Shown here: piece after piece, positions 1 through 38,978 of the stretch | How positions within the stretch are numbered: position 1 is the first letter of the stretch | Layout of the letters: each line of letters begins with the position of its first letter | Virus record (IMG/VR): IMGVR_UViG_2713896784_000029 | DNA from: a virus | Lineage: Duplodnaviria; Heunggongvirae; Uroviricota; Caudoviricetes | Direction: 5' to 3' (one strand) | DNA: 38,978 nt | Translations under genes and position numbers: made by a program | The notes under the pieces: model-generated | Seen by the model: only the letters and a program-made list of their open reading frames with translations | Database searches by the model: none | What the model was told of the DNA's origin: nothing

Positions 1-531
1 CTAACCCGCTTTAGATTCTACCGGATTTGATTGCCTACTTGTCTCGGTTTTTTCCAAAATCTCTCTGACGCAATCGTCTGGCATATCTACAATCATCAAC
101 GCAGCCAGGCGCTTCCTGCCTTCTAGTTGTAATAAATCCTGGTTTTCTTTATCCAGCAGTGTCAGAACCGTCTCTACACCTTTGCGAGCAAGGAGATTGG
201 TTAACTGTTCTCGTTCGTCTTTCGTAAGGAATGAAAGCATCTGTGTAAGTTGATCTCCCTTATCACCAGAACAACCAAAATTACCACAAATACCAACATC
301 GTTTGGTGATTCACCCTTGCCCTCTTTAAGCCACTCAAGACTAACTCCTTCACTTTCAGAAATTCGTATAAGGATACTTTCTCTGGGGGCTGGTTGTGTT
401 TGTCCTCCCTTGAAATAGCTGTTTAATGTGTTGATATTGATTCCCCACGCTCTGGCAGCTGCACTTCTTGAAGGGTAGCGCTTTGTAAGCATTCCAATAC
501 GTTCAATAACAGGTTCTTTTCCCTGCGACAT
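1..531 (-). CDS. prophage repressor, XRE/Cro-C1-type HTH
   Basis: Leftward ORF divergent from ner; HTH-like segment SRSAAARAWGININTLNSYFKG; start at minus-strand ATG 531 preferred because of upstream GAGGT RBS (ORF-track start 606 has none). Stop codon is at window bases 1-3. Confidence 0.6.
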   Translation of the reverse strand: MSQGKEPVIERIGMLTKRYPSRSAAARAWGININTLNSYFKGGQTQPAPRESILIRISESEGVSLEWLKEGKGESPNDVGICGNFGCSGDKGDQLTQMLSFLTKDEREQLTNLLARKGVETVLTLLDKENQDLLQLEGRKRLAALMIVDMPDDCVREILEKTETSRQSNPVESKAG

Positions 532-611
532 AAAGATACCTCTTGGTGCTTTTCTAAGGAAAGGTTTCTTTCTATTTATCCAATTGAAAAATAAGGATAA
601 AAGCAAAAATT

Positions 612-697
612 AGCCAAAATACCAAAAATACCTTGATTTGGTATTTTTGGTGATGCATTATTTACCCGTGCAGATATCCGCACGAATATCCGCGCGG
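612..697. promoter_or_regulatory. repressor/ner divergent operator-promoter region
   Basis: Perfect 11-bp inverted repeat CCAAAAATACC (622-632) / GGTATTTTTGG (640-650), overlapping direct repeat CCAAAATACC (614-623), direct repeat ATATCCGC at 674-681 and 686-693, palindrome CCGCGCGG; lies between divergent repressor and ner. Confidence 0.5.
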
Positions 698-721
698 GTA
701 ACTTTTTAGAATAGAGGAAGT

Positions 722-970
722 ATGAGTAGAAGAGAAGTTTCAGATCACGATTGGCCGCCTGAAATCATCAAGGCGCGCTTACACATGGCTGGCTTATCAC
801 TGCGCTCTTTATCTTTAAAGGCTGGTTACAGCAGGGATTCGCTGAAAAGCGTATTACGTACTCCTTGCCGACCGTATCAGCAAATAATTGCTGATGCTCT
901 TGGGGTATCGCCTGAAGAAATCTGGCCCAGTAGATACCAGGTTAAGAGCTATATGAGAAAGGCGTCATGA
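722..970 (+). CDS. ner: Ner-like DNA-binding protein (early transcription regulator)
   Basis: 82 aa; motif QIIADALGVSPEEIWPSRYQ matches the Mu Ner/Nlp C-terminal pattern; RBS AGGAAG; first gene of rightward early operon. Confidence 0.85.
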   Translation: MSRREVSDHDWPPEIIKARLHMAGLSLRSLSLKAGYSRDSLKSVLRTPCRPYQQIIADALGVSPEEIWPSRYQVKSYMRKAS

Positions 971-971
971 T

Positions 972-3062
972 ATGTATGTCATTGCAAAAGAACTGATTGG
1001 CGCGCCCGGAATGCCTGCTACAACAAAAGGTATTCGCCAGGCATTACAACGTTACGTACAAGGGAAAAGCTGTTGTTCCCGTCGTCGCTCAGGCTCTAAA
1101 GCAACTGAATACAGCATCGACTGTTTACCTGAAGTGACGCAGCAGGCATTACGTGAACGTTATGCCCTGCAACTGATGACGCAAAAAGCCGATGAATCAC
1201 CGGCTCCGGTGGTGACAAAGGCCAGACGCTCATCTGACGTGGTTGATGCGGTGGAGGCATATCGCGGATCACCACAACTGATGGTCGAACGCCTCAATGC
1301 CCTGACTGAAAACCAGCGCCAGGTGGCTGATGCACGAATCGCGATCGTCAGCGAAGTGATGAAAGTCGCGCAACAACCCGGTTTCAGCTGCGCGAAGGCT
1401 ATCCGGTTTATCGTTGACAACCTGGCACGTTCACAGCTGGACGAGCGCATTGTGGCAATGGTTGAGACGGCGAACGCCAAAAAGGGAAACAGCCGTGCGT
1501 TGAGTGAAATCACGCTGAAGCGATGGATTGCGGCCTTTAACAAGGCACAGAACGCCGCTGAACGCCTGCTTTTACTGGCACCGGGTAAACGCCAGGAAAT
1601 AAAAGCCGAAGATATTAACTGGCTGCCCGAATTTCTGGCGCAGTATCGCCAGTCAAACGGCCGACCAATGACCGAGGCTTACGAGGATTTTGTCGCTGAA
1701 TGGCAGCACCGGCACGCTGATGAGCCTTATATGCTCGATATCATGCCGTCTTATGACACCATTCGCCGCGCAATGAAGAAACTGCCGGAAGTGGTGAAAC
1801 AAAAAGGCCGGGTGACCGGCAGTGAATACCGCCAGCTTGAGGGATTCACGCGCCGCGACTGGTCCAGAATGCCGGTGAATTATGTCTGGATTGGTGACGG
1901 TCACGGCATGAAGCTGAAATGCGCACACCCGGTTCACGGTCGGCCATTTGCACCGGAAGTGACCTTTGTTATCGACGGTGGCACGCGCTTTGTGGTGGGC
2001 TGGAGCCTTGACCTGGCTGAAAATGTTTTCGCCGTAGCCGGTGCCATACAGCACGGCATTCGCCATCACGGCAAACCGTTTCTGTATTACTCGGATAACG
2101 GCTCCGGGGAAACCGCCGACATCCTGGATAAGGAGGTTGTGGGGATACTGCCGCGACTGGGGATTAATCACCCGACCGGGATTGCCGGTAATCCGCAGGG
2201 GCGAGGCATTATCGAACGGCTTAACCGCACATTACCGATGCGCATAGCCCGTAAATACCGCACCTATTTCGGGAAAGGTGCAGATCGCGAGACGTTACGC
2301 AAAACCAACCGCGATTTACGCTCGGCATTTACTGCCCTGCAACAGGGCAAACGGCTGAACGCCCGGCAGCAGTCAGCGATGCGTGATTTACCGTCCTGGT
2401 CTGAACTGATTGATGCCATTCGTGATGGTGTTGAGTGGTACAACAACCGGCCGCACGATGAATTACCGGTGAAGCCGAACGGCAAGCATTACAGCCCGGC
2501 GGAGTTCAGAAAAAAACGCCTGGCGGAAGAGGACACGGAAATTGAATGGCTGTCCGATGTGGAATTGCGGGACATGTTCCGGCCGATGGTGGAACGCCCT
2601 GTAAGACGCTGTGAAATACGCTGGCTGAATAATATTTACTACGCGCCCGAGCTGCGTGATGAGCATGGCCGCAAGGTGCTTATCAGCTATGACATTCATG
2701 ATGCCGAACGAATTACCGTACGTCGCCTGGATGGCAGCGTGATTTGCGAGGCGGTATGGGACGGTAATAAACGCGAAGCCTTCCCGGTTAGCGCGGAATA
2801 CTACAAACAGCAGCAACGCCTTAAAGGCATGCGTAAACGCGCAGAGGAAAAAATCCGTGATGCCGAGGATGAGGTTGTCAACGTGCTGGAGCACAAGCCG
2901 CAGGAGCCCTGGCTGGAAAACATCTATCGCCCGGTAGGTAATACGGTGGCCGTTCAGCAACCTGCCATTGATGATGAGCCTGATGAAGAATACGAGCGCA
3001 ATTTCCAGCGGGGATTGCAGTTGCTCGAAGCGAAATTAAAAGAAAATGACCCGCTGGCCTGA
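972..3062 (+). CDS. A: Mu-type DDE transposase A
   Basis: 696 aa; position after ner; candidate catalytic D-D-E in VWIGDGHGM, YYSDNGSGE, IIERLNRT; N-terminus resembles the MuA end/enhancer-binding domain. Confidence 0.9.
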   Translation: MYVIAKELIGAPGMPATTKGIRQALQRYVQGKSCCSRRRSGSKATEYSIDCLPEVTQQALRERYALQLMTQKADESPAPVVTKARRSSDVVDAVEAYRGSPQLMVERLNALTENQRQVADARIAIVSEVMKVAQQPGFSCAKAIRFIVDNLARSQLDERIVAMVETANAKKGNSRALSEITLKRWIAAFNKAQNAAERLLLLAPGKRQEIKAEDINWLPEFLAQYRQSNGRPMTEAYEDFVAEWQHRHADEPYMLDIMPSYDTIRRAMKKLPEVVKQKGRVTGSEYRQLEGFTRRDWSRMPVNYVWIGDGHGMKLKCAHPVHGRPFAPEVTFVIDGGTRFVVGWSLDLAENVFAVAGAIQHGIRHHGKPFLYYSDNGSGETADILDKEVVGILPRLGINHPTGIAGNPQGRGIIERLNRTLPMRIARKYRTYFGKGADRETLRKTNRDLRSAFTALQQGKRLNARQQSAMRDLPSWSELIDAIRDGVEWYNNRPHDELPVKPNGKHYSPAEFRKKRLAEEDTEIEWLSDVELRDMFRPMVERPVRRCEIRWLNNIYYAPELRDEHGRKVLISYDIHDAERITVRRLDGSVICEAVWDGNKREAFPVSAEYYKQQQRLKGMRKRAEEKIRDAEDEVVNVLEHKPQEPWLENIYRPVGNTVAVQQPAIDDEPDEEYERNFQRGLQLLEAKLKENDPLA

Positions 3063-3132
3063 AATAAAAAATAACCCGAGCGGCGACTCAGGTTATTTGA
3101 TTAAACAAGGTATCAAATGAGAGGTTAATAAT

Positions 3133-4065
3133 ATGACTGATATTAACGATGTAATCAAGACCATTGATGAACTTATTGATGGCGGCGTACTGACGCAGTA
3201 TGCCATCGCCAGAGAGGCGGGAATTTCCGACGGCACATTATCGGCTTTCCGCAAGGGAAAATATAAAGGCGATAACGCTGCTGTGGCTGCTTCCCTGCGT
3301 TCCTGGTATGAGAACTGGAATAAACAAAGCGCACTGCCGGAACCGCCGCAGTTTGTGGAAACGCAGACAGTCCAGGAGCTGCGCGCACTGTTTCAGGCGG
3401 TTCGTCTGATGGGCTGTATTAACGTTATTGTGGGCGTACCGGGTGTGGGTAAAACGGCCACTGCCCGTAATTACTGCCAGGAGCAACCAAACACCTGGAT
3501 GATCACCCTGTCACCCGCGCACTCCAGCGTCACGGAGTGTCTGCTGGAGCTGGCCGATGCGCTGGGGATTGATTACACCCGCGCGAACAAAGGGGCATTA
3601 TCCCGCGCCATCCGCCGTCGCCTGATGGGAACGCGTGGACTGGTGATTGTGGATGAGGCGGATCATCTTGGTATTGACGGTCTGGAGCAACTCCGGGCAA
3701 TTCAGGACGCCACGGGGATCGGGATGGTGCTTATTGGTAACCCGCGCGGATTGTTTAAAGGTGGACGCCGCGCCTTTGATGATTTATCGCGCCTGTTCAG
3801 CCGTCTTGCCCGTACAAAACAACTTCGCAAGGCCAAAAAGGCGGATGTGCTGGCCATTGCCAGGGCATGGGGAATCAGTGGTGAGGCCGAGCTGGCCGTC
3901 ATGCAGGCTATCGCTGAAAAGCCGGGAGCGTTACGCGTTCTGACACATACGCTTAACCAGGCGTGGCTCACCGCCAGCGGTGAAGGCGCGGCGCTGACAG
4001 AAAAACATATTAATGCGGCCTTTAAAGAGGTTTATACCAACCCTGAATTACTCTCGCAGGTGTGA
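3133..4065 (+). CDS. B: transposition target-DNA activator B (AAA+ ATPase)
   Basis: 310 aa; Walker A GVPGVGKT, Walker B-like LVIVDEADHL; immediately downstream of A; RBS GAGAGG. Confidence 0.85.
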   Translation: MTDINDVIKTIDELIDGGVLTQYAIAREAGISDGTLSAFRKGKYKGDNAAVAASLRSWYENWNKQSALPEPPQFVETQTVQELRALFQAVRLMGCINVIVGVPGVGKTATARNYCQEQPNTWMITLSPAHSSVTECLLELADALGIDYTRANKGALSRAIRRRLMGTRGLVIVDEADHLGIDGLEQLRAIQDATGIGMVLIGNPRGLFKGGRRAFDDLSRLFSRLARTKQLRKAKKADVLAIARAWGISGEAELAVMQAIAEKPGALRVLTHTLNQAWLTASGEGAALTEKHINAAFKEVYTNPELLSQV

Positions 4066-4067
4066 TT

Positions 4068-4289
4068 ATGGCTGTATTTAATATTCCTGATATTTACGGA
4101 CGCTTTTACCTGGTTAATTTCGATAACGTCAAAGCAGTCTCCATGTCTGACAGTGAAGAATGTGGCGATTTACTCTTTGAATTTAATGATCGCACCCGAA
4201 TGGCAATATCGGCAGGACTTGATCGTGAAGGTGCGAAAGAAGCTTACAGCAATATTTGTCGCTTTATCGGTGCAAGACGGGTTAGTTAA
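4068..4289 (+). CDS. hypothetical early protein (kil position)
   Basis: ATG with AGGTG RBS overlapping B stop; AT-rich; no recognisable domain. Confidence 0.45.
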   Translation: MAVFNIPDIYGRFYLVNFDNVKAVSMSDSEECGDLLFEFNDRTRMAISAGLDREGAKEAYSNICRFIGARRVS

Positions 4290-4301
4290 ACGAGAGGTTA
4301 T

Positions 4302-4721
4302 ATGAAAATGCAGATACAGCAGGAAATCAATGTTCTCCACAGCTTTCGTGAGTTTAACAACAATGACTGTGAGGTTCGTGATTATATCTATGAATTGATG
4401 AACGGTGACGGTGTGTGTTTTCTGTTTATCGACCTGTATCAATGGTATGCAGACCAGCAGTGTGAATCTGTCCGGCAGCGTTTTGATTATGAGTGCTTTG
4501 ATGTGGACGTATGGGAAGGCCTGCGTTTTGGTTTTCTGATCCCGGGTGATTATCGCCGGGAGTGGCGACATAGTTACTCCATTCTTCGGGCAATCATGCG
4601 TGGCGAAACCCGAAAAATGCCGGGGATGGGTAAGGTTAATCGCGGCCTCCTGTTAGAGATAGCAGCAGCGCACATGAATCCATTACTGATACAACCGGAG
4701 TTTACTTATGAATTTGTTTGA
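4302..4721 (+). CDS. hypothetical early protein
   Basis: 139-aa ORF with GAGAGG RBS; function unknown. Confidence 0.5.
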   Translation: MKMQIQQEINVLHSFREFNNNDCEVRDYIYELMNGDGVCFLFIDLYQWYADQQCESVRQRFDYECFDVDVWEGLRFGFLIPGDYRREWRHSYSILRAIMRGETRKMPGMGKVNRGLLLEIAAAHMNPLLIQPEFTYEFV

Positions 4722-4938
4722 TTCACTGAATAACGCCCGTCGCCTGACCGAACTTGCCGGTGCGGTACTGGAACGCAGTAAGCGCTATCCGCAACGTTTT
4801 GCACTGAAAACCACGCCGCCGGTAGGCGAGGTTCAGGGGAGTGGTGAAGAAATTGAAATCACCGTTAAGACCAACGGCCTGCGCCGCCGTGTGAAGGCCA
4901 CCCGCATAAGCGGATGCACGGTTTACTGGGAAGTATGA
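4708..4938 (+). CDS. hypothetical early protein
   Basis: 76-aa ORF with start overlapping upstream stop (translational coupling); GGAG RBS. Confidence 0.4.
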   Translation: MNLFDSLNNARRLTELAGAVLERSKRYPQRFALKTTPPVGEVQGSGEEIEITVKTNGLRRRVKATRISGCTVYWEV

Positions 4939-5012
4939 AGTTACTTCATGGTTCGGCTCTGTCATCAGGCCAGACGCCGGGTCAGTTATCCGAACAAAAC
5001 GAGGACCAGAGG

Positions 5013-5285
5013 ATGAGTAAAGTCGTACGCATTATTTTCGAATACAAGGAGCACGTTATCCATAAAAACGCTGATGGAACAGTGCGCATGGGGGTAAGTC
5101 TGGACATACGTTCAACCGGGATAAAGCAGAAAGGTGATGGACCCGCCATGATTTTTGGAGTGGTTATGCTCGCGGAAAGCAGAGACTTTGCTGAACTTGT
5201 GGCAATGAAAGCCAGAGCGCTCATGAAAGATATGAACATGAGTTCCGGGGTTATTAAAGGTAATGAATTTAATCAGCAGGGGTAA
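5013..5285 (+). CDS. hypothetical early protein, tandem paralogue 1
   Basis: Internal ATG 5013 preceded by GAGGACCAGAGG; N-terminus MSKVVRIIFEYKEHV resembles the next gene. Confidence 0.5.
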   Translation: MSKVVRIIFEYKEHVIHKNADGTVRMGVSLDIRSTGIKQKGDGPAMIFGVVMLAESRDFAELVAMKARALMKDMNMSSGVIKGNEFNQQG

Positions 5286-5289
5286 TTCC

Positions 5290-5583
5290 ATGAGCAAAGT
5301 ACGCGTTATTTTTGAATTTGAGCATGTTTCGCATGACGAAAAACCGGCAGGCAATGACAGTGTTGAAGTGCATGAAAAGATTGGAGTGGATGTGAAAACA
5401 GAACGTGATACGGATAACAGGCCGACGTCACTCTGTGACGTTTATGCAAGCATTCTCCAGTATCACAGTCCTGTAATTATTCAGTTTCTCTCAGCGGAAT
5501 TTCAGGCATCTGTACAGGCTTTTGGGGCGGATGCCATCATTAAACGCCACCGTGTGCATAAAGCATCAGGCACACTGCAATAA
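5290..5583 (+). CDS. hypothetical early protein, tandem paralogue 2
   Basis: ATG 5290; N-terminus MSKVRVIFEFEHV parallels the upstream gene. Confidence 0.5.
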   Translation: MSKVRVIFEFEHVSHDEKPAGNDSVEVHEKIGVDVKTERDTDNRPTSLCDVYASILQYHSPVIIQFLSAEFQASVQAFGADAIIKRHRVHKASGTLQ

Positions 5584-5593
5584 GGAAAACAAA

Positions 5594-6124
5594 ATGGTTA
5601 AACGTGTTACAAAATTAAAGGCCGCAGCCGAGGCTGCACCGCAGACCCGCGAAGAAGTCAGCCGCGATATCCGCACCCTGGGCGATATTCAGCGAGAGGC
5701 GCTGCGCCTGGAAACGGCAATGAATGATGAAGTGGCAGAAATCACCGCCCGTTATACGCCGCAGATTGAAAACCTTAAAAAAGAAATCAAAGTGCTTTTT
5801 AAAGGGATTCATGACTGGTGTAAAACCAACCGCAATGAGCTGACGAACGGCGGCGAAACCAAAACTGCCAATCTGACCACCGGAACGGTGTCGTGGCGAC
5901 TGGGGAATCCATCATGCAGCGTCAGTCGTGATGTTGAAGGCGTGATTGAAATGCTGCGTCGTATGGGGCTTGAGCGCTTCATCCGCACGAAAGAGGAAGT
6001 GAATAAGCAAGCTGTCCTGGCAGAGCCGGATGCGGTGAAAGGGATTGCTGGTATTAAGGTGAATAAAGGCGCTGAAAGTTTTCATGTCGAGCCTTTTGAA
6101 CAGGACGTCGGACTGAATAAATAA
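5594..6124 (+). CDS. gam: Gam host-nuclease inhibitor (DNA-end binding, Ku-like)
   Basis: Translation from ATG 5594 (RBS AAGGAAAA); motifs IGDIQREALRLETAMNDEVAEIT, ELTNGGETKTANLTTGTVSWR and RFIRTKEEVNKQAVLAEP closely parallel Mu Gam. Confidence 0.85.
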   Translation: MVKRVTKLKAAAEAAPQTREEVSRDIRTLGDIQREALRLETAMNDEVAEITARYTPQIENLKKEIKVLFKGIHDWCKTNRNELTNGGETKTANLTTGTVSWRLGNPSCSVSRDVEGVIEMLRRMGLERFIRTKEEVNKQAVLAEPDAVKGIAGIKVNKGAESFHVEPFEQDVGLNK

Positions 6125-6208
6125 CACCGCATTAAATCTTTAAATATCACATCGTTTTAATTATGGCGCTTGCGTCAGGGGACTGCTCGCGCCTGAATGA
6201 GGCATATC

Positions 6209-6787
6209 ATGAGTATTAAATATCGTTATTTTAAAATGAATGAGCACGATTCCCGTCATTATCACCGGGAATGGCTTGATAGTGTTGGCAGGGAGCGCCA
6301 GAAATTGATTGATGATTTTCTCAGTAATCAGAATGCCAGAGGATATAGTTACTCCTGGTATTGTGGGGATTTTTTTGTCAAATCAATACTGGTGCATGAG
6401 GATGTTGATGTCGGAAGAAATAAACGGGTGTTGTCTGATAAATTTGATGAAGATGGCCGCGTTTTATTTTCAGTTAAGCCCGACCGCAGATTCAGAGAGG
6501 GAAAAAAACTGAACAAAGCACTGAATATCTTAAACGAGAAGTTAAAACAGCTTCCGTCATTCAGTACCTGGATGGTTAATAAACTGGACTGCTATTTTGA
6601 GGTTTTTGGTGTCAGCAACGGCCGCACAGTTATGGCGTGCTCTTCTGCCGGGTTCTATGGCGACAAAGGGGCTGTTGTGGTTCGTATTCCTGTCGGTGAA
6701 TCAGATAATGCCTTTTCACCTGAAAAGCTGCATCCGTCATTGATGGCAATCAAGCATTCCGAATTCATCGCAATAACGGAGGAATAA
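6209..6787 (+). CDS. hypothetical protein in AT-rich early insertion
   Basis: ORF in a visibly AT-rich stretch (about 6130-6560); ATG 6209 preferred (TGAGG RBS) over ORF-track start 6197. Confidence 0.45.
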   Translation: MSIKYRYFKMNEHDSRHYHREWLDSVGRERQKLIDDFLSNQNARGYSYSWYCGDFFVKSILVHEDVDVGRNKRVLSDKFDEDGRVLFSVKPDRRFREGKKLNKALNILNEKLKQLPSFSTWMVNKLDCYFEVFGVSNGRTVMACSSAGFYGDKGAVVVRIPVGESDNAFSPEKLHPSLMAIKHSEFIAITEE

Positions 6788-6790
6788 TTC

Positions 6791-7324
6791 ATGATTGATG
6801 CAAAAGTGCTTGAAGGGGTTAAAAACTGGCTGCGTATTTACGGACGTCTGACCTGCGGTGTTCTGGCTGAAAAAATGAATATGCCGCCATCCTCCATGGT
6901 TTATTTTCTGCGTGATGCGGTTGATGCAGGCGTGCTGACGGAATGTAACGGTTTTTATGATATTCCGCGTCCCCGCCCGGTGCAGCCGGTTCGTCGCAAA
7001 TGCAGCCAGGAATCTGCGGCTGATGATGTTCAGTGGTGCAGCTTCAGAAAATCCCTGCCGTGGATTGAAGGGCATGATATTCCGTCGATGGCGTGGGAAT
7101 TTGCTCAGGGCGTACTGACCTGCGAAACCGTTTATGTGGTGGCTGAAGTTGATGAGCAGGCCATGAAAGAAGGCGTGCCCCAGTTTGTGATGGCGTATAT
7201 CGACATCCGCCTGGGCGTCATTATCTGCGGTTTAAGCGGCTGGAATATCACCTCGCGCGTTCTGCGTTACCTGATTGTTGACCGGACGGCCGCGCCTGCC
7301 GGGATATCTGCGGAGGTGGCGTAA
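6791..7324 (+). CDS. hypothetical early protein
   Basis: 177-aa ORF tightly packed after previous gene; N-terminal 50 aa look like a winged-helix fold. Confidence 0.45.
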   Translation: MIDAKVLEGVKNWLRIYGRLTCGVLAEKMNMPPSSMVYFLRDAVDAGVLTECNGFYDIPRPRPVQPVRRKCSQESAADDVQWCSFRKSLPWIEGHDIPSMAWEFAQGVLTCETVYVVAEVDEQAMKEGVPQFVMAYIDIRLGVIICGLSGWNITSRVLRYLIVDRTAAPAGISAEVA

Positions 7325-7839
7325 TGTTCTTTAAAACATCAAACCCTTCCGCGCTGGCCGCGTGGCAAAAATATCAGCAGGACTGCCAGAAAGTTAAGGA
7401 TGAGGCAAAACGCCTTGAGGCCGTGCTGAATGTTGCGTGCCGATCGGTATTTGTATCCGGTATCAGTGGCTTTTGTTTTAAAGGGCTGCGCTTTATGGAT
7501 GACAAATATCCTTTTCATCGCGACTTATGGCGAAAACCGACTGCGTCGAATGGCTGGAGCTGCACACCGCGCACATCACGTATTCCCAAAGCCCTGCGCG
7601 TTGCCTCTGACGAACTTAACAGTCTGTGGCGTGAATATTCGCTCGTCACGTATGCCAGAACCGATGCCCTGTTGTTCTGGCTGGGCATTGACTTCTCAGC
7701 AATATTGCATGGTCCCGTGAAGTGGTTCTGCGTTGACGATGTGATTTATCTCCAGTGCGGCGTAAAACCCGCAAAACAGAGAATGACCGAAATTCTGCCT
7801 GATGAGTTTTATGCTGCCGAAAAGCGAGTCAGGGGGTGA
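7324..7839 (+). CDS. hypothetical early protein
   Basis: 171-aa ORF; start overlaps upstream stop. Confidence 0.45.
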   Translation: MFFKTSNPSALAAWQKYQQDCQKVKDEAKRLEAVLNVACRSVFVSGISGFCFKGLRFMDDKYPFHRDLWRKPTASNGWSCTPRTSRIPKALRVASDELNSLWREYSLVTYARTDALLFWLGIDFSAILHGPVKWFCVDDVIYLQCGVKPAKQRMTEILPDEFYAAEKRVRG

Positions 7840-7842
7840 TGT

Positions 7843-8394
7843 ATGATGATTTTACAACCCATGGGGCGAAAAGGCCGTGCACCCGCTCATGTTCGTGCAT
7901 GGACACCTGAAGAAGATGCGCTGCTGATTGCGCTTTATCCATCCACCCCGGTTAAGGATATTGCTGTCAGGGTAAAAAGAAGTTACTGGGGTGTATATAA
8001 CCGGATTGTTTTATTGCGCGGTACTTACCCGGAGTTGCTCAAATGCAAACGTCCCAGATTTAAACATGATGAAGATAAATTTATCCGAAAAAATGCCAGA
8101 ACAATGACCGGTAAGCAAATAGGAGAATATCTGGGGCGAGACCGGGACTCTGTCCACAATCGGGCGCGATATATTGGCGTAAGCATGAAAAAATACGGAG
8201 AGTTGCTGCCCTTCACCCGCATACCTGACGATGATGTTCGTCTTATTCGTGAATTACGGGATGCTGAATCACCACGGCGTCTTACCTTTAGGGAAATCGG
8301 CGAGAAATTTGAATTATCCGAGGGCACGGTGAGTTTTATTTATCACCGTCGTCGGACTGCCGAAGATGTTGTATTACGGGAGTTAATGCCATGA
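7843..8394 (+). CDS. hypothetical DNA-binding protein with three HTH-like repeats
   Basis: AGGGGG RBS; three internally similar ~50-aa segments each ending in a basic HTH-like helix (WGVYNRIVLLRG / VHNRARYIGV / VSFIYHRRR). Confidence 0.45.
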   Translation: MMILQPMGRKGRAPAHVRAWTPEEDALLIALYPSTPVKDIAVRVKRSYWGVYNRIVLLRGTYPELLKCKRPRFKHDEDKFIRKNARTMTGKQIGEYLGRDRDSVHNRARYIGVSMKKYGELLPFTRIPDDDVRLIRELRDAESPRRLTFREIGEKFELSEGTVSFIYHRRRTAEDVVLRELMP

Positions 8395-8723
8395 TAACGA
8401 CATTATTTGTTGAATCAGATGAACCCCTTGTGTGTGCCGCCGGAATGCCGGTCTGTGGCGGAACGCTGACCGGTGTTTATTTCGGGGATTTGCGCGGTTA
8501 TCCCTGGCATTCACTGAATGATGCTTTCCCGCCTGATATGGAGGCTGTCGTGCTGATTGTTCAGTATGGTCACAGGCAGGAACTGCGCATCGGCCATATG
8601 GGGTATGAAGGCTTTTTTATTGATGAAGAAACTGGAGCCTGCCTTGAAGATGAGGACGGACAGGTGACGCACTGGTGCCATATTTCAGCTTTACCGGAAT
8701 TACAGGAGACGCCCAATGGATGA
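8391..8723 (+). CDS. hypothetical early protein
   Basis: 110-aa ORF overlapping upstream stop (ATGA). Confidence 0.45.
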   Translation: MITTLFVESDEPLVCAAGMPVCGGTLTGVYFGDLRGYPWHSLNDAFPPDMEAVVLIVQYGHRQELRIGHMGYEGFFIDEETGACLEDEDGQVTHWCHISALPELQETPNG

Positions 8724-8856
8724 TCAAATAGTTGAATGTCCCACCTGTGGAAATGAAGCCCCGGAGTATCTGAAAGAGTGCCCACATTGTGGTGAGGTAA
8801 AATGTAATCACTGCGATATGGGCGACGACACTGCATGTATGAATTGTGAGGATTAA
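8716..8856 (+). CDS. small zinc-ribbon protein with four CxxC motifs (46 aa)
   Basis: Not in the supplied ORF track (under 60 aa). ATG 8716 after AGGAGA RBS; translation MDDQIVECPTCGNEAPEYLKECPHCGEVKCNHCDMGDDTACMNCED has CPTC, CPHC, CNHC, CMNC. Confidence 0.45.
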   Translation: MDDQIVECPTCGNEAPEYLKECPHCGEVKCNHCDMGDDTACMNCED

Positions 8857-8860
8857 TAAT

Positions 8861-9148
8861 ATGGAAAAAGAAATCAAATTTGCGCCTAAAGATATCGACG
8901 AAGAACTGGCTAAAATCGGCATGCTTGAGCGTATGCGGGACATTATCGAATATGCGATAAAAGAAAATCTTGCAGCCAGAGAAGCCCTTTTGATAATGGA
9001 GCGGGAGATTAACCTGATTAAGGATGCTGTATCTCTGGATAATAAAATAGCCCGCGAGGAATACGTTCGCCGCAGGCTCGGTGTTGATGGTTCAGCAATT
9101 CTTACATCTGAACATTATGCAAAAATCTTTAATCTTTTTTCGCGGTAA
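8861..9148 (+). CDS. hypothetical protein (AT-rich)
   Basis: ATG 8861 (MEKEIKFAPKD); helical, charged; 3' end overlaps a convergent minus-strand ORF by 20 bp. Confidence 0.45.
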   Translation: MEKEIKFAPKDIDEELAKIGMLERMRDIIEYAIKENLAAREALLIMEREINLIKDAVSLDNKIAREEYVRRRLGVDGSAILTSEHYAKIFNLFSR

Positions 9149-9368
9149 TGCCCATGCAGGCTCGGATATTGTCGAAATGCCAGTTTGTATTAATATATGA
9201 GCCATCCTGGTGTCCCTCTGCGCTTTGGGGTGCGGCACTTTTTTGAGCAATATTGATAATATGTGTTGCCTCCTCACGGGAAATAACCCCCTTATCGAAC
9301 AGGGTTACCATAAGATTTCCAGCCATTGTGAATGCGGCAACATCAAGGGCATTTTTTATATCTGACAT
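9129..9368 (-). CDS. hypothetical protein on opposite strand (AT-rich)
   Basis: 79-aa minus-strand ORF with RBS AAAAGGAAAAATCT-ATG; only convincing antisense-oriented gene in the early operon; AT-rich relative to flanks. Confidence 0.45.
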   Translation of the reverse strand: MSDIKNALDVAAFTMAGNLMVTLFDKGVISREEATHIINIAQKSAAPQSAEGHQDGSYINTNWHFDNIRACMGITAKKD

Positions 9369-9396
9369 AGATTTTTCCTTTTATGTTAATTGACAT

Positions 9397-9424
9397 GGCG
9401 GTGCGGTAACACCGCCCATTTTTT
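9397..9424 (+). terminator. intrinsic terminator-like hairpin upstream of gemA
   Basis: GGCGGTG-CGGTAA-CACCGCC stem-loop followed by CATTTTTTAT. Confidence 0.45.
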
Positions 9425-9438
9425 ATGGAGCCACGATA

Positions 9439-9951
9439 ATGAATCGCGCTTCCCTGATTACCTTAATACATGTCGCAAAACGCGATCTACAGCTTGACCG
9501 GGAGACCTATATATCCGCGCTGCTGGCAGCCACCGGCAAAACCAGCTGCCGGGATATGTCACCGGATGAGTTATCCCGCGTGCTGGATGTTTTCAAAAAA
9601 CGCGGTTTTAAAGTGCGCCAGAAGCCGGTTAACCGGGCCTTAAAACCGGGTACGGTGACCGCCAAAATTCGTGCCATCTGGAAGGTAATGCACCGGCAGG
9701 GCTTTATCTCTGATGGTGCGGAAACCGCCCTTAACCGCTGGGTGAAATCGCAGACGGCCGCGCAGAACGGCGGCGAAGGTGTGGCAAACTGGCAGTGGCT
9801 GGAGCAACACCCCGCCCTGGCCTCAGATGTGCTGGAGCGTCTCAAGCGATGGCACCGCCGCAAAATGCTGGCCGCGATGGGAATGCCCGAACGCACGCTG
9901 ATGGGGTATGACGCCGTTTGCAGGCAGTATGAAAAATCACTTCCCCGTTAA
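9439..9951 (+). CDS. gemA: GemA-like regulatory protein (Mu gp16 family)
   Basis: 170 aa; N-terminus LITLIHVAKRDLQLDRETYISAL fits the GemA/gp16 family pattern; position before Mor/C; GGAG RBS. Confidence 0.7.
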   Translation: MNRASLITLIHVAKRDLQLDRETYISALLAATGKTSCRDMSPDELSRVLDVFKKRGFKVRQKPVNRALKPGTVTAKIRAIWKVMHRQGFISDGAETALNRWVKSQTAAQNGGEGVANWQWLEQHPALASDVLERLKRWHRRKMLAAMGMPERTLMGYDAVCRQYEKSLPR

Positions 9952-9955
9952 CCCC

Positions 9956-9989
9956 AAATCCCGCCACAACGCGGGATTTTTATTTTAAA
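9956..9989 (+). terminator. intrinsic terminator after gemA
   Basis: 9-bp stem AAATCCCGC / GCGGGATTT with 6-nt loop, followed by TTATTTTAAA. Confidence 0.6.
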
Positions 9990-10020
9990 CTTACCGGGAA
10001 CGCGAGAACCGGAGGCTGAT

Positions 10021-10446
10021 ATGACAGAAACTCAGATGAGCATGTTTGGTGGTGACAGTGAGCAACTGCACGCCCTTATCGACCGCCTTGATGACATCCC
10101 TGATGATGTTCTCAAAAAGAACTGGCCGCGGACCCTGTCTGAACTGGTTGAAGTCACCGGCGCAGAACTTCAGCGTCAGGGGATTGAGCCGGTACTGGCC
10201 GGTAAACTGGCACGCAAGGTGGCTGCGGCTCAGGCAGCCTATATGGGCGGACGGGGTTATTACCTGCCGGTCGGGGAATCTCTCTTTGCCGAGCTGCGAA
10301 ACAATGAGATATTTTCGCGCTGGGACCGGGGCGAGAAAATTGAATCCCTTCGCCGCCATTACCGGATGTCAGAAACCCAGATTTATACCGTCATACGTGA
10401 ACAGCGCCGTCTGCATCTGGCAAGAACGCAACCGCCACTTTTCTGA
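10021..10446 (+). CDS. Mor/C-family transcription activator
   Basis: 141 aa; C-terminal HTH region (SETQIYTVIREQRRLHL) and overall layout like Mu Mor/C; sits between gemA and lysis genes; RBS GGAGG. Confidence 0.7.
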   Translation: MTETQMSMFGGDSEQLHALIDRLDDIPDDVLKKNWPRTLSELVEVTGAELQRQGIEPVLAGKLARKVAAAQAAYMGGRGYYLPVGESLFAELRNNEIFSRWDRGEKIESLRRHYRMSETQIYTVIREQRRLHLARTQPPLF

Positions 10447-10517
10447 TATTCCGCAAAGCCTGCCGCCTTTCCTTCACCGTTACGCTGACTCAGAGAACAT
10501 CATGAGACAGCGTAACA

Positions 10518-11018
10518 ATGCCAAAACTCCCCGCACCACTGCGTAAAAAGCTGATTGCCCTTGTTCTGGCCGGTGCCGGGACGTTCACGATTGCCACGCA
10601 TTACACCGGTTACTGGGAAGGGAAAGAAAACTCCACGTATATCGATCCCACCGGTACACCCACCATCTGTTACGGCCATACCGGCCCGGATGTGAAACCG
10701 GGTATGACCCTGACGGATGAAGAATGTCTGAAACTGCTGGAAAAGGACATGAAATGGGCCTTTGCGGCCATTGATCGGCGTGTTCAGGTGCCGCTTACCC
10801 GTGGTCAGACGGTGGCGCTGGCTTCGTGGATCTTCTGGGCCGGTGAAACGAACTTTCGCAACTCCACGCTTCTGCGCCTGATCAATGCCGGACAGATGCC
10901 CGCGTCCTGTAAGCAGTATATCCGCTGGATTTATTCAAAGGGGGTGAAACTTCCCGGCCTTGAGGCCCGCCGTTCGGCGGATGAATGGTTATGTCGCTAC
11001 GACTTGCCGAAAGTCTGA
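10518..11018 (+). CDS. SAR endolysin (T4-lysozyme-like, glycoside hydrolase family 24)
   Basis: N-terminal hydrophobic signal-anchor KKLIALVLAGAGTFTIATHY followed by E-x8-D-x5-T catalytic signature (WEGKENSTYIDPTGTPT). Confidence 0.85.
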   Translation: MPKLPAPLRKKLIALVLAGAGTFTIATHYTGYWEGKENSTYIDPTGTPTICYGHTGPDVKPGMTLTDEECLKLLEKDMKWAFAAIDRRVQVPLTRGQTVALASWIFWAGETNFRNSTLLRLINAGQMPASCKQYIRWIYSKGVKLPGLEARRSADEWLCRYDLPKV

Positions 11019-11091
11019 ACCGCTTCTGGCGACCGCTCATGATAGCGCTGCTGTGTGCGGTACTGCTGTTACGGGGTGTCCTGTGGCTGCG

Positions 11092-11481
11092 GTGAATAAC
11101 GCCTTACCGGCCCTGATTGCCGGGGCGTGCATGGCGGCGCTGGGGACTATCGCTGTACTGGTTGCCGCGATATGGGGAATGCACCAGAAGACGCAGCGCC
11201 TTGAAGACAATAATCAGGTGCTTGTGCGTGAGCGGGATGAGGTGCGTCAGGTGCTGGCAAATCAGCAGCACACCCTGCAACTCATTTCACAAATCAGTGA
11301 GGCGGCCACGAATGAAAAACAACAGAACATTCAGCACAGCGAGGAGCAGCAGAGCGTTGTCCGCCGGTCGCTGGCAGCAGTGCCTGCGGCCTCTGCCCCT
11401 GTTCCTGATGATGTGGCTGATCGGGTGCGCCGGGCCGTCTGTGAAATACGTGCCTGTGAAGCCGGTGCCGATCCCCGCTGA
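11092..11481 (+). CDS. i-spanin (Rz-like); start uncertain
   Basis: N-terminal TM helix LPALIAGACMAALGTIAVLVAAIW then coiled-coil; directly after endolysin. Start could be GTG 11092 or ATG 11131; ORF-track start 10960 lies inside lys. Confidence 0.5.
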   Translation: MNNALPALIAGACMAALGTIAVLVAAIWGMHQKTQRLEDNNQVLVRERDEVRQVLANQQHTLQLISQISEAATNEKQQNIQHSEEQQSVVRRSLAAVPAASAPVPDDVADRVRRAVCEIRACEAGADPR

Positions 11482-11683
11482 ATGGCTGGCTGACTGCCTG
11501 GTCCCTCCTGCGCCGGAGCCGTTCACGTTTGGGGCATCGGTCACTTACAACCTGCAACTGCTGGCGGTGATCAAGAACTGCAACGTGGACAAGGCCAGTA
11601 TTCGTCGTCTGGAGGCGCGGCGACAACATGAATTTACTGATATGGCCGGAACGCCTGCTGTTCCGGCAGGAAAGACGAAGTAA
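11312..11683 (+). CDS. o-spanin (Rz1-like lipoprotein), overlapped with i-spanin
   Basis: Alternative frame starting inside the i-spanin gene and extending past it; signal peptide with lipobox LIGC; Pro-rich mature part. Confidence 0.55.
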   Translation: MKNNRTFSTARSSRALSAGRWQQCLRPLPLFLMMWLIGCAGPSVKYVPVKPVPIPAEWLADCLVPPAPEPFTFGASVTYNLQLLAVIKNCNVDKASIRRLEARRQHEFTDMAGTPAVPAGKTK

Positions 11684-11693
11684 GGAAAAAGGT

Positions 11694-11921
11694 ATGGATG
11701 ATTCAGATCGTGCTCAGGCTGTGATGGAGCGGGGATCAGAACGCGCCCTTTGTAACCGGCTGACACGTAAGCGCCGGGCAATGGATGCTCCGGGCAGACG
11801 TGTCTGCGCGGACTGTGGCGGAGAGATCCCCGCCGCACGTCTTGTTGCTGTGCCGGATGCCATCCGTTGTGTGAACTGCCAGAACATCATGGAGGCCCGT
11901 CATGTGGGTCAGCATCGTTAA
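11694..11921 (+). CDS. TraR/DksA-family C4 zinc-finger protein
   Basis: CADCGGEIPAARLVAVPDAIRCVNCQ four-Cys motif; ATG 11694 after AAGGAAAAAGG RBS. Confidence 0.6.
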   Translation: MDDSDRAQAVMERGSERALCNRLTRKRRAMDAPGRRVCADCGGEIPAARLVAVPDAIRCVNCQNIMEARHVGQHR

Positions 11922-12210
11922 AGATTATGTTGTGCCGATCCTTTCGGCGACGGCAACCGCTGGCGGGATATTCATGGCGCTGATGCGCAAAACGTTTGTC
12001 CCCCGCGAGGCCTTTGAAAAACTCTCCGACCGCGTTGAGAAGGTGGAAACCCGCCTGTCGTCACTGCCGACAGAAGCCGAGGTCAACCGTCTGAATGTGG
12101 AAATCGTGACCCTGCGGGGTGAACTGAAAACCACGAACGCCACGCTCCGCTCTGTCTCCTATCAGAACGAACTGCTGCTGGAGCAGGCTGTAAGGAAAAA
12201 AACGCAATGA
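11902..12210 (+). CDS. membrane protein with N-terminal TM helix and coiled-coil (possible releasin/holin-like)
   Basis: Single N-terminal TM (VVPILSATATAGGIFMALM), GGAGG RBS, located in lysis neighbourhood. Confidence 0.45.
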   Translation: MWVSIVKDYVVPILSATATAGGIFMALMRKTFVPREAFEKLSDRVEKVETRLSSLPTEAEVNRLNVEIVTLRGELKTTNATLRSVSYQNELLLEQAVRKKTQ

Positions 12211-12497
12211 GTGATTTCATTACTGAAGATCAGCGTCTGGTCATTCTGCGGTCGCTGGCAGATTACAACGGTGAACTGGGTGAATCCGTGCTCCAGGACT
12301 GTCTGGATGATTACGGCCACCGCGTGTCCCGCGACACCGTTCACACCCACATTGCCTGGCTTGCCGAGCAGGGACTGGTGCGCAAACGCGTTCTGATTAA
12401 CGGTTATTTCATCGCGGAACTGACCGGTCGTGGGCAGGATGTGGCGGAAGGCCGGGCCTGCGTTCCGGGTGTGAAGAAACCACGCGCAAGGGGGTAA
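12207..12497 (+). CDS. hypothetical late protein
   Basis: 96-aa ORF, overlapping start, upstream of terminase genes. Confidence 0.45.
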   Translation: MSDFITEDQRLVILRSLADYNGELGESVLQDCLDDYGHRVSRDTVHTHIAWLAEQGLVRKRVLINGYFIAELTGRGQDVAEGRACVPGVKKPRARG

Positions 12498-12499
12498 CG

Positions 12500-13081
12500 A
12501 TGGACAAGCCGACGCGTGGTCGTGTACGCAAGGTGGATTTGCTCCCCGACAGCATCCGTAAGCCGCTGCTGGAAATGCTGCGTGAAAAACGTCTGACGCA
12601 GGTCCAGATCCGCGAGGAAATCAACCGTCTGATCCGAGAGGCGGGCCTGCCGGAAGAGCAGCAGCTTTCACCGGCGGCCATCAGCCGGGAAGCCTCCCGT
12701 AATGAGCTGATTGCCCGTAACCTGCGTGATTTACGCGAGCAGACAAAAGCCATGATGGCCGAACTGGGGGACAAGCCAACCGGTGAAACCACAGCGCTGA
12801 TTCTGGAAATGTCCCGCGCCCTGATGTACCGCCGCCTGCGTGCCGCGACCGAATCTCTGAACAGCGACAGCGACGTGGATATGCGCCTCATCAAAGACAT
12901 CCTCCTGTCAGCACAGCGTGCGGAAAGTGCCGCCGAGCGCAGCATTAAGCGTGAAAAAGAAATCCGGGCCGCATTTGCTGAAGAGATGGCAAACGCGGTC
13001 ACCGACGAGCTGCGCGGCGTGGACGGGATGAGTGAACAGCTTGAGTCCCGTATTAAGGGGATTCTGTTGGGTAAAGCCTGA
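12500..13081 (+). CDS. terminase small subunit (Mu gp27-like)
   Basis: 193 aa, helical and charged, immediately upstream of and overlapping the large terminase start. Confidence 0.6.
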   Translation: MDKPTRGRVRKVDLLPDSIRKPLLEMLREKRLTQVQIREEINRLIREAGLPEEQQLSPAAISREASRNELIARNLRDLREQTKAMMAELGDKPTGETTALILEMSRALMYRRLRAATESLNSDSDVDMRLIKDILLSAQRAESAAERSIKREKEIRAAFAEEMANAVTDELRGVDGMSEQLESRIKGILLGKA

Positions 13082-14745
13082 TGAATAACGCCGAAGAACT
13101 CTCACCCTTACTGACGAATACCGTCTCCACCCGCAAAATTGATCTGGCCGGTGAAAAAGCCCTGCTGGGCGTGGATGTGCCGGACAGCCTTGATTTGCCC
13201 GGTGATATGCCGGTGTTTCTGGATTATCAGGCCCGCTGGTTTGAGGATGAAAGCGAGGTCTGCATCGCGGAAAAATCCCGCCGCACCGGGCTTACCTGGG
13301 CGGAAGCCGGGCGTAACGTCATTACCGCTGCAAAACCGAAGCGGCGCGGTGGCCGCAATGTGTTTTATGTGGGGTCAAAGCAGGAGATGGCGCTGGAATA
13401 TATTTCTGCCTGTGCACTGTTCTCCCGTGCCTTTAACCAGCTGGCAGATGCTGATGTGTATGAGCAGACCTTCTGGGATCGGGATAAAAAAGAAGAAATT
13501 CTGACCTACATGATCCGCTTTCCGAACAGTGGATTCAAAATTCAGGCACTGTCTTCCCGTCCGTCAAACCTGCGCGGCCTTCAGGGGGATGTGGTGATTG
13601 ATGAAGCCGCGTTCCACGAGTCACTGGATGAGCTTCTCAAGGCGGCAATGGCGCTTACCATGTGGGGCGCGCGCGTGCGTATTATCTCCACGCATAACGG
13701 CGTCGATAATCTGTTTAATCAGTACATTCAGGAAGCCCGCGAAGGGCGCAAGGATTACAGCGTCCACCGCATTACCCTGGATGATGCCATTGCGGACGGG
13801 CTGTACCGTCGTATCTGTTATGTCACCGGCCGCGAATGGTCACCGGAAAGCGAGCAGAAGTGGCGTGATGATCTCTACAAAAACGCCCCGACCCGTGAGG
13901 ATGCCGACGAGGAATACGGCTGTATCCCGAAAAAATCCGGCGGTGCCTATATTCCTCACGCGCTTATTGAAATGGCGATGATCCGCGACATCCCGATTCT
14001 GACGTTTGAAGCCCCGGACGACTTCATCAGCCGTGCCGCATGGCTGCGTGAATCGGAAGTTTTAACCTGGTGTGAAGAACATTTAAAACCGCTTTTAGAG
14101 GCGTTAAATCCCCGTTCCCGCTTCAGCTTCGGGGAAGACTTTGCCCGCACCGGTGACCTCTCCTGCTTTGTGCTGCTGGAAATCACCGAATCCCTGGCAA
14201 AACGTGAGGTGTTTCGCGTGGAGCTGCGCAACCTGCCGTATGCCCAGCAGGAGCAGGTGATGATGTACATCCTGACCCGCGTTCCGGCGCTGACTGGCGC
14301 GGCGTTCGATGCCACCGGCAACGGCGGCTATCTGGCCGAAGCCGCGCTGCTGGCCTTTGGCCCGGACATCATCGACTGCGTGATGTTATCGCCGAAGTGG
14401 TACGGCGAGTGGATGCCAAAACTGAAGGCCGAGTTTGAAGATCAGAATATCCTCGTCGCCCGCCATCAGACCACGCTTGATGATTTGCGCCATGTGAAGG
14501 TGGTGAACGGTATCCCGCAAATCGACAAGGGGCGTACGAAGGACCAGAACGCAACGGCTGTGAACGCCCGCCGCCATGGTGATTTTGCCGTGGCGCTCTG
14601 TATGGCAAACCGGGCGTCATACATGGAGGGCTTTATCCTGGATGAATCAGCCTGTCAGGCGCTGCCGGAGCGGTCGCGGGCAATGGAGGGCGGTTATCGT
14701 GATGACGATGAGGCATATCATGAATTTGATCGGGGGTGCTGGTAG
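13081..14745 (+). CDS. terminase large subunit (Mu gp28-like)
   Basis: 554 aa; ATPase-like N-terminal region and nuclease-like acidic C-terminal region; position before portal. Confidence 0.8.
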   Translation: MNNAEELSPLLTNTVSTRKIDLAGEKALLGVDVPDSLDLPGDMPVFLDYQARWFEDESEVCIAEKSRRTGLTWAEAGRNVITAAKPKRRGGRNVFYVGSKQEMALEYISACALFSRAFNQLADADVYEQTFWDRDKKEEILTYMIRFPNSGFKIQALSSRPSNLRGLQGDVVIDEAAFHESLDELLKAAMALTMWGARVRIISTHNGVDNLFNQYIQEAREGRKDYSVHRITLDDAIADGLYRRICYVTGREWSPESEQKWRDDLYKNAPTREDADEEYGCIPKKSGGAYIPHALIEMAMIRDIPILTFEAPDDFISRAAWLRESEVLTWCEEHLKPLLEALNPRSRFSFGEDFARTGDLSCFVLLEITESLAKREVFRVELRNLPYAQQEQVMMYILTRVPALTGAAFDATGNGGYLAEAALLAFGPDIIDCVMLSPKWYGEWMPKLKAEFEDQNILVARHQTTLDDLRHVKVVNGIPQIDKGRTKDQNATAVNARRHGDFAVALCMANRASYMEGFILDESACQALPERSRAMEGGYRDDDEAYHEFDRGCW

Positions 14746-16334
14746 TGGGACGCATAATTGATCTTGACGGAAAACCTTTCTCCTTTGATCCGGAGATGCA
14801 GAGTGCCGTGCTGGATATTCCGCAGATTGCCAGCCGTTATATTGAACATCCGGCCTCGGGTATCACCCCGAACCGGGCGGCGCAGTGCCTTCGCGGGGCT
14901 GAACGTGGCGATCTGATTGCCCAGTCCGATCTGGCTGCTGACATTGAAGAAAAGGATACCCATCTTTTTGCAGAGCTGGGCAAGCGACGCCTTGCCATTC
15001 AGGGGGTGCCCTGGAGTATTGAGCCGCCACCGAACGCCAGCGCGAATGAGAAAAAGGACGCGGAAATGCTCGACGAATATCTGCATTCCGCCGACTGGTT
15101 TGATGCCATGCTGTTTGATGCCACCGATGCCATCCTGAAAGGCTATTCCTGCATGGAGATTGAGCACGGGATGCTCGGTAAAATGCACATCATCCGCGCC
15201 ATCCGCTGGCGTGACAGCGGGCATTTCTGCCTTAACCCGGATGATTTGAGCGAACTGCGGCTGCGTGACGGCAGCCATGCCGGGGTGGCGTTTCAGCCCT
15301 TTGGCTGGATAGTGCATCAGTCACGTTCACGCACCGGTTACGGCGGCGCAACGGGGCTTGTCAGAACGCTTATCTGGCCGTTCATTTTCAAAAACTATTC
15401 CGTGCGCGATCTGGCTGAATTTCTGGAAGTATACGGCCTGCCGATGAAGGTCGGGAAATACCCGTCCGGGGCAACACCGGAGCAGAAAAGCGCCCTGATG
15501 CGGGCGGTGATGGATATCGGGCGACGTACAGGCGGGATCATCCCGGCCGGGATGTCGCTGGAGTTTCAGGCAGCCGCGAACGGTCAGGCCGATCCGTTTG
15601 AAACCATGATTTCGTGGGGGGAGCGTTCCATCTCCAAAGCAATACTCGGCGGCACGCTGACCACGGAAGCCGGAGACAAGGGCGCGCGCTCGCTGGGTGA
15701 AGTGCATAACGAGGTGCGCCGGGAAATCAGGGATTCTGATTTACGTCAGCTGGCCGCCACGCTGAACCGCGATCTGGTGTATCCGCTGTATGCCCTGAAC
15801 ACCGCCCACGCCATTGATATCCGTCGCCTGCCGCGTATCTGTTTCCAGACAAAAGAGCCGGGGGATATCACCAAAATCACCAGTGCGGTGATGCAGCTCA
15901 GTACGGGGATGGATATTCCTGATCCCTGGGTACGGGAGCAGACCGGTATTCCACAGCCTGCCCCCGGTGAAGCCATCTTCCGTGTCCGTCAGAGTGGCAA
16001 TGAACCTGCTCAGACAGACAAAGAGATGCCACCGGAAAAACAGGAGAAGACAGAGCAGACAGCGCTGGCTGCCAGACTGCCGGAAGCGAAGAGCAGCCCC
16101 CGAGATGAACTGGACGACATGGGGGATGCGGTGCCTGCCCGCCGGTTACAGGAGGCCATCGACCCGGTACTGGAGCCGGTCATTGAAGCCATCAGAACGC
16201 GGGGGCTGGCGGAGGCACTGGCAGACCTGCCTGCCCTTTACCGTGAAATGGATGATTCCCGCCTGATGACGCTGCTCAGTGATGCCATGTTTGCTGCGGA
16301 AATGAAGGGGATGCTGGATGACACAGGGGATTGA
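14736..16334 (+). CDS. portal protein (Mu gp29-like)
   Basis: 532 aa following terminase with overlapping start; size and position typical of Mu-like portal; acidic C-terminus. Confidence 0.75.
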   Translation: MLVVGRIIDLDGKPFSFDPEMQSAVLDIPQIASRYIEHPASGITPNRAAQCLRGAERGDLIAQSDLAADIEEKDTHLFAELGKRRLAIQGVPWSIEPPPNASANEKKDAEMLDEYLHSADWFDAMLFDATDAILKGYSCMEIEHGMLGKMHIIRAIRWRDSGHFCLNPDDLSELRLRDGSHAGVAFQPFGWIVHQSRSRTGYGGATGLVRTLIWPFIFKNYSVRDLAEFLEVYGLPMKVGKYPSGATPEQKSALMRAVMDIGRRTGGIIPAGMSLEFQAAANGQADPFETMISWGERSISKAILGGTLTTEAGDKGARSLGEVHNEVRREIRDSDLRQLAATLNRDLVYPLYALNTAHAIDIRRLPRICFQTKEPGDITKITSAVMQLSTGMDIPDPWVREQTGIPQPAPGEAIFRVRQSGNEPAQTDKEMPPEKQEKTEQTALAARLPEAKSSPRDELDDMGDAVPARRLQEAIDPVLEPVIEAIRTRGLAEALADLPALYREMDDSRLMTLLSDAMFAAEMKGMLDDTGD

Positions 16335-17649
16335 TCTGGGTTATGCCGCCACGCTTCCCTCAAAAGAGGCGGTGGCATACTTCCGTGCCAAAGGGGCGCA
16401 TATCAGCTGGAACTGGTTCGAAACAGCCGCGGATGTTCATGCCCGCTCATTCACGGCAGCAAAAGCGGCACGCCTGGATGTGGTGACCACGTTACAGGCC
16501 GAAGTGCAGCGGGCCATTGATGAAGGTATTTCACAGAAAGAATTTATCCGTACGCTGACGCCCCGCCTGCAAAAGCTGGGATGGTGGGGAAAGCAGGTGG
16601 TGGTGGACAGTGCAGGGAACGCGGAAGAAGTGCAACTGGGCAGTCCCCGTCGTCTGGCGCTGATTTACAACGTGAACACCCGTGTGGCTTACAATGCCGG
16701 GCGTTACACGCAGATGATGAACAACACGGACACGCATCCGTTCTGGCAGTATGTGGCCGTCATAGACAGCAGAACGAGGCCAGAACACGCAAAACTGCAT
16801 CTGCTGGTTTTTCGTTTTGATGATGTATTCTGGCAAACGCATTATCCCCCTAATGACTGGGAATGCCGGTGCCGTGTTCGGGCTTTATCTGCCGCCCGCA
16901 TGAAAGCCATGGGACTGACAGTCAGCTATGGCGCATCGTATATGCACACCCATGAAGTGGATGCCGGTACAGATAAGGCCTCAGGAGAATTGTTTCGCAC
17001 CACTTCCACTACGTTTGATAATGGACGAGTGAAAATGACGCCGGGTGTGGGCTGGTCATATAACCCCGGCTCGGCGGCGTTCGGCACAGACCAGGCGCTG
17101 ATCCGCAAGCTGATCGAAGTGAAAAGCCCGGCGTTACGGGAAATGGTGGTTCAGGAGATGAACAACAGCCCGGAGCGGCAACTGGCGTTCCGCATCTGGG
17201 CAAAAAACATCATGAAAACCCGGCGAGGCGGTAACGATATCCGCACGCTGGGCTTTATGACCGAAAGCATTGCGCAGGCGGTGGAAAGCCGGACGGGAAC
17301 GCCACCGGCCCGCCTGCTGGCGATGAGCGGTAAAAATGTGCTCCATGCGGACAGCATGAAACATCAGAATGACGGTATCGCCCTGACGCCGGAGGATTTC
17401 GGTCGATTACCGGCAATGCTGGCAAAGCCAAAAGCGGTGCTGTGGGACAAACGCCACAACAATCTGATGTATATCGTGGAAAGTAAGGATAGCAGTGTGC
17501 AGATTGCCGTTAATGCGCCGTACAGCCTGAAGCGTCAGCCGGATAAACTGGATGTGATTGTTAATGCTTACCGGGTTATCAATATGGGCAAGCTGAAATC
17601 GGATATCCGGGGCGGAATGCTTGAGGTGCTGGAAGGAGGTATTGATTAA
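16318..17649 (+). CDS. head morphogenesis protein (Mu F-like)
   Basis: 443 aa after portal; HYPPNDWECRCRVRA motif typical of Mu F/SPP1 gp7-family minor head proteins. Confidence 0.75.
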   Translation: MTQGIDLGYAATLPSKEAVAYFRAKGAHISWNWFETAADVHARSFTAAKAARLDVVTTLQAEVQRAIDEGISQKEFIRTLTPRLQKLGWWGKQVVVDSAGNAEEVQLGSPRRLALIYNVNTRVAYNAGRYTQMMNNTDTHPFWQYVAVIDSRTRPEHAKLHLLVFRFDDVFWQTHYPPNDWECRCRVRALSAARMKAMGLTVSYGASYMHTHEVDAGTDKASGELFRTTSTTFDNGRVKMTPGVGWSYNPGSAAFGTDQALIRKLIEVKSPALREMVVQEMNNSPERQLAFRIWAKNIMKTRRGGNDIRTLGFMTESIAQAVESRTGTPPARLLAMSGKNVLHADSMKHQNDGIALTPEDFGRLPAMLAKPKAVLWDKRHNNLMYIVESKDSSVQIAVNAPYSLKRQPDKLDVIVNAYRVINMGKLKSDIRGGMLEVLEGGID

Positions 17650-17770
17650 CGGTCAGTGGCGGGGGTCGAACCCGCATACATGATCCACCCGGAGGCAGGC
17701 ACCGACTTTACCAGTTAAGCGTACACTGACCGCCTGTTTATTTTATATTCATCCTTTATGCGGAGGCAAT

Positions 17771-18244
17771 ATGTCATCCATTGATGCGGCTGTGGTGGTG
17801 GACGTTACGCGTCTCCAGCGGGTCTTTGCCCGGCTTCAGTTTGTGGGAGGCGGGAAAGGCCTGGCCCGCAGTGTGGCGTCCAGCCTTCTGTCATCGTCAG
17901 AAATGGCGTTTGAACAGGAAAAAGAGCCGGACGGCGAACGCTGGCATGACTGGTCAGATCCTTACCGCAAGTGGCGTACCCGTAAGGGATACATGCCCGG
18001 CAAAATCCTGACGCTGAACGGCGATCTGGCCCGACGCCTGACCACGGATTATGGCGACACCTGGGCGCTGATTGGATCAAATGAGCCTTATGCGGCCATT
18101 CATCAGTGGGGTGGCCTGCCCGGTATGCCGCCGGGACCGGCGGCCATTGGTGCACGTCCGTATATGGGCTTTGATCAGGTGGCAGAGCAGGAGATCATGG
18201 ACGAAATCAGAAAACGCTTTAAAAAGGCCACAGAAACGCCTTAA
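17771..18244 (+). CDS. virion morphogenesis protein (Mu G-like)
   Basis: 157 aa between F and I, GGAGG RBS. Confidence 0.6.
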   Translation: MSSIDAAVVVDVTRLQRVFARLQFVGGGKGLARSVASSLLSSSEMAFEQEKEPDGERWHDWSDPYRKWRTRKGYMPGKILTLNGDLARRLTTDYGDTWALIGSNEPYAAIHQWGGLPGMPPGPAAIGARPYMGFDQVAEQEIMDEIRKRFKKATETP

Positions 18245-18420
18245 TTGTTTAAGGTATGCAAATGCATTACCTTACCCCCTTCAGGCGCGTGTCGTGATTT
18301 TCTAACCTGAATTTAACGGGCTTTAAAATCTGCGTGAAGCGCCTTTGTATTTTTCCCCTGAAAGCACTTCCTGAAATCCCGCAAAACCCGCCCTGAAAAT
18401 TCCCGGCTTATGCTGCCGGA

Positions 18421-19545
18421 ATGAAGACGAAAAACACGCCCAAACTTGCTTATGCCATTCTGAATGCCATCAGCCTGTCCGCAGACGGGGACGGTGACTG
18501 GTGTCAGATCATGCCAGCCGGTCGGGTAAAGGCCCGTGACGGTCGCCCGGAAAAACCGGCTGAAGGCTGGCTGATTAACCGTGCGACCGTTGAGCGCATG
18601 GTATCCCGGGTTGTGGCGCTCAATCAGCCGGTAAAAATTGACTACAACCACCAGACCCTGATTAAGGGGCATCAGGCACCGGCTGCCGGTTTTGTGACGG
18701 CTTCACCGGAAAACTTCCGCTTCAGTGAAGAGCGTGGCTTCGAGGTGCGCCCGAAGTGGAACCCTCCGGCCCTTGAACATCTGCGTAATAACGAATTCCC
18801 CTGGTTTTCACCGGTGATTGGCTATGACGAGAGCACCGGCGAACCTGTCGAACTTCGGATGCTGGCTATTACCGGTGACCCCGGTCTGACCGGCATGAAT
18901 CCTGTCGCCGCGCTGTCGGCGGATGACCTTTATAACGCCTTAAACCCTCCTTTAAAGGATACCTCCATGAATGAGCAATTACGCCAGTTGCTGACAGCGC
19001 TCGGTCTGACCGTGGCTGACGGTGACGAATTTACGCCGGAGCTGGGCACGGCGGCGCTGTCTGCCCTCACAGGGATCAAAACCCGCGCGGATGCACACGA
19101 CAACCTGAAAACACAGGTCGCCAGTCTGTCGGCAGAGCTGGAAACCGCAAAAGGCACACCGGCTGGCGGCAGTATTGATCTGACGAAATACGTGCCCGTT
19201 GAAACGTATAACGCCCTGCGTACCGAATACGTTGCGCTGTCGGCACAGCACGGCAGCACCACGCTGGAGCAGGTGCTGGACAAGGCTGAATCCGAAGGGC
19301 GCATCTTCAAAAGCGAACGCGGCTATCTGGAACAACTGGGTGGGCAGATTGGTGTTGCGGCACTTTCTGCACAACTTGACGCCCGACAGCCGGTTGCGGC
19401 CCTGACCGGCCTTCAGACCGACACCGTGACCGTGCCGGATAAAAAGACTGCCACCGCTGCGCTGTCGGCTGAAGATATCGCCGCTGCCCATCTGCTGGGT
19501 AAAACCGAAGCCGAGTTCCTGAAAATGAAAGAGGAAATGCAATAA
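18421..19545 (+). CDS. head protease/scaffold (Mu I-like)
   Basis: 374 aa directly upstream of major head gene; Ala-rich helical C-terminal half typical of scaffold domain. Confidence 0.65.
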   Translation: MKTKNTPKLAYAILNAISLSADGDGDWCQIMPAGRVKARDGRPEKPAEGWLINRATVERMVSRVVALNQPVKIDYNHQTLIKGHQAPAAGFVTASPENFRFSEERGFEVRPKWNPPALEHLRNNEFPWFSPVIGYDESTGEPVELRMLAITGDPGLTGMNPVAALSADDLYNALNPPLKDTSMNEQLRQLLTALGLTVADGDEFTPELGTAALSALTGIKTRADAHDNLKTQVASLSAELETAKGTPAGGSIDLTKYVPVETYNALRTEYVALSAQHGSTTLEQVLDKAESEGRIFKSERGYLEQLGGQIGVAALSAQLDARQPVAALTGLQTDTVTVPDKKTATAALSAEDIAAAHLLGKTEAEFLKMKEEMQ

Positions 19546-20492
19546 TGCCTACCCCGATTACACCGGCGATGATCACCGCCCTGATGACGGGCTACCGTTC
19601 TGATTTTCAGGCCGGGATGTCCATGGCCCCGTCGCAGTACAAAAAAATTGCGATGACCGTGCCCTCCACCTCGAAATCCAACACCTACGGCTGGCTGGGG
19701 CAGTTCCCGCAGTTCCGTGAGTGGATCGGCTCCCGCGTCATCGAGAAGATGAAAGCCTATGGCTATGCCATCGTGAACAAAACTTTTGAAGGCACTGTCG
19801 CCATTAGCCGCGATGACTTCGAAGACGACAACCTCGGTATTTATTCCCCGTTGTTCCAGGAGATGGGGCGCGCTGCGGCGGTACAACCGGATGAGCTGGT
19901 CTTTGCTGCCCTGCGTGACGGGATCAGTGCGGCCTGCTATGACGGTCAGAACTTCTTTGATACCGAACATCCGGTTTACCCCAAAGTGGATGGCTCCGGG
20001 GATGCGCAGATGGTCAGCAATATGTTTGTGGCAAAAACCGGCTCTGTCGGCGCACAGGCTGATTACAGCGGTCCGGCCTGGTATCTGCTTGACTGTTCAC
20101 GCGCGGTAAAACCGCTGATTTATCAGGATCGCCGTAAGGCTGAACTTGTTGCCCAGACCAAAGTCGATGAAGGTCGCGCATTCACCGATAACGAATTTGT
20201 GTTTGGTGCATCCGCCCGTCGCAATGTGGGCTACGGCTTCTGGCAGATGGCCTACATGATGCAGTCACCGCTGACGCTGGATGCACTGTGGCACGGCTGG
20301 TCAGCCATGCGCGAATTTACCGCTGACGGTGGCCGCAAACTCGGCATTAAACCCACCCATATTGTTGTCCCCACCTCGCTGGAAAAACAGGCGGTGCAGT
20401 TGCTGGAGCGTGAACTGTTCGCAGACGGAAACGCAACCGTCTCTAACGAGATGAAGGGCAAGCTGGAGCTGGTTGTCGCGGATTATCTGTAA
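19545..20492 (+). CDS. major head subunit (Mu T-like)
   Basis: 315 aa, start coupled to I stop (ATGCAATAATG); followed by a GC hairpin. Confidence 0.7.
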   Translation: MPTPITPAMITALMTGYRSDFQAGMSMAPSQYKKIAMTVPSTSKSNTYGWLGQFPQFREWIGSRVIEKMKAYGYAIVNKTFEGTVAISRDDFEDDNLGIYSPLFQEMGRAAAVQPDELVFAALRDGISAACYDGQNFFDTEHPVYPKVDGSGDAQMVSNMFVAKTGSVGAQADYSGPAWYLLDCSRAVKPLIYQDRRKAELVAQTKVDEGRAFTDNEFVFGASARRNVGYGFWQMAYMMQSPLTLDALWHGWSAMREFTADGGRKLGIKPTHIVVPTSLEKQAVQLLERELFADGNATVSNEMKGKLELVVADYL

Positions 20493-20499
20493 ACGGTGA

Positions 20500-20518
20500 G
20501 CCGGGCTTACGGCCCGGC
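20500..20518 (+). other. GC-rich hairpin after major head gene
   Basis: GCCGGGC-TTACG-GCCCGGC perfect 7-bp stem; no U-tract, so probably RNA-stabilising or attenuating rather than a full terminator. Confidence 0.35.
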
Positions 20519-20535
20519 CCCTGCGGAGGGCAAAT

Positions 20536-20919
20536 ATGAATGAACATCACACTGTGGCAGCAACAGATGATTCAGGTCTTCAGGTCAGTGGTGACAATTC
20601 TGTCACGGTGCTGGCAGAAGTGCGTTGCAGTCGTTCGGCGTTTCGTCGTGCGGGGTTCCTGTTCACGCGTGGACGTCAGCAGGTTGAGGTCACCCCGGAG
20701 CAGCTTGCCCGACTGGAGGCGGAGCCATGCCTCACTGTGCGAATACTACAGACGTCTGCTGATGATGCGGGGAGCGTGGCGGGTGTGGTTCATGCAGTGG
20801 CCTGTACAGATTTAGCCGAAGCCGAAGCCGAAGCCGAAGCCGAAGCCGAAGCCGGACAGGATGCTCCCCGGAAAAAGACCGGTAACAAAGCGAAACAGGC
20901 GAAAAAGGCCCGCGCATGA
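20536..20919 (+). CDS. hypothetical head-region protein with (Ala-Glu)6 linker and basic C-terminal tail
   Basis: 127 aa; RBS GGAGGG; contains AEAEAEAEAEAEAG encoded by (GCCGAA)6, then KKTGNKAKQAKKARA. Confidence 0.45.
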   Translation: MNEHHTVAATDDSGLQVSGDNSVTVLAEVRCSRSAFRRAGFLFTRGRQQVEVTPEQLARLEAEPCLTVRILQTSADDAGSVAGVVHAVACTDLAEAEAEAEAEAEAGQDAPRKKTGNKAKQAKKARA

Positions 20920-21335
20920 ATTACGCCACTGAAACCGATATGCGGGCGCGTTACCGCGAGGATTTGCTCAGGCCGTTACTGGCTGTGCCCCGTTCGGATG
21001 AGCCGGACACGCGCAAGCTGAACCGGGCGCTGACAGATGCGTCAGCCCTTATCGACAGCTATCTGTCCGCCCGTTACACGTTGCCGCTGGAGGTTATTCC
21101 GGCCGTTCTTGTTCAGCACTGTTGCGCGATTGCCTTTTATTACCTGTGCGATCAGCGAGCCTCCGATCAGGTGCGTGACCGTTACCGTGAAGCGCTGGCC
21201 TGGCTGAAAGATGTCATGAACGGCAATGTGCCGGTCGGTGTGGATACGAACGGTGCGGCCCCTGAATCCGGGGATTTACCACTGGTTCAGTCTGATGCAG
21301 CGGTATTCGGGCGCAACCAGAAGGGCTTCATATGA
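20916..21335 (+). CDS. head-tail connector-like protein (Mu gp36 position)
   Basis: 139 aa, overlapping start, position after major head gene. Confidence 0.5.
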   Translation: MNYATETDMRARYREDLLRPLLAVPRSDEPDTRKLNRALTDASALIDSYLSARYTLPLEVIPAVLVQHCCAIAFYYLCDQRASDQVRDRYREALAWLKDVMNGNVPVGVDTNGAAPESGDLPLVQSDAAVFGRNQKGFI

Positions 21336-21892
21336 TTACGGAAACCGAACAGGCATACATCGCCCGTATCCGTGAGTATTTCGGGAATGAACTTGTGTCT
21401 GTTGACACGCATCCCGGCGACTGGAGCGACGGCGTACTGCGCAGCATGCTGATTAACGCCCCGGCGATCTACGTTGCCTGGCTGGGTGCCGGTGAAGGCC
21501 GTACCCGTGGTCGCCTGGTCAGTCACTGGGTGTTCTACGTCATCGGCGACATGCTCAACGGGCGTGAGGCCAGCCGTCCCGGACTGTATCAGATTGTGGC
21601 CCGGCTGATTGCCGTGCTTAACGGCTTCAGAACAGAAAAAACCTCACCGCTTTACTTTGAAAAGGCTGTCAACGGTTACACCGAAACCCAGGCGAACAGT
21701 GGTGCGGTGATGTATGCGCTTTATTTCTCCTGCGAGGAAATGATCGCACCACTGACCGATATCAGCTCGCTGGATGATTTCCTGCGTCATTACGAAACCT
21801 TTGTGGAGCCGCCCGGTACGCCGCCGTTTGAGGCACATATTGATTTGCCGGGGAACACGACAACGGCGGTCGAACCGCCGGAGGAACTGTAA
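21332..21892 (+). CDS. head/tail completion protein (Mu gp37 position)
   Basis: 186 aa, translationally coupled (ATGA overlap). Confidence 0.5.
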   Translation: MITETEQAYIARIREYFGNELVSVDTHPGDWSDGVLRSMLINAPAIYVAWLGAGEGRTRGRLVSHWVFYVIGDMLNGREASRPGLYQIVARLIAVLNGFRTEKTSPLYFEKAVNGYTETQANSGAVMYALYFSCEEMIAPLTDISSLDDFLRHYETFVEPPGTPPFEAHIDLPGNTTTAVEPPEEL

Positions 21893-22138
21893 ATGAAAAC
21901 CATCTTTATCAAACCCGCGCCGGGACGCCTGATTCGTGATCCCGACACAATGCGCCCGCTGGCACAGGAGGGGGAGGAAAAGCCCTTTACGCCGTTCTGG
22001 TGTCGGCGTCTTGATGACGGCGATGTCATTCAGGCTGAAAAAGCCGCTGAAGAGGCTCCGGCTGTATCTGCGGATGCAACGACTGCGACAGAAAAACCGG
22101 TCGCCCAACCGGCATCCGATAAGGAGAAACCGCAATGA
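21893..22138 (+). CDS. small acidic protein preceding tail sheath
   Basis: 81 aa with GGAGG RBS; Ala/Glu/Pro-rich C-terminus. Confidence 0.45.
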   Translation: MKTIFIKPAPGRLIRDPDTMRPLAQEGEEKPFTPFWCRRLDDGDVIQAEKAAEEAPAVSADATTATEKPVAQPASDKEKPQ

Positions 22139-23637
22139 TTAATTTTGACGGGATCGGTAATGACCGCCGTATACCGCTGATTGAGGTTGAGTTTAATAAC
22201 TCCATGGCTGTCACCGGCACTCCGGCACAGCGTCAGTGTGTGCTGCTGTTTGGTCAGGCGAGAATGAAAGAGAATGCCGTGGACGGTGCCGGTGTTCTGG
22301 ATGTTCCGGTCAGGATCACCCGTGCGTCTCAGGCAACAGAACTCTGGGGGCGCGGCTCCATGATTGCCCTGATGGTGGCGGAATTTATCGCCATCAATCC
22401 TGATGCTGAACTGTATGCCATTGCTCAGGGGAACGGCACCGGACAGGCAACGGCTGCGGCCATGAATCTGACCGGAACGGTCACCCGTGACGGGATTGTT
22501 TATGCCTGCGTGGGGGGGCGGCGTTATACACTCCCGGCACCAAAAGGTAAGAAAGGCAAAGAACTGACCGACGAGCTGGCCGCGCTGATCAATGCCGATC
22601 CTGACGCGCCCTTCACGGCCTCCTCTGGTGCAGGAAGTGGTGATAATGGCGCAGGTCTGAAAGGGTCTCTGGGGATCACCGCCCGCTTTACCGGTGAATG
22701 CTCCGTTCATGATGTGCGCCTGAACTATTACGACGGGGAAGCAACCCCGGAAGGAATACAGGTCGCTATAGCCTATCCGAAACAAAAAGCGGCTAACCCG
22801 GATATCACCCGAAGCGTGGCGGGGATGGGCGATCGCCAGTACAACTATGTCGTCATGCCCTATAAGGATGATGCAAACCTGAAAATCATCAGTGATGAGC
22901 TTCTGAAACGCTGGGGACCGGCCAAAATGTCTGACGGCGTGCTGTGGCTGGCACATACCGGCACGTTTGGTGAGGTGCAGGCATTCGGGGCAAAACGCAA
23001 TGATTTTCTGGCGACCTGCACATCCATTCCCAAAGCCCCTGAACCGGATTACCTCTGGGCAGCGGCGGTCTGTGCCACCTGTGCACCCTCTCTGGGAGCA
23101 GATCCTGCGCGTCCGCTTCAGACGCTGGCGCTTCCGTCACGCATGGCCCCGGCTCCGGCCGATCGTCTGACGCGTGAAGAGCGTAACAGTCTGCTGTGGG
23201 GAGGGATTGCCACGGTCAGTGTGGCTGCCGGTGATGTGGTTCAGATCGAACGTCAGGTGACCATGTATCGCCAGAACGTGTACGGCGAAAGTGATCCCAG
23301 CTATCTGGATGTGGAAACCATCTACACCCTCTCCTGGCTGCGTTATTCCCTGCGTACTTTTATCACACAACGTTTTCCGCGCCATAAACTGGCTGATGAC
23401 GGGACGCCCGTTCGTGCCGGTCAGAATATCGTGACGCCGGAGATCATGAAGCTTCAGTTAATTTCGCTGGGTGAAGAGTGGGTGGAACTCGGGCTGGTCG
23501 AAAATCTGGACACCTTTAAAAAGAATCTGCTTGTGGAGCGTAATGCGTCAGATCGAAACCGTCTTGACGTGTTATGCACGCCGGATCTGGTTAACCAGTT
23601 CCGCTTCCTGGCAGCACAGATCCGTTTCATTTTGTGA
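22135..23637 (+). CDS. contractile tail sheath protein (Mu L-like)
   Basis: 500 aa directly upstream of a ~120-aa tube gene; AAGGAGAAA RBS. Confidence 0.8.
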   Translation: MINFDGIGNDRRIPLIEVEFNNSMAVTGTPAQRQCVLLFGQARMKENAVDGAGVLDVPVRITRASQATELWGRGSMIALMVAEFIAINPDAELYAIAQGNGTGQATAAAMNLTGTVTRDGIVYACVGGRRYTLPAPKGKKGKELTDELAALINADPDAPFTASSGAGSGDNGAGLKGSLGITARFTGECSVHDVRLNYYDGEATPEGIQVAIAYPKQKAANPDITRSVAGMGDRQYNYVVMPYKDDANLKIISDELLKRWGPAKMSDGVLWLAHTGTFGEVQAFGAKRNDFLATCTSIPKAPEPDYLWAAAVCATCAPSLGADPARPLQTLALPSRMAPAPADRLTREERNSLLWGGIATVSVAAGDVVQIERQVTMYRQNVYGESDPSYLDVETIYTLSWLRYSLRTFITQRFPRHKLADDGTPVRAGQNIVTPEIMKLQLISLGEEWVELGLVENLDTFKKNLLVERNASDRNRLDVLCTPDLVNQFRFLAAQIRFIL

Positions 23638-23645
23638 GGTAAGGC

Positions 23646-24011
23646 ATGAGCGGAAAACAGTATCAGGGTACGGCCACTATCCGTGTGAACGGTCAGGAAT
23701 ACGAGACGCTTGAGGGGGCTACATTTTCTCCGTCTGGTTTTGAACGTGAAGTGGTGAAAGGCGCGAAAGTCTATGGTTACCGCCAGAAACCACGTGAAGC
23801 GACGCTGGACTGCAAATTTCCGGCAGGCGGAGAAGGTTCACCAGCCGCCGATGAAATCAACAACTGGACTGCGGTCACTATCGAGTTTGTGGCGGATACC
23901 GGCGAAGTCCACATGATGACGAAGGCCTGGAGCAGTGAACCGGCCTCGCTTGACGGTGGCGGGGAGATCTCCGTGAAGTTCGCCAGCGCCTCCAGTACCC
24001 GTGTTCAGTGA
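23646..24011 (+). CDS. tail tube protein (Mu M-like)
   Basis: 121 aa following sheath gene. Confidence 0.7.
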   Translation: MSGKQYQGTATIRVNGQEYETLEGATFSPSGFEREVVKGAKVYGYRQKPREATLDCKFPAGGEGSPAADEINNWTAVTIEFVADTGEVHMMTKAWSSEPASLDGGGEISVKFASASSTRVQ

Positions 24012-24502
24012 TCAGGAAAAATAAAATGACCACACGTAAGAAAAAAACGGCAGTTTCCGAGGCAGCCGTGATGGAGGCAATCCGGGAAGCACTTGAGGGG
24101 GCTGATCCACGCACTGCCGGGCTGACAGAGCAACTGGCAAAGGGATATGTGGATCTGCTTGATGGTCTGCCGTTTGGTGAGACCCGTGAATATCGTGTCA
24201 CGTTCCGGGAACTGACAGCGAAAGACAGTATTGACGCAGAAGCAGAAGCCGAGCGCGTGGTGGAGACAAACAATGGCCCGATGCTGATAGCGTCTCCGTC
24301 GTTACGCGGTGTTGCACTGCTGCGCCGTCAGATTGCCGCAGTGGGAGACATTGAAGGTCCGTTGTCACCCCGTCAGATTGGACAGTTAAGCGAGCGCGAT
24401 CTCTCCCGCCTGATGGCAGCGGTCAGCCTGCTGGATACCGCGCTTGCCGGAAAGCTGGCAGCTGACCGGGGGCGATCAGGCGCAGTGTCGGGATCAGATT
24501 GA
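24008..24502 (+). CDS. tail assembly chaperone (between tube and tape measure)
   Basis: 164 aa; an overlapping second-frame ORF (24444-24626) fills the gap to the tape-measure start, the typical two-ORF chaperone layout. Confidence 0.5.
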   Translation: MIRKNKMTTRKKKTAVSEAAVMEAIREALEGADPRTAGLTEQLAKGYVDLLDGLPFGETREYRVTFRELTAKDSIDAEAEAERVVETNNGPMLIASPSLRGVALLRRQIAAVGDIEGPLSPRQIGQLSERDLSRLMAAVSLLDTALAGKLAADRGRSGAVSGSD

Positions 24503-24628
24503 AGAAGCGGCAATTATCCTGGGGATGGTGACAAAAAGCGGTCCGGAATGGGCGCTTAACCTCCCCCTGTCGCAACTTTACCGGCACTGCCGACAGACAG
24601 AAAAAATCATCAGAACGAAGCAGTAAGT

Positions 24629-26704
24629 ATGGCCCGAAATCTCAGAGCATCTCTGATAGTTGATTTGCTCGGCAATATCTCAGCCAAATCCCGCCAGTGG
24701 TCACAGGAGCTGGGGGCATTCTCACGCTCCGGCCAGGCGGGGCTGGGTGGCCTGGGAAATGCTGCCCGCCGTGCCGGGCAGGAAACAGATGTACTCGGAA
24801 GCAGGATGCAGCGCACGCTGGCCGGGGTGCGGGGCAGTATCCGCCATGTCACTTCTGATTTTGACCGTCTTCAGGGCAGTATTACCGGCACCATCGGGCG
24901 GATCAGCAATCTTTACGGAATGCTGGCCGGTGGTGCTGCTGTATATGGCTTTAACCGGGGATTTATTCGCCCGGCAGCGGAGATGGAAACCTATATGATT
25001 CGCCTGAACTCCCTTTACAAAGGGGATCGGGCGAAAACTGATGATGTCCGCAGGTGGGCAATACAGAATGCGAAGGAAACCACCTGGGGGCTGGCTGGCG
25101 TCATGCAGGAATATACGTCCAGTCTGGGCTTTGGTATGAGTGACAGGGAGGCCCGAAATTTTGTCACCATGCTTCAGGATCAGGGTGCCGTGGGCGGCTG
25201 GTCACTGTCCGATGCACAGGGGGCATCCCTGCAACTGAAACAGATGTATGCAAGAGGCAGTATTCAGGCGGCGGATGCAAATATTCTTGCCACCTACGGC
25301 ATTAATGCCTACCGCGTGCTGGCTGATCGTCTGGGTGTGGACCAGAAAGTGGTCAGAAAACTTGGTGAAAAAGGGCTGCTTGGGCCGGACAGTATTCGCC
25401 TGTTATTTCAGACGCTGGCGGAACAGGCCAGGGGAGCACAAAAGGACGCAATGAATTCCTGGAGTGGCCTGACGGCCATGATGGGTGACGTCTGGGATCA
25501 GTTTGCCCGGGATGTGATGGACAGTGGGCCATTTGAAAAACTGAAGGGTAATCTCAGGGGATTTCTTTCATGGGTTGACAGTGCCAAATCTGATGGCAGT
25601 TACCATTCCCTGGCGGAAAGCACGGCATCAGCCATGAACCAGGGCTTTGAGTATGCCCGTGATGCAGTGACAGGGTTTTATCAGGCGATCAGAAAGGTAC
25701 GCGACACGCTTCAGGCTCTGCGGGATGCGGGCTATGGTGATGCGCTGGATCGCATTGGTCAGGGGGCACAGACCGCCGCGAAATACCTGCTGTACATGTA
25801 TCTCGCCACCCGTGCCCTGAAAATGGCGCGGGCTGTCGGAACGGGGATTATACGTCCGGGTGCTGCATTGCTGGGATACGGATTATCAGCGGCGGCCTTC
25901 CTGACCTCACCTTTCCGGCGCTCTCCTCCGGCCGGAACACCACCAGGCACATCTCAGGGACGAGGGCAACGTTTTATAAACTTTCTTACCGGGGTAAATC
26001 CGGCAGCCGTTCAGCCAGTACTTGTAACAAACTGGCCCACAGGAGGACTGTCCGGCACCGGCGCGACCGATACATCCTCAGGCGGACGTCAGGGGCGGGG
26101 CCGCAGGAAACGCGGACCGGGGCGCGGAAGGCCGGTCACGCCTCCCCTGCCACCGTCCCCAGTGCCACCGTCTCCCTCTTCTGGTGGGGCAGGGTTCTGG
26201 GGGCGCATGATGGGGCGCGCCGGTGGGTTACTTTCGTCTGTCGGTAGCCGCATGGGGCTGGGGCGTTTCTCCGGCTTTTTCCGCAGTGCCGGTGGACTGG
26301 CCGGCCGGCTGGGTGGAGGTGCCCTGTGGGCTGGCGCGATGGCAGCCCCGGTTCTGCTGGATGGCAGCGCCAGTGCCACAGACAAGGGAGAAGCGGTCGG
26401 CTCTCTTGCAGGCAGTATTGCCGGTGGTGCGCTGGGGGCGGCAGCCGGACCTGTGGGGATTGCCATTGGTTCTACGGTGGGCAGCTATCTCGGTAACTAT
26501 CTGGGGGGATGGCTGACTGAAGCCTGGCAGAAATTACGGGGCAGTGATGATGAAAGCAGTGGACAGGCGGTACAAAAAGCCTCTGCCCGTGTGGAGCTGG
26601 TTGCCCCGGAAGGGTGGCAGGCTCGCAGTATTGATATTGATGACACGTCCGGTCACGGACTGGATGTGAATGTCTGGAACGGAGGGAATTATGGCCTCTG
26701 GTGA
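24629..26704 (+). CDS. tail tape measure protein
   Basis: 691 aa with helical N-terminal half and long Gly/Ala/Pro-rich low-complexity C-terminal region; position after chaperone. Confidence 0.8.
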   Translation: MARNLRASLIVDLLGNISAKSRQWSQELGAFSRSGQAGLGGLGNAARRAGQETDVLGSRMQRTLAGVRGSIRHVTSDFDRLQGSITGTIGRISNLYGMLAGGAAVYGFNRGFIRPAAEMETYMIRLNSLYKGDRAKTDDVRRWAIQNAKETTWGLAGVMQEYTSSLGFGMSDREARNFVTMLQDQGAVGGWSLSDAQGASLQLKQMYARGSIQAADANILATYGINAYRVLADRLGVDQKVVRKLGEKGLLGPDSIRLLFQTLAEQARGAQKDAMNSWSGLTAMMGDVWDQFARDVMDSGPFEKLKGNLRGFLSWVDSAKSDGSYHSLAESTASAMNQGFEYARDAVTGFYQAIRKVRDTLQALRDAGYGDALDRIGQGAQTAAKYLLYMYLATRALKMARAVGTGIIRPGAALLGYGLSAAAFLTSPFRRSPPAGTPPGTSQGRGQRFINFLTGVNPAAVQPVLVTNWPTGGLSGTGATDTSSGGRQGRGRRKRGPGRGRPVTPPLPPSPVPPSPSSGGAGFWGRMMGRAGGLLSSVGSRMGLGRFSGFFRSAGGLAGRLGGGALWAGAMAAPVLLDGSASATDKGEAVGSLAGSIAGGALGAAAGPVGIAIGSTVGSYLGNYLGGWLTEAWQKLRGSDDESSGQAVQKASARVELVAPEGWQARSIDIDDTSGHGLDVNVWNGGNYGLW

Positions 26705-28040
26705 CGGTCGTGGTGCGTTCCGTGGTGTGCCGTTCCTCGTCTGGCGTGAGCAGCGCGAACGTGGCGGGCGAAACATTGTCCGTCGGGAATATCCGTTACG
26801 GGAAACCGGTGGTGCAGACGATCTGGGACCTAAACTGGCTGAATTTACGTTCAGTGTACTTGTGATGGGGGATGATGTTCAGACACAGCGAAATCGTCTG
26901 CGTGATGCCCTTCGTGCTCCCGGTGCCGGGGAGCTGCTTCACCCGGATTACGGCACGTTAAATGTGCTGATAAACAGCTTTGAAAGTCGTTATAACGCTG
27001 CTGAACAGGGCGTGGTTGAGTTCACCATTAATGTCACGCCGGTAAGTGATGATACCGCACCTGCTGTCACACAGGACACGGCCGCCATTCTGGAGCAGAA
27101 GAGTACCACCGCGCTCGGGAAGGTTTTTGAAACCCTGGAAGCGGGCTGGACGGTGATTTCTGACGGAATGCACGATGTCCAGGCAATGACCGAAACCATC
27201 AGCGATAAGGTGTCCGCCCTGGAAAATGCCGTTTCCGGCATGGGGATTGTACAGGATATCAGTGCCTTTACTGCCACGTTCACGGCGCTGAAAGGGAATG
27301 CCACGGCATTACTGACAGCACCTTCCCGCATGGCCTCATCTTTTGCGGGGCTTTTCAGTGCCCTGATCACCCTGCCATCGCTGCCGTCACTGTCTTCAGG
27401 AGGCCTGAATACCCGGCCCGGTGGCAGTATCGGCCGGACGACATCCGCCGTCTCTCAGGGAATGCCGCAACTGTACAGGACATTATCTTCCCTGCGTTAC
27501 GTGCTGGATGAGCAGGATAATCCGCAGACTCTCATCGGTCTGACACCGGCAGCACAAAAGAATATTCGTCTGATACGGGCGGTAATGCAGAGTGCTGCCG
27601 TGGTGGCCCAGGCACAGACCGTGGGAAAACTGCTGGATCAGGTTCTCAGTCAGGAAACCCTGCCGGACAGTGACGCAGCCCACCGTACCTGGCCTGTCTG
27701 GCTGGAAAGTTCAGTTGATCTTCAGCGCATTAACCGTGACTTAAGCGAAGCGCTCGAACGGCAGGTGATGACACTGTCCGGGCAGGGGTATACCGCCACG
27801 GCGCTGACGCTTCGTGATGCCAGACTGGCACTGACAGAGGATCTGAATACACGGGGAGTTCAGCTACCCGGTGCAACAGTAGTGACTGTACGTACCACCG
27901 AGCCTGCACTGGTGACCCTGTACCGTGCCACCGGGAACAGTACCGGCTGGCAACGTTTTGTGCGCCGTAACGGTATTGTTGATCCGCTGTTCATTCCCGG
28001 AGGCCATTCAGTGGAGGTGATTAGTGAGCAGCAGGGTTGA
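26691..28040 (+). CDS. Mu P-like tail/DNA circularisation protein
   Basis: ATG 26691 after GGAGGG RBS, overlapping tape-measure 3' end; position as Mu P. Confidence 0.65.
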   Translation: MASGDGRGAFRGVPFLVWREQRERGGRNIVRREYPLRETGGADDLGPKLAEFTFSVLVMGDDVQTQRNRLRDALRAPGAGELLHPDYGTLNVLINSFESRYNAAEQGVVEFTINVTPVSDDTAPAVTQDTAAILEQKSTTALGKVFETLEAGWTVISDGMHDVQAMTETISDKVSALENAVSGMGIVQDISAFTATFTALKGNATALLTAPSRMASSFAGLFSALITLPSLPSLSSGGLNTRPGGSIGRTTSAVSQGMPQLYRTLSSLRYVLDEQDNPQTLIGLTPAAQKNIRLIRAVMQSAAVVAQAQTVGKLLDQVLSQETLPDSDAAHRTWPVWLESSVDLQRINRDLSEALERQVMTLSGQGYTATALTLRDARLALTEDLNTRGVQLPGATVVTVRTTEPALVTLYRATGNSTGWQRFVRRNGIVDPLFIPGGHSVEVISEQQG

Positions 28041-29148
28041 ACTGTATCTGGGCGGTGAGATTTTTTCCGGCTGGCTGACGGTGAGTGTTCGTCGCTCTCT
28101 TGAACATCTGGCGGGCTCCTTTGAACTGGGGGTAATGATGCCCGGTGTACGCCTTCCGTCATCCGTCCGTGCCGGTCAGTCTCTGGAATTGCGCATTGAC
28201 GGTCAGCCTGTGATCACTGGCTGGCTGGATCAGGTCCGGCAGCGCATCAGCGCCACGCGTTTTCAGATCACGCTCAGCGGACGGGATAAAACCGGTGACC
28301 TGGTGGACTGTTCAGCCATTCATCCGGGCAGCCAGTGGAGGAACCGCACGCTGGAGCACATTGCTTCAGATTTGTGTGCTCCGTTCGGGGTCACGGTGCG
28401 CTGGCAGGTAAATGATGCAACGGCAGCCCGGCCCTTTTCCACCTTCACACTGGAAAACTCAGAAACCGTGGCAGATGCGCTGACACGGGCCGCGAGACAC
28501 AGAGGCGTCCTGGTAACCAGTAATGCCGCCGGTGAACTGGTTTTCACTCAGGCCGGCAGTCAGCGTGGCGACACGCTGACGCTGGGCGAAAATCTGCTGG
28601 ATTTGGATCACAACGTGGATCACCGTCTGCGCCACAGTGAATACCGTGTACGGGGGCACGGGCGTGGTGGTGGTCATGCCGGGGATGCACTGACAGCCGG
28701 AACGCTGGCCGCACCCGTTGGTACGGTGACAGACAGTGCCATCCACCGTTACAGACCGAAAATTGTGCTGGCGGATCATGCTGTTGATGCAGACGGTGCA
28801 CGCCAGAGGGCTGTCCGGGAAATGCGCCGGGCGGTTGCCCGCTCTGTGCGCCTGACAGCCACCGTGCGGCACTGGTTTCGGGAGAACGGCCAGTTGTGGG
28901 ATATCAACCTGCTGACGGCTGTCACGGCTCCCCGCACCGGAGTGGAAGAGCGTGATCTTCTTGTCTGTCAGGTGGAGTTTTCGCTGGATGCAAATCACGG
29001 CGAAACCACCCGTCTGATTCTGGCACCCCGTGACGGCTTTATTGTTCCGGCAGAGCCGGGAAACAGCGGAAGCGGAAATGCGGGTGACGTGGACGCCTTC
29101 GTGCGGGCACAGATGAAAAAACAGGGGATTAAATTCAATGATGAATGA
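28024..29148 (+). CDS. baseplate hub protein (Mu Q-like)
   Basis: 374 aa; GTG start with GGAGG RBS overlapping P stop. Confidence 0.6.
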   Translation: MSSRVELYLGGEIFSGWLTVSVRRSLEHLAGSFELGVMMPGVRLPSSVRAGQSLELRIDGQPVITGWLDQVRQRISATRFQITLSGRDKTGDLVDCSAIHPGSQWRNRTLEHIASDLCAPFGVTVRWQVNDATAARPFSTFTLENSETVADALTRAARHRGVLVTSNAAGELVFTQAGSQRGDTLTLGENLLDLDHNVDHRLRHSEYRVRGHGRGGGHAGDALTAGTLAAPVGTVTDSAIHRYRPKIVLADHAVDADGARQRAVREMRRAVARSVRLTATVRHWFRENGQLWDINLLTAVTAPRTGVEERDLLVCQVEFSLDANHGETTRLILAPRDGFIVPAEPGNSGSGNAGDVDAFVRAQMKKQGIKFNDE

Positions 29149-29752
29149 CGAAGTCATCAGCCGCCTTCTGGCCCCCGTAATGCGGGGTGTTCGTCTGCTG
29201 TTCGGGCGTGGTGTACTGACCGGCACAACGGACACGCTGAAAATCCAGAATGTGCAAATCACCGGTATGGATGGTGAAACCTTTGATGACGTTGAACGCC
29301 CCCAGCAGTACGGGCAAATCAGCGTCCCCCTGCCTGGTGCGGAAGTTTTTCTGGCCTGTGCTGGCGGACAACGGGATCAGGCCGTGGTGCTTGTGGTGGA
29401 AGACCGCCGCAGTCGCCCGACCGGACTTACCGCCGGAGATACCGGCGTGTATCACCATGAGGGGCACCGTATACGTCTGACAAAGAACGGCCGGATCATT
29501 GTGACCTGTAAGACGCTGGAGATTTACGCCGATGAAGGTGTTCAGGTGGATACACCGGAGGCTCACTTTACCGGTAATGTCACAGTGGATAAGAACCTGC
29601 ATGTCAAAGGCAATGTGTCCATTGACGGCACCGGAAGATCACAGGGGACGTTCACGATGTCCGAAGCGGTTATTGCCGGGATCACCTATTCAGGTCATGT
29701 GCATCACGATAACGGTGAAGGCAGCAAAACGGGAGGACCAGAGAATGGCTGA
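29138..29752 (+). CDS. baseplate spike/assembly protein V-like
   Basis: 204 aa between hub and gp46-like genes; beta-rich repeat-like C-terminus (VDKNLHVKGNVSIDG). Confidence 0.65.
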   Translation: MMNDEVISRLLAPVMRGVRLLFGRGVLTGTTDTLKIQNVQITGMDGETFDDVERPQQYGQISVPLPGAEVFLACAGGQRDQAVVLVVEDRRSRPTGLTAGDTGVYHHEGHRIRLTKNGRIIVTCKTLEIYADEGVQVDTPEAHFTGNVTVDKNLHVKGNVSIDGTGRSQGTFTMSEAVIAGITYSGHVHHDNGEGSKTGGPENG

Positions 29753-30182
29753 TATTGCTGTCGTCTGGGATCAGGGTTGCGGTTCCCTGCAACTGAACGG
29801 CGCAGATCTTCTGACGGATAACAGCCTGCTGACTGCGGTCATTATTTCACTGTTTACGGACAGGCGGGCGCTGGATTCCGATGAAATCCCTGACGGCACC
29901 CGTGACCGTCGGGGATGGTGGGGAGACAGTTTCCGGGAGCGCCCCGTTGGCTCCCGTCTCTGGCTGTTAAGCCGTGAAAAGACGCTGTCCTCCGTGGTCA
30001 GCCGTGCACAGGCCTATGCTGATGAAGCGCTGGCGTGGCTGCATAAAAGCGGTGCTGCCACATCCGTGGTATGTCATGCCATGCGTGTGGGGCATGCTCG
30101 CCTTTCGCTTTCCGTGAAAATCACCCTGCCGGACGGAAGCAGACATCCGATGATTTTTTATGCTGATATGAAGGGGGAATGA
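29745..30182 (+). CDS. baseplate protein (Mu gp46 family)
   Basis: 145 aa from ATG 29745 (ATGGCTGA overlap with V stop); ORF-track start 29532 is an in-frame upstream extension inside V. Confidence 0.65.
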   Translation: MADIAVVWDQGCGSLQLNGADLLTDNSLLTAVIISLFTDRRALDSDEIPDGTRDRRGWWGDSFRERPVGSRLWLLSREKTLSSVVSRAQAYADEALAWLHKSGAATSVVCHAMRVGHARLSLSVKITLPDGSRHPMIFYADMKGE

Positions 30183-31264
30183 TGCCTTATCAGCCCTTAC
30201 CACTGGCGCAACTGATCACACAGACACAACAGGATATCAGCCAGCGCCTGCCCGGTTCGCAGCCGGGCGTGAATGAAACCACCCTGAATGCCATTGCGTA
30301 TGCACTGGCGGGTCTGTCAGCACAGGAGCATGAACATCTGGCCTGGATCTCCCGGCAGATAATTCCGACAGAAGCTGATGAAGCCGAACTCCTGAAACAC
30401 TGCGCATTCTGGGGTGTCATCCGTAAACCGGCTTCCCGCGCTGACGGACCGGTACAACTGATGCTGACCACGGATGCAGGGATCACGGAAGGCGTACTCC
30501 TTCAGCGAAGCGATGGGGTTGTGTACCGCATCACCGGCTCTGCGACCGGAAAAGCCGGAACACTGAATGTTAATGTGGAGGCGGAAAGTGCGGGGCGCGC
30601 TGGAAATACCCCGACCGGAACCCGCCTGTCCTTTATCACGCCACAGGCGGGCATCAACCAGACAGCCACGGTCACCGGCACGGGACTCACCGGTGGTGCG
30701 GATGTGGAAACGGTGCCGGAGTTGCTGTCCAGGCTGGTATTCCGGGTACAGAACCCGCCATCAGGGGGAACACAGTATGATTTTGAACGCTGGGCACGGG
30801 AAGTACCGGGCGTGACGCGGGCATGGTGTAAGCCTGAATGGCCTGAGGCGGGTAGTGTTGGTGTGACTTTTGTTCAGGATAATAACCCTGACATTTTCCC
30901 CGGAGAAGGTGATGTGAAGCGGGTGGCGGATTATATCCGCAGTCATGATGATCCGGCGACGGGCCAGCCCGTTGGTCAGCCACTTGGGCCGACAATCAGC
31001 GTGTTTAAGCTGACCAATAAGCCGGTGGCGTTTGAGATCAGGATTGTACCCAAAACGCCGGAAAATCAGGCTGCCGTAAAACAGGCATTAACAGACCTGC
31101 TTTATAACGAATCGCGGCCGGGTGGACTTGTATTGCCTTCATCATTCTGGCGGGCTGTTGCAGGGGTGAAAGGACTGGAGGATTTTGAAGTTCGCAGCCC
31201 GCTGAAGTCCGTGATGGCCGGAGATACAGAGTTGCTGACCGTGGGGGAAATCACATGGCTGTAA
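30179..31264 (+). CDS. baseplate J-like protein (Mu gp47 position)
   Basis: 361 aa, coupled start; size and position typical of baseplate wedge J-family protein. Confidence 0.7.
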   Translation: MMPYQPLPLAQLITQTQQDISQRLPGSQPGVNETTLNAIAYALAGLSAQEHEHLAWISRQIIPTEADEAELLKHCAFWGVIRKPASRADGPVQLMLTTDAGITEGVLLQRSDGVVYRITGSATGKAGTLNVNVEAESAGRAGNTPTGTRLSFITPQAGINQTATVTGTGLTGGADVETVPELLSRLVFRVQNPPSGGTQYDFERWAREVPGVTRAWCKPEWPEAGSVGVTFVQDNNPDIFPGEGDVKRVADYIRSHDDPATGQPVGQPLGPTISVFKLTNKPVAFEIRIVPKTPENQAAVKQALTDLLYNESRPGGLVLPSSFWRAVAGVKGLEDFEVRSPLKSVMAGDTELLTVGEITWL

Positions 31265-31815
31265 CCCTGACCCCGCATCAGCGCGCCCTGTTGCAGTTGC
31301 TGCCTGACGGGCTGGCATGGGATAAGCGGCCGTCATCCGTTCTTGCGGCTTTGTGCCTGGGCCTCAGTCATTCCACGGAGCGTGTTTCCTGGACCGGTAA
31401 CCAGATGCTGGCAGAACGTTTTCCTGATTCATCCCGTCTGCTGCTGGAAGACTGGGAGCGTTATCTGGGGTTACCGGAATGTGATATGACCGGCGCAACC
31501 ATTCAGGAGCGTCAGCGTTATGCCGGGAATAAATACCGGATGAAACCCTCTCTTAACCGTGAATTTTATATCCGGTTTGCGGCAGAGTTTGGTTATGAAA
31601 TAGATATTCAGCCATCACCGGATTCACAGTGGGTCAGTATTGTCACGATTAACAGTGAAACCGGCTACCGGAATATGAATGTGCTGGATGATATTCTCAC
31701 GCCGCTGCGTATTTATGAAGGCGGTGCGCTGGAATGTATTCTGAACCGTTATAAGCCTGCATGGCAGACGTTTATTTACGTATATGCAAACAGTCACGAA
31801 GAGGAGAATATTTAA
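31255..31815 (+). CDS. tail protein (Mu gp48 position)
   Basis: 186 aa between baseplate J-like gene and tail fibre gene. Confidence 0.6.
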   Translation: MAVTLTPHQRALLQLLPDGLAWDKRPSSVLAALCLGLSHSTERVSWTGNQMLAERFPDSSRLLLEDWERYLGLPECDMTGATIQERQRYAGNKYRMKPSLNREFYIRFAAEFGYEIDIQPSPDSQWVSIVTINSETGYRNMNVLDDILTPLRIYEGGALECILNRYKPAWQTFIYVYANSHEEENI

Positions 31816-32726
31816 TGTTCCATGTTGATAATAATTCCGGCGTGGCGAATATGCCTGCGCTGGCACCGGCGCAGAGTAATACCACCACCTGGTTTACCGA
31901 AGGTGACGGACAAAAAGGTATCAGCTGGATTGGTCAGGACTGGCTGAATATTCTCCAGGCCGAACTGCTGAATATTCTGGCTGAAGCCAGTATTCAGCCG
32001 GATAAGGCGCAGTTAAACCAGCTTACGCTGTCCATTAAAGCCATTATCGCTGCGAATGCCTTTTCCCGGAAAAACAACCTGAAAGAAATTGCTGATGCCG
32101 GTGCGGAAGCCCAGCGTCTTGCCCGTGGTTATCTTGGTCTTGGGGCGCTTGCCACAAAAAACAGTCTTGGTCCCGGTGACGTTAATGCTCTGGCGAAGGA
32201 TCAGAACCTTGCCGACCTGGAGAATGCGGGAACCGCCCGTAATAATCTGGATGTTTACAGCAAAAGCGAAGGTGATAACCGTTACCTGCGCAGGGAGCAG
32301 AACGGCGCAGACATTCCGGATAAAGGCGCTTTTATCGATAACGTTGGTTTACGGGAAACGGTAAATAAGGCTGCTGATGCCCTGCCATCGGGTGGAACCG
32401 CCGTGGCAGCAAACAGACTCGCCACCCCAAGAAATATTAATGGTGTTCCTTTTGACGGAACGCTGGATATCAACATCACGTCAGGAATGACGCAGTCAAC
32501 CGCAGATGGCCGGTATGTACAGAATGTTCAGCTTGGAGCACAGAGCTATCATTCACCCGGAGGCAATGAAATGTCATGGAATTACAGCGCACCTTCCGGT
32601 TGTATGCTTTCCGGAATTAACGTGCAGGAAACCGGCTCCCGGTCTGCGGACAATATCGGTGGGGTCTATTATCGCCCGGTTCAGATTTATATTAATAATG
32701 CCTGGAGAACGGTAAGTTCAGTGTAA
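31815..32726 (+). CDS. tail fibre protein; constant N-terminal part plus variable C-terminal part inside invertible segment
   Basis: ATG 31815 after GAGGAGAA RBS; from about nt 32346 the 3' portion is repeated in inverted orientation at 33560-33720. Confidence 0.75.
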   Translation: MFHVDNNSGVANMPALAPAQSNTTTWFTEGDGQKGISWIGQDWLNILQAELLNILAEASIQPDKAQLNQLTLSIKAIIAANAFSRKNNLKEIADAGAEAQRLARGYLGLGALATKNSLGPGDVNALAKDQNLADLENAGTARNNLDVYSKSEGDNRYLRREQNGADIPDKGAFIDNVGLRETVNKAADALPSGGTAVAANRLATPRNINGVPFDGTLDINITSGMTQSTADGRYVQNVQLGAQSYHSPGGNEMSWNYSAPSGCMLSGINVQETGSRSADNIGGVYYRPVQIYINNAWRTVSSV

Positions 32727-32736
32727 ACCACAGAAA

Positions 32737-32755
32737 AGGGTGCTGAATGCACCCT
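32737..32755. terminator. hairpin between convergent fibre and fibre-assembly genes
   Basis: AGGGTGC-TGAAT-GCACCCT stem-loop in the 34-bp gap between the two convergent stop codons. Confidence 0.4.
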
Positions 32756-32760
32756 CTGAA

Positions 32761-33282
32761 TTATTCCGGTTTTTCCGGCCAGGGAATCGCCTGGTAATGC
32801 CCCTCACTGGCAATATCATTAAAGTGCATTTCTTTAAGCTGTCGGATATACGCCATCCAGCGCGTCAGCTGTAATTTATTTTCATCGCTAATCATGTCCA
32901 GTTTTAATTCCGTTTTCCAGTCATCCACAGTTTCGTTGGCTTCCTGGAGCAGCGATGAGCGGCGCTTTTCAGCAACCGTCTTCCAGTTTACCGGCACCTT
33001 TGATATCAGGCCATCAGAAAACTGCCAGTTACCGTCAATATTCACACCTTCCGGCAGTTCGTCCACTTCAACAACAGTAAAACCTGCCGGATATAAAGCA
33101 GAGACATCTTCAGCAACAGAGCAGATAATACCCGTTACAGGCGAAATACAGAGTTTGTATTTCTTTGTGAAAAGCGGGATAGATTCATAAAAATCCCTTC
33201 CGTCCTCACTCTGGAAATACTGAACATCCTCACCATAGGGTTTGTGTTCCGGGTAATATCGTTTTACGTTAATAAGCTCCAT
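32761..33282 (-). CDS. tail fibre assembly protein (U'-like chaperone)
   Basis: Minus-strand ORF; start at ATG 33282 (MELINVKRYY) with AAGGTGA RBS; C-terminal W/R-rich region typical of fibre assembly chaperones. Confidence 0.7.
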   Translation of the reverse strand: MELINVKRYYPEHKPYGEDVQYFQSEDGRDFYESIPLFTKKYKLCISPVTGIICSVAEDVSALYPAGFTVVEVDELPEGVNIDGNWQFSDGLISKVPVNWKTVAEKRRSSLLQEANETVDDWKTELKLDMISDENKLQLTRWMAYIRQLKEMHFNDIASEGHYQAIPWPEKPE

Positions 33283-33361
33283 TATTTCACCTTGTTTTTG
33301 TTGAAAAGACAAAATCATCATATATTTATTCAGATAATCTGTTTTTTGAACTACTGCACTT

Positions 33362-33720
33362 TTATGCGCTGGAAGCTGTTTTCCACGAACCATCTATCAG
33401 AAACTGAACAGGTCGATAATATGCGGTTACCGTTGCATTACCATCACCAGCGACATCAAGCCCTGTAAGTACGCATCCGTCAGGAACCTCAAAAATATTA
33501 TATTGCATTCCAATCGTTGACCTTGAACCTCTTCGAATGCTTTGAACATAACGTGAGTCAGCCACAGACTGCGTCATCCCCGATGTAATATTTATATCCT
33601 GCGTTCCGTCAAATGGGACACCATTAATATTTCTTGGAGTGGCGAGTTTATTCGCTGCAACAGCCGCTCCGTTCGATGGCAGGGCATTCGCGGCCCTGTT
33701 TACAGTATCCCGTAAACCGA
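33362..33720 (-). other. alternative tail-fibre C-terminal coding segment (Sv'-like) without own start
   Basis: Minus-strand frame open to the segment border; translation ...GLRDTVNRAANALPSNGAAVAANKLATPRNINGVPFDGTQDINITSGMTQSVADSRYVQ... parallels the plus-strand fibre. Would fuse to the fibre constant part only after inversion. Confidence 0.6.
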
Positions 33721-33787
33721 AGGTTTCAGGGATGCCGTATATCTGCTTTAAAAGGCCTTTCCACCTCTTTTTAAGGAAGGTAAATAC

Positions 33788-34348
33788 ATGCTGATTGGCT
33801 ATATACGCGTATCAACAAATGACCAGAACACAGGTTTACAAAGAAATGCGCTGGAATGTGCAGGATGTGAGCAGATTTTTGAAGATAAAATGAGTGGTAA
33901 AACGACACAGCGGCCGGGACTGAAGCGGGCACTGAAGAAACTAAAACCCGGTGACACACTGATGGTCTGGAAACTGGACAGGCTGGGGCGCAGTATGCGC
34001 CACCTTGTTGCGCTGACAGATGAATTACAGCAACAGGGGATAAATTTTCGTAGTCTTACTGACAACATTGATACGTCAACCCCCATGGGGCGCTTCTTTT
34101 TTCACATAATGGGTGCGCTGGCAGAAATGGAGCGTGAATTAATTGTCGAACGGACACGGGCTGGTCTTGCAGCTGCCCGTGAAAGGGGACGAACCGGCGG
34201 CAGACCCCGTCGTCTCACGCAGGAACAATACGAGCAGGTCGGGCGTTTACTGGCCGGGGGTGTCAGTCGAAGACAGGTGGCACTTATTTTTGATATCGGC
34301 CTTTCAACCCTTTATCGTTATTATCCTGCGAGCGTTTCGGAAAAATAA
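33788..34348 (+). CDS. gin: serine recombinase, Gin/Hin/Pin/Cin-family DNA invertase
   Basis: 186 aa; MLIGYIRVSTNDQNTGLQRNAL... with catalytic Ser in RVST and C-terminal HTH (QVALIFDIGLSTLYRY); very close to Mu Gin as recalled. Confidence 0.9.
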   Translation: MLIGYIRVSTNDQNTGLQRNALECAGCEQIFEDKMSGKTTQRPGLKRALKKLKPGDTLMVWKLDRLGRSMRHLVALTDELQQQGINFRSLTDNIDTSTPMGRFFFHIMGALAEMERELIVERTRAGLAAARERGRTGGRPRRLTQEQYEQVGRLLAGGVSRRQVALIFDIGLSTLYRYYPASVSEK

Positions 34349-34447
34349 GACGCTCTCTTTGTTGGGCCTTTACTGAATTAACGCAAAATGGCGTTTATCG
34401 GTCTGTGGATATGATAATTCAGTTTATTCAGGAACAGGCTGATTATT

Positions 34448-36487
34448 ATGACGTCCAAATGGGTTCAACTATCATCAATGCCCGGAAACTTTACTGTTAA
34501 AGTTTCCGGTGGTACAGCGGCATTTCTTGAGGCTCCCTTTCCTCCGGCCGAAACAAAAGGAGGAATGACATTTGCTGACTGTCTCATCAGTTTTAATACA
34601 CGGGATTGCCTGTGGGTAAGGCCAGTATCCGGTGATCCGAGTGTGGAAATTACCGGAGCGGGTATTGGTGCGGTCATTCCGTTAAGTGCTGATGTTGCCG
34701 GTACTGCTGAACCGTCAGACTGGGATAATGCTGAAACACATACCCGTCCGTCAGGAAATGAAACTGCTTCCAGCTCCCCTTCCTGGTATTACGTGGTGGT
34801 TCTTGCTGGTCAGTCAAACGGTATGGCTTACGGTGAAGGTCTGCCACTGCCGGAGACATATGACCGCCCCGAACCGCGTATTATGCAGTTAGCCCGTCGC
34901 AGTACAGTCACGCCGGGAGGTAAAGCCTGTCAGTATAACGACATCATTCTGGCCGACCACTGTCTGCATGATGTGCAGGATATGAGTGGAAAAAATCACC
35001 CGAAAGCGGATGTGGCTAAAGGGCAATATGGCACCGTGGGTCAGGGGCTTCACATTGCCAAAAAACTGCTGCCGTTTATTCCGGCAGATGCGGGGATTCT
35101 GCTGGTTCCCTGCTGCCGTGGTGGTTCTGCATTCACGGCGGGTGCTGACGGCACGTACAGTGACAGCACGGGTGCTTCAGAGGACTCAGCCCGCTGGGGT
35201 GTGGATAAGCCGCTGTATAAGGACTTAATCAGCCGGACAAAAGCGGCACTGGCGAAGAACCCGAAAAACCGCCTGCTTGCTGTGGTGTGGATGCAGGGCG
35301 AGTTTGATATTGATGCGAAGCCGACGGAGCATTCCGCGCTGTTTCTGGCGATGGTGGAAAAATTCCGCGCAGACCTGGCTGAACAGGCGGAACAGTGTAC
35401 CGGTGGCAGTGCTGCTGGCGTTCCGTGGATTTGTGGCGATACCACGTATTTCTGGAAACAGAAAAATGAACCGGCATACCAGGCAATCTATGGCGGCTAC
35501 AAAAACAAAACAGATAAAAACATTCATTTCGTTCCATTAATGACAGATGAAAATGACGCGAATGTACCCACCAACAATCCGGCAGAAGACCCGGATATTG
35601 AATCCATTGGTTATTACGGCTCAACGTGGCGTAACAGTGCCGCCACCTGGACATCTGCGGACCGGGCCAGCCATTTCAGTTCATGGGCACGTCGTGGGAT
35701 TATTTCCGACCGTCTGGCCACGGCAGTTCTGACTCATGCGGGGCGAACCACAGTAAAAGCCGATGTTCCATCTTCTGAAACTGAAGCACCAGTGCCGTCA
35801 CCTTCAGAAACTGAAGCAGTAACCACAACACTGCTGTCTTATCGTGTCAGTGAGTCAGAAGGAAATCTGAAAGCCCAGGGCTGGGAGCCGGCTGGCGGTA
35901 AAGCTGAAATTATCAGTGATGCAGGAGGCACAGGTGGTAAGGCAATGAAACTGACCAAGGAAACAGGTAAATCATCCTGGTATCTGGATCATGATGCCGG
36001 TACTGGTGCTGAACTGCTGAAAAATGGTGGTTTAATCAGTTGTCGTTTTAAAGTACCTGGCGACCTGGTGGCAAACCAGTATGTCATGGGGCTTTACTGG
36101 CCGGTTTCCTCTCTGCCGCAGGGTGTCACCCTGACAGGGGATGCAGGGAATAATCTGCTGGCATCGTTCTACATCCAGACAGACGCAAAAGACCTGAATG
36201 TGATGTACCACAATGCAAAAGTGGCAACAAATAACCAGAAACTGGGAACCTTTGGTGCATTTGATAATGAATGGCATACGCTGGCCTTCCGTTTTGCAGG
36301 AAATAACAGCCTTCAGGTTATTCCGGTTATTGATGGTCAGGATGGTGCCGCGTTTACCCTGACGCAGTCACCAGTAGGAACTTTCCCGGTGGACAAACTC
36401 CGCGTAACGGATATCACAAAAAATGCAACTTACCCGGTGCTGATTGACAGCATTGTGGTGGAAGTGAAAAAAGCGGTAACAGAATAA
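34448..36487 (+). CDS. cargo SASA/SGNH-type carbohydrate O-acetylesterase (prophage NanS-p-like) with C-terminal beta-rich domain
   Basis: 679 aa; VVVLAGQSNGMAYGEG (Ser motif) and VVWMQGEFD (WxQGE.D) match the sialate O-acetylesterase family signature; SETEA-SETEA linker then ~230-aa beta-rich domain; located between gin and com where Mu has no gene. Confidence 0.6.
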   Translation: MTSKWVQLSSMPGNFTVKVSGGTAAFLEAPFPPAETKGGMTFADCLISFNTRDCLWVRPVSGDPSVEITGAGIGAVIPLSADVAGTAEPSDWDNAETHTRPSGNETASSSPSWYYVVVLAGQSNGMAYGEGLPLPETYDRPEPRIMQLARRSTVTPGGKACQYNDIILADHCLHDVQDMSGKNHPKADVAKGQYGTVGQGLHIAKKLLPFIPADAGILLVPCCRGGSAFTAGADGTYSDSTGASEDSARWGVDKPLYKDLISRTKAALAKNPKNRLLAVVWMQGEFDIDAKPTEHSALFLAMVEKFRADLAEQAEQCTGGSAAGVPWICGDTTYFWKQKNEPAYQAIYGGYKNKTDKNIHFVPLMTDENDANVPTNNPAEDPDIESIGYYGSTWRNSAATWTSADRASHFSSWARRGIISDRLATAVLTHAGRTTVKADVPSSETEAPVPSPSETEAVTTTLLSYRVSESEGNLKAQGWEPAGGKAEIISDAGGTGGKAMKLTKETGKSSWYLDHDAGTGAELLKNGGLISCRFKVPGDLVANQYVMGLYWPVSSLPQGVTLTGDAGNNLLASFYIQTDAKDLNVMYHNAKVATNNQKLGTFGAFDNEWHTLAFRFAGNNSLQVIPVIDGQDGAAFTLTQSPVGTFPVDKLRVTDITKNATYPVLIDSIVVEVKKAVTE

Positions 36488-36493
36488 AAAAAT

Positions 36494-36520
36494 CCCGCCG
36501 GTCATGATATGGCTGGCGGG
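36494..36520. terminator. hairpin after esterase gene
   Basis: CCCGCC...GGCGGG stem with A-run upstream (T-run on the minus strand), 7 bp after the esterase stop. Confidence 0.35.
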
Positions 36521-36633
36521 AGCTACCTAACCCATAAAGGAAAATAAAAATACTCCCGAAGGAGTGGTTATCAGTCGCTTCGATGTTTTTACCCGATAAC
36601 GAATTATGTAGTCAATATCAAAGGTAAGGTTAT

Positions 36634-36816
36634 ATGACATTCGTTCATACAATGCTGCTTTATTTCTGCGCTGTGGTCAGTGCGTTATATCTGGTGAGCG
36701 GTGGTTATAAGGTCATCAGAAATTATATTCGCCGTAAAATTGATGATGCGGCAGCTGAAAAACTCAGTAAAACAGCACAGGCACCGTCATCCCCAAACGA
36801 CCCGACCCCGCTCTGA
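36634..36816 (+). CDS. small membrane protein (single N-terminal TM)
   Basis: 60 aa; TM LLYFCAVVSALYLVSGGY followed by charged tail; AAGGT RBS. Confidence 0.35.
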   Translation: MTFVHTMLLYFCAVVSALYLVSGGYKVIRNYIRRKIDDAAAEKLSKTAQAPSSPNDPTPL

Positions 36817-36851
36817 TAACGGGGCAATATACCTGCAAAAGGAGAATATTC

Positions 36852-37097
36852 ATGCCAGAGATTAAAGGCACGGTTACTGAAGAGCTTGTCAAACAGGCAC
36901 TTTATTCTGAAGAAGTGAACCGCGTGCTGAAGGCGCAGGTTCGCAAGGATTTTGAGGCACAAATCGACGCATATGTTGATGAAGTGCTGGCCCGAATGGT
37001 TGGCCGTTCTCCGGCTGAAAACAGCACGGAAAATGATCCTCAACCCGTAGAGCAACCAGAGCCGGTTCAGCCCGGAACTGACGGTACTATGATGTAA
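36852..37097 (+). CDS. small acidic hypothetical protein
   Basis: 81 aa with strong RBS AAAAGGAGAA; followed by a terminator hairpin. Confidence 0.4.
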   Translation: MPEIKGTVTEELVKQALYSEEVNRVLKAQVRKDFEAQIDAYVDEVLARMVGRSPAENSTENDPQPVEQPEPVQPGTDGTMM

Positions 37098-37106
37098 CAA
37101 TACCGA

Positions 37107-37140
37107 CCGGCAGGTTTCCCTGCCGGGTGAGTTTGTTAAT
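37107..37140 (+). terminator. intrinsic terminator after small cargo ORF
   Basis: CCGGCAGG-TTTC-CCTGCCGG perfect 8-bp stem followed by GTGAGTTTGTT. Confidence 0.5.
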
Positions 37141-37415
37141 GCACGTTTTGTGTATTTTCCCTCCTGGGAGAACAGGCAGGACATATCAGCATCCTGAAAC
37201 AGGAAGCATTTTTGGGTTTGTATGTCTTGCCATTTTGAGATCGAGAACGGCGATAGATGAGCTGTAAGGGAGTCTTACAGGCAGGGCAAACAGGCTCTTT
37301 CATCCATGATAAAGATCTCCTTTTTATGCATCTCTGCTTTACAGGAGACCGGGGAATATCATAGGATACGCCACGAGCTCGAAGTAAAGCATTGATGCAA
37401 GTTTTTACAGATTGA

Positions 37416-37454
37416 CCCAGCATAGTTCCAGCTATGCTGGGTTTCACTTTTATG
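37416..37454 (+). terminator. strong intrinsic terminator inside the 0.57-kb noncoding stretch
   Basis: CCCAGCATAG-TTCCAG-CTATGCTGGG 10-bp stem followed by TTTCACTTTTAT; no annotated plus-strand ORF ends nearby. Confidence 0.55.
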
Positions 37455-37640
37455 TAGTATCCTGTTGATTTGAAACATACTACATATACGCGTGATCCTA
37501 CCTTCACTGTATAAAAAGTCAATAAAATGATCATTTTATGATCGTTTTCACCACCTAACTCTTCGTTTTCTTTAAGTAAATAATCACCTCCCTGAATCAT
37601 TGTTGATGACTTTTCAATCTATTTGTTGTATCAATTAAAC

Positions 37641-37670
37641 AAATCGAATCGATCGTTTTTGTCGATCGAT
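37641..37670. promoter_or_regulatory. mom-operon regulatory palindrome with two GATC (Dam) sites
   Basis: AATCGATCG-TTTTTGT-CGATCGATT inverted repeat about 45-75 bp upstream of com; GATC at 37651-37654 and 37664-37667. Confidence 0.5.
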
Positions 37671-37714
37671 TGCATGAGAAAGGCATCAACAACAAAGCAG
37701 GAGGTTATGCGGTC

Positions 37715-37915
37715 ATGTATCGAAACATACGGTGCCGACACTGCAATAAGCTACTGGCACGGGCCAGTTTCAGTTATCTGGAAGTAAAATGTCCGCGCTG
37801 TAAAACCCTCAATCAAATCACATCTCCGAGCGCCACAGAGCACCCCACATACACAAGGAAATCCTGTCGTGGGGAACAGAAAGCAAGTCACATCCCGAAT
37901 CATCAGCACGCCTGA
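37715..37915 (+). CDS. com: Com zinc-finger translational activator of mom
   Basis: [30 protein letters not shown] parallels Mu Com (IRCKNCNKLL...IRCPRCK); ORF overlaps the mom start as in Mu. Confidence 0.8.
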
Positions 37916-38606
37916 ACTTATTCGCTATAACGACAATATCGTTGGTTATGGCTCCCGTGAGTTGCGGGTTGAGACAATAAGTTGCTGGCTGGCCAGACTG
38001 GTCATCGTCAATAAACATTACAGCCACCGTTTCGTAAATAACTCCTACCTTCATCTGGGCATATTTTCAGAACGGGAACTTGTTGGCGTAATGCAATGGG
38101 GTTACGCCCTTAACCCAAACAGTGGTGCACGCGTCGTAACGGGTACGCAGAACCGAGAATATATGGAGCTTAACCGGCTATGGCTGCATGACTGTATGCC
38201 GAGAAACTCCGAATCAAGGGCAATCAGTTACGCGCTCAAGCTAATCAGGCAGCTTTATCCGCAGGTACAGTGGGTTCAGTCGTTTGCAGATGAGCGTTGT
38301 GGCTGTCTTGGTGTCGTGTATCAGGCAAGCAATTTTGATTATGTAGGCAGCCATGAATCAATATTCTATGAACTTGATGGCGAGTGGTATCACGAGATTT
38401 GCAGGAATGCCATTAAACGAGGCGGACAACGAGGTGAACATCTGAGGGCTAATATTGACAGAGCCAGTGTTCATAAGTTCCGACAGTTTCGTTACATCCG
38501 GTTTCTGAACAAGAGGGCCAGAAAACGCCTCAACACAAAGCTATTCAAAGTCCAGCCTTACCCAAAACCACAAACAGTTAAAACTGGTTTGAAAGAGAGT
38601 GAATGA
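37869..38606 (+). CDS. mom: Mom DNA-modification protein
   Basis: 245-aa ORF immediately downstream of and overlapping com, last gene before the right end, as in Mu; exact start uncertain. Confidence 0.7.
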
Positions 38607-38640
38607 GCGCTTAAAAACTCATTCTAAAACTCAAAAGAAA

Positions 38641-38732
38641 AGCGCCGATTTAGTATCAAATAAGTTGCGTATCGGCGTTTTTCAGCGGTATCAAATGAAA
38701 TGCAAATCGGTATCAAAAAAATCGCCGCGCTA
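38641..38732. repeat. putative prophage right end (attR-like) repeats
   Basis: Three copies of (A/G)GTATCAAA at 38652, 38687, 38710; CGGCGTTTTTC resembles the CGTTTTTCG core of Mu end sites; flanking inverted GCGCCGATTT / AAATCGCCGCGC. Confidence 0.35.
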
Positions 38733-38777
38733 TACTTGCTGCAAGGTTATCCCGCCGTTGAAGCTGCATTAGGTTTT

Positions 38778-38978
38778 ATGCTTCCGGCACTCTTTATGAG
38801 TTTCCTGCTCGCCTCTTTTCAGCGCAAACAATCTCTTTGCGTTACCGCAGCGTTAGTTGGTGCCCTTGCAGGCGTAACGCTATTTTCTATTCCCGTCGCC
38901 ATTCTGGCAGGCATTGTCTGTGGCTGCCTCACTGCGTTAATCCAGGCATTCTGGCAAGGAGCGCCCGATGAGCTATGA
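38778..38978 (+). CDS. small integral membrane protein ORF at window edge (possibly host flank or truncated host gene)
   Basis: Two hydrophobic helices (LPALFMSFLLASF, ALVGALAGVTLFSIPVAILAGIVCGCLTALI); frame is open upstream to 38664; the next ORF starts at an overlapping ATG at the last bases of the window. Confidence 0.3.
   Translation: MLPALFMSFLLASFQRKQSLCVTAALVGALAGVTLFSIPVAILAGIVCGCLTALIQAFWQGAPDEL

Follow-up and report, generated by a model that had tools for sequence, protein, structure and literature searches.

Phage Mu is the textbook example of coupling between lysogeny and transposition. The two processes are coupled because the Mu repressor and transposase compete for operator/enhancer DNA by means of a common head. 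Of the Mu operators, O1 is found at the 5′ end of c, the repressor gene, and O2 on the early promoter Pe; the C-terminal region of the c repressor mediates oligomerisation and ClpXP-dependent control. The CI system of coliphage 186 resembles the Sp18 locus described here in the wide spacing of its half-sites and in possibly having flanking or distal sites as well. The Mu enhancer overlaps O1–O2, and domain I-alpha of MuA binds there (PMC3145075, PMC3362531). Lambda-like, HTH-type repressors have previously been documented in Mu-like phages; in MuM16-1 and BcepMu the repressor consists of an HTH and an S24 peptidase (PMC8541194).

Over bases 1–1000, the window (the whole 38,978-nucleotide stretch of DNA that was analysed) matches the Sp18 of Sakai and that of many STEC genomes with 100% identity. 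The prophage is the long-known Mu-like Sp18 of E. coli O157, and Morgan et al. (2002) reportedly compared the Mu genome with it. Sp18 has been reported to be intact and packaged, with mitomycin induction absent (PMC2669165), and this last property is counted among its likenesses to Mu and D108. The Mu-like phages of this enterobacterial branch are widespread: besides Sp18 of EHEC O157, the branch covers approximately 190 of the 5426 complete E. coli genomes, and phages Tongde and VW-6B (Yersinia and Pseudomonas phages) also belong to it. Of the related loci gathered for comparison, at least six came from a peptide-pattern scan of genome contigs and the rest from viral contigs and exact-protein look-ups. 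No Rfam families were found in the window. A literature search found no mention of ECs4943, and no experiments on the ECs_4943 protein or its DNA were found in the searchable literature. Bases 1–721 probably represent the Sp18 immunity region, with a chimeric repressor and an operator on Pe that are uncoupled from the transposase head. The chimeric repressor is a refinement of a known prophage and not a new kind of system. The genes and protein domains are as follows.

1–531, minus strand: immunity repressor gene ECs_4943, 176 aa; ATG at 529–531, stop at 1–3
316–531, minus strand: Cro/CI (XRE)-type five-helix DNA-binding domain, residues 1–72, from fold and family profiles
412–468, minus strand: HTH, helices 22–29 and 33–40
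256–315, minus strand: variable, low-confidence linker, residues 73–92, with the lineage-specific sequence DVGICGNFGCSGDKG, from pLDDT and alignment
4–255, minus strand: Mu c-type C-terminal domain, ending ...SKAG, from profile homology
722–970, plus strand: Ner-like early regulator, 82 aa (PF13693 HTH_35, 2.5e-19; phrog_769, 3e-26)
972–3062, plus strand: MuA-family transposase, 696 aa (PF02316, PF09299, phrog_310)

The repressor gene is leftmost and divergent from ner-A-B, with the operators between c and ner. This is also the position of c in Mu and D108, where the repressor has a PF02316 head and a C-terminal regulatory domain. The program-made list of open reading frames runs the frame on to a TTG at 606. 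The start is nevertheless placed at the ATG at 531, because relatives and the ribosome-binding site favour it; a Shine-Dalgarno sequence, AAGAGG (plus strand 539–544), is found upstream of this ATG. The protein is 100% identical to ECs_4943 of Sakai Sp18, which is annotated as ‘regulatory protein’, and the gene is labelled ‘hypothetical protein’ in RefSeq, so that the present analysis offers an improved annotation. It matches PHROG 3037, ‘transcriptional repressor’, at 1e-62. Many Enterobacterales prophages carry a member of the family as an intact open reading frame adjoining ner/A, and so do isolated phages such as Tongde, YpM_5/6 and VW-6B, where it is annotated ‘C repressor’. Relative to these, the ancestral start codon is missing from the Sp18 lineage, whose repressor is 13 residues shorter; a new ribosome-binding site and ATG are present.

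Scanned directly against Pfam and NCBIfam, the repressor has no match above threshold: HTH_3 (PF01381) scores 13.5 bits (cutoff 23) and Phage_CI_repr (PF07022) 12.6 bits (cutoff 22). PDB sequence searches with the single repressor and with the family profile returned only insignificant matches. However, PF07022 is matched by 18 of 32 repressor homologues (E ≤ 0.01, best 7e-6), and PHROG profiles of CI-type repressors match residues 20–78 at ~1e-5. The AF2 model has five helices at residues 8–70 with pLDDT of ~90 and displays no beta wing; within this globular head, helices 2 and 3 are predicted to form the helix-turn-helix. By Foldseek and superposition the head model fits P22 c2, 434 repressor and Cro, SinR, TP901-1 CI and 186 CI. 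Since the direct Pfam threshold is missed while homologues and PHROG profiles match, the head is regarded as a divergent member of the Cro/CI group by fold and family. Thus the XRE, lambda-like HTH that the sequence-only reading assigned to this protein is borne out, as is its statement that the head is not of Mu type. A profile match of the head to the Mu repressor/MuA domain I, named beforehand as the finding that would refute this, was sought and did not appear: PF02316 gave no match in the repressor, though the same library finds it in the adjacent transposase; BLASTP of the repressor against the phage's own transposase N-terminus showed no similarity; and Mu repressor or MuA chains were not among the top 50–60 structural matches of the head model.

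The head is joined by the linker, where pLDDT is below 50 at residues 82–89 and relatives are not alignable, to a C-terminal domain of different affinity. The Mu c family profile phrog_7148, on which Mu c itself scores 7e-73, matches residues 91–174 of the repressor at 2e-10, and reciprocally Mu c matches phrog_3037 at 1e-4. With hhalign, a C-terminal domain profile limited to the Sp18-like subtype matches the Mu c family with 92% probability (E 5.7e-7), in the same register as BLASTP, and full-length profiles gave only 35% probability. The BLASTP match of the repressor to Mu c is likewise limited to the C-terminal half. The Sp18 repressor ends ...SKAG and Mu c ends ...KKAV; both families, and the homologous D108 domain with them, end K-A-[GV]. 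The domain is modelled as a helical bundle. A search of 1.84 billion representatives with a profile of this domain alone found 109 proteins. Among the 86 of these that were scanned (those of at least 160 aa), the heads include 45 Phage_CI_repr, 39 HTH_3 and 15 PF02316.

Judged from these homologies, the repressor is a chimera that joins an XRE head to a C-terminal domain of the Mu c type. The region had been called a hybrid because a MuA-like transposase stands beside an XRE repressor; the case is stronger than was claimed, as the repressor itself combines the two lineages. The MuM16-1 and BcepMu repressors share with Sp18 a Cro/CI head in the role of c repressor, but the Sp18 protein has no S24/LexA autocleavage domain (no match to PF00717 or any other peptidase at E ≤ 1) and its C-domain is of Mu c type. 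SOS/RecA-driven induction is therefore not expected. Inactivation dependent on ClpXP rather than on RecA cleavage would be consistent with both this absence and the reported lack of mitomycin induction (PMC2669165). In comparison with 186 CI, which has a PF07022 head, PF07022 is the commonest family among the Sp18 repressor homologues and the proteins bearing its C-domain. However, the Sp18 repressor's own PF07022 score is sub-threshold, its C-domain matches Mu c, and the wheel-forming CTD of 186 CI was not detected in it. The heads of P22 c2 and of 434 repressor/Cro have only ~18–20% sequence identity to the Sp18 head. The winged helix that Mu and D108 c have in common with MuA domain I-alpha is replaced in Sp18 by the Cro/CI five-helix HTH, and this branch shows that the control module at the C-terminus of the Mu repressor can be paired with a different head.

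The DNA elements of the region are listed below.

621–651: probable main operator, a perfect 12-bp inverted repeat ACCAAAAATACC / GGTATTTTTGGT that brackets the Pe −35
612–623, plus strand: third half-site, AGCCAAAATACC, a direct repeat that precedes the left arm by 9 bp
512–571: half-site-like cluster at the repressor 5′ end and leader, with GGTTCTTTT at 512–520 (KEP codons), AAAGATACC at 532–540, GGTGCTTTT at 545–553 and GGTTTCTTT at 563–571
274–310, plus strand: candidate distal operator within the repressor gene, with ACCAAAATTACC at 274–285, ACCACAAATACC at 283–294 and TTTGGTGAT at 302–310
633–661, plus strand: putative early promoter Pe, −35 TTGATT at 633–638, 17-nt spacer, −10 CATTAT at 656–661
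588–617, minus strand: candidate repressor promoter Pc (weak), −35 TTGGCT (plus strand 612–617), 18-nt spacer, −10 TATTTT at 588–593
662–701: probable Ner operator, an imperfect palindrome over the expected Pe start

The inverted repeat had been described as perfect and 11 bp long. It is perfect, but its arms (621–632 and 640–651, separated by 7 nt) are 12 bp in length, and several additional half-sites accompany it. A rough estimate puts the chance expectation of a perfect, short-spaced 12-mer inverted repeat in a 190-bp intergenic region at ~1e-4 to 1e-3; conservation of its position in relatives is more telling. The arm centres are 19 bp apart, which is wider than in the classic lambda, 434 or P22 operators; in P22 and 434 they are roughly one helical turn apart. 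The third half-site overlaps the candidate Pc −35, and such a ‘double left arm’ is also present in phages Tongde and VW-6B and in four other loci (L022, L026, L006 and L025).

A promoter scan of 480–780 called no promoter. Both promoters are proposed on their match and position, and each scores 8/12 in Sp18. Among 18 related loci, 15 have a promoter of the form TTGAYW-17-TATnnT at the Pe offset, with scores as high as 10/12. Pc is the best minus-strand match in Sp18, with similar offsets in five loci (L005, L006, L025, L026 and L008). Transcription would start at ~668 rightward from Pe and at ~581 leftward from Pc.

The cluster at 512–571 is kept in its architecture in ~25 loci. The pattern GGT[ATG][TC]TTT, derived from the same region that its statistics test, occurs eight times in 39 kb, five of them within 500–660. 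Between the copies at 532–540 and 545–553 the gap is 4 nt (6 nt for an 8-mer half-site), versus 7 or 9 at Pe. The copy at 532–540 co-varies with the half-site type at Pe. By contrast, the GGTTCTTTT copies of the repressor gene, which sit in its leader and first codons (K-E-P, G-x-F, x-K-E), do not vary from one immunity type to another. Part of the 5′-end half-sites could be conserved merely as K-E-P codons and ribosome-binding site, and the copy at 512–520 in particular may be a by-product of the K-E-P codons. For the cluster as a whole such an explanation is partly rejected, because half-site copies persist, or even improve, in Sp18, L036 and L038, where coding is lost. Window-wide, four matches to the 12-mer within one mismatch were observed versus 0.15 expected from shuffles, and the sites at 274–310 are the only further ones. 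Chance or low complexity may explain the latter, because the site lies in the lineage-specific, GGT-rich codons of the linker. A clear IHF consensus was not established in Sp18 itself.

The second palindrome (662–701) has 19-nt arms that are 84% complementary and contains GATATC, AATATC and GGTAAC units at 12-bp spacing. Which type of box is present, GATATCC..AATATCC or GATAACC..GGTTATCC, goes with the Ner type, and the box is identical despite the repressor swap between Sp18 and L027/L029. It is, on this sequence pattern, the probable site of the Ner-like protein. The fragment 612–697, proposed earlier for binding of repressor and transposase N-domain, holds the repressor palindrome as suggested, but it also involves this second palindrome, which tracks Ner.

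The transposase keeps a Mu-type N-terminus, as had been noted from the sequence. PF02316 is matched at 28.7 bits (cutoff 23.3) over residues 6–143 (bases 987–1400), and BLASTP aligns the transposase N-terminus with the N-terminus of Mu c at E 5e-5. The winged-helix domain comprises approximately residues 3–64, a segment that phrog_7148 also matches, and the remainder of the family assignment comes from PF09299 (1.5e-17) and phrog_310 (2e-212).

Three natural swaps separate the partners of the repressor from one another: Sp18 versus L027/L029, Tongde versus L028/L030, and L023 versus L008/L031. Within these pairs Ner is 98–100% identical and transposase residues 1–100 are 92–99% identical, whereas the repressor N-terminal domain is only 50–59% identical. 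The half-site ATACC/GGTAT is found with a helix 3 of the type ..NTL[NKQ]SYF, and GAAC/GTTC with ..NTL[QKN]NYY. The half-site core thus switches with the repressor recognition helix and not with Ner or the transposase. Conversely, Sp18 and Tongde have a common half-site and helix type, yet their transposase N-termini are only 42% identical. In these comparative tests the earlier interpretation of the palindrome as the repressor operator gains support, and binding of the head as a dimer to a two-fold symmetric operator, as predicted for a Cro/CI domain, would fit both the perfect inverted repeat on Pe and this co-variation. The swaps show that immunity modules, made up of the repressor and its operators as far as the Pe −10, are exchanged separately from ner and the transposase. 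As the repressor head is unlike the transposase N-domain, and that domain is unchanged across repressor/operator swaps, the Mu-style link between immunity specificity and the head by which the transposase binds its enhancer is therefore broken. Sp18 differs from Mu and D108 in this uncoupling of repressor specificity from the transposase N-domain, and also in having a clean inverted repeat as operator. It offers a natural system in which to ask whether competition between repressor and transposase is needed at all, and the pairs ATACC with SYF and GAAC with NYY may be of use in studies of specificity.

Other explanations of the protein deserve consideration. The leftward open reading frame might be a generic XRE-family regulator or a remnant, with immunity provided elsewhere. 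Its uninformative annotations in RefSeq and Sakai, its sub-threshold Pfam scores and the loss of 13 residues with the ancestral start codon would fit, but such a reading is very improbable given the synteny with Mu c, the homology of the C-domain to that of Mu c, the intact relatives next to ner/A in prophages and isolated phages, the fresh ribosome-binding site and ATG, and the report of an intact and packaged prophage (PMC2669165). That the N-domain is instead a highly diverged Mu-type winged helix is close to being excluded. The sub-threshold XRE scores are the sole point in its favour, and against it stand the missing PF02316 signal, which the same library detects in the neighbouring transposase, the CI-type families among the PHROG matches of the N-terminal half, the all-helical model without a beta wing, and the best small-domain structural matches, all of which are Cro/CI folds.

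With respect to the DNA, the palindrome at 621–651 together with the A-tract repeats could be taken as a transposition enhancer (IAS) for the transposase N-domain, or as a Ner site. The precedent is the overlap of the Mu enhancer with O1–O2; in addition, Sp18 retains the MuA-like domain, CTTTT/AAAAG repeats also occur in Mu's own operators, and the GGTTCTTTT copies do not vary with immunity type. The reading is nonetheless improbable, since the Pe half-site differs in all three swaps while the transposase N-terminus and Ner stay constant, it is the same in Sp18 and Tongde despite divergent transposase N-termini, and the element specific to the Ner type is a different one, the box at 662–701. 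The scan also listed the palindrome as terminator-like, and this candidate was rejected on position and on the substitution pattern in relatives. An intrinsic terminator for leftward transcription has some resemblance to it on the minus strand (a 12-pair stem and 7-nt loop followed by ATTTTGG), but the stem has just four G-C pairs and the T-run is weak. Moreover, the palindrome is upstream of both proposed starts, so it would not normally be transcribed, and the two half-sites around the −35 in relatives vary with repressor type without compensatory stem changes. A terminator, or a chance AT-rich hairpin without a protein partner, is thus extremely improbable.

With the palindrome read as the repressor operator, a mechanism may be proposed. 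Two heads of a repressor oligomer would bind the 12-bp inverted repeat at 621–651, with the left arm abutting the Pe −35 and the right arm occupying the spacer between −35 and −10. RNA polymerase would thereby be excluded, and ner and transposase genes A and B would be silent. The extra half-sites at 612–623 and 512–571, and possibly the distal pair at 274–294, might let the repressor occupy several sites cooperatively and regulate its own gene, and the Ner-like protein would act at 662–701, over the expected Pe start. As in Mu and D108, the early promoter and the repressor gene 5′ end each carry operator copies, and by analogy the half-site layout appears to parallel the O1/O2 arrangement. 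The invariant GGTTCTTTT copies at 512–571 may double as enhancer elements. A fuller version, in which the XRE-headed repressor reads the type-specific palindromes and the MuA-like N-domain has its transposition enhancer in the immunity-independent GGTTCTTTT copies, is speculative and rather unlikely. Were it true, two unrelated folds would still compete, on interleaved sites, and the N-terminal peptide of the repressor would be kept for its DNA and not for its amino acids.

Over its first 1000 bases the window matches, at 100% identity, a Mu-like prophage of E. coli O157:H7 Sakai, Sp18, which has been familiar since that strain's genome was sequenced. Among 5426 complete E. coli genomes, 190 contain the same DNA, with coverage of at least 80% in 116, and two Stx phage records carry it as an inserted 'Mu-like phage'. 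The ECs_4943 stop codon forms the exact start of the window, 249 bp inward from the left prophage end. Sp18 is described as seemingly intact, with DNA that is packaged efficiently; mitomycin C does not induce it (PMC2669165). Rfam shows no family at gathering score across 1-38978. The genes at the left end are:

531..1, minus strand: leftward regulator (ECs_4943), open reading frame of 176 aa
722-970, plus strand: Ner-like protein (PF13693, 2.5e-19)
972-3062, plus strand: MuA-family transposase (PF09299 and PF02316)
3133-4065: MuB-like ATPase (PF09077)

The true start of the regulator, the proposed immunity repressor, is the ATG at 531, with the Shine-Dalgarno sequence AAGAGG. A sequence-only reading had proposed a leftward open reading frame with an XRE-type helix-turn-helix (HTH) head instead of a Mu-type one, and both parts are borne out. 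The Pfam scan itself is silent, calling no domain (HTH_3 E 0.078, Phage_CI_repr E 0.18), and NCBIfam and PDB sequence searches were uninformative. Support comes from PHROG profiles and homologues. PHROG 3037, 'transcriptional repressor', covers the protein end to end (1e-62), and residues 20-78 match the CI-type PHROGs 4, 2328 and 8 at ~1e-5. The 153 homologues are from Escherichia, Shigella, Salmonella, Klebsiella, Serratia, Edwardsiella, Cedecea, Hafnia, Pantoea, Sodalis, Morganella and others; PF07022 is found at E<=0.01 in 18 of 32 sampled. Two homologues of 266-279 aa, P0024 and P0062, have the N-terminal HTH domain tandemly duplicated before the same C-terminal domain.

An AlphaFold2 model built from an alignment of 27 homologues has a mean pLDDT of 77 (~90 in the N-domain) and a pTM of 0.44, as expected of two domains joined by a floppy linker. 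It displays five helices (8-16, 22-29, 33-40, 51-61 and 65-70) and lacks a beta wing. Foldseek matches are Cro/CI-fold families plus 186 CI, with target-normalised TM scores of 0.70-0.75. A Mu-type head, related to the Mu repressor or MuA domain I, was sought by sequence and by structure. No Mu repressor or MuA chain is among the top 50-60 structural matches, and the repressor shows no similarity to the N terminus of its own phage's transposase; this alternative therefore fails. The transposase does have the MuA-like N terminus that had been claimed for it, with PF02316 at 28.7 bits (cutoff 23.3) and a BLASTP match to the Mu c N terminus (E 5e-5).

The C-terminal domain has a different affinity. 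In BLASTP against Mu c, only repressor residues 95-171 align, to Mu c 105-183 (29% identity, E 0.035). The Mu c family profile phrog_7148, which Mu c itself matches at 7e-73, matches residues 91-174 at 2e-10, and its N-terminal part matches residues 3-64 of the Sp18 transposase. Reciprocally, Mu c residues 90-185 match phrog_3037 (1e-4). Profile-profile comparison of the full-length families gives E 3.9e-4 with a probability of only 35%; a C-terminal-domain-only profile reaches 92% and E 5.7e-7, with 71 columns aligned and the register unchanged. The two families share a K-A-[V/G] terminus. An unbiased search of 1.84 billion representative proteins with the C-domain profile recovered 109 at E<=1e-3. 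Heads were scanned in the 86 that have at least 160 aa: Phage_CI_repr is found in 45, HTH_3 in 39 (best 4e-21) and the Mu DNA-binding domain PF02316 in 15 (best 4e-22). Thus one C-terminal module is naturally joined to either head. The immunity region had been suggested to be a hybrid; by these homologies the Sp18 repressor is itself a chimera, with an XRE head and a Mu c C-terminal module.

The distal C-domain occurs in two family subtypes, the Mu-like Sp18 type (..LEGRKRLAALMLVDMPDExVREIL..) and one that reads ..LDRVMKEKVLGLQPRTPEE..ARECG... The subtypes do not sort with N-domain type, a pattern suggestive of further shuffling within the repressor.

The C-terminal region of the Mu repressor mediates oligomerisation, and its tail governs DNA binding and ClpXP sensitivity. 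By analogy, the Sp18 repressor probably uses the same control, and the lack of mitomycin induction fits this. The Pfam scan shows no S24 peptidase domain in the Sp18 repressor; several Mu-like phages whose repressors do combine HTH and S24 are mitomycin-inducible (PMC8541194), whereas Sp18 is not (PMC2669165).

The operator region was compared in ~30 related loci (Yersinia phage Tongde, Pseudomonas phage VW-6B, at least six genome loci, 25 viral contigs and two closer E. coli relatives), stacked with the conserved Ner-box end as anchor; this box is a second, imperfect palindrome at 662-701. In 15 of 18 loci a TTGAYW-17-TATnnT promoter keeps a constant offset and scores up to 10/12. The Sp18 copy scores 8/12 and for this reason was missed by a promoter scan. 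The main elements are:

621-632 and 640-651: perfect 12-mer inverted repeat, ACCAAAAATACC / GGTATTTTTGGT, 7 nt between
633-638 (-35, TTGATT) and 656-661 (-10, CATTAT), plus strand: predicted early promoter Pe

The inverted repeat is perfect, as had been claimed, but its arms are 12 bp, not 11. The left arm abuts the Pe -35 and the right arm occupies the -35/-10 spacer. The E. coli prophage, Tongde and VW-6B (isolated on Pseudomonas fluorescens) share ~580 bp at 69% DNA identity, a stretch that spans the repressor N-domain, operators and ner; the C-terminal half of the repressor gene is unalignable at the DNA level.

The palindrome might belong to the repressor, the transposase or Ner, and co-variation among loci points to the repressor. 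Proteins with a ..NTL[N/K/Q]SYF recognition helix pair with ATACC...GGTA[T/C] (Sp18, L036, L038, L005, L022 and L023); L026, also with an SYF helix, combines GGTAT on the right with ACACC on the left, and Tongde is the SYF exception in its right arm (GGTGT). Those with ..NTL[Q/K/N]NYY pair with (G/C)A(A/C)C...GTTC in 13 distinct loci. Three phylogenetically independent natural swaps (Sp18 vs L027/L029, Tongde vs L028/L030, L023 vs L008/L031) have Ner 98-100% and transposase residues 1-100 92-99% identical within each pair, yet identity falls to 50-59% between the repressor N-domains, and the two sides have different half-site types. The reverse is seen in Sp18 and Tongde: half-site and helix type agree, yet the transposase N termini are 42% identical. 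Sp18 and L027 become identical in DNA again exactly from the Pe -10. What is exchanged as an immunity module is thus the repressor gene plus operators, and on this co-variation the palindrome is the repressor's element, neither the transposase's nor Ner's.

The box at 662-701 stays the same across repressor swaps. The form GATATCC..AATATCC..GGGTAA accompanies Ner of the Sp18, L020 and L036 type, and GATAACC..GGTTATCC..GATAAC accompanies 'DWHPEIIKAEIHKRG'-type Ner. Judged by this distribution, the box tracks Ner, not the repressor. Its position over the expected Pe start is consistent with negative regulation of early transcription by a Ner-like protein.

Further half-sites are present leftward. 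GGT[ATG][TC]TTT has eight matches in the 39-kb window, five of them within 500-660, a clustering whose P value is inflated because the pattern derives from the same region. The additional sites are:

612-623: third half-site, direct repeat 9 bp left of the palindrome
512-520 (GGTTCTTTT), 532-540 (AAAGATACC), 545-553 (GGTGCTTTT) and 563-571 (GGTTTCTTT): conserved half-site-like cluster, 5' end of the repressor gene
612-617 (TTGGCT) and 588-593 (TATTTT), plus-strand coordinates, 18-nt spacer, leftward: weak candidate repressor promoter Pc, overlapping the third half-site

The third half-site is common to Tongde, L022, L026, L006, L025 and VW-6B. In relatives, whose repressors begin M-x-K-E-x-x-G-x-F-x4-K-E-P, the cluster copies correspond to the RBS and to the K-E-P, G-x-F and x-K-E codons of this short leader. 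The copy at G-x-F changes in step with the Pe half-site: it is GTAC or ATAC in the SYF loci Sp18, L036, L038, L005 and L026, also in L021 (SYY helix), and GAAC or ACAC in the remaining NYY loci, with L023 (SYF, GAAC) as an exception. In Sp18, L036 and L038 the ancestral start codon is lost and a new RBS serves a repressor start 13 codons downstream; what used to be coding (532-606) can still be recognised in frame (..LRKAPRGIF-M). The leader positions are now non-coding but the motifs are kept, and L036 and L038 have one copy converted to cognate GGTATTTTT, which argues for selection on DNA.

The 12-mer has four matches with at most one mismatch in the window, vs 0.15 in shuffles. The only ones outside Pe are overlapping copies at 274-285 and 283-294, in lineage-specific linker codons and followed by TTTGGTGAT as at Pe. 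These form a candidate distal operator ~340 bp away, in a GGT-rich coding context that leaves chance possible.

Several relatives have a Pc-like match at a comparable offset; if Pc is real, Pe and Pc are back-to-back and greater repressor occupancy would shut Pc. The block ATCCAATTGA at 578-587, between the two half-site clusters, is conserved in most related loci. Its minus strand is a perfect IHF consensus in some relatives (L032: TATCAATTGGTTG) and has two mismatches in Sp18, so that an IHF site between operator clusters, as in Mu, is possible. The layout parallels Mu, where O1 lies within the 5' end of c and O2 on Pe.

In Mu the transpositional enhancer and the operators overlap, and the winged-helix subdomain of the transposase binds this enhancer (PMC3362531, PMC3145075). 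The GGTTCTTTT copies at 512-571, which are immunity-independent, are the obvious enhancer candidates; it is conceivable, though rather unlikely, that repressor-transposase competition persists through such interleaved sites read by unrelated folds.

The folds, homologies, positions and co-variation observed here are consistent with a model in which the Mu-type C-domain would hold a repressor oligomer together while its XRE heads occupy the Pe palindrome and occlude RNA polymerase. Extra half-sites would provide cooperativity and repressor autoregulation, and Ner would act at 662-701. Induction would proceed via the C-terminal domain (ClpXP-type), not RecA. In this model, binding to DNA, the use of the promoters, the oligomeric state and control by proteolysis are the parts that we infer.

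Between Mu and D108 the heteroimmune region takes in the 5' end of A, whereas the Sp18-type exchangeable module is the repressor gene plus operators. This uncoupling of immunity type from the enhancer-binding head of the transposase results from the joining of an XRE head with the C-terminal module of Mu c. Descriptions of either the uncoupling or the fusion were not found in the searchable literature; an earlier mention elsewhere is possible. An XRE repressor instead of a winged helix is not new as such, since HTH-type repressors are documented in Mu-like phages, several with HTH and S24 and mitomycin-inducible, and B3 listed as HTH-only (PMC8541194).

From ~32700-34400 onward, coordinates are offset ~229 bp from the Sakai record (invertase gene at 33788, expected at 33559). 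Despite the identity of 1-1000, the window and Sakai Sp18 thus differ, either by an indel or because the invertible tail-fibre region has another state or content. A cargo gene (34448-36487, plus strand), for which PADLOC gives no match, lies between the DNA invertase and com/mom-like genes. Its 679-aa product has a sialate O-acetylesterase domain (SASA, 6.5e-12) and DUF6645 (2.4e-69), and resembles the NanS-type esterases that EHEC prophages carry.

Follow-up and report, generated by a model that had tools for sequence, protein, structure and literature searches.

Mu gp7 (E6, AAF01086.1) is an uncharacterised early protein of 87 aa. Its gene lies in the early operon of Mu, between the transposition genes and gam, and it belongs to phrog_10252. 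Literature searches turned up no function for Mu gp7, nor for WP_000049431 or WP_000049303, the two proteins described here. Tip and Aqs1 of Pseudomonas Mu-like phages are small early-operon proteins that bind host proteins and vary between related phages. Their likeness to the two proteins described here appears to be one of kind only, and searches of PDB sequences and folds with the latter came back empty. ORF7 of SfMu is identical to the Mu gene and is <50% identical to the D108 gene (PMC4406740).

The window is the whole stretch of DNA that was analysed, 38,978 nt in length, and is a Mu-like prophage of E. coli. The SCU-106 prophage is 99.5% identical to it over the tested stretch, and elements related to it are found in 232 of 5,426 complete E. 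coli genomes. Two adjacent genes, termed A and B, lie in the early operon, as Mu gene 7 does, between the transposition genes and gam (Table 1). The proteins belong to the same size class as Mu gp7 and share its N-terminal block (MAKVIIEIK... in Mu). The preliminary description gave the coordinates and quoted peptides of both ORFs exactly, and it rightly placed them in the accessory early region of Mu, immediately upstream of gam (PF07352, E 2e-39). Genes A and B are probably two distant members of a Mu-like-phage family that includes Mu gp7, with a shared cassette start and an old split between them.

Table 1. Features of the early region around genes A and B, with positions in the window
Feature	Position	Strand	Remarks
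73-aa ORF		+	First after the transposase and MuB homologues
gp8-like ORF, 139 aa	4302-4721	+	Resembles Mu gp8
Kil-like small early protein, 76 aa	4708-4938	+	phrog_2679 'Kil protein for bacterial septation inhibition', E 3e-39
Leader of gene A, 45 nt, conserved	4968-5012	+	Contains Shine-Dalgarno GAGGA
Shine-Dalgarno GAGGA of A	5001-5005	+	7 nt before A ATG
Gene A (ORF A), 90 aa, starts MSKVVRIIFEYKEHV	5013-5285	+	phrog_4107; RefSeq WP_000049431
N-terminal block of A, MSKVVRIIFEYKEHVIH	5013-5063	+	Aligns with family-wide M-[AS]-K-V-x-[IV]-[IF]-[EF]
Shine-Dalgarno AGGGG of B	5278-5282	+	Inside last codons of A
Gene B (ORF B), 97 aa, starts MSKVRVIFEFEHV	5290-5583	+	phrog_2230; RefSeq WP_000049303
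N-terminal block of B, MSKVRVIFEFEHVSH	5290-5334	+	B-allele DNA identity drops just downstream
gam, host-nuclease inhibitor	5594-6124	+	PF07352, E 2e-39; phrog_491, E 6e-67; 54% identical to Mu Gam
DUF5420 gene		+	After gam

The gene order of the window is gp8-like, kil-like, two gp7-like genes and gam, whereas that of Mu is kil, gp6, gp7, gp8, gp9 and gam. Homologues of Mu gp6 and gp9 were not seen in this stretch of the window. Mu has one copy of gene 7 located ~750 bp upstream of gam, with gp8 and gp9 between them, whereas the window has two copies that abut gam. The 76-aa Kil-like ORF has a weak BLASTP match to Mu Kil (E 5e-5), and it overlaps the gp8-like ORF by 14 nt.

Genes A and B are real coding genes under purifying selection, as judged from their RefSeq annotation, their Shine-Dalgarno sites and their dN/dS. 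Both are annotated as hypothetical proteins in the 99.5% identical prophage. In each gene the Shine-Dalgarno site is 7 nt from the ATG. The dN/dS is 0.29 for A (17 alleles) and 0.35 for B (23 alleles). The predicted products differ in charge, A being basic (pI 9.45) and B mildly acidic (pI 6.0). Two antisense ORFs, 4982-5239 (-) and 5112-5354 (-), were rejected as genes; they have no RefSeq annotation, and the conservation signal is in the + frames. Frameshifts or truncations affect many of the B copies in databases and some of the gam copies (P0050-P0056, P0061, P0062; L042-L044). These copies are either assembly errors or decaying prophage copies.

The genes are tightly packed. The ATG of B lies 4 nt beyond the stop codon of A (5283-5285), and 10 nt separate the stop codon of B from the start of gam. 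This packing would permit translational coupling of A and B. No promoter-like or terminator-like sites were found on the + strand between 4000 and 6500, which places A and B inside a long early operon. An Rfam scan of the window gave no match.

Upstream of A, gene content differs among related prophages (window 4068-4938, L002 4740-5511). In the O157-type locus (L002), ORFs of 84 aa and 93 aa replace the gp8-like and Kil-like ORFs of the window. This difference accounts for the ~200-bp length spread among the BLAST matches. The 45-nt leader of A has at most ~3 base differences across all A-bearing loci, whatever the upstream gene, in both the window and the O157-type arrangement.

By BLASTP, residues 1-17 of A align with residues 1-15 of B only, with 12 of 17 positions identical (21.6 bits, E 7e-4 in a single comparison). 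When the 53 ORFs of the window were compared all against all, six unrelated pairs scored 22.3-24.3 bits, equal to or above the A-B pair. The score of the block alone is thus within chance. The position of the block makes it appear non-trivial, because it falls at the exact N-termini of adjacent, same-strand genes of similar size.

A family-wide alignment identifies the N-terminal block as the most conserved part of the whole gp7 family. The block has the form M-[AS]-K-V-x-[IV]-[IF]-[EF] at residue 1, and MSKVVRIIFEY of A and MSKVRVIFEF of B align with MAKVIFEF and MAKVIIEI of other members. It is conserved family-wide and coincides with the upstream joint of cassette exchange (see below). For these reasons, the block of A and B reads as a family signature, a conserved start, and not as the remnant of a duplication of this pair.

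Word-indexed searches with either protein as a single sequence returned only near-identical E. coli proteins. When 50,697 phage records were searched by tblastn with A and B (E <= 10), the only matches were two Stx-phage records with an inserted Mu-like element; there was no match in Mu itself. Profiles were deepened with Gam-anchored loci and an exhaustive search. The sample drew on viral and genome collections and comprised ~150 loci surrounding Gam homologues; their 3,655 + strand ORFs were searched.

A phmmer search of these ORFs from A recovered a single-copy subtype, 'A2' (L151, E 1.2e-7), with the similarity located in the middle of A. Starting from A, an iterative HMM search picked up B in its second iteration, in alignments that were full-length (E 9e-7 to 3e-4), then a 'C' type (MAKVIFEFN...) and finally Mu gp7. 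No unrelated ORFs were picked up, and all recovered genes are at the same operon position. The same kind of iteration begun from B strayed into Gam by way of a spurious 'EYHSPVIEQL' match in L066, and this run was discarded. Across its whole length, Mu gp7 independently matches phrog_2230, the PHROG of B (E 0.009). When 1.84 billion representative proteins were searched exhaustively with a profile, only 40 clusters were obtained at E <= 1e-3. These include a 'bridge' subtype (MSNKxQVIFTFE...), which stands between A2 and B in its middle and C-terminal motifs.

Profiles were compared with hhalign. The A family against the B family gives P = 3e-6 over 33 columns, essentially the N-terminal part (88.6% probability). 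A against B plus the bridge group gives P = 5e-8 over 77 columns (94.8% probability). When every non-A member is included on the other side, A reaches P = 4e-10 over 75 columns (96.7% probability). The corresponding value for B against every non-B member is P = 1e-18 over 74 columns (99.1% probability). A second hhalign run with shallower alignments, A-only against B and its relatives, gave P = 6e-4 (29.5% probability).

With intermediates included, the signal persists when the blocks are removed from both sides. For A against B plus bridge, P is then 1.6e-4 across 56 columns with the register unchanged, and 60 column shuffles never reach the score. When A2 is added to A and the two are compared with B, P is 4.5e-5, with 0 of 100 shuffles reaching the score. 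Using shallow E. coli-only profiles, A against B with the blocks removed was not significant (P 0.13-0.19). Direct comparison of A with B detects no similarity beyond residue 17, so the case for homology depends on intermediate sequences. On this footing, A and B are very probably homologous. Together with Mu gp7 and the C type, they appear to make up one small family that is limited to enterobacterial Mu-like phages. PHROGs splits this family into phrog_4107 (A), phrog_2230 (B) and phrog_10252 (Mu gp7).

A further candidate feature of the family is a central G-P-x-[DH] motif that opens a helix (..A.I..), with P-x-I-I in a second helix after it. Gene A has DGPAMIFGVVML at this position. The B of the window has TSLCDVYASILQYHSPVII at the central motif and lacks the GP, and other B alleles carry GPCDVY. 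At the C-terminus, A ends in NQQG and B ends in GTLQ. Most family members have a C-terminal His (...KH, ...RH, ...IH, ...CH), which is absent from A, B and the A2 subtype. Mu gp7 ends in this His, unlike A and B.

No curated family matches A or B above threshold. Pfam returned nothing for A, and for B its one match, to ASRT, scored 14 bits and fell below the cut-off of 25; NCBIfam gave no match for either protein. Scattered Pfam and NCBIfam matches to single members (RraB, ASRT and others; E >= 0.007) were sub-threshold and inconsistent and were set aside. A sequence-profile search of the PDB returned nothing below E 0.16, and Foldseek against the PDB returned nothing at E <= 0.001. Foldseek against BFVD gave one unnamed viral protein of 82 aa (E 2e-3) and no usable fold match.

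Structures were predicted with AF2 in independent runs, using an A-only alignment for A and an alignment of B with well-supported relatives for B. The B model has a mean pLDDT of 75 (~85 over residues 1-78) and consists of a long beta-hairpin (4-21, 24-39) followed by helices 48-58 and 60-78. The A model, with a pLDDT of 63, is of low confidence; it comprises a hairpin (3-18, 24-38), a strand at 45-53 and a helix at 57-73. The N-terminal hairpin and the last helix occupy matching positions in the two models, in keeping with the register of the alignment. Segment 45-53, which holds the central motif, is a strand in A (low confidence) and a helix in B (high confidence), and the A model is too weak for this difference to be weighed. 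The N-terminal block forms the first strand of the predicted beta-hairpin.

The relatives of A and B differ in how they are arranged. The C type, an 89-aa protein of Mu-type prophages of E. coli and Salmonella, is strongly related to B (hhalign P = 1e-9 to 2e-11). It links to Mu gp7 with P = 3e-5 to 1e-4 over 71-73 columns. Direct profile scores of Mu gp7 against A or B are not significant (P 0.02-0.3), and the connection is made through intermediates. The C type behaves as a cassette in the same way as the B of the window, with the upstream joint in the N-terminal block. Unlike the window pair, it is single-copy, occupies the Mu gene-7 position and is strongly acidic (pI 4.6). It is probably the D108 type, judging from the remark on SfMu ORF7 in PMC4406740.

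The bridge subtype (93-98 aa; P0132, P0134, P0135, P0139-P0141) is single-copy and is the nearest relative of B. Six bridge loci (L157-L162), retrieved with P0134 or P0140, have a kil-like gene, a 90-aa slot, the family member and then DUF5420, and are syntenic with the window. In these loci (~3300-3945), the slot of A is held by an unrelated 90-aa ORF (MKSTITAYCW...), and a DUF3164 protein (PF11363, E 6e-79) stands in place of Gam. Members of the family lie in the early operon between MuB or kil and gam, or its DUF3164 replacement, and A and B are found at this position as well.

Comparison of closely related prophages points to exchange of gene bodies at this locus. Mu (L003, 4784-5047) and the prophage L117 (2472-2741) are ~99% identical up to ~base 33 of gene 7. 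The gene 7 body is then unalignable, and identity resumes just after the stop codon, at the ribosome-binding site of gp8. The two otherwise near-identical elements thus differ by a clean swap of the gene 7 body. The window and L010/L039 are 93-100% identical up to ~5300, a stretch that takes in the last part of A, the spacer and ~20 nt at the start of B. Identity falls to 40-83% across the B body (5310-5560) and returns to 83-100% from 5565 into gam.

B occurs as two allele types, whose main differences fall in residues 14-40 and in the last 25 residues of the protein. One database protein (P0046) is an apparent recombinant, with the N-terminal half of one type and the C-terminal half of the other. 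From the allele comparisons, the gp7 family behaves as a hypervariable allelic cassette with a conserved 5' handle, and the N-terminal block marks the upstream joint of the exchange. This behaviour fits the identity pattern reported for SfMu ORF7 (PMC4406740).

The A-B tandem is nearly fixed in Sp18-type E. coli prophages. Each of the 17 distinct Sp18-type variants with gene A also has B, and the two-copy state was seen only in these prophages. Every other locus with a member has a single copy, including the Mu, C-type, A2-type and Edwardsiella-type loci; one apparent double among them is a single gene split by a frameshift. A further 45 more distant Gam loci have no detectable family member. 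In the variant L036/L097 (~2620-2990), a B-type gene directly follows a diverged A-type leader, with the join at the ATG. The contiguous B-only junction occurs in three of ~229 matching E. coli genomes, namely CI5 (NZ_CP011018), M1 (NZ_CP010180) and M3 (NZ_CP010183).

The tandem could be explained by a recent in-situ duplication in the Sp18-type lineage, after which A diverged very fast and the block was left as a remnant. Several observations agree with this reading. A and B are same-strand neighbours that differ little in length, and the block of A is nearer to the block of B than to that of any other subfamily. Identical codons encode nine of the 12 identical residues in the block, compared with 5.6 expected (P = 0.03). 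The B-only variant, with B behind an A-type leader, also has the arrangement that would be seen before a duplication or after a deletion.

The profile scores argue the other way and make a recent duplication unlikely. B is nearer to the single-copy bridge genes of other phages (P = 3e-21, 93 columns) than to A (P = 3e-6), which is not expected of a recent lineage-specific duplication unless A diverged extremely fast. The remaining links are bridge to C (P = 2e-15, 76 columns), bridge to A2 (P = 8e-14, 79 columns), A to A2 (P = 3e-5, 44 columns) and A to bridge (P = 3e-4, 73 columns). In the resulting matrix, B lies beside the bridge group and A is on a long branch. In its middle, A contains the motifs STG[IL] and DGPA, as do the A2 and bridge subtypes; B has neither. 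DNA similarity between A and B is confined to ~45 nt at the 5' end and does not run along the gene, as it would between recent duplicates. The B-only leader of L036 differs from every A leader at ~10 of 45 positions. The variant is therefore neither a fresh deletion of any sampled two-copy phage nor another recent derivative of one.

The preliminary description had interpreted the shared start as local duplication and divergence, and it proposed pairwise alignment, structure prediction and a copy-number survey. The kinship of A and B holds, as that of old divergent paralogues; a recent local origin does not, given that B is nearer to bridge than to A. In the pairwise alignment, which the description had named as the test that could refute it, similarity stops at residue 17; profiles extend the homology to ~75 columns. 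The predicted structures agree in the hairpin and last helix and differ at 45-53, where the A model is weak. The copy-number survey gave A and B together in the 17 Sp18-type variants and at most one copy elsewhere.

The excess of identical codons may have its source in exchange within the block. A related explanation is that short-tract gene conversion created or maintains the likeness of the two blocks, which would have little bearing on the ancestry of the bodies. Synonymous identity in the block is above expectation while the bodies are unalignable, and recombination joints map to the block in the allele comparisons. Conversion is nonetheless an improbable cause of the likeness, since every subfamily retains the block at the protein level, even in single-copy phages, which have no conversion partner. 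The codon excess is also weak (12 codons), and homology of the bodies has independent support.

It is very improbable that A and B are unrelated, with the block due to chance or a translation-initiation constraint and the profile signal to a generic hairpin-plus-helix composition: the six higher-scoring ORF pairs, the failure of truncated shallow profiles and the separate PHROGs families would fit, but the shuffles never reach the profile scores, the register is the same with and without the block, the chain from A through A2 and bridge to B is significant at each link, and the iterative search from A stayed clean.

The reading of A and B as distant members of the Mu gp7 family with an old split leaves two routes to the tandem. 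It arose either from an old duplication with strong asymmetric divergence or from stacking of alleles by recombination between phages. The two proteins, packed between the kil-like gene and gam, would be translated early in lytic growth. Otherwise near-identical phages carry gp7-family bodies that cannot be aligned at the DNA level, and the exchange joints are marked by the conserved first 20-30 bases and by the region at or just after the stop codon. A and B nearly always co-occur. The diverged copies, one basic and one acidic, may cover different targets or act as a pair.

A and B could be early-expressed, small and soluble proteins whose binding target is a variable host or defence factor, although this can be offered only tentatively. 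The suggestion comes from their early-operon position among kil and gam, both known to be host-directed, their small size, the compact predicted fold and the narrow phage group in which they occur. Bodies that differ almost completely between otherwise near-identical phages are easier to reconcile with an arms race than with a conserved role alongside a phage partner. A more speculative extension is that the gp7 family is a dedicated diversity locus of enterobacterial Mu-like phages. The ~30-nt 5' block and the stop-codon joint would serve as handles for swapping bodies, the bodies would encode small early inhibitors of variable host-defence or takeover targets, and stacking would widen the repertoire.

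The locus is an ordinary feature of a phage genome. Its annotation value is modest, and the understanding of Mu biology is unchanged. The three PHROGs of unknown function, phrog_4107, phrog_2230 and phrog_10252, can be handled as a single family with Mu gene 7 as its anchor. WP_000049431 and WP_000049303, present in ~230 complete E. coli genomes including EHEC, would thereby join the Mu gene 7 family. Cassette exchange would mark the locus as a variable host-interaction site, and it is a reasonable place to look for anti-defence or host-takeover activities.

Follow-up and report, generated by a model that had tools for sequence, protein, structure and literature searches.

The ea genes of phage P22 have stood among the "known unknowns" since the 1980s, and the EaC family has carried its name since the PL operon of P22 was sequenced. 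EaC shares its genomic class with Mu Gam, with Abc1 and Abc2 of P22 and with Lar-type proteins, all encoded by non-essential genes of early operons and adjacent to EaC-type genes in several phages. These proteins manage host DNA-end processing or restriction; the EaC family differs from them in that it has no sequence or fold similarity to any. Our search of the searchable literature returned no paper on DUF5420 or PF17457 and no functional study of eaC or of the EaC protein, eaC being cited as a gene name only, within genome papers. One P22 paper reports that a deletion from eaC to eaE yielded no viable phage; as several genes were spanned and a marker was inserted, this result is uninformative on eaC itself. 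Among Mu-like phages, ORF11 of SfMu was described as having no homologue in Mu or D108 (PMC4406740). We find that SfMu ORF11 is a member of the EaC/DUF5420 family, and that it has a counterpart in the phage analysed here.

The window, i.e. the whole stretch of 38,978 nucleotides of the IMG/VR virus record IMGVR_UViG_2713896784_000029, contains an AT-rich ORF between gam and gp11. Its first 12 kb are 97% identical to a Mu-like phage inserted in the Stx phage LC727895, and a search of 5,426 complete E. coli genomes found the gam-gp11 backbone in 232, one instance being prophage Sp18 of O157:H7 Sakai. The AT-rich ORF is a real early gene of an Sp18-type Mu-like E. coli prophage, in the semi-essential early region. 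Gam, whose start was positioned by alignment to a 176-aa homologue in locus L001, and gp11, which aligns with Mu_11, are the left and the right conserved flanks of the slot (Table 1). The window begins within an ORF on the minus strand (1-606), at the place of the repressor gene c in Mu, and the left prophage end seems to lie outside it; at the other extremity, a terminal ORF (38700-38978) encodes a hydrophobic protein and may be host sequence.

Table 1. Features of the gam-gp11 slot and of its surroundings (positions of the window).
Feature	Position	Strand	Remarks
gam, Mu Gam / Ku-like DNA-end binding protein	5594..6124	+	Upstream neighbour; Pfam Phage_Mu_Gam 3.8e-39; phrog_491 1e-66
Inverted repeat GGCGC-N19-GCGCC	6165..6193	+	gam-ORF spacer; left cassette boundary; kept in the window, Sakai Sp18, HH35 and Mu
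GAGG, Shine-Dalgarno of the AT-rich ORF	6199..6202	+	6 nt ahead of ATG 6209; direct sequence reading
AT-rich ORF, type A EaC/DUF5420-family early accessory protein	6209..6787	+	CDS, 192 aa
ACGGAGGAATAAttcATG	6776..6793	+	Right cassette boundary; ORF codons T-E-E-stop contain the GGAGG ribosome-binding site of gp11
gp11 homologue (Mu_11)	6791..7324	+	Directly after the AT-rich ORF; Pfam Gp11_C 8e-40; phrog_1949 1e-105
gp12 homologue (Mu_12/E13)	7324..7839	+	phrog_2314 9e-83
Myb/HTH protein, 183 aa	7843..8394		After gp12; phrog_323, "transcriptional regulator, D5-like"

The frame is open without interruption from 6197 to 6787 on the plus strand. The ATG at 6209 is the likely start, since a Shine-Dalgarno motif precedes it and both the 192-aa database homologues and the family alignment agree with it. 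At the other end, the final codons ACG GAG GAA TAA (T E E stop, 6776-6787) provide a GGAGG ahead of the gp11 ATG, and the same T-E-E-stop/SD junction is present in Sp18. The ribosome-binding site of gp11 is thus supplied by the stop region of the ORF. Neither a sigma-70-like promoter nor a plus-strand terminator was detected between 5500 and 7500, and an Rfam scan of the window gave no match. As the ORF has no promoter- or terminator-like site of its own, it is read along with gam, gp11 and gp12 from the early transcript, and its product is consequently made during lytic growth.

The early region of this phage and that of Mu part company beyond gp12 too, as Mu carries the small genes Mu_13 and Mu_14 where the window has the 7843-8394 protein; the latter gives Myb/SANT and sigma-70 region 4-like HTH matches, both weak. 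Further on, a 46-codon ORF (8716-8856) contains the cysteine pairs CPTCG...CPHCG...CNHC...CMNC and looks like a zinc-ribbon mini-protein.

Judged by sequence, the AT-rich ORF encodes a divergent EaC/DUF5420-family protein; the prototype of this family is EaC of the P22 PL operon. The ORF product passes the Pfam model PF17457 (DUF5420) with 52.5 bits for a cut-off of 26, the match spanning residues 8-193 and positions 2-181 of the 184 of the model; phrog_2260 is matched at 1.2e-39 over 1-192 of 192. Both PHROGs and Pfam label these entries "unknown function". When a family profile of 112 sequences, with the window ORF as first row, was compared with P22 EaC, hhalign returned a probability of 99.5% (E 9.6e-23, 188 columns). 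In tblastn, the "EaC protein" of Vibrio phage H188 connects the ORF (5e-7) with P22 EaC (2e-24); it is 35% identical to EaC of P22 and its relatives; besides, NCBI gives the P22-type proteins both names, "Eac protein" and "DUF5420 family protein". The full-length homologues collected by an exhaustive profile search fall into 163 clusters at 50% identity, and the representatives are nearly all single-domain proteins of 170-210 aa. The nearest relatives outside E. coli are 192-aa Salmonella proteins (47-52% identity), located in the same slot, directly ahead of gp11, in Mu-like prophages. The preliminary description had left this ORF without known function: no functional record was indeed found in the searchable literature, and the remote homology search now places the ORF in a named family.

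The set of motifs that defines the family consists of a Y-F strand, a PxRxKxGK loop, FS, AG, IP and a C-terminal EIKxSEFIAxTEE. The ORF keeps Y7, F8, P91, R94, G98, K99, F118, S119, A147, G148 and P161, and its residues I181 to E192 correspond to the C-terminal motif. Like the ORF product, P22 EaC and the proteins matched by PF17457 and phrog_2260 are full-length single-domain proteins of 180-210 aa. P22 EaC also shares with it an N-terminal Y-x-Y-F strand followed by a long helix, a P/G-x-x-x-x-K-x-G-K/R loop, a C-terminal helix, and early-operon expression, the gene following others for recombination or anti-RecBCD functions. The differences are nevertheless considerable. The ORF product shares only about 16-25% identity with the proteins of the P22 type and of Vibrio H188; at the C-terminus it reads IKHSEFIAITEE-stop where P22 EaC has ITYGQFYDIANAKEDEEETAE; and its gene lies between gam and gp11 of a transposable Mu-like phage, whereas that of P22 EaC precedes xis-int in a lambdoid phage.

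The preliminary description had pointed to this ORF as more AT-rich than its neighbours, and windowed GC calculation bears this out. The GC content of 6209-6787 is 0.420 (42.0%; GC3 0.430), against 0.503 in the left 600 nt, 0.530 in the right 600 nt and 0.533 (53.3%) for the window. Its z is -2.1; ranked against every 579-nt window, it falls in the bottom 3.7% for the window and in the bottom 3.8% for the early region 4060-9400, so that the dip is real and a uniform composition is ruled out. On a fine profile the trough begins in the gam-ORF spacer (0.358 at 6120-6239), reaches its minimum at 6300-6600 (0.37-0.40) and extends to about 6600. The dip is not unique: it is one of about six low-GC islands of the window, the comparable ones being 1-1100, 3975-4600, 8680-9490, 32750-33900 and 37026-38097, and two early genes, 4062-4289 (GC 0.408) and 8846-9148 (GC 0.403), are even lower than the AT-rich ORF. 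In 579-nt windows the last four of these islands have a GC of at most 0.43; the two in the early region cover the kil-like ORF 4062-4289 and ORF 8846-9148, and the other two belong to the late/right-end region. These further islands may be other exchangeable cassettes.

The comparison of related phages gives this composition a context. In E. coli the slot is occupied by two kinds of gene: type A, that of the window, is rare (9 of the 5,426 complete genomes), and type B, represented by the 180-aa ECs_4953, is found in 214 of them, in Sp18 and most related prophages. The type B protein is 25% identical to the window protein and clearly belongs to the EaC family (hhalign 99.6%). These E. coli "alleles" are two paralogous lineages. 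ECs_4953 of Sp18 and SfMu ORF11 have the slot, the boundaries, the TEE-stop/SD junction and the family in common with the ORF; they differ from it by belonging to the common type B lineage, of 180 aa and a GC of 0.475-0.479. Despite the 25% identity of their slot proteins, type A and type B prophages have flanks about 96% identical. DNA similarity between them ends just past the inverted repeat of the gam-ORF spacer and resumes at the last codons of the gene. This repeat was considered as a terminator or structured RNA and rejected, as its folding energy is unexceptional (z -0.53) and it has no T-run or terminator pattern.

Other Mu-like phages show further states of the slot. In E. coli HH35 it is nearly empty, with a 14-codon ORF, MKYVYIVINNVVGK (L006:2124-2168), which may be a deletion remnant, given a leader and initial codons similar to those at the 5' end of type B EaC genes. 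By contrast the Salmonella Mu-like prophage L023 (IMGVR_UViG_2663762818_000004) carries a type B gene (L023:5450-5998) followed by a type A gene (L023:6001-6579), the tandem pair preceding gp11-gp12; the former product is 37% identical to ECs_4953 and the latter 48% identical to the window protein. A 212-aa protein is encoded in L023 at the place held by gam in the window. Some Salmonella Mu-like prophages also have an extra gene, of 179 aa and without Pfam hit, between gam and the EaC-type gene (L003:5381-5920); neither BLASTP nor hhalign linked its product to EaC, and it was rejected as a paralogue, which indicates that the slot can hold other cargo. In every Mu-like case examined the EaC-type gene is below the GC of its flanks: 0.475-0.479 against 0.51/0.52 in the Sp18 type, and 0.47 against 0.56/0.55 in Salmonella. 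A related-locus search of genome contigs gave no confirmed locus.

In Mu itself, no CDS lies in the interval from the end of gam (6325) to the start of Mu_11 (6424). Mu_11 was tried as the positional homologue of the ORF and rejected, as it is the gp11 orthologue; BLASTP between the two gave an E of 0.085 on an 11-residue stretch. The codons right before the gp11 start of Mu (AF083977; L002:6403-6420) are nevertheless CAG ATT ACT GAG GAA TAA (Q I T E E stop), so that Mu retains ACTGAGGAATAAaacATG at the gp11 junction without the gene. These terminal codons left ahead of gp11 suggest that Mu most likely lost an EaC-type gene by deletion, its end being kept as the ribosome-binding site of gp11.

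Altogether, the slot is recombination-prone: in related phages it contains a type A gene, a type B gene, a tandem of the two, or no gene at all. This exchangeability explains the AT-rich composition. With the remnant in Mu and both types in tandem in L023, the slot looks ancestral rather than recently inserted, and foreign acquisition fits no better than differential loss or an exchange between paralogues. The idea of a separate acquisition, drawn from composition in the preliminary description, is thus upheld in one part only: the gene does have a separate history, being absent from Mu and replaced by a 25%-identical paralogue in flanks about 96% identical, but a recent foreign insertion is not what these data favour.

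The preliminary description had also considered that a conserved homologue in the Mu core would speak against an accessory gene. No orthologue exists in Mu at this position, as the empty gam-Mu_11 gap indicates; on the other hand a core protein of Mu, gp12, appears to be a very distant relative. Comparison of the EaC profile with a gp12 profile by hhalign gave a probability of 87-93% (E 4e-6 to 2.6e-7, about 155 columns); the real pair scored 41.6-45.1, the reversed control 8.6 and 80 shuffled controls at most 21.2. In addition the EaC HMM finds gp12 ORFs, at a marginal level (E 0.0015-0.012), and nothing else. Narrow sub-family profiles and Pfam DUF5420 miss gp12, and the gp12 HMM, built from alignment A8, matches gp12 ORFs only and not the AT-rich ORF. 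We conclude that Mu gp12 (Mu_12, L002:6954-7484) is probably a distant paralogue of the EaC family, at superfamily level at most. Gp12 (formerly E13; PF26885 Phage_Mu_Gp12) aligns with EaC from end to end, the motifs FFKT / PRxSRIP / EILsDEFyAA following one another in the same order, and is encoded in the same early operon, two genes downstream of the ORF slot; unlike the ORF it is conserved in Mu itself. Gp11 was likewise considered as an EaC paralogue and rejected.

The AT-rich ORF is under purifying selection, somewhat relaxed. Its pN/pS, calculated from ten IMG/VR copies whose identity to the window protein is 93-100%, is 0.32, compared with values of 0.10 (gam), 0.22 (gp11) and 0.18 (gp12), and the frame is intact in all 10 copies, with no indels and no frameshift. 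The protein is confidently predicted as a compact alpha/beta fold: the AlphaFold2 model built on the family alignment has a pLDDT of 95.2 and a pTM of 0.87, with the elements in the order b1-a1(long)-b2-b3-b4-b5-a2-a3-b6-b7-b8-b9-b10-a4, and the distant member P0100 (pLDDT 95.4) is modelled with the same order. We took a Foldseek E below 1e-3 or a TM above 0.5 to a PDB chain as the sign of a solved fold. No significant match to the PDB was obtained with either model, the best E being 0.07 for the window protein and 0.33 for P0100 and all TM values being below 0.26; in particular MutS domains, RnlA/TBP-like, CYTH and the MotA C-terminal domain stayed outside these thresholds for both. The MutS-family chains at the top of both lists and RnlA were rejected (TM < 0.2, rmsd > 10 A), the superpositions of MutS-family chains on the EaC models giving an rmsd of 10-25 A. 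A C3-like ADP-ribosyltransferase (C3larvin, 4tr5) came up at E 0.09, but this alignment starts in the expression tag "YFQGSH" and is hence a tag artefact; it covers N-terminal helices only, up to the YRG region, and leaves the catalytic R / S-T-S / Q-x-E core uncovered. Foldseek gave no ADP-ribosyltransferase match for either model. A BFVD search returned only uncharacterised phage relatives, and a search of PDB sequences with three profiles returned nothing significant.

Conservation within the family is sparse. Only G98, G148 and P161 are conserved at 90% or more; the best-conserved polar feature is the near-universal basic loop P-x-R-x-K-x-G-K, at the N-terminus of helix a2, and the C-terminal motif K-H-S-E of the subfamily is T-Y-G-Q in P22 EaC. 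As no set of polar residues is conserved across the whole family, the protein would be a stand-alone binding protein and not an enzyme. We looked for the signature of a DNA mimic or of a strongly basic DNA binder and found none, the family pI ranging from 4.5 to 9.7 with a median of 7.7.

Phage genes for DNA ends and recombination recur in the neighbourhood of family members. In P22 the order is erf-abc1-abc2-...-eaC-xis-int, and two other phage loci read YqaJ-RecT-DUF1351-x-EaC (L027) and ERF-YqaJ-x-SSB-EaC (L035), the operon of the former also holding Lar-like and other anti-restriction genes. Vibrio phage H188 combines exoVIII, a Cas4-like exonuclease, a helicase, an RNaseH-like protein and EaC; Akira and Bas79 have EaC, a ParB-like protein, (a methyltransferase) and RusA; and in Mu-like phages the EaC-family gene shares the early operon with Gam. 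Since members thus share operons with Gam, Abc1/Abc2, Erf or RecT with an exonuclease, SSB, RusA and ParB-like proteins, the ORF product would act, during lytic development, on the DNA-end and recombination transactions of phage or host DNA, or on a host factor that monitors them. As the PDB offers no significant structural match, it is the gene neighbourhood that points to this DNA-related role.

Our best inference is therefore that the ORF encodes a non-enzymatic binding protein of the lytic cycle, involved in DNA-end transactions or in counter-defence. As a whole, we lean towards an EaC-family early gene in a variable slot, whose product is a lytic binding protein tied to DNA ends and recombination or to a host factor that monitors them. 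Several observations temper this preference. Early-left operons of temperate phages pack accessory genes beside recombination genes anyway, so that the association may be positional; the near-neutral pI of the family lacks a strong DNA-binding or DNA-mimic signature; and in some contexts (L029, L030, L037 and L038, on short contigs) no recombination gene is found near the EaC member.

Some of the same data could be read as those of an outright counter-defence gene, the EaC-type protein neutralising a host immunity, for example a sensor of phage end-protection or RecBCD inhibition, and diversifying in an arms race. The position of the gene, early, lytic and beside Gam, is in line with this; so are the 25%-identical occupants of about 96% identical backbones, the 0, 1 or 2 copies per phage, the pN/pS more relaxed than the 0.10-0.22 of the neighbours, and the anti-restriction genes, Lar-like and others, of the L027 operon. 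According to a preprint, moreover, phages become targets of Gabija through Gam-Mu and exonuclease/annealase modules, which license it (PMC12407980); this would give phages with such modules a motive for a linked countermeasure. However, this preprint makes no mention of the EaC family (PMC12407980), no named anti-defence protein of PHROGs or Pfam is similar, and a pN/pS below 1 gives no whole-gene sign of positive selection. With E values up to 1 allowed, no PADLOC model was matched by the ORF, by its Sp18-type paralogue or by gp11 and gp12, and NCBIfam gave no match for the ORF. No known family thus lends support to the host-takeover or anti-defence function considered in the preliminary description. 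Two genes of phage D3, orf53 and orf66, are Gabija-licensing genes (PMC12407980); orf53 was rejected as an EaC relative, the EaC HMM having found nothing in D3 27,000-42,000, a stretch that includes orf53 and ends within orf64, orf66 being outside. On balance we regard this explanation as unlikely, if worth keeping in mind. A broader version of it would make EaC/DUF5420 and gp12 one superfamily, its fold having no solved relative, of lytic factors that travel with Gam, Abc, and exonuclease plus Erf/RecT modules and counter host systems sensing or making use of RecBCD inhibition (Gabija- or retron-type guards), the slot being an arms-race locus; this combination we hold to be quite unlikely.

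The relationship with gp12 leads to a different proposal, that the ORF product is a partner or modulator of the gp11-gp12 module, a diverged extra copy of the gp12 fold working with gp11 (which has a winged-helix-like N-terminus) in a shared early function. In all Mu-like phages examined the gene stands immediately before gp11, its stop overlapping the gp11 SD, and gp12 is a probable distant paralogue. But the family is found without gp11 and gp12 outside Mu-like phages, and Mu and the HH35-type phages retain gp11 and gp12 without an EaC-type gene, which makes such a partnership rather improbable.

Composition and cassette-like variability are also typical of morons, and the ORF might be expressed while the prophage is repressed, as a factor of lysogenic conversion or of superinfection exclusion. 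We find this very improbable: the ORF has no promoter- or terminator-like signal around it and is embedded in the early operon, to which it is translationally linked; homologues occur in Akira-type and Bas79 phages, with no integrase annotated in the regions viewed; and the model is an all-soluble alpha/beta fold, with no evident signal peptide or membrane segment. Finally, although Mu and some Sp18-type prophages lack the gene without obvious harm, the view that it is a fortuitous ORF, or a remnant decaying within an AT-rich spacer, is effectively refuted by the 163 clusters of full-length homologues, the pLDDT of 95, the purifying selection (pN/pS 0.32) on intact frames, and the proper SD and start codon.

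Retaining the lytic binding protein as the preferred reading, we consider the ORF as a well-placed "known unknown" and not as a new kind of system. It is otherwise an ordinary mosaic accessory gene, modest in itself. The EaC family spans P22-like, Mu-like, Vibrio and Akira-type phages, and no solved structure is related to its confidently predicted fold; the slot of the Mu-like phages constitutes a natural experiment, in which prophages that are nearly isogenic have one of the two types, both of them or none. As these prophages differ by the content of the slot, the phenotype conferred by EaC is directly testable. The value of the locus is thus to offer a clean genetic system for EaC/DUF5420, and perhaps for gp12; the link with gp12, which we consider likely, would open a first way into part of Mu's uncharacterised, semi-essential early region.

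Follow-up and report, generated by a model that had tools for sequence, protein, structure and literature searches.

The DNA considered here, a stretch of 38,978 nucleotides that we will call the window (IMG/VR record IMGVR_UViG_2713896784_000029), is a complete Mu-like prophage, in which Pfam models identify the Mu transposase A (972-3062), MuB (3133-4065), Gam (5522-6124), the C-terminal domain of Gp11 (6791-7324), GemA (9439-9951), Mor (10021-10446) and Mom (37869-38606). Between Gp11 and GemA lies the gene that is the subject of this study, a plus-strand open reading frame that begins with ATG at 7843, ends at 8394 and encodes 183 amino acids (computed mass 21.6 kDa, computed pI 10.1). The original prediction had placed an early protein of this length here, and its coordinates are exact and the open reading frame is real: the product has 26 full-length homologues and falls into PHROG 323, and we describe it as a D5-like tandem-HTH protein.

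A gp12-like ORF (7324-7839, plus strand; 53% identity to Mu gp12), which is always found directly 5' of the gene in Mu-like loci, has its stop codon at 7837-7839, and the ATG of our gene comes 3 nt past it. At the other end, the sequence ATGA at 8391-8394 joins the stop codon of the gene to the start codon of the next ORF, a 110-aa member of PHROG 6925 (8391-8723, plus strand) that is kept downstream in most Mu-like loci. The close spacing on one side and the overlap on the other indicate that the gene is embedded in the Mu-like early operon, within which it would be transcribed. A Shine-Dalgarno-like GGGGG (7832-7836, plus strand) can be read 6 nt 5' of the ATG, and its overlap with the end of the gp12-like ORF suggests translational coupling; we think that the gene is probably coupled translationally to its neighbours. 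A scan for sigma-70 promoters over positions 6000-10500, on both strands, returned no promoter-like site. Dinucleotide shuffles of the same region gave 6.2±2.4 sites, and promoter-like sequences seem to be depleted inside the early operon.

Some further features of this region deserve mention. The 110-aa ORF is followed on the plus strand by a 46-aa ORF for a mini zinc-ribbon protein (8716-8856; PHROG 5584, E=2.8e-27), which contains four CxxC pairs (MDDQIVECPTCGNEAPEYLKECPHCGEVKCNHCDMGDDTACMNCED) and overlaps both of its neighbours. Just before gemA, a 79-aa ORF without Pfam match runs on the minus strand (9129-9368), placed like the minus-strand gp15 of Mu, and gemA itself is flanked on either side by plus-strand terminator-like sites, each a GC-rich hairpin with a T-run (9397-9416 and 9956-9979). 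In Salmonella Mu-like relatives (L004, 7040-7987; L006, 2624-3700) the variable DNA that separates gemA from the D5-like gene holds a gene of the dATP/dGTP pyrophosphohydrolase family (PF04447) that is absent from the window. PADLOC defence models found no match among the neighbours of the gene, and gave for the gene product only a weak match to a homing endonuclease, so that we rejected its identification as a known defence gene.

The gene is widespread in Escherichia coli. It is present in 229 of 5426 complete genomes (about 4%), O157 and other STEC strains included, and in 171 of the 230 matching E. coli records it is 95-99% identical to ours; in O157 strains RefSeq calls the product "DNA-binding protein". 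The 2-kb stretch from 7000 to 9000 shows 95-98% identity to Mu-like phages that reside within two Stx-converting phages. The best matches in the phage database (LC727895.1, 13347-15347; LC727881.1, 66479-68593) belong to Mu-like phages annotated inside Stx1a- and Stx2c-converting prophages; in both cases Shiga-toxin phages have been the landing site of a transposable phage. An intact Mu-like prophage, Sp18, is carried by O157 Sakai (PMC2669165).

We built an AlphaFold2 model of the protein on the 26-sequence family alignment. It has a mean pLDDT of 82.7 and contains three separate three-helix bundles, at residues 22-59 (helices 22-31, 37-43 and 48-59), 75-110 (75-84, 90-97 and 101-110) and 129-169 (129-140, 149-156 and 160-169), followed by a last helix at 173-181. 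The low pTM (0.47) and the dips of confidence in the linkers indicate that the three are independent domains. In each unit an acidic first helix is followed by a short second helix, a turn of 3-4 residues and a third helix that is net basic or trailed by RRR, and the linkers are basic as well. The original prediction had described three units of about 50 residues, each ending in a basic helix, and had proposed structure prediction as a check; judged by the model and by the distribution of charge, this description is real at the level of the fold.

Together with the alignment, the model divides the protein into five parts. The N-terminal tail (residues 1-19, 7843-7899, plus strand) has an entropy of 0.85 bits, with G11 and H16 invariant and P6 and P14 nearly so; its first ten or so residues are modelled as disordered, and it is possibly a DNA-contacting arm. 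Unit 1 (residues 20-59, 7900-8019, plus strand), delimited by alignment, profiles and model, is a Myb/SANT-like three-helix HTH that opens with the invariant W20-T-x-x-E-D. Unit 2 (residues 73-110, 8059-8172, plus strand), which emerges from hhalign with its shuffle control and from BLASTP, is a second HTH of this type and the counterpart of the first unit of Mu gp9. Unit 3 (residues 127-169, 8221-8349, plus strand), recognised by Pfam, alignment, hhalign, model and entropy, is a divergent HTH whose helices 1-2 (DxDVxLIRELRD ... LTFREIGEKF) are nearly invariant and whose recognition helix is highly variable. Last comes the conserved C-terminal helix (residues 173-181, 8359-8385, plus strand), seen in the alignment, the model and the entropy; the conserved residues here are E180 in the helix itself, R170, T172 and A173 immediately ahead of it and P183 as the final residue.

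This contrast between parts can be put in numbers. Across 17 non-redundant orthologues the recognition helices of the three units are the most variable segments (1.67, 1.81 and 2.00 bits), helices 1 and 2 of unit 3 reach only 0.48 and 0.22 bits, and conservation is seen in the N-terminal tail and the C-terminal segment too. Variable recognition helices next to nearly invariant helices in unit 3 suggest DNA-reading surfaces that diverge from phage to phage and one surface that does not.

Whether the three units are repeats of one another depends on how they are compared. Smith-Waterman alignment of the units within the single sequence gave z-scores of 0.7, 0.6 and 2.8 against shuffles, which is not significant (the pair formed by units 2 and 3 being marginal), and the repeat became detectable only with family profiles cut from the 26-member alignment. 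With these, hhalign relates units 1 and 2 at P=3.5e-13 over 40 aligned columns, units 2 and 3 at P=1.5e-4 and units 1 and 3 at P=6e-3. As a control we used 150 column-shuffled profiles per pair, which scored about 9.6±2 with maxima of 15-17.5, and for no pair did any of the 150 come up to the score of the real profiles. Units 1 and 2 exceed the controls by a very large margin (59.9 against a shuffle maximum of 15.4), units 2 and 3 by a clear one (23.7 against 17.5) and units 1 and 3 by a marginal one (16.9 against 16.3). At the DNA level only chance matches of 12-13 nt occur inside the gene, and this lack of a nucleotide repeat points to an old duplication. Units 1 and 2 are, by profile comparison, true sequence repeats that would go back to this old duplication, and unit 3 is a more divergent, related HTH of the same three-helix form. 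The claimed similarity between all three units is therefore clear by profile for the first two, but it is not significant in the single sequence and is distant for the third.

The protein scores below the gathering threshold of every Pfam model, and its sub-threshold matches are all to HTH families: Myb in unit 1 (PF00249 at 15.8 vs 24.4 bits, PF13921 at 16.9 vs 22.9 bits), and Sigma70_r4 and an AsnC-type HTH in unit 3; precomputed PF00249 matches are present on some homologues. The HTH character that had been predicted is borne out by the bundles of the model and by the profile repeat, but all Pfam HTH matches are sub-threshold. The likeness to Myb is closest for units 1 and 2, which share with the R2R3 region of c-Myb (PDB 1h88 and 1mse) the opening W-T-x-E-E-D, the three-helix HTH and the tandem arrangement, and the family profile aligns with 1h88 at E=4.9e-6, residues 18-106 matching Myb residues 60-150 with the two units in register. 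c-Myb has, however, three spaced tryptophans per repeat, of which our protein keeps the first only: W20 is invariant in unit 1, position 73 of unit 2 is F or W, and the later positions are aliphatic. Unit 3 is not Myb-like by sequence, and its profile found no solved structure below E=0.03 among PDB sequences.

Two other identities were considered and rejected. The first is AsnC/Lrp: the HTH_AsnC-type model scores 21.3 vs 27 bits, there is no match to the RAM domain and the model is all-helical, and the name "AsnC family protein" that NCBI gives to most homologues is a misnomer, which has spread through more than 1500 sequences. The second is sigma-70 region 4, for which Sigma70_r4 scores 22.5 vs 24.1 bits and region 2 or 3 is not found; TIGR02937 gives 18.2 vs 42.9 bits, and NCBIfam assigns the protein to no family. 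The archaeal CRISPR-repeat-binding proteins Cbp1 and Cbp2 (PDB 2lvs; NCBIfam NF040595) resemble it in being small and basic and in consisting of HTH modules, two or three in number, that form imperfect tandem repeats, but NF040595 does not match our protein and the biological setting differs. The structure 2lvs is the top Foldseek match in the PDB, but at E=0.088 and TM 0.24-0.39 this is not significant (the sequence profile gives E=6e-4), and the whole model matches nothing in the PDB below E=0.088, probably because its three domains are flexibly linked.

The family assignment is firm at another level. The protein matches PHROG 323, "transcriptional regulator, D5-like", at E=1.5e-57, with residues 2-182 covering profile positions 80-256 of 319. 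Comparison of our family profile with D5 of phage T5 (T5.118, YP_006946) by hhalign gives a probability of 96.6% and E=6.5e-10 over 151 aligned columns that include all three units, residues 17-171 being collinear with D5 residues 71-232 at about 23% identity. Like our gene, T5 D5 is an early gene, situated among replication genes (between that for the ligase and those for helicase, primase and polymerase); unlike our protein, it has 255 residues, with an extra N-terminal region of about 70 residues, is rich in alanine and belongs to a virulent phage. Its GenBank note describes a DNA-binding protein that is required for replication and late transcription and has a role in early shut-off, a phenotype that is credited to McCorquodale 1979 in a passage of PMC12630848. 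This annotation suggests that our protein may have an analogous role, but with only about 23% identity the transfer of function from a virulent phage is weak.

Phage Mu itself has a relative of the protein. Residues 66-166, which comprise units 2 and 3, match Mu gp9 (E8, Mup09) in BLASTP with 32% identity at E=7e-10, and gp9 is also assigned to PHROG 323. Both genes belong to the semi-essential early region of transposable phages, but gp9 has only 99 residues and two units, lacks the N-terminal tail and unit 1, and is encoded upstream of gam, in Mu as in D108, SfMu and Yersinia Mu-like phages, whereas our gene comes after gp12. In the window neither a gp9 orthologue nor a second copy of our gene was found, and the gam-proximal slot holds unrelated ORFs; the slot after gp12 is variable, with our gene here and the unrelated gp13 and gp14 in Mu. 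With three units, a tail and a different slot, the protein is not the orthologue of gp9 but a paralogue-type relative. The family is one that had already been catalogued in phages, and our protein adds to it a three-unit member encoded in another slot. We searched the literature on Mu gp9/E8, on "D5-like" proteins and on PHROG 323 and found no functional work; the semi-essential early genes of Mu are called uncharacterised in publications (PMC8705779, PMC4406740).

The original prediction had also considered the tandem architecture to be unusual for a Mu early gene, and this we cannot maintain. Two units are present in gp9/E8 of Mu, D108 and SfMu, three units in the same order are present in T5 D5, and PHROG 323 already groups such proteins. 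An exhaustive profile search (E<=1e-3) moreover retrieved 12,871 representatives, in many of which 5-10 units stand in tandem. Among the best 150 of these, about 28 are matched in a single stretch and are mostly three-unit proteins of about 170-190 residues like ours, and the rest are longer, being arrays of the unit 1/2 type in which 2-10 stretches match profile positions of about 17-113; in the long proteins Pfam labels the repeats Myb-like. Some arrays (P0033, P0036, P0043, P0081) carry from 4 to more than 10 copies of a WTxEED...EIAxxLGRS...RA..LG unit; in P0033 nine repeats follow an N-terminal SF2 helicase, and P0036 consists of 762 residues of almost pure repeats.

A structure search of BFVD returned 20 phage proteins at E<1e-3, namely two- or three-HTH proteins and endonuclease fusions, and tblastn matched mycobacteriophage genes for HNH endonucleases and methylases at their N-terminal ends. 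In these endonucleases, methylases and multi-repeat proteins, modules of the unit 1/2 type, in two to more than ten copies, serve as a DNA-binding array; they differ from our protein in having catalytic domains or more repeats and in lacking unit 3 and the C-terminal helix. Judged from these alignments, the unit 1/2-type module is a common DNA-binding building block of phages.

By a word-indexed search we obtained 30 close homologues, from E. coli, Salmonella and Citrobacter, which are named either "AsnC family protein" or "SANT/Myb domain-containing protein". To see the gene in its context we surveyed 65 IMG/VR loci and 9 loci from assemblies, which fall into two classes. In about 45 Mu-like loci the order is always gp11, gp12 and the D5-like gene, usually followed by the 110-aa ORF. 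In about 20 P2-like loci, from Salmonella and relatives and also from Citrobacter phage Shae_phiSM, the order is Dam-type methyltransferase, D5-like gene, replication gene A, the D5-like gene always lying in the early operon, downstream of the Dam-type gene and upstream of gpA. Length and architecture are kept down to about 40% identity across the two phage lineages. Everywhere the gene is co-oriented with an early operon that adjoins replication or transposition genes, and early expression together with closeness to such genes are, as read from these loci, the constant features of its context. In the P2-like loci (L007-L011, L055-L075) a DUF4406 gene often stands between the MethyltransfD12 Dam methylase and the D5-like gene, and DUF4406 is also found upstream in two distant Mu-like loci (L072, L076); there may be a mobile cassette made of Dam, DUF4406 and D5-like genes.

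We think it likely that the protein is a D5-family tandem-HTH early protein that modulates phage DNA transactions, most likely in the early phase and at the level of transcription timing, of replication or of both, a role that we propose from the analogy to T5 D5. The results are best read as pointing to DNA binding or regulation, as originally predicted; we infer the DNA binding from homology, fold, charge and context, including the occurrence of related units in fusion with HNH endonucleases, methylases and a helicase, and the target site and the role are proposed on the same basis.

The mechanism that we have in mind is the following. The small, basic, all-helical protein would consist of three independently folded three-helix HTH modules on basic linkers, modules 1 and 2 derived from the old internal duplication of a Myb/SANT-like unit, and module 3 with the C-terminal helix forming a family-specific part common to Mu gp9. 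Binding to double-stranded DNA as a monomer, it would string its modules out like beads, each placing its recognition helix in one of a series of consecutive major grooves, in the manner of c-Myb R2R3 or of the bipartite paired/Tc3 domains, and its footprint would be long and asymmetric. Basic linkers, and possibly the N-terminal arm, would assist in this binding; through the variable recognition helices the target would differ from phage to phage, and a conserved function, structural or partner-binding, would fall to the N-terminal tail, the C-terminal helix and the nearly invariant face that helices 1-2 give module 3.

One may go further and imagine that D5/gp9-type proteins are general phage adaptors, whose three variable recognition helices read a DNA site specific to each phage while the nearly invariant face of unit 3 (DxDVxLIRELRD...LTFREIGEKF), the tail and the C-terminal helix recruit a conserved host machine, for example RNA polymerase or a replication factor, and which so time the early-to-late switch or the replication switch in temperate phages of the transposable and P2-like kinds, much as D5 would in T5. 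We consider this extension unlikely.

A competing hypothesis, to which we likewise give only a small chance, is that the protein is not a D5-type replication or late-switch factor at all but a sequence-specific transcription factor for genes of the host or of a co-resident prophage, acting as an accessory regulator or in lysogenic conversion or exclusion. Variable recognition helices on a conserved scaffold would suit such a regulator, and so would the location of the gene in a variable, semi-essential slot that is occupied in Mu by the unrelated gp13 and gp14, and its cassette-like movement between Mu-like and P2-like phages. However, the gene lies inside a lytic early operon and has no promoter-like site of its own, so that no expression would be expected in a repressed lysogen, and its P2-like loci show a tight linkage with replication gene A.

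It had further been suggested that the protein could be a host-factor mimic. In its most explicit form, this would mean that unit 3 imitates sigma-70 region 4 and docks on core RNA polymerase or on a sigma partner, the Myb-like units tethering this appropriated polymerase to phage DNA. We looked for support and found none, the sole hint being the sub-threshold Sigma70_r4 (E=8.4e-5) and Sigma70_r4_2 matches at residues 145-169 in unit 3, next to the weak match to TIGR02937. Near-invariance of helices 1-2 of unit 3 is indeed what a protein-protein surface would lead one to expect, and T5 D5 does affect early shut-off and late transcription, but all these profile matches are below their curated cut-offs and typical of cross-hits among HTH families, sigma factors appear among the Foldseek matches with E>0.2 and a TM of about 0.1-0.2, regions 2 and 3 are missing, and the unit 3 profile matches no sigma structure. 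We regard this explanation as improbable.

More improbable still is that the protein is a stand-alone remnant without function of its own, left over as a DNA-binding arm when a homing (HNH) endonuclease or methylase shed its catalytic domain, as might be thought from the tblastn matches to the N-terminal parts of mycobacteriophage HNH and methylase genes, the weak PADLOC homing-endonuclease match (E=0.004, residues 18-165) and the endonuclease fusions in BFVD, since two phage lineages have kept the length and architecture, the tail, unit 3 and the C-terminus all contain invariant residues, the gene persists in 229 complete E. coli genomes, and translational coupling in the operon and the free-standing T5 D5 and Mu gp9 argue for a selected function.

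To come back to the reading that we prefer, a D5-family early protein that modulates phage DNA transactions is not a new kind of system. The placement of the gene in the D5/gp9 family corrects the public name "AsnC family protein", and Mu-like phages are seen to carry two-unit or three-unit versions of such a protein in different slots. If the adaptor model were true, it would provide the first function for a gene of the D5/gp9 type in the Mu semi-essential region and would mean that tandem DNA reading in the style of Myb R2R3 is common in phages. The analysis leaves us with a testable hypothesis, that of a DNA binder with an extended footprint that would act on the timing of phage replication or transcription, and since the gene is present in about 4% of complete E. 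coli genomes, any function that it has would apply to many prophages.

Follow-up and report, generated by a model that had tools for sequence, protein, structure and literature searches.

We found that a 46-codon open reading frame (ORF) with four CxxC pairs, located at positions 8716-8856 on the plus strand, is by its substitution pattern a genuine protein-coding gene under strong purifying selection. Judged from its sequence, it is the short form of the already catalogued gp13 of phage Mu (Mup13, formerly E14; PHROG 5584) and not a new gene. The 38,978-nucleotide stretch of viral DNA that was analysed (the window) is a Mu-like prophage of E. coli, which carries transposase A and B, Gam, gp11 (PF25754), gp12, gemA, mor, lysozyme and Mu-type late genes. 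The explanation that we favour overall, with a rough probability of 45%, is that the ORF is an early-operon cistron of the gp13 family, encoding a two-zinc, acidic protein-binding module that works as a non-essential accessory factor. The original prediction, which had described an unannotated four-CxxC zinc-ribbon ORF, overlooked the homology to Mu gp13/E14.

Translation of 8716-8856 from its ATG start gave MDDQIVECPTCGNEAPEYLKECPHCGEVKCNHCDMGDDTACMNCED (46 codons), which confirmed the predicted ORF and its four CxxC pairs. The pairs are C8/C11, C22/C25, C30/C33 and C41/C44, and they are separated by 10, 4 and 7 residues, so that they are not strictly regularly spaced as had been proposed. 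Six-frame translation of the window identified a single 46-aa span with four CxxC, and this number per span was reached in one of 200 dinucleotide-preserving shuffles of the window. The predicted ribosome-binding site was likewise present, with a Shine-Dalgarno AGGAGA read from the sequence at 8704-8709 on the plus strand and a 6-nt spacer to the ATG. A purine-rich, Shine-Dalgarno-like run was found 5-9 nt upstream of the start in every variant form of the gene, that of Mu included. No in-frame alternative start was found between the preceding stop and the first Cys of the ORF.

The ORF is tightly packed between its neighbours on the plus strand. Upstream lies a 110-aa gene (phrog_6925; 8391-8723) that is absent from Mu, and its TGA stop overlaps the ATG of the ORF by 8 nt (overlap sequence context ATGGATGA); translational coupling is therefore implied. 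Downstream, the ORF ends in a TAATAA double stop, and 4 nt further on the next ATG, at 8861, opens a homologue of Mu gp14 (phrog_6075; 8861-9148; 50% identity to Mu gp14). Two more genes of the context are gemA (gp16 family; 9439-9951), which is the commonest neighbour of the module in Mu-like phages, and mor (Mor transcription activator family; 10021-10446), which is a recurrent one. No sigma-70-like promoter was found in window positions 7800-10100, and the only terminator-like hairpins in this interval, at 9218-9235 and 9397-9416, sit past the gp14 homologue and ahead of gemA. Because no promoter was found, the hairpins lie only downstream and a Shine-Dalgarno run precedes the start of every variant, the ORF is best read as an internal, translationally coupled cistron of a Mu-type early operon, without a promoter of its own.

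The frame is strongly constrained at the protein level. When the 39-codon core of the ORF was compared with that of Mu, 16 synonymous (Sd=16) and 3 non-synonymous (Nd=3) differences were counted, with dS saturated and a dN of 0.03, and the median dN/dS was 0.09 over the 73 pairs with dS above 0.1. All eight Cys were kept in frame in 42 of 42 homologous IMG/VR viral loci, and they were also kept in about 165 distant relatives. Thus, conservation of the Cys pattern, the check that the original prediction had named, was borne out for both frame and cysteines.

We identified the ORF as a gp13-family member by a phrog_5584 match with an E-value of 2.8e-27 over residues 7-45. The ORF also matched the C-terminus of PHROG 6418, a group of 231-aa fusion proteins. 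By blastn, the ORF region showed about 72% DNA identity to Mu, D108 and SfMu, and by tblastn against the same three phages the 39-residue core was 92% identical, as it was to Mu gp13 itself. The alignment of Mu gp13 (60 aa; NP_050617 / GP13_BPMU) with the ORF is as follows: MENNKTSYSWLGKFTTVKQECPTCGNESPEYLKECPHCGGLKCNHCDMGDDTACMNCEGE. Both genes occupy the early-operon slot before gp14, gp15, gemA and mor, both proteins have an acidic C-terminus, and the window is syntenic with Mu for gp11, gp12, gp14, gemA and mor. However, the 20-residue N-terminal arm of the Mu protein (MENNKTSYSWLGKFTTVKQ, SYSWLGKF) is replaced by MDDQIV in the ORF. Thus, the profile match, the Cys arrangement and the early-operon position of Mu gp13/PHROG 5584 are all found in the ORF, whereas the N-terminal arm is not; since this arm varies across the family, it does not define it.

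The gene order upstream also differs. In Mu, gp13 follows gp12, whereas in the window gp12 (7324-7839; 53% identical to Mu gp12) is followed by a gene for a D5-like HTH regulator (phrog_323; 7843-8394), which is absent from Mu, and then by the 110-aa gene. The product of the 7843-8394 gene is named either 'AsnC family' or 'SANT/Myb-like' in RefSeq, depending on the genome. As determined by blastn, the match to Mu DNA picks up again precisely at codon 7 of the ORF (window 8734), where the conserved 39-codon eight-Cys core begins (E7-E45; 8734-8850, plus strand; CxxCG-x10-CPxC-x3-K-CxxC-DMGDD-xx-CxxC). Because the N-terminal 20 residues of Mu are replaced and the mosaic junction falls at the 5' edge of the core, the comparison marks this core of about 40 residues as the conserved, functional unit of the gp13 family.

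Two observations concern relatives of the window prophage. A Mu-like phage 97.9% like the window over a 1-kb query (LC727895.1 6093-45429, and LC727881.1) is annotated inside Stx1a- and Stx2c-converting prophages, that is, as a transposable phage nested in a Shiga-toxin phage. In E. coli 2012EL-2448 (L004, 2622-3319), an IS1A lies between gp15 and gemA in a region that is otherwise syntenic with the window prophage.

A word-indexed search recovered only 11 close clusters, whereas an exhaustive profile search of 1.84 billion representatives gave 219 matches at E below 1e-3, and a profile search of a 5.8-billion collection gave 204. The big multi-stretch profile matches (e.g. P0012 and P0014) were rejected as generic CxxC-repeat or low-complexity proteins and not homologues. 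Single-module matches carried the signature CxxCG-x9-23-CPxC-x3-K-CxxC-DMGDD-xx-CxxC followed by an acidic tail. Among the 165 signature-bearing members, the second spacer was always 4 and the third always 7 residues, while the first ranged from 9 to 23. In an alignment of 30 sequences, C8, C11, G12, C22, C25, K29, C30, C33, D34, C41 and C44 were invariant, and P23, G36, D37 and D38 were nearly so. Over the 165 members, Asp and Glu make up about 50% of the tail and net charge has a median of -7; the window ORF, with 12 D/E against 2 K/R, has a pI of 4.05 and carries a net charge of about -10.

The module was C-terminal in all 165 members, with a median of 5 residues past the last Cys, and it is found either free-standing or as the C-terminal domain of unrelated proteins. 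N-terminal regions of at least 60 aa were present in 26 of the 165 members and fall into three or more unrelated families, Phage_ProQ_C_like (PF24203) among them. In proteins from some E. coli Mu-like prophages (L017-L020, 2302-3126) and in P0253, P0260 and P0266, an upstream domain of about 175 aa continues in frame into the module, which makes the 231-234-aa proteins of PHROG 6418. This fusion partner is unrelated to Mu gp12, and a search for a Rosetta-stone link between the fused N-terminal domains and the upstream neighbours of free-standing copies found none. No match above threshold was obtained in Pfam, NCBIfam, PADLOC or Rfam, the defence and anti-defence models of PADLOC-DB included. 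A full-text search of one literature library found no paper on the Mu gp13 protein, the CDMGDD motif or the PHROG ids; the 'gp13' matches that it returned were rejected as T7 gp13 or JBD30 gp13 (which is Gam), and 'Mup13' as a rat urinary protein.

The eight Cys would bind two Zn2+ as two Zn(Cys)4 sites and so fold the peptide into a compact knot. AlphaFold2 (AF2) with the 11 close sequences gave an unreliable model (pLDDT 56), whereas with 30 diverse sequences pLDDT reached 79 and pTM 0.53. In the latter model, the second knuckle sits at the turn of a hairpin (19-21/28-30), and the third pair opens a short helix (31-34). Our best guess from this model and its fold neighbours is a cross-braced two-zinc, treble-clef fold, in which pairs 1+3 and 2+4 would be the zinc ligands. 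Foldseek against PDB and BFVD found no significant neighbour (best E 0.1-2); the non-significant ones were FYVE, RING/U-box, GATA and PHD domains, with a TM of at most 0.48 in PDB, and one 52-residue BFVD entry with a TM of 0.62. These two-zinc, cross-brace or treble-clef domains, which mediate protein interactions, are the best structural neighbours of the model and share its order of knuckle, hairpin with knuckle, and helix, but their E-values in the PDB search were 0.3-2 and they have no sequence relationship to the ORF. The resemblance may be due simply to small size and zinc-knuckle geometry. A PDB sequence search returned generic zinc ribbons only (the RadA N-terminus and eL40), at E of at least 0.005.

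Comparison with known zinc domains showed how much of the zinc-ribbon label in the original prediction holds. The first two knuckles, CxxCG/CPxCG around a short variable hairpin, are like those of the Pfam zinc ribbons Zn_Ribbon_1 (PF13240), DZR (PF12773) and Zn_ribbon_LapB (PF18073), but these models have no counterpart to the second half of the ORF (K-CxxC-DMGDD-xx-CxxC, with fixed spacers of 4 and 7). The ORF stayed below the gathering threshold, with 18.2 bits against a cutoff of 25 for PF13240 and 16.0 against 27.3 for PF12773. The label is supported at the motif level only (18 bits against 25), and the whole module has no curated family match. With the gene real and its Cys conserved, the original interpretation holds in part. 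The DnaJ cysteine-rich domain (PF00684) likewise has four CxxC, which in its case bind two zinc ions in about 60 residues; however, the ORF lacks the CxxCxGxG repeat, with no GxG in any repeat, and Mu gp13 matched PF00684 only weakly (E 0.0031, 18.2 bits, cutoff 32.7), while the window ORF did not match it. Lar-like restriction alleviation proteins (PF14354, phrog_6422), small Cys4 proteins encoded by prophages, have a host protein as their target. Membership in this family was rejected, with only the first knuckle aligning (E 0.28 in Pfam and 0.064 in PHROG).

A degenerate DNA pattern for K-C-x-x-C-D-M-G-D-D, scanned across about 185,000 species-representative genomes, was positive in 15, all of them Beta- or Gammaproteobacteria. 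Isolated phages with the module were members of Muvirus (Mu, D108, SfMu and Yersinia Mu-like phages) and Klebsiella phage Kpn BU9. The module was also found on four non-mobilizable Klebsiella/E. coli plasmids of about 52 kb with Cro/CI and Q genes, which look like phage-plasmids. Together, its host elements in Beta- and Gammaproteobacteria comprise Mu-like, lambdoid and N15-like phages, lytic phages and an ICE-like element. The sole recurrent neighbours were GemA and Mor, at 9-10 loci that include Rubrivivax and Piscirickettsiaceae, and no constant neighbour was found outside Mu-like phages. The recurrence of GemA and Mor, taken with these scattered contexts, indicates that the family resides mainly in transposable phages yet behaves as a mobile cassette.

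Several of the independent contexts bring the module next to genes of DNA metabolism. In a lambdoid prophage (L060), it lies directly before an Rv2179c-like DEDD exonuclease gene and near an integrase gene, and in Kpn BU9 it lies directly before genes for a DUF2800/PD-(D/E)XK exonuclease, a Gp2.5-like SSB and a DNA polymerase. An RNase_T-type exonuclease gene adjoins it in a phage-plasmid (L087), and in a lytic-phage replication module (L086) the gp13-family gene sits between PurZ-like and dATP/dGTP pyrophosphohydrolase genes. The PurZ-like product is an adenylosuccinate-synthetase homologue, further genes on the same contig encode DNA polymerase A, a UvrD-type helicase and HD-domain proteins, and the region (L086, 4851-6707) looks like a diaminopurine (Z-genome) biosynthesis cluster. 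Gam is encoded upstream of the module in both Mu and the window. In a Thauera ICE-like element, the module is accompanied by RdgC, DUF1173 and an H-NS-like gene, and in one further context (L084) it follows an RlaP-like gene in a long array of small early genes. In three Mu-like prophages of Burkholderiales/Ectothiorhodospiraceae (L068, L072 and L077), the gene is part of the late head operon, flanked by Portal_Mu and Mu F, a setting for expression that differs greatly from the early region of Mu; in L072 (3779-3964) the eight-Cys gene starts 3 nt past the portal stop. Because of these late-operon copies, a role in early host takeover is not universal in the family.

Based on these results, the favoured reading proposes that a basic surface on some host or phage protein serves as the docking site for the module, which would thereby block or recruit that protein. 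A protein-binding module is in keeping with its acidity, with its use as the C-terminal part of unrelated proteins and with its dispersal, as a small coupled cistron, among early, replication and in some cases late operons of phages. Nucleic-acid binding would be unlikely for a protein of net charge about -10 whose CDMGDD loop is both acidic and invariant and whose tail is acidic too. The docking target would most plausibly be a DNA-binding or DNA-end-processing protein. The nearby nuclease, SSB, polymerase and Gam genes give a weak hint of a partner in DNA-end or replication metabolism, and nuclease or replication genes adjoin the module in the non-Mu contexts L060, L087, Kpn BU9 and L086 independently of one another. 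However, DNA-metabolism genes abound in the early regions of phages in any case, so this association may be coincidental. A compact, strongly acidic eight-Cys module that has no Pfam model, solved structure or literature is now defined, and since the model phage Mu carries it, existing genetics would allow a direct test of its function. Should it turn out to be a host-factor inhibitor or docking domain, it would be a new small-protein family for phage-host biology; otherwise, it is another conserved hypothetical protein.

A less probable explanation, though the best placed of the competing ones, is that the module has no target of its own and serves as a C-terminal cap or subunit, stabilised by zinc, of the product of the adjacent upstream gene, without which it would not work, the two being fused in some phages and split but translationally coupled in others. 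The extreme C-terminal position of the module in fused forms, the members with N-terminal regions of 60 aa or more, and the 231-aa phrog_6418 fusions in Mu-like prophages are all in line with this, as are the start/stop overlaps with the upstream gene in the window, Mu, L060, L084 and Kpn BU9. However, the upstream genes and N-terminal domains are mutually unrelated and not joined by any Rosetta-stone link found, and a nearly invariant surface (K29, D34, G36, D37 and D38) would not be expected across such different partners.

Rather doubtful, if more ambitious, is an extension of the favoured protein-binding reading, in which the module would be a portable docking domain, cross-braced by two zincs and hitherto unrecognised, that proteobacterial phages and mobile elements share, and would thus represent a new host-takeover or anti-defence family. 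The invariant acidic CDMGDD face would then bind one conserved hub of host DNA repair, nuclease activity or defence, whether the module stands by itself or forms the C-terminal domain of varied effectors. Such a domain might presumably account for part of the semi-essential early-region phenotypes of Mu, e.g. amplified replication ('arm').

We consider it unlikely that the ORF encodes a zinc-finger regulator of phage or host gene expression that binds nucleic acid, whether it would control transcription, as P2 Ogr does, or translation, as Mu Com does. Zinc ribbons often bind nucleic acids, the first two knuckles weakly matched zinc-ribbon models as well as ribosomal and RNA-polymerase zinc ribbons, and the gene adjoins the regulatory genes gemA and mor. 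However, acidic residues outnumber basic ones by 12 to 2, the pI is 4.05, the family has a median charge of -7, a tail of about 50% D/E and no conserved basic patch, and no curated regulator family was matched at threshold. Of the two roles put forward in the original prediction, regulator or host-factor inhibitor, this extreme acidity argues against a regulator that binds nucleic acid and would be compatible with a protein-binding inhibitor or adaptor. Still more improbable is a metal-handling or redox mini-protein, that is, a rubredoxin-like Fe(Cys)4 protein or a metallothionein-like zinc buffer. Cys makes up 17% of the residues, CxxCG and CPxCG are rubredoxin knuckle motifs too, and there was a weak Pfam match to the LapB 'Rubredoxin metal binding domain' (E 0.0024), but the ORF differs from rubredoxins in its 10-residue spacer and in having no aromatic core, and no redox partner genes were found nearby. 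The rigid spacing and the conserved K29, D34, G36, D37 and D38 would point instead to a specific fold and surface and not to bulk metal binding.

The weakest explanation, that the ORF arose by chance and owes its conservation to an overlapping antisense gene or to a DNA or RNA element, could draw on two longer antisense ORFs (88 and 108 aa) that overlap it and on an antisense frame -1 that is open in 21 of 21 unique cores, but it is effectively refuted by the substitution pattern and by the plus-frame dN/dS of about 0.09. The differences between the window and Mu cores fall 2/1/16 on codon positions 1/2/3, which marks the plus-strand frame as the coding one; the antisense ORFs are excluded because their first codon position would fall on the variable sites. 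Moreover, protein-level homologues persist where DNA identity is too low for nucleotide conservation, and no Rfam match was found. The two minus-strand ORFs (8570-8836 and 8617-8943) are longer than the real gene and open in relatives, and although non-coding by the substitution pattern, they could mislead gene callers that rely on ORF length.

The description of the ORF as unannotated was true in part. RefSeq/PGAP carried no annotation of it in the three closest E. coli prophages inspected, but GenBank holds an identical 46-aa protein as a 'hypothetical protein', 685 contigs of a large collection carry it, and the 60-aa homologue in phage Mu is annotated as gp13. The gene was present in 49 of 5,426 complete E. 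coli genomes, with the 60-aa form annotated by RefSeq in E. coli W and a 52-aa form in SE11. Our results therefore offer an annotation fix for a real, selected gene that RefSeq systematically misses in the prophage lineage of the window, that is, for the short form found in 14 of the 5,426 genomes.

Two database entries also touch on this family. On the Klebsiella grimontii plasmid NZ_CP117737.1 (L087), a 52-aa gp13-family ORF at 3477-3635, where the PLSDB gene table has no protein-coding gene, bears the PLSDB/RGI label 'chrB, non-erm 23S rRNA methyltransferase (G748)' at 100% identity, and the same chrB label is found on CP026270 and CP056543. This label is almost certainly a false resistance-gene call. 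In 90%-identity clustering, the 46-aa protein was placed in the P0237 cluster under a representative that is the unrelated product of the 110-aa upstream gene, which reflects either an artefact of the clustering or a bridge formed where the two overlapping genes are joined, by read-through or frameshift, somewhere in the collection.

Follow-up and report, generated by a model that had tools for sequence, protein, structure and literature searches.

A single C-like activator gene and a conserved, putative terminator-promoter cassette beside gemA in a Mu-like prophage of Escherichia coli

In the textbook model of bacteriophage Mu, transcription runs through a three-stage cascade, from the early stage by way of Mor to the middle stage and by way of C to the late stage. 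[quoted passage not shown] Such a case is the stretch of DNA analysed here (the window, 38,978 nucleotides), a 39-kb Mu-like prophage of Escherichia coli. A preliminary description had recognised one Mor/C-family gene in it and a terminator-like hairpin on either side of gemA, and had proposed that either the early-to-late cascade is condensed or a second activator is hidden among the small open reading frames (ORFs).

The left end of the prophage carries two genes:

1-606, minus strand: repressor-like gene, at the left end of the window
722-970: ner, after the repressor-like gene

Downstream of ner lie the transposase genes A and B, the early ORFs, gemA, the Mor/C-family gene, lys, and the head and tail genes, and the right end of the window carries gin, a large esterase-like ORF and mom. 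Identity to the early proteins of Mu is 48% for B, 54% for Gam, 68% for gp11, 53% for gp12, 92% for gp13, 51% for gp14 and 44% for GemA. Relative to Mu, the segment mor-Pm-gp18-gp20 is missing; synteny is otherwise retained across B, gam, gp11-14, gemA, C, lys and gp25-27. When the early ORFs were scanned with Pfam and PHROGs, the matches were to Kil, Gam, gp11, a D5-like/SANT-Myb regulator (7843-8394) and several families whose function is unknown, with no Mor among them, and the whole window had no match in Rfam at the gathering score. Two records of Stx-converting phages contain an "inserted Mu-like phage" that is 98% identical to the DNA around gemA and the activator gene. Among 5,426 complete E. 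coli genomes, 231 carry the prophage, and strains of O157, O26, O103 or O111 account for many of these.

The region between the early and late genes contains the following features:

9439-9951, plus strand: gemA (gp16 family; PF06252, 99.3 bits against a cut-off of 27, E = 3.7e-28)
9956-9989, plus strand: hairpin 2 and its T-run, of intrinsic-terminator-like form
10010-10014, plus strand: GGAGG, read from the sequence as the activator's ribosome-binding site, with 6 nt between it and the ATG at 10021
10021-10446, plus strand: Mor/C-family activator, C-like (PF08765, 111.2 bits, E = 3.1e-32)
10518-11018, plus strand: endolysin gene lys (39% identity to Mu gp22; lysozyme in RefSeq relatives)

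The activator gene comprises 141 codons. It is separated from gemA by 69 nt and begins 31 nt (9990-10020) past the second hairpin element, a distance that had been given correctly before, and lys begins 71 nt downstream of it, as with C in Mu. At 111.2 bits the protein is far above the family cut-off of 24.9, and its residues 34-140 correspond to positions 2-107 of the 107 in the profile. We searched all stop-to-stop segments in the six frames of the window with phmmer and hmmsearch, using Mu Mor, Mu C, the window protein and a three-sequence profile as queries, and only the segment 9952-10443 scored, the next-best hit having an E value of at least 0.1. When an eight-member alignment was compared by hhalign with every segment of at least 45 amino acids, the same segment reached 100% probability and the runner-up 11.9%. 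The Pfam and PHROGs scans of the early ORFs likewise returned no second member. The window thus encodes one Mor/C-family protein only, as the preliminary description had noted. Its suggestion that a second activator is one of the small ORFs is rejected by searches at all three levels, with sequences, with profiles and of profile against profile.

Of the two Mu proteins, C is nearer to the activator in sequence (39% identity, 105 bits) than Mor is (28%, 52 bits), the two being 37% identical to one another. In an alignment of eight sequences that includes Mor and C, the beta-strand linker GG..Y.P between the dimerisation and helix-turn-helix (HTH) domains is invariant (G76, G77, Y81 and P83). 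The N-terminal half of the protein is acidic and the C-terminal half basic. Clamp-binding motifs of the form Qx[D/E][L/M]F at the N terminus and QPDLF at the C terminus have been described for the Mor/C family (PMC12867686), and the activator has near matches to both, with one deviation each, in QMSMF (residues 5-9) and QPPLF (residues 137-141). Judged by its sequence closeness and its place directly before lys, the activator belongs to the C (late) subtype rather than to the Mor subtype. Where Mu has two paralogous Mor/C genes split by a middle promoter, the window has one copy, and the C-like activator directly before lys, together with the absence of mor-Pm-gp18-gp20, supports the proposal of a condensed early-to-late cascade.

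How common is this state? We gathered loci with a four-sequence alignment, the eight-sequence alignment being too diverse as a query: 15 came from contigs of a set with one genome per species (Edwardsiella, Kluyvera, Erwinia, several Pasteurellaceae and a Lysobacteraceae) and 80 from IMG/VR. Several annotated phages and E. coli genomes were added, and all loci were searched in six frames with the Mor/C profile. A search for homologous proteins yielded almost exclusively relatives that are at least 80% identical. Copies were counted by profile searches of the fetched loci, since tblastn places per record are too insensitive for this and missed Mor in D108 and SfMu. Two copies were found in 24 of 104 loci, all of the Mu type and with mor overlapping gemA. 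The remaining 80, including the window, have one copy and form 21 clusters when the proteins are grouped at 90% identity; 67 of these 80 have at least 2.5 kb of upstream sequence. Throughout the survey, gemA nearly always adjoins the activator gene. In the Mannheimia Mu-like phages 3927AP2, phiMhaMu2 and SuMu, lys directly follows mor and the middle genes are lacking (PMC4553209). Taken together, the counts and this report indicate that a single activator is the norm outside the Mu genus and two paralogues the exception, found in Mu-type loci only. The earlier comparison with the two activators of Mu therefore holds as to the window having one, but takes the exception for the rule. Reading the cascade as condensed is right but not new, and the finding is largely ordinary because a two-step layout is usual for Mu-like phages other than Mu. 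What is modestly new is that a conserved, probable terminator-promoter cassette precedes the activator gene and that it resembles a late-promoter box.

Both hairpins that had been reported to flank gemA directly are present and, by their conservation, are real elements. The first, and the gene to its left, are as follows:

9129-9368, minus strand: small gene of 79 amino acids, divergent from gemA (phrog_32893, E = 9.3e-40; PGAP-annotated in E. coli JE86-ST05)
9397-9426, plus strand: hairpin 1 and its T-run, separated from the gemA start codon by 12 nt

Each has the form of an intrinsic terminator, a G+C-rich stem-loop followed by a U-run. Hairpin 1 (stem 9397-9416) is GGCGGTG-cggtaa-CACCGCC, with 7 pairs, 6 of them G-C, followed by CATTTTTTAT, and hairpin 2 (stem 9956-9979) is AAATCCCGC-cacaac-GCGGGATTT, with 9 pairs, followed by TTATTTTAAA, its U-run being TTTTTATTTT. 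Folding is unremarkable against shuffled sequence for hairpin 1 (z = -0.8) and stronger for hairpin 2 (-15.6 kcal/mol, z = -2.5). Both are among the 21 sites reported by a terminator consensus scan of the window, against 16.5 +/- 3.9 in shuffles; since the scan as a whole is not enriched, a pattern match proves nothing by itself, and, the fold of hairpin 1 being ordinary too, the case for the two hairpins rests on conservation.

The stem of hairpin 1 lies upstream of gemA in 13 distinct contexts, Mu and 12 others, with one compensatory change (GGCGGCG/TGCCGCC in locus L023). In Mu it precedes gemA by about 20 nt, within sequence annotated as the "semi-early" promoter of gem. The sequence to its left is unrelated between loci and usually includes the beginning of a small gene that diverges on the minus strand. 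An analogous ORF, unannotated, is present in Mu (phrog_8747, 6.6e-60); BLASTP between the minus-strand ORFs of the window and of Mu was not significant, so that PHROG profiles alone link the two, and weakly. O157-type relatives have neither hairpin 1 nor the divergent gene, and gemA there overlaps the upstream ORF. Read from these sequences, hairpin 1 is best described as the conserved left boundary of a gemA module, as in Mu. A true T-run follows it in the window type only, Mu having CCCTTTCC in its place; hairpin 1 may thus terminate incoming early transcription in the window lineage, and because the T-run is limited to that lineage, termination is probably not its ancestral or conserved role. 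According to work cited in PMC3820752, the gem operon of Mu is expressed on its own in lysogens. If gemA of the window is also expressed on its own, a strong hairpin 2 would keep its transcription out of the activator gene.

The dyad of hairpin 2, ATCCCGC-N6-GCGGGAT, precedes the activator gene in enterobacterial single-activator loci. Among 20 distinct elements from relatives, the loops vary at nearly all positions, whereas the stem is almost invariant: 94% of cells are paired, and its seven core pairs hardly change, apart from a few G-U pairs and a single compensatory switch of A-U to U-A. Such invariance with a single compensatory change fits an RNA hairpin, a DNA-binding palindrome and a recombination boundary equally well. 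The cassette is kept across activators that are 43-100% identical, with varying loops and flanks. The hairpin stays beside the activator gene where other genes part the latter from gemA (L039, L049), and it is present twice, on either side of inserted genes, in L012, L058 and L066. In L010, L045 and L072 the left arm or the entire hairpin is lost and the T-run and the -10-like hexamer described below are kept. The earlier view of the hairpins as terminators is thus borne out as to their form, but it left aside that the T-run of hairpin 1 is confined to one lineage and that hairpin 2 overlaps a -10-like element:

9986-9991, plus strand: TAAACT, predicted -10 of the activator gene promoter (P_C), positional homologue of TATAAT, TGTATACT and TATACT in relatives

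This hexamer lies 6-8 nt past the stem, 7-8 nt in relatives. It reads TATAAT in L007 and L066-68, whereas L008-12 and L061-64 have TGTATACT, which is an extended -10; L058 has TATACT, and the window shares TAAACT with its E. coli relatives. Hairpin 2 and TTATTTTAAACTT are identical between the window type and a second type, L022, both from E. coli, and the leader downstream is unrelated; conservation of TTATTTTAAACTT next to a diverged leader points to TAAACT as a functional -10. From its place, the transcript is predicted to start near 9998, giving a 23-nt leader with the ribosome-binding site. TACCGG (9992-9997) was considered as a late-type -10 and set aside, as it is not conserved in the L022 type. 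The cassette is therefore likely to combine a terminator and a promoter.

One alternative is that hairpin 2 is no more than a leaky terminator of the early or gemA transcript, the activator being made by read-through and TAAACT being U-tract context rather than part of a promoter. The window hexamer is indeed weak, agreeing with the consensus at 4 of 6 positions; the best -35, GCCACA, agrees at 3 of 6, and P_C was not among the promoters reported by a scan. L055 has the hairpin with neither a T-run nor a good -10, and in Shewanella phage MuM16-1 the single activator gene overlaps gemA, leaving no intergenic element. However, a near-consensus -10 (TATAAT, TGnTATACT) occupies the same place in many relatives and persists in the three loci that have lost the left arm or the hairpin, and the two E. 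coli types, different as their leaders are, have TTATTTTAAACTT in common. On balance we regard read-through as the sole source of activator as unlikely.

If P_C exists, the question becomes what kind of promoter it is. Proteins of the Mor/C family are described as binding an imperfect dyad centred at -43.5 and as activating sigma-70 promoters without a -35. The C-dependent late promoters of Mu are characterised by CCATAAYCCC (AATCCC at -38 to -33) and a -10, with no -35. Two promoters of late type are predicted in the window:

10443-10486, plus strand: predicted late promoter of lys, with box CTGATATTCCGCAAAGCCTGCC, 16 nt and TACGCT; positional equivalent of Mu Plys
18371-18414, plus strand: second predicted late promoter, of protease gene I, with box CTGAAATCCCGCAAAACCCGCC, 16 nt and TATGCT

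The gene downstream of the second encodes a Mu-like_Pro protease. These two are the matches in the window to the pattern CTGAWATYCCGCAAARCCYGCC-N16-TAYGCT, which has a 22-nt box and 0 matches expected; a search of the window with this box for further late promoters, equivalent to PP and Pmom of Mu, found none. The lys promoter is conserved in the L022 type, with a spacer that varies. Lys promoters of Mu and relatives align as CC(A/G)(T/G)AATCCC, about 20 nt and TAT(C/T)CT. In Mu, Plys is CCATAATCCCGC, and the octamer AATCCCGC lies within it at -38 to -31. The same octamer is the left arm of hairpin 2, at -39/-38 in L007, L008, L011, L012 and L068 and, in the window, at -41 to -34 relative to the weak TAAACT, 3 nt further from the -10 than in Mu Plys; the late promoters of the window itself carry a diverged box. 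A loose common pattern, A[AT]TC[CA]C-N19-23-TAnnnT, matches both the activator and the lys promoter in L007, L008, L012, L058/60 and L068 (in the last, CATAAAATCCCGCCA and CATAATCCCCGCCA), with 0.4-1.2 chance matches expected per locus. The shared box and -10 pattern suggest that the activator's own promoter may be of the late, activator-dependent type, which would imply positive autoregulation.

Mu itself offers a possible precedent. The predicted terminator after mor falls inside the annotated, Mor-activated middle promoter Pm, and the Mor-binding dyad has been placed at -51 to -36 (PMC4287176). By our reading of the sequence, that dyad coincides with the post-mor hairpin, so that a terminator would double as an activator site. 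The geometry of Pm was also tried for the window, with the hairpin 2 dyad placed at -43.5, and rejected: there is no conserved -10 about 32 nt downstream of its centre. With TAAACT as the -10, the centre of the dyad (9967.5) falls near -30.

We favour a two-step programme, early and late, with a single C-type activator and a terminator-promoter cassette that gates it, and we put the probability of this reading at about 0.65. The terminator, we infer, insulates the activator gene and overlaps the activator's own promoter. It would stop most transcription arriving from the early promoter and the gemA unit, keeping a lethal late activator off in the lysogen. After induction, read-through, the cassette promoter or both would yield activator, which would then switch on the late promoters of lys and I. 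The activator may also stimulate its own promoter through the AATCCCGC left arm, giving a self-latching switch in place of the Mor/Pm stage.

The stronger form of this proposal, in which the terminator doubles as the switch, so that activator made by read-through binds the terminator DNA, fires the embedded promoter and replaces the Mor/Pm stage in enterobacterial single-activator Mu-like phages, we put forward tentatively, as possible rather than probable. Several points count against self-activation. Relatives with TGnTATACT have an extended -10 and should not need an activator, and the loci L010, L045 and L072, which keep the T-run and -10 and lack the left arm or the hairpin, indicate that the box is not indispensable. 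Single activators of Pasteurellaceae are preceded by a plain sigma-70-like promoter (TTTACC-N17-TATAAT), with neither late box nor ATCCCGC hairpin. In the window, the late-promoter box (CCGCAAARCC at -42 to -33, or ATYCCGC 7 bp further upstream) is out of register with the hairpin arm, and the -10 is weak.

A middle step could in principle survive through a regulator that is not homologous to Mor, with either GemA or the early 183-aa SANT/Myb, D5-like protein (7843-8394) activating P_C. The latter matches phrog_323, "transcriptional regulator, D5-like" (E = 1.5e-57), with weak HTH matches, and has no counterpart at that place in the Mu gene order; for GemA, one can point to its gene lying almost always next to that of the activator. 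However, homologues of the 7843-8394 protein turn up in numerous Mu-type loci alongside Mor and C, and most of the other lineages with a single activator lack them, so the protein does not track the single-activator state, and no binding motif connects it to 9940-10020. We consider a regulator of this kind improbable.

Comparably doubtful is the idea that the palindrome ATCCCGC-N6-GCGGGAT is an operator, at which a dimer of the activator or of a repressor, lying over the -35 and spacer, would repress P_C as negative feedback or lysogenic silencing. The stem sequence itself, beyond its pairing, is invariant across distant relatives, the dyad is centred some 30 nt before the predicted start of the transcript, which is a repressing position, and there is a precedent in a synthetic promoter repressed by C on an overlapping symmetric site (PMC2582627). 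Nevertheless, the reported C consensus, TTAT-N5-6-ATAA, is unlike the palindrome, variants that lack the hairpin occur, and the early operator region (560-760) has no 8- or 9-mer in common with the sequences upstream of gemA, the activator gene and lys. Finally, that both hairpins are functionless chance inverted repeats, as the unenriched terminator scan and the ordinary fold of hairpin 1 might suggest, is excluded by the conservation of their position and sequence across many otherwise diverged loci, in what are, in the window, the only two non-coding gaps flanking gemA.

The proposed gating by a terminator-promoter cassette bears on more than this prophage, as most Mu-like prophages, including the one described here, many of whose 231 carrier genomes are O157 or other Shiga-toxin strains, appear to use a single activator. 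Understanding how one lethal activator is silenced and triggered would explain the timing of induction in such prophages, and the conserved cassette is a concrete, testable candidate for the control point.

[quoted passage not shown] The two proteins share a Pfam family, a gene position directly before lys, the acidic and basic halves and the GG..Y.P linker; QMSMF and QPPLF of the window protein come close to the reported clamp-binding motifs, and the predicted targets in the window, at the equivalents of Plys and PI, likewise have an upstream box and a -10 and no -35. They differ in that C of Mu ends a Mor-dependent middle operon, whereas the window activator directly follows gemA and a terminator, and the Mu late box CCATAAYCCC differs from CTGAWATYCCGCAAARCCYGCC. 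With Mor and Pm the window would share an early region that ends in a hairpin terminator overlapping the promoter of the next unit, the dyad of the Mu hairpin being, as read from its sequence, the Mor-binding site. The window activator is, however, only 28% identical to Mor, its dyad is centred near -30 rather than -43.5, and it is encoded downstream of the terminator, whereas Mor is encoded upstream; an early transcript that is terminated there therefore cannot supply the activator. The gem operon of Mu (gemA-gemB/mor) has the same GGCGGTG-N6-CACCGCC hairpin before gemA and a divergent small minus-strand ORF further upstream, but gemA overlaps mor there and the hairpin lacks a T-run, whereas gemA of the window stands alone between two terminator-like elements. 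Finally, the other phages with a single activator (Mannheimia 3927AP2, phiMhaMu2 and SuMu, Pasteurella Pmp9, Shewanella MuM16-1 and Pseudoalteromonas HS6) resemble the window in having one Mor/C gene near gemA, placed directly upstream of the lysis gene in those of Pasteurellaceae. The Pasteurellaceae loci are unlike it in their plain promoter without the ATCCCGC hairpin, and MuM16-1 in having no intergenic element.

Where a gene has been inserted between gemA and the Mor/C-family activator gene, the hairpin-2 element, a terminator-like dyad that occupies this interval in the window (9956-9979), flanks the insert on either side. Paired copies were located in the following Mu-like loci:

L012, 9387 and 9930
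L058, 2996 and 3550
L066, 5376 and 5928

Two further loci, L039 and L049, also have an insert at this position. The hairpin-2 element seems to be a module boundary or a recombination site. A hairpin whose left arm is identical to that of hairpin 2 is found at the right end of the window, next to an inserted gene:

34448-36487, + strand, 679-aa SASA-esterase/DUF6645 protein, inserted between gin and mom
36490-36524, hairpin AAATCCCGCC..GGCGGGA, directly after the SASA-esterase/DUF6645 gene

Upstream of gemA, the window carries a small minus-strand gene and Mu a minus-strand ORF, with these features:

Window 9218-9241, + strand, third terminator-like hairpin, CTGCGCTTTGGGGTGCGG then CACTTTTTTG
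L001 (Mu) 897-1163, corresponding to AF083977 7896-8162, - strand, unannotated 88-aa ORF, phrog_8747 (E = 6.6e-60)

The third hairpin lies within, and antisense to, the minus-strand gene at 9129-9368, and early transcription could halt there ahead of a collision with that gene. In Mu, the annotated Mu_54 (7960-8127, + strand), which overlaps the 88-aa ORF, matched no PHROG, and the annotation at this position may be on the wrong strand.

Two near-identical late promoters are predicted, at 10443-10486 and 18371-18414, that share the box CTGAWATYCCGCAAARCCYGCC-N16-TAYGCT. At the second, the predicted -10 ends only 6 nt short of the protease ATG, so that the mRNA must be leaderless or the start codon a different one. 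In the Erwinia tracheiphila relative L011, tandem CCCCAAAAG(C) units (10526-10600) open the lys reading frame.

Two further features lie in the early region:

662-701, 19-nt inverted repeat just upstream of ner, holding direct repeats GATATCCGC and AATATCCGC
7843-8394, + strand, 183-aa early protein, phrog_323 "transcriptional regulator, D5-like" (E = 1.5e-57)

The inverted repeat probably serves the phage as its Ner/repressor operator. The 183-aa protein, for which PGAP gives the name SANT/Myb-like DNA-binding protein, is absent from the corresponding position in Mu, whereas many other Mu-type loci do have homologues. Finally, the activator (10021-10446) contains QMSMF at residues 5-9 and QPPLF at residues 137-141, near matches to the N- and C-terminal sliding-clamp-binding motifs that a recent study reports for Mor/MuC family members (PMC12867686).

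Follow-up and report, generated by a model that had tools for sequence, protein, structure and literature searches.

Holin-independent lysis in Mu and its proposed counterpart in a Mu-like prophage

The lysis mechanism of phage Mu was established experimentally by Chamblee et al. 2022 (PMC9239132). In Mu, the endolysin gp22 carries a signal-anchor-release (SAR) domain and depends on a releasin, gp25; this dependence stems from basic residues adjacent to one another in the cytoplasmic tail of the endolysin. The releasin is a membrane-tethered cytoplasmic protein; it is not a holin or pinholin, and its expression was non-lethal after DNP. The same study described an RR or RK junction motif following the transmembrane domain (TMD) of releasins and considered that the Gly content of the gp22 SAR segment (six Gly within seven positions) may weaken spontaneous release. 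Proteins of the DUF2730 family are likewise encoded alongside endolysins that have no SAR domain (Chamblee et al. 2022, PMC9239132), so a DUF2730 protein alone is no proof of a releasin role.

The window analyzed here (the whole stretch of DNA, 38,978 nucleotides) is a complete Mu-like prophage, and its colinearity with Mu extends from ner through mom. Copies with 98-99.6% identity were found in ~230 complete E. coli genomes, mostly STEC/O157. The element is present in 231 of 5426 complete E. coli genomes (~4%), reaches up to 4-5 copies per genome, and is also inserted within Stx phages, which together suggest that it is active. A 1-bp length difference among the E. coli copies, initially suspected to be a spanin frameshift, was located to intergenic base 11686 and an A-run at 12196, both outside of the spanins. 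Scanning genome contigs with the endolysin as query returned a single Citrobacter locus.

Prophage Sp18 of E. coli O157:H7 Sakai was previously judged intact and Mu-like (Asadulghani et al. 2009, PMC2669165), and no description of its lysis genes was found in that paper. In the O157:H7 genomes compared with the window, all other than Sakai, cassette copies are ~99% identical.

The open reading frames (ORFs) named in a preliminary description of this region were all recovered on the plus strand with the same boundaries, and the features of the lysis region are collected in Table 1. Gene order is the same as in the Mu cassette (AF083977; PMC9239132), and in both phages these are the first late-operon genes after a Mor/C-family activator. 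Both cassettes encode a GH24 SAR endolysin whose SAR helix is preceded by clustered basic residues, overlapped spanins, a CxxC-x17-CxxC zinc-finger protein, and a DUF2730 type I membrane protein with an R-R/K junction, and neither has a holin. The cassette is also followed at its 3' side, as in Mu, by homologs of gp26, gp27, and gp28 (63%, 57%, and 73% identity, respectively), whereas the lysis proteins themselves are only 27-40% identical to those of Mu. Differences from Mu include the absence from the window of homologs of gp18 and of the membrane proteins gp19 and gp20, and the gp24-position protein, which is a recognizable TraR/DksA family member here, unlike in Mu. Additionally, a 64-nt spacer with a 36-aa TMD-encoding ORF parts the endolysin and i-spanin genes, whereas Mu gp23 overlaps gp22 directly.

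Table 1. Coordinates of the lysis region features, with the matches on which each assignment is based
Coordinates	Strand	Feature	Basis
10021..10446	+	Mor/C-family late transcription activator	Pfam Mor 3e-32; PHROG 532 "late transcriptional activator" 3e-45
10447..10517	+	Intergenic, probably with a Plys-type late promoter	Weak local alignment to Mu Plys
10518..11018	+	SAR endolysin, GH24 muramidase, 166 aa; R21/Mu-gp22 type	Pfam Phage_lysozyme PF00959 7e-37
10985..11095	+	Unannotated 36-aa ORF (MVMSLRLAESLNRFWRPLMIALLCAVLLLRGVLWLR), single TMD	Between endolysin and i-spanin
11083..11481 (alternative start ATG 11131)	+	i-spanin	PHROG 214 "Rz-like spanin" 6.8e-32; 27% identity to Mu gp23
11312..11683	+	o-spanin lipoprotein precursor, 123 aa	Pfam LysC 5e-16; PHROG 3001 8e-42; 40% identity to Mu gp23.1
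11694..11921	+	TraR/DksA-type C4 zinc-finger protein, 75 aa; Mu gp24 position	Pfam zf-dskA_traR 8e-12; PHROG 54 9e-20
11902..12210	+	DUF2730 protein, 102 aa; Mu gp25 releasin homolog	Pfam DUF2730 (PF10805) 7e-20

The Pfam and PHROG matches of the cassette proteins are strong and are not due to chance. Overall, the cassette is largely ordinary and built like that of Mu, the exception being a tiny unannotated membrane-peptide gene that is absent from Mu. Given that the components are homologous to those of Mu and in the same order, and that a holin-like gene is absent, the preliminary interpretation of a SAR endolysin with overlapped spanins and no classical holin is supported. The module is assigned to the late operon of a transposable, Mu-like prophage resembling Sp18 of E. 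coli O157 and most likely works as in Mu, without a holin. This assessment rests on homology, gene order, and sequence and structural features, with membrane tethering, releasin dependence, and spanin function carried over from Mu.

The late activator lies directly upstream of the lysis operon and is more similar to Mu C (40% identity) than to Mu Mor (27%). Mu has a second Mor/C regulator, whereas a tblastn search of the window found no Mor/C homolog besides this one. The intergenic stretch that follows was aligned locally to the annotated Mu Plys (ATTCCGCA..CCTGCCGCC..TCAGAGAA); although the match is weak, a Plys-type late promoter is probably located here.

SAR endolysin and candidate releasin

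The endolysin is 39% identical to Mu gp22 and contains the catalytic triad E34-x8-D43-x5-T49, in line with the lysozyme signature named in the preliminary description. R21 and DLP12 RrrD (PDB 3HDE, 3HDF, and 4ZPU) were the best PDB matches by both sequence and structure and have the E-x8-D-x5-T triad in common with it. The alignment to R21 (3HDE, E=1e-24), a proven SAR endolysin, covers residues 5-161 and includes the SAR domain. BLAST and HMMER alignments to R21 placed E37 as the catalytic Glu, but this assignment was ruled out given that E34 never varies in the family alignment and has the spacing expected of the triad; across 46 homologs, E34/G35 are invariant or nearly so.

The SAR segment comprises residues 12-33 (10551-10616), a charge-free stretch of 22 aa that is 50% Ala/Gly/Ser/Thr, has a mean KD of 1.09, and is preceded by four basic residues (K3, R9, K10, and K11). 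Its composition resembles Mu gp22 and R21, with comparable values. The basic motif LRK[KR]L (R9-K10-K11 here) is kept in all lineages, and this type of N-terminus is retained in most homologs, down to 33% identity. In the AF2 model of the endolysin (pLDDT 93.4 overall), helices 6-17 and 22-34 are packed as part of the enzyme fold, with a pLDDT of 83-97 in the N-terminal segment. This predicted structure was compared to full-length R21 (3HDE) and RrrD (4ZPU) with a TM score of 0.84 (rmsd 2.2 A, 163 columns), versus a TM score of 0.59 for SAR-less R21 (3HDF).

These observations also bear on whether the N-terminus is instead an ordinary cleavable Sec signal peptide, with the enzyme regulated in another way and the DUF2730 protein unrelated to its release. 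The layout resembles n-, h-, and c-regions (a basic n-region, a LIALVL run, and AGA-G and TIA-T motifs), signal peptidase could cut at AGA/G (20/21) or TIA/T (26/27), and DUF2730 proteins are paired with non-SAR endolysins elsewhere (PMC9239132). However, the charge-free, Ala/Gly/Ser/Thr-rich stretch reaches the catalytic Glu and aligns with the SAR domain of R21, which is not cleaved. The predicted packing of the segment as two helices, the drop in TM score against the SAR-less structure, and the persistence of this N-terminus among distant homologs likewise point away from cleavage, making a signal peptide very unlikely. The SAR endolysin reading is retained below.

The SAR segment is not identical in character to that of Mu. 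It has three Gly in place of the six clustered in Mu gp22, abuts the catalytic Glu, unlike in Mu, and is more hydrophobic over a 19-aa span (KD 1.39 versus 1.09 for Mu). Therefore, releasin dependence could differ between the two endolysins.

The DUF2730 match spans the full length of the candidate releasin, whose residues 6-97 align with positions 3-101 of the 102-position profile, and a 91-aa alignment with Mu gp25 shows 35% identity (E=7e-17). It is predicted to have one N-terminal TMD (residues 10-28) and an acidic helical cytoplasmic domain in an N-out/C-in orientation, with M28-R29-K30 at the junction between the TMD and the cytoplasm; M28 and R29 are invariant in the family alignment. 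The gene has a strong Shine-Dalgarno (SD) sequence (GGAGG, -9.3) and is the fourth or fifth gene downstream of the endolysin, i.e., within five genes, in a Mu-colinear prophage. This single-TMD protein had been suggested to act as a releasin or a pinholin, as proposed for Mu. The releasin part of that suggestion agrees with the homology to gp25, whereas the pinholin part does not hold for gp25, which is neither a holin nor a pinholin (PMC9239132). R21 offers a further contrast, being released by pinholin S21-68 encoded immediately upstream, whereas a DUF2730 gene and no pinholin gene is found here. The zinc-finger protein encoded just before the DUF2730 gene has a CxxC-x17-CxxC spacing identical to that of Mu gp24 and is probably not a lysis protein.

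The preliminary claim that no class I or class II holin is evident was borne out. None of the cluster proteins matched a holin family in Pfam or PHROG. A hydropathy scan of all window ORFs found no small ORF in the lysis cluster that combined two or three TMDs with a charged C-terminus. The same whole-window scan found no other membrane ORFs in the late region besides those listed in Table 1, which include the 36-aa ORF. Elsewhere in the prophage, a DUF1378 membrane protein is encoded at 36634-36816; like the 36-aa ORF, it is a candidate membrane-active lysis factor.

Following the scheme established for Mu, lysis would begin when the single Mor/C-family activator switches on the late promoter upstream of 10518. 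The muramidase would be exported by Sec and remain inactive, tethered to the inner membrane through its weakly hydrophobic SAR helix, with the basic R9-K10-K11 cluster holding this helix from the cytoplasmic side. The DUF2730 releasin, a type I membrane protein whose cytoplasmic domain is acidic, would then help the SAR helix to leave the bilayer. The freed helix would refold into the enzyme body as in R21, and the active enzyme would degrade the peptidoglycan. Lastly, a complex of i-spanin and o-spanin would span the periplasm and fuse or disrupt the outer membrane.

Overlapped spanins and their start codons

An i-spanin with an N-terminal TMD had been described here, and both its PHROG family and its hydropathy profile agree (KD 2.37 for the TMD), with charged amino acids making up 28% of the periplasmic residues. 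The o-spanin gene begins within the i-spanin gene in another frame and ends 202 nt past the i-spanin stop. This overlapped architecture is of the P2 and Mu type, and the o-spanin is not embedded as in lambda. Although the o-spanin falls into Pfam LysC and the i-spanin into an Rz-like PHROG family, their sequences are only distantly related to P2 LysB/LysC and lambda Rz/Rz1.

The LIGC lipobox of the o-spanin (codons 11417-11428; PLFLMMWLIGC), also noted previously, fits a PS00013-type pattern, with the lipobox Cys at residue 39 and Ala at +2. The predicted mature protein has 85 aa and 11 Pro. In relatives the lipobox changes only to LSGC, LTGC, and LTAC, all of which are valid. A GAGG SD precedes the conserved ATG at 11312, and TTG 11357 offers an alternative start. 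Two starts annotated by PGAP, GTG 11441 and GTG 11465, were ruled out given that they lie downstream of the lipobox Cys, so the annotated LysC start loses the lipobox.

For the i-spanin, GTG 11083 is the most likely start on sequence grounds. This codon has the best SD match among the i-spanin starts (GGGG, -8.8 kcal/mol) and is aligned with the start codon, either ATG or GTG, of the Citrobacter, L078, L161, and L163 lineages. Two upstream candidates were rejected. GTG 11053, the PGAP start, has no SD, and 11019-11082 evolves as non-coding in its frame. For ATG 10981, substitutions within 11019-11082 are anti-coding in frame, and the codon is ACG in the Citrobacter group. The RefSeq starts of both spanins therefore look wrong.

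A conserved 36-aa ORF between endolysin and i-spanin

The 36-aa micro-ORF, which was missing from the preliminary description, shares 34 nt with the 3' end of the endolysin gene and 13 nt with the beginning of the i-spanin gene. It is open in 118 loci representing 29 DNA variants and is conserved at constant length in five lineages, to 55% endolysin identity; the 64-nt spacer between endolysin and i-spanin is likewise constant in length and indel-free across these lineages. The encoded TMD is short with an invariant Arg inside, and the peptide lacks a charged tail at its C-terminus. Pooled pN/pS was 0.52 in the frame of the micro-ORF versus 1.12 and 1.52 in the other two frames, and changes at codon positions 1/2/3 numbered 20/15/32 (p=0.03). 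Only in this frame did pS exceed pN in nine of ten lineage pairs, and replacements in the TMD were almost all hydrophobic-for-hydrophobic.

Database comparisons returned little beyond close relatives. No PHROG or Pfam family was matched, and no similarity to Mu gp20 was detectable. Searches of phage genomes recovered the same prophage only, and metagenome and viral scans recovered close relatives only. Using a 62-aa version from locus L075 as the protein-search query, only one gene call was found among 5.8 billion protein clusters.

It is quite possible, if short of probable, that the micro-ORF does not encode a functional protein. It would then be a remnant of the 5' end of an ancestral i-spanin gene, or else a leader that serves only to couple translation of the i-spanin to that of the endolysin. 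Much of its length is under other constraints, with the first 11 codons bound to the endolysin 3' end and the last ~10 overlapping the i-spanin SD and start. Over the 51 nt that are free of these overlaps, the bias among codon positions does not reach significance (p=0.08 to 0.27), and comparisons with lineage L078 gave pN/pS of 0.67-2.0. The Mu i-spanin starts exactly here, with a similar G-x-L-W motif at the end of its TMD. The micro-ORF also has a weak SD, and lineage L164 is without it while keeping the endolysin, spanins, and DUF2730 gene. A relic or leader is, however, harder to reconcile with the constant ORF length and indel-free spacer over five lineages, with the frame-specific excess of pS over pN, and with the conservative replacements in the TMD. 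Nor does conserved RNA structure explain the conservation, as the spacer has only a weak consensus fold (-12.7 kcal/mol) with almost no covariation.

A more doubtful reading is that the micro-ORF is a real extra component of the holin-less lysis system, placed between SAR endolysin and i-spanin. Its peptide could then tune SAR-endolysin release or spanin activity, supplying a timing control that otherwise seems to be missing from Mu-type cassettes. It might also be the functional counterpart of gp20, an unexplained 39-aa membrane protein of Mu.

The micro-ORF is relevant as well to the idea that a holin- or pinholin-like timer exists after all, in which either the 36-aa peptide or the DUF2730 protein depolarizes the membrane and frees the endolysin, as in phage 21 (S68/R21). 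By structure, the nearest matches to the endolysin are R21 and RrrD, and both of these act together with pinholins. The micro-ORF adjoins the endolysin, encodes a TMD, and shows coding-type substitutions in five lineages, and the other small Mu membrane proteins, gp19 and gp20, are missing here. Such a timer is nevertheless unlikely. Known pinholins have two TMDs, as opposed to the one short, Arg-containing TMD of the peptide, which also lacks a charged C-terminal tail, and no holin family was matched. The absence of the micro-ORF from L164, where the remaining components are kept, and the experimental finding that Mu gp25 is not holin-like (PMC9239132) argue against either protein in this role.

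Under the favored Mu-type reading, the holin-less releasin scheme reported for Mu in 2022 extends to a diverged family of Mu-like prophages, many of whose hosts are STEC. The prophage is an even more stripped-down case than Mu, given that gp19 and gp20 are missing. RefSeq spanin starts in these prophages are systematically off and yield an o-spanin without its lipobox, and the conserved micro-ORF of the cassette is invisible in protein databases. As a second endolysin/releasin pair, at 35-39% identity to that of Mu, the proteins described here provide a test of which features make a SAR endolysin releasin-dependent.

The prophage and its lysis genes

The whole 38,978-bp window corresponds to a complete Mu-like prophage: searches with all Mu proteins (tblastn) showed colinearity between ner and mom, with protein identities of 27-79%. 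It is in the same family as Sp18 of O157 Sakai, and this family is common and already sequenced. Sp18 is regarded as an intact, Mu-like prophage (PMC2669165). Of 5426 complete E. coli genomes, 231 carried chromosomal prophages with up to 99.6% identity to the window lysis region; many of these 231 are O157:H7 or another type of STEC. In two Stx-converting phage records, 'inserted Mu-like phage' segments were 98.6-98.8% identical to the same region. The prophage type was also found inside Stx1a- and Stx2c-converting prophages (LC727895, LC727881). Copy number reached 4-5 per E. coli genome, and these multiple copies, together with insertion in Stx prophages, suggest recent transposition.

In the re-annotated Mu record, the C activator is followed by the gp22 SAR (signal-anchor-release) endolysin, gp23 i-spanin, gp23.1 o-spanin, gp24, gp25 releasin, gp26, gp27, and terminase, and the window genes follow the same order. 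The two differ upstream, where a single Mor/C-family activator was found between gemA and the endolysin gene (9439-10446), and gp18, gp19, and gp20 of the Mu middle operon have no counterpart there; searches with these three Mu proteins (tblastn) returned no homolog in the window. The two-step Mor-to-C cascade of Mu appears to have collapsed to one regulator, and the same layout was found in three related loci (L161-L163). Immediately upstream of gemA, a 79-aa ORF lies on the minus strand within the otherwise plus-strand early/middle region.

Features of the lysis region and other loci in the window, with amino acid identities to Mu proteins
Feature	Coordinates	Strand	Profile match or product	Identity to Mu
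79-aa ORF	9129-9368	-	PHROG 32893, 9e-40	
Endolysin, 166 aa	10518-11018	+	GH24 phage lysozyme: Pfam 7e-37, PHROG endolysin 1e-50	gp22, 39%
Micro-ORF, 36 aa	10985-11095	+	third frame; encodes MVMSLRLAESLNRFWRPLMIALLCAVLLLRGVLWLR	
i-spanin	frame ends 11481	+	PHROG 'Rz-like spanin', 7e-32	gp23, 27%
o-spanin	frame ends 11683	+	Pfam LysC 5e-16, PHROG 3001 8e-42	gp23.1, 40%
DUF2730 protein, full-length, one N-terminal TMD	11902-12210	+	Pfam 7e-20	gp25, 35% (E=7e-17)
Counterpart of gp26				gp26, 63%
Counterpart of gp27				gp27, 57%
Counterpart of gp28				gp28, 73%
SASA-family carbohydrate acetylesterase, 679 aa, with DUF6645 domain	within 34448-37097	+		
DUF1378 membrane protein, 60 aa	36634-36816	+		
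DUF826 protein	36852-37097	+		

Among E. coli copies, a 1-bp indel was observed at 11686 in the o-spanin/TraR intergenic spacer, and an A-run length polymorphism (12190-12196) at the DUF2730/gp26 junction gave a DUF2730 C-terminus of either RKKTQ-stop or RKKHNE-stop.

Endolysin, putative releasin, and the search for a holin

A SAR endolysin with an E-x8-D-x5-T signature had been claimed in the preliminary description, and both the ORF and the triad (E34-x8-D43-x5-T49) were found, along with an N-terminus that is SAR-like by sequence and by model. E34 and G35 are invariant or nearly so among 46 aligned homologs. The N-terminus begins MPKLPAPLRKK, and the next 22 residues, LIALVLAGAGTFTIATHYTGYW, carry no charge; half of them are Ala, Gly, Ser, or Thr, a composition similar to that of the SAR domains proven in Mu gp22 and in R of phage 21. 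The adjoining basic cluster R9-K10-K11 is kept as LRK[KR]L in all lineages examined. According to the Mu authors, hydropathy-based algorithms cope badly with SAR domains (PMC9239132).

Small residues at AGA/G and TIA/T could mark a cleavable signal peptide; this reading is possible but unlikely, given the comparisons with R21. The best matches among PDB sequences were full-length R21 (3HDE) and DLP12 RrrD (4ZPU), at an E of about 1e-24 (phmmer), and the alignment begins at residue 5 and so includes the SAR segment. An AlphaFold2 model (46 homologs) had a mean pLDDT of 93.4, with 83-97 over the first 30 residues, where helices 6-17 and 22-34 are predicted to pack on the enzyme body. It fitted full-length R21 and RrrD (TM 0.84, rmsd 2.2 Å, 163 columns; Foldseek) much better than SAR-less truncated R21 (3HDF, TM 0.59). 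The alignment, model, and structural fit therefore favour a predicted SAR helix over a signal peptide.

The lysis mechanism of Mu has been worked out by experiment (Chamblee et al. 2022, PMC9239132). There, the pinholin of phage 21 can release the SAR endolysin gp22, gp23/gp23.1 serve as the spanins, and gp25 is a cytoplasmic protein tethered to the membrane and needed for gp22 release, a dependence that stems from the adjacent basic residues K6/K7 of gp22. Expression of gp25 is non-lethal after DNP, and in induced Mu lysogens DNP delays lysis rather than triggering it. DUF2730 proteins were described there as having an N-out/C-in TMD, an RR/RK junction motif, and a gene ≤5 genes from the endolysin (PMC9239132). 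The window DUF2730 protein shares all of the sequence features listed for this family, with the junction motif at M28-R29-K30 (alignment A1, of DUF2730 proteins).

The claimed absence of a classical holin was borne out, with no holin family match among lysis-cluster proteins (Pfam and PHROG profile searches) and no other late-region TMD ORF beyond a 36-aa micro-ORF. In a Kyte-Doolittle scan of all window ORFs of at least 30 aa, only the i-spanin, the DUF2730 protein, and the micro-ORF exceeded the TMD threshold in the late-operon lysis region; the SAR segment, which is weakly hydrophobic, and the signal peptide of the o-spanin score under it. Elsewhere in the window, the only plausible membrane protein is the DUF1378 protein, located near the right end in a cargo block (34448-37097, plus strand) between gin and com/mom. 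Lambdoid Stx phages have a nanS-p/DUF1378/DUF826 block upstream of their holin gene, and we take the SASA/DUF1378/DUF826 trio of the cargo block to resemble it. A SASA gene also lies close to a holin and an endolysin in locus L165.

Spanin starts and a 36-aa reading frame

The spanin gene pair is of the 'overlapped' architecture, with the o-spanin starting inside the i-spanin gene in a different frame and ending 202 nt beyond it. The claimed i-spanin and alternative-frame o-spanin lipoprotein were supported by profile matches and by the lipobox LIGC (11417-11428), which matches the classical pattern, has Ala at +2, and is replaced in diverged relatives by LSGC, LTGC, or LTAC only. The mature o-spanin is 85 aa and Pro-rich.

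For the o-spanin, ATG 11312 is conserved across all relatives (MKNN/MKSN) with a GAGG SD, and an alternative TTG at 11357 has a GAGGAG SD. The LysC starts in RefSeq copies (GTG 11441 or 11465) were rejected because they are located past the lipobox Cys. GTG 11083 has the best SD among i-spanin starts (GGGG, -8.8 kcal/mol), and its position matches an ATG or GTG i-spanin start in four other lineages. RefSeq copies begin the i-spanin, sometimes called 'endopeptidase', at ATG 11131 or at GTG 11053, a PGAP start rejected for having no SD. Since PGAP used 11053, 11441, and 11465 in the RefSeq copies L004-L009, spanin annotations in this prophage type are systematically truncated or mis-started.

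The micro-ORF was missing from the ORFs of the preliminary description. It covers the 64-nt spacer between the endolysin stop (11018) and i-spanin start (11083) and encodes a peptide with a short N-terminus, basic and amphipathic, and a single TMD reaching the C-terminus. The frame was open in 118 fetched loci (29 DNA variants) and in five lineages, namely E. coli and, by endolysin identity to the window, Citrobacter/Salmonella (82-84%), L161/L162 (70%), L163 (67%), and L078 (55%). All five share a product length of 36-37 aa, a constant spacer length, and a 13-nt overlap with the i-spanin start. The role of the micro-ORF could be translational coupling or could lie in lysis, or it could be a leftover of an ancestral i-spanin N-terminus.

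Among lineage representatives, pooled pN/pS was 0.52 in the micro-ORF frame versus 1.12 and 1.52 in the remaining frames, pS exceeded pN in 9 of 10 lineage pairs, and substitutions at codon positions 1/2/3 numbered 20/15/32 (p=0.03). Over this region the i-spanin frame has the opposite substitution pattern, and its upstream ATG is missing in the Citrobacter group. No conserved RNA fold accounting for the conservation was found. The ends of the micro-ORF are under constraint from the endolysin 3' end and from the i-spanin SD and start, and positional bias in the free 51 nt was non-significant (p=0.08-0.27). Its SD is weak, and it is absent from related lineage L164 and from Mu, where the i-spanin abuts the endolysin. 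The peptide had no Pfam or PHROG match and no similarity to Mu gp20, which is comparable in size and layout; none of three peptide variants was present in a 15-billion-protein collection (exact look-up), and searching 5.8 billion clusters by homology returned one 34-aa call only. On balance, we lean towards the micro-ORF being a real translated gene.

The endolysin gene has a single TTA Leu codon (10989-10991), which makes ATG 10991 in the micro-ORF frame; this codon is TTA in every lineage, one variant excepted. In four large late genes, 6% of the Leu codons are TTA. In one copy (L030, IMGVR_UViG_2526164665_000023), an indel in the region homologous to window 11010-11095 puts the endolysin and the micro-ORF in one continuous frame, so that the endolysin gains a TMD at its C-terminus (…DLPKSLNRFWRPLMIALLCAVLLLRGVLWLR-stop). 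Either an error in sequencing or an inactivating mutation could explain this fusion.

Proposed lysis scheme

A single Mor/C-type activator would switch on the late promoter, and Sec would export the muramidase, which would remain tethered to the membrane. The DUF2730 protein would then help pull the SAR helix out of the membrane, allowing the endolysin to refold into an active enzyme that would break down murein, and the spanins would disrupt the outer membrane. We infer every functional step by analogy with Mu and R21; the direct basis here is homology, gene order, sequence features, and predicted structure. The preliminary reading of the cassette was essentially correct, in that the finding is real and the ORFs lie where it placed them. 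The cassette is a known kind of system, already published for Mu in 2022, to which the only additions of note are the micro-ORF and the finding that spanin starts are mis-annotated.

Follow-up and report, generated by a model that had tools for sequence, protein, structure and literature searches.

Non-decoding tRNA mimics are rare in bacteria, and the main examples are tmRNA and YrlA. YrlA and other Y-RNA-like RNAs reportedly contain a tRNA-like module and are said to occur in phages as well, and a further RNA, tRNA-Other of Bacillus cereus, is reportedly a pseudo-tRNA. Among Mu-like phages of Pseudomonas, an anti-CRISPR locus is said to lie between G and the protease gene. RNase P, the CCA-adding enzyme, a number of modification enzymes and many toxins that act on tRNA all recognise the portion of a tRNA formed by its acceptor, T and D arms, and the CCA end is encoded in all E. 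coli tRNA genes. Here we describe a tRNA-like RNA gene located between two head genes of a Mu-like prophage and compare it with these systems.

The DNA analysed, hereafter the window, is a 38,978-nt stretch whose gene content is that of a complete Mu-like prophage. A repressor-like ORF lies on the minus strand at the left end, and the plus strand encodes transposase A and B, Gam, terminase, portal, F, G, protease I, capsid T, tail genes, Gin and Mom. F, the MuF minor head protein (16318–17649, plus strand; Pfam PF04233, Phage_Mu_F, and PF18819, MuF_C), and G, a virion morphogenesis protein of the G-like family (17771–18244, plus strand; PF05069, Phage_tail_S), are separated by a gap of 121 nt that runs from the F stop codon TAA (17647–17649) to the G start (17771). 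This gap contains an 81-nt gene for an anticodon-less tRNA-like RNA on the minus strand (17651–17731, G-1 to C73), identified by an Rfam tRNA match, our covariance model R1 and a RefSeq label. The RNA gene and its -10 region together make up a cassette of ~112 bp (17650–17761) as judged by comparison with loci lacking the element. The element is thus antisense to the late head operon and runs in the same direction as the repressor gene. No tRNA-related enzymes were found among the genes encoded in the window.

Read along the minus strand from 17731 to 17651, the RNA begins with G-1 GUCAGUG UA C GCUU AACUGGUA AAG U CG, continues with GUGC CUGCC UCCG GGUGG AUCAUGUAU and ends in GCGGG UUCGACC CCCGC CACUGAC C73. 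The acceptor-like helix is formed by a 5' strand at 17724–17731 (G-1 and G1 to G7) and a 3' strand at 17651–17658 with C73 as its terminal base. The terminal helix of GTCAGTG (17730–17724) and CACTGAC (17658–17652) noticed in the initial annotation is present on the minus strand, and G-1 (17731) paired with C73 (17651) brings it to 8 bp. In RNAfold predictions it grows to 11 bp through C:G, G·U and G·U pairs into the F stop codon, which lies 1 nt past C73 and takes part in the extended helix. C73 is directly followed by GUU, and CCA is not encoded in the window copy. Pair 3:70 is C:G. The D arm (17703–17721, minus strand, supported by covariation) has a 5-bp stem (C-G, G-C, bulged U, C-G, U-A, U-A), and what had been described as a D-arm-like loop is its 8-nt loop AACUGGUA at 17716–17709, which carries G18G19. 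The near-consensus T arm, GCGGG-UUCGACC-CCCGC, is likewise in place at 17675–17659 by both sequence and covariation. Between the two arms, 27 nt (17676–17702, minus strand) stand where a tRNA would have its anticodon arm and variable loop. The initial annotation could not fold an anticodon stem here, and these nucleotides instead fold as a CUGCC-UCCG-GGUGG hairpin (17685–17698) with a 5-bp stem and a UNCG-type tetraloop; an outer GUG/CAU pairing surrounds it and UGUAU precedes the T stem. From these features we infer that RNAs of this kind, ~81–90 nt long, would fold into a tRNA-like L shape with a canonical D-loop/T-loop elbow.

The RNA shares with canonical tRNAs the acceptor helix, a D arm with A14, G18G19 and A21, a T arm with UUCRA, U8, an A15-U48 type pair and the cloverleaf order of these parts, and it exceeds the gathering score of the Rfam tRNA family RF00005 in a sensitive search. 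Canonical tRNAs have a 5-bp anticodon stem that carries a 7-nt loop with U33 and an anticodon, whereas the element has no such stem-loop, no U33 and no anticodon. Their discriminator is single-stranded and followed by CCA, whereas C73 of the element is paired with G-1 and no CCA is encoded. Relative to a canonical tRNA, the element has an additional, covarying -1:73 pair and an extra C:G pair in the D stem. Its 8/5 acceptor/T stack is shared with tRNA-Sec, but tRNA-Sec has a 6-bp D stem with a 4-nt loop, a long variable arm and a UCA anticodon, in contrast to the 8-nt D loop and missing anticodon of the element, and tRNA was retained as the best Rfam match within the tRNA/tRNA-Sec clan.

The tRNA-like domain of tmRNA also combines an acceptor and T-arm mimic with the absence of an anticodon. 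However, tmRNA has G3:U70, a tag reading frame and pseudoknots in about 360 nt, and the 81-nt element has none of these and includes a full D stem that sets it apart from the tmRNA domain. Similarity to YrlA lies in the copied acceptor/T/D body, the lack of an anticodon and of a free CCA end, and the presumed action through engagement of tRNA-recognising proteins. In YrlA the RNA ends form the Ro60-binding helix, located where the anticodon stem would be, and a loop closes the acceptor-like stem, whereas the ends of the element lie in the acceptor helix and no rsr or rtcB gene is its neighbour. No Y-RNA family match was found with Rfam in either the default search of the whole window or the sensitive search of 301 nt, and the Tymo_tRNA-like family of viral structures, which have a pseudoknotted acceptor at the 3' end of a genome, scored 11 bits against a cut-off of 40. 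Pseudo-tRNAs and the small stable RNAs of the T4 tRNA cluster resemble the element in being tRNA-shaped and non-decoding with a regulatory or unassigned role, but tRNA-Other retains its anticodon arm and is a chromosomal gene, not a phage cassette at a fixed position. The genomic setting resembles that of the anti-CRISPR moron locus, with which the cassette shares small size, insertion between head genes, patchy occurrence, exchange as a module and, by prediction, a promoter of its own; it differs from that locus in having an RNA product and in its antisense orientation to the operon. The element is therefore akin to the non-decoding tRNA mimics (tmRNA domain, YrlA and pseudo-tRNAs) but is a member of none of them.

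Recognition by standard tools depended on search settings. In a sensitive Rfam search of 301 nt (17550–17850), positions 17651–17730 scored 31.0 bits with the tRNA family RF00005 (gathering score, 29; E = 8e-5), and the alignment covered the acceptor, D and T arms and skipped a 24-nt middle region. With default filters, an Rfam search of the whole window gave no match. ARAGORN called no tRNA and no tmRNA in the window and none of the family members across many loci. RNAfold predicted a cloverleaf-like fold for the minus strand (-35.7 kcal/mol) that comprises the 11-bp terminal helix, the D arm, the 5-bp UCCG hairpin and the T arm, with an only modest z of -2.19; the plus strand (z = -1.23) folded no better than shuffled sequences. 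The element is accordingly more than the simple hairpin without a covariance-model hit that the initial annotation had named as the outcome that would speak against it. The decisive evidence that it goes beyond chance is comparative and consists of covariation across 62 distinct homologues.

R1, a covariance model built from 21 sequences, matched the window at 17647–17735 with 92.2 bits and found a single copy. An identical 80-nt sequence is labelled 'tRNA-OTHER' by RefSeq in many genomes, and 131 identical bp are present in 173/5426 complete E. coli genomes. O157:H7 strains contain a T-loop variant, UUCAACC, which is left unannotated there. Examples of lysogens with a prophage of this type are E. 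coli 89-3156 (NZ_CP027366) and O157:H7 Sakai, in which it is Sp18. In a sensitive 37.5-kb search the Rfam tRNA model did not recognise six phage-borne members (L123, L118, L106, L126, L116 and L119) and recognised satellite copies in L002 with 35.0 and 33.9 bits; for one relative the top Rfam match was tmRNA, below threshold at 17.6 bits against a cut-off of 47. Annotation pipelines thus either miss the element or call it 'tRNA-OTHER'. We found no description of it in full-text literature, and its absence from Mu, D108 and SfMu may be the reason for this neglect.

Relatives were gathered by pattern scans of viral contigs, a scan of viral contigs for F homologues and R1, which gave a final set of about 62 distinct sequences. 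Pattern scans of a collection of species-representative genomes yielded nothing useful, and the host range reported here rests on E. coli records, IMG/VR prophages and Pasteurella phage Pmp9 only. L034, L011, L005 and most metagenome matches turned out to be standard tRNAs, or tRNA arrays from large phages, and were not counted as family. A trimmed MAFFT alignment (A3), which misaligned the acceptor stem, was dropped and alignment A2 was used instead. Across the three helices of the 62 distinct sequences, 96.6% of cells held standard pairs compared with 74.6% in shuffles, and controls with slid registers were 35–57% paired. Compensatory changes occurred in 13/18 pairs. Seven of the eight acceptor-like pairs showed them, including -1:73 (GC 21, AU 15, UA 10, GU/UG 3), as did 4/5 pairs of the D stem, in which the extra C:G pair was invariant and a 1-nt bulge frequent. 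The 5-bp T stem was 99.4% paired and two of its pairs covaried. G7, U8, the extra C, A14, A15, G18, G19, U20, A21, G53, U54, U55, C56, C61 and C62 were invariant in 62/62 sequences; U48 and A9 (61/62 each) and A58 (60/62) were nearly so, and position 57 was a purine throughout. These are the nucleotides that build the core and elbow of tRNAs.

The terminal helix often exceeded 8 bp, with 11 bp in the window and about 14 bp in L033, and CCA was encoded neither in the window copy nor in other copies whose 3' ends were read. In contrast to the core and elbow, the arm between the D and T arms ranged from 10 to 44 nt and was unrelated in sequence between RNA types, but it was always a closed hairpin, frequently capped by UUCG, UCCG or GCAA, and a 7-nt anticodon loop was found in none of ~60 variants. 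These caps are very stable tetraloops and poor antisense seeds. The hairpin was kept within an RNA type along with the whole RNA and swapped between types. Taken together, the alignment indicates that what selection preserves is the acceptor/T/D body and its elbow.

Wobble pairs identified the strand on which selection acts. Helix positions on the minus strand held G·U and A·C at ratios of 22:1 and 32:2, and since an A·C on the minus strand would be a G·U on the plus strand, the minus-strand RNA is the selected one. A promoter scan predicted a sigma-70-like promoter on this strand, TTGCCT-18-TAAAAT (17769–17740, 9/12 matches). Its -35 box (17764–17769) is the complement of the G ribosome-binding region (GGAGGCAA), and its -10 box (17740–17745) ends 8 nt ahead of G-1, which places the predicted start at ~17732–17734 (about -4 to -2), right at the base of the terminal helix. 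An equivalent promoter, defined as at least 8/12 matches with a -10 box ending 4–12 nt ahead of the helix, was present in 47/52 unique upstream regions compared with 2% of random positions. The -10 hexamer was conserved in position and varied by lineage (TAAAAT, TATACT, TATAAT and TGnTATGCT). A rho-independent terminator on the strand of the element, 0–3 nt past the helix, was found in 13/57 unique downstream contexts, for example AAGCCCCG-TTATT-CGGGGCTT-TGTTGTT. The comparison of downstream contexts gave no terminator of its own for the lineage of the window, where the F stop codon lies within the extended helix. The promoter looks constitutive and could also fire in a lysogen. The promoter, the RNA ends and the stability of the RNA are predictions only.

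All phage copies sit antisense to the two genes, in the interval from the F stop to the G start, and the F proteins of these phages share between 98% and 38% identity with that of the window. Among 80 F-bearing viral loci, 53 contained one R1 match, in each case immediately behind the F stop and antisense to F, and the named Pasteurella phage Pmp9 carries the element at the same position. The other 27 had no R1 match, and three of these were truncated or without a G match. At most of the other loci without the element, F and G overlap (…GTGAATAAGTGAGT…) or have only a ribosome-binding site between them. In L082–L098, L094, L100 and phage Mu (L125), the end of F overlaps or adjoins the beginning of G. 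In Mu the two genes overlap, and in L094 the TAA is directly followed by GGAGGCAATATG, the same ribosome-binding site as in the window. D108 and SfMu, which belong to the same F group as Mu, also lack the element, and their F and G overlap as well. As an insert between conserved genes that is missing in relatives, the cassette is moron-like, and it is dispensable and accessory because Mu, D108 and SfMu manage without it.

The cassette is also exchanged. Compared with L044 or L060, the window has a G that is 95–96% identical and an upstream part of F that is about 90% identical, whereas the final 300 nt of F, together with the RNA and spacer, are only 65–77% identical and the RNA type differs. 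Compared with L061, the RNA is 96% identical and the flanks are about 70% identical. The conservation relative to L061 and the type change relative to L044 and L060 show selection on the RNA.

Copies were also found in satellite-like elements. An 8.2-kb integrative element in mdtP of E. coli STEC17-183, which encodes an integrase, ash, an Icd-like protein, RepA helicase, SSB, PerC and Mor, has three tandem copies at its end, and its relatives from gut metagenomes have two or three. The satellite-like array has one promoter-like site, TTTACC-17-TACTAT, and its copies are separated by U-rich, 24-nt spacers like those of tRNA operons, which suggests endonucleolytic processing. Each array copy resembles a different phage type, and the acceptor sequence is common to all. 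A further element with Mor and a gpT-like capsid protein (L040) has one copy beside a variable cargo slot.

We propose that the RNA is a non-decoding mimic of the tRNA body, encoded by an accessory cassette and acting in trans on a putative tRNA-binding partner, a reading based on sequence comparison to which we give an even chance. The RNA could not decode because it has no anticodon loop, and the lack of an encoded CCA, the closed and extended terminal helix and the variable -1:73 pair make a common aminoacylation identity unlikely. Action in trans as a mimic is favoured because the preserved body is the part that tRNA-directed proteins read. The RNA would be transcribed from its own sigma-70 promoter, starting 2–4 nt ahead of the terminal helix, and would adopt the tRNA-like L shape with a stable, type-specific hairpin at the place of the anticodon arm. 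A protein that reads the tRNA acceptor/T/D core would then bind it, and possibly process or modify it, such that the RNA might serve as a decoy, inhibitor or ligand of that protein. Candidate partners could include a tRNA-directed toxin, a defence nuclease or an enzyme of tRNA processing or tRNA modification. Of the three readings that the initial annotation had offered for the element (tRNA remnant, tRNA mimic or structured processing site), the mimic is thus the one we retain; covariation and the near-invariant elbow argue against a remnant, and the 32:2 preference for the minus strand argues against a processing site or other structure in the plus-strand mRNA.

Several observations count against a trans-acting mimic. 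A decoy must compete with the very large cellular pool of tRNA. The hairpin is type-specific and the satellite-like arrays hold one copy of each of three types, which hints that it determines specificity in a way that a generic decoy would not account for. The window has no tRNA-related enzyme, and in its lineage the RNA has no terminator of its own. Finally, the fixed position and antisense orientation could equally mean a role in cis on the F-G mRNA.

We also looked for trans targets of the middle hairpin within the window. A 12-nt perfect complement at 32554–32565 within a tail-fibre ORF (0.08 expected) and a 7-nt match, GGAGGCA, at the G ribosome-binding site were both judged to be chance, because hairpins with UNCG caps make poor seeds and the match to the ribosome-binding site is missing from the L003 type.

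The alternative that survives best places the function in cis, with the RNA or convergent transcription regulating the late F-G mRNA through antisense. This could take the form of a duplex cut by RNase III at the F-G junction, or of transcriptional interference at the G ribosome-binding site or start; the tRNA shape would then contribute stability only, and satellite copies would target the late mRNA of a helper phage. Perfect complementarity between the late mRNA and the RNA is unavoidable, the -35 box overlaps the G ribosome-binding site, position and antisense orientation are kept in every phage copy, and the three copies of the satellite array each resemble a different phage type. However, vertical inheritance within a conserved head module also gives a fixed position, and antisense action has no need of the invariant D-loop and T-loop nucleotides. 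UUCG and UCCG caps also make poor kissing loops, variants with a terminator right behind the helix stop short of F, and L122 and L040 contain copies outside the F/G context. We regard antisense regulation in cis as possible but improbable.

An RNA that is trimmed, receives CCA, is aminoacylated and is then used off the ribosome is a considerably more doubtful explanation. The acceptor/T-arm stack is intact, and the window and 21/62 relatives have G-1:C73, which is the main identity element of E. coli HisRS. Still, the free variation of -1:73 (including AU and UA in 15 and 10 sequences) leaves no common identity element and rules out a histidine identity for the family as a whole. Such a role is also hard to reconcile with a terminal helix that is often longer than 8 bp, as in the window and L033, with the missing CCA in copies whose 3' ends were read and with the lack of an associated transferase.

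By loose analogy with the packaging RNA of phi29, the RNA could be a cofactor of head morphogenesis or packaging, interacting with F or its C-terminal domain, but we think this very unlikely. Its gene lies inside the portal-F-G-protease-capsid module, and RNA type co-varies with the last ~25 residues of F, but physical linkage alone predicts such co-variation. Although the C-terminal 100 residues of F are 54–71% identical among element-bearing phages and 24–40% in those without the element, L061 has the RNA type of the window with an F C-terminus that is only 69% identical. The element that encodes its own gpT capsid protein also holds one copy, whereas the satellite-like L122 has a copy and no head genes, and Mu, D108 and SfMu build heads without any.

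Three further explanations appear highly improbable. A tRNA pseudogene decaying from a former phage tRNA gene would account for the missing anticodon loop, the negative ARAGORN result and an Rfam score just above the cut-off, but not for compensatory changes in all three helices, an elbow invariant or nearly so, the maintenance of both across phages with F only 38–45% identical, an element 96% identical between phages with flanks of ~70% identity, or the conserved promoter and, in some lineages, terminator. The initial annotation had also suggested that the outer helix and the following CCUGUUUAUUUUAU on the plus strand could act as a terminator between F and G, and an intrinsic terminator or mRNA-processing structure on this strand is contradicted by the G·U pairs that turn into A·C mismatches there (32 versus 2), by a fold no better than shuffles, by a terminator scan of the gap that found none and by the location of G downstream in the same operon, where read-through is needed; the U-rich tail is the complement of the -10 box and is missing in relatives in which that box is TATACT. 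A DNA-level attachment site or recombination target for mobile elements draws on the many integrases that target tRNA genes, on mosaic break-points close to the cassette and on the copy that borders a variable cargo slot in L040 compared with L038, yet the att repeats of L122 are unrelated to its tRNA-like array, which rules out the element as the att site there, the covariance model found no partial duplications of the element, no mobile element was seen integrated into the tRNA-like gene with a duplicated 3' half, and covariation in keeping with G·U pairing indicates that selection acts on the RNA.

If the RNA is indeed a trans-acting mimic of the tRNA body, the family may represent a new class of anticodon-less tRNA mimics that phages and satellites use as RNA-only weapons whose tRNA body binds a tRNA-directed immune nuclease or toxin, or a factor of a helper or competitor, a more far-reaching reading that we put forward tentatively and consider rather unlikely. 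Earlier tRNA mimics each showed how cells and viruses exploit the tRNA-recognition machinery. The family described here is small, sharply bounded and strongly selected, its slot is found in widespread temperate transposable phages, and its carriers include prophages of Shiga-toxin-producing E. coli. Were the RNAs such weapons, the middle hairpin would set their specificity, with phages swapping types and satellites stacking two or three, and the fixed accessory slot of the Mu-like head module would be the site of an arms race at the RNA level.

The tRNA-like RNA gene, on the minus strand at 17651–17731 between head genes F and G, was missed by the default filtered Rfam search of the whole 39-kb window, and scored above the Rfam tRNA gathering score when the search was limited to 301 nt. 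Copies of the family also occurred in a second type of element, represented by L040 (2289–3765), L038 (424–1054), and L033, that combined Mor, a Mu gpT-like capsid gene, and a single tRNA-like copy. The DNA immediately downstream of that copy varied, as the DUF2971 gene of L040 was replaced in L038. In E. coli STEC17-183 (NZ_CP075652), three tandem tRNA-like genes were located at the end of an 8.2 kb integrative satellite-like element inserted in mdtP (L122, 16565–24820). This element had 24-nt att repeats (AAAAAGGCATACAAAAAGGCATAC) and contained genes for an integrase, ash, an Icd-like protein, a RepA helicase, SSB, PerC, and Mor. The promoter of the array was preceded by GTGAAA repeats and by a palindrome, CTGGTGCTACCAG.

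Within the window, a 12-nt perfect complement to the hairpin of the tRNA-like RNA (CACCCGGAGGCA) was found at 32554–32565, inside the tail-fibre ORF at 31761–32726. About 0.08 such matches were expected by chance, and the complement is therefore probably a coincidence. The plus strand had two copies of GGAGGCA, one within the element (17692–17698) and one at the G ribosome-binding site (17762–17769), making the UGCCUCC of the RNA loop region complementary to the latter. The RNA type of L003 lacked this complementarity. Downstream of G, the G–I intergenic gap of phage Mu carries annotations for a terminator, the late promoter PI, and the strong site of gyrase cleavage; scanning of the corresponding gap here (18245–18420) for sigma-70 promoter and terminator motifs found none. 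Between gin (33788–34348) and mom (37869–38606) was a gene (34448–36487), probably accessory or surface-modifying, whose 679-aa product contains DUF6645 and an acetylesterase domain of the SASA family.

The C-terminus of F, the MuF minor head protein encoded directly upstream, varied with the element. Among the window F and its homologues, the last 100 residues shared 54–71% identity in phages bearing the element vs 24–40% in element-less phages, while the first 330 residues were ~70% identical in both groups alike. The final ~25 residues tracked the RNA type. The RNA itself had two T-loop variants, UUCAACC and UUCGCCC, among relatives (L126, L047, L053, L056, L057, and L080). The UUCAACC copies belonged to O157:H7 prophages (L126), retained the purine at position 57, and had no annotation in RefSeq. 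The second group had the UUCGCCC loop, in which A58 is changed to C; the U54-A58 pair would be lost and the RNA may be inactive.
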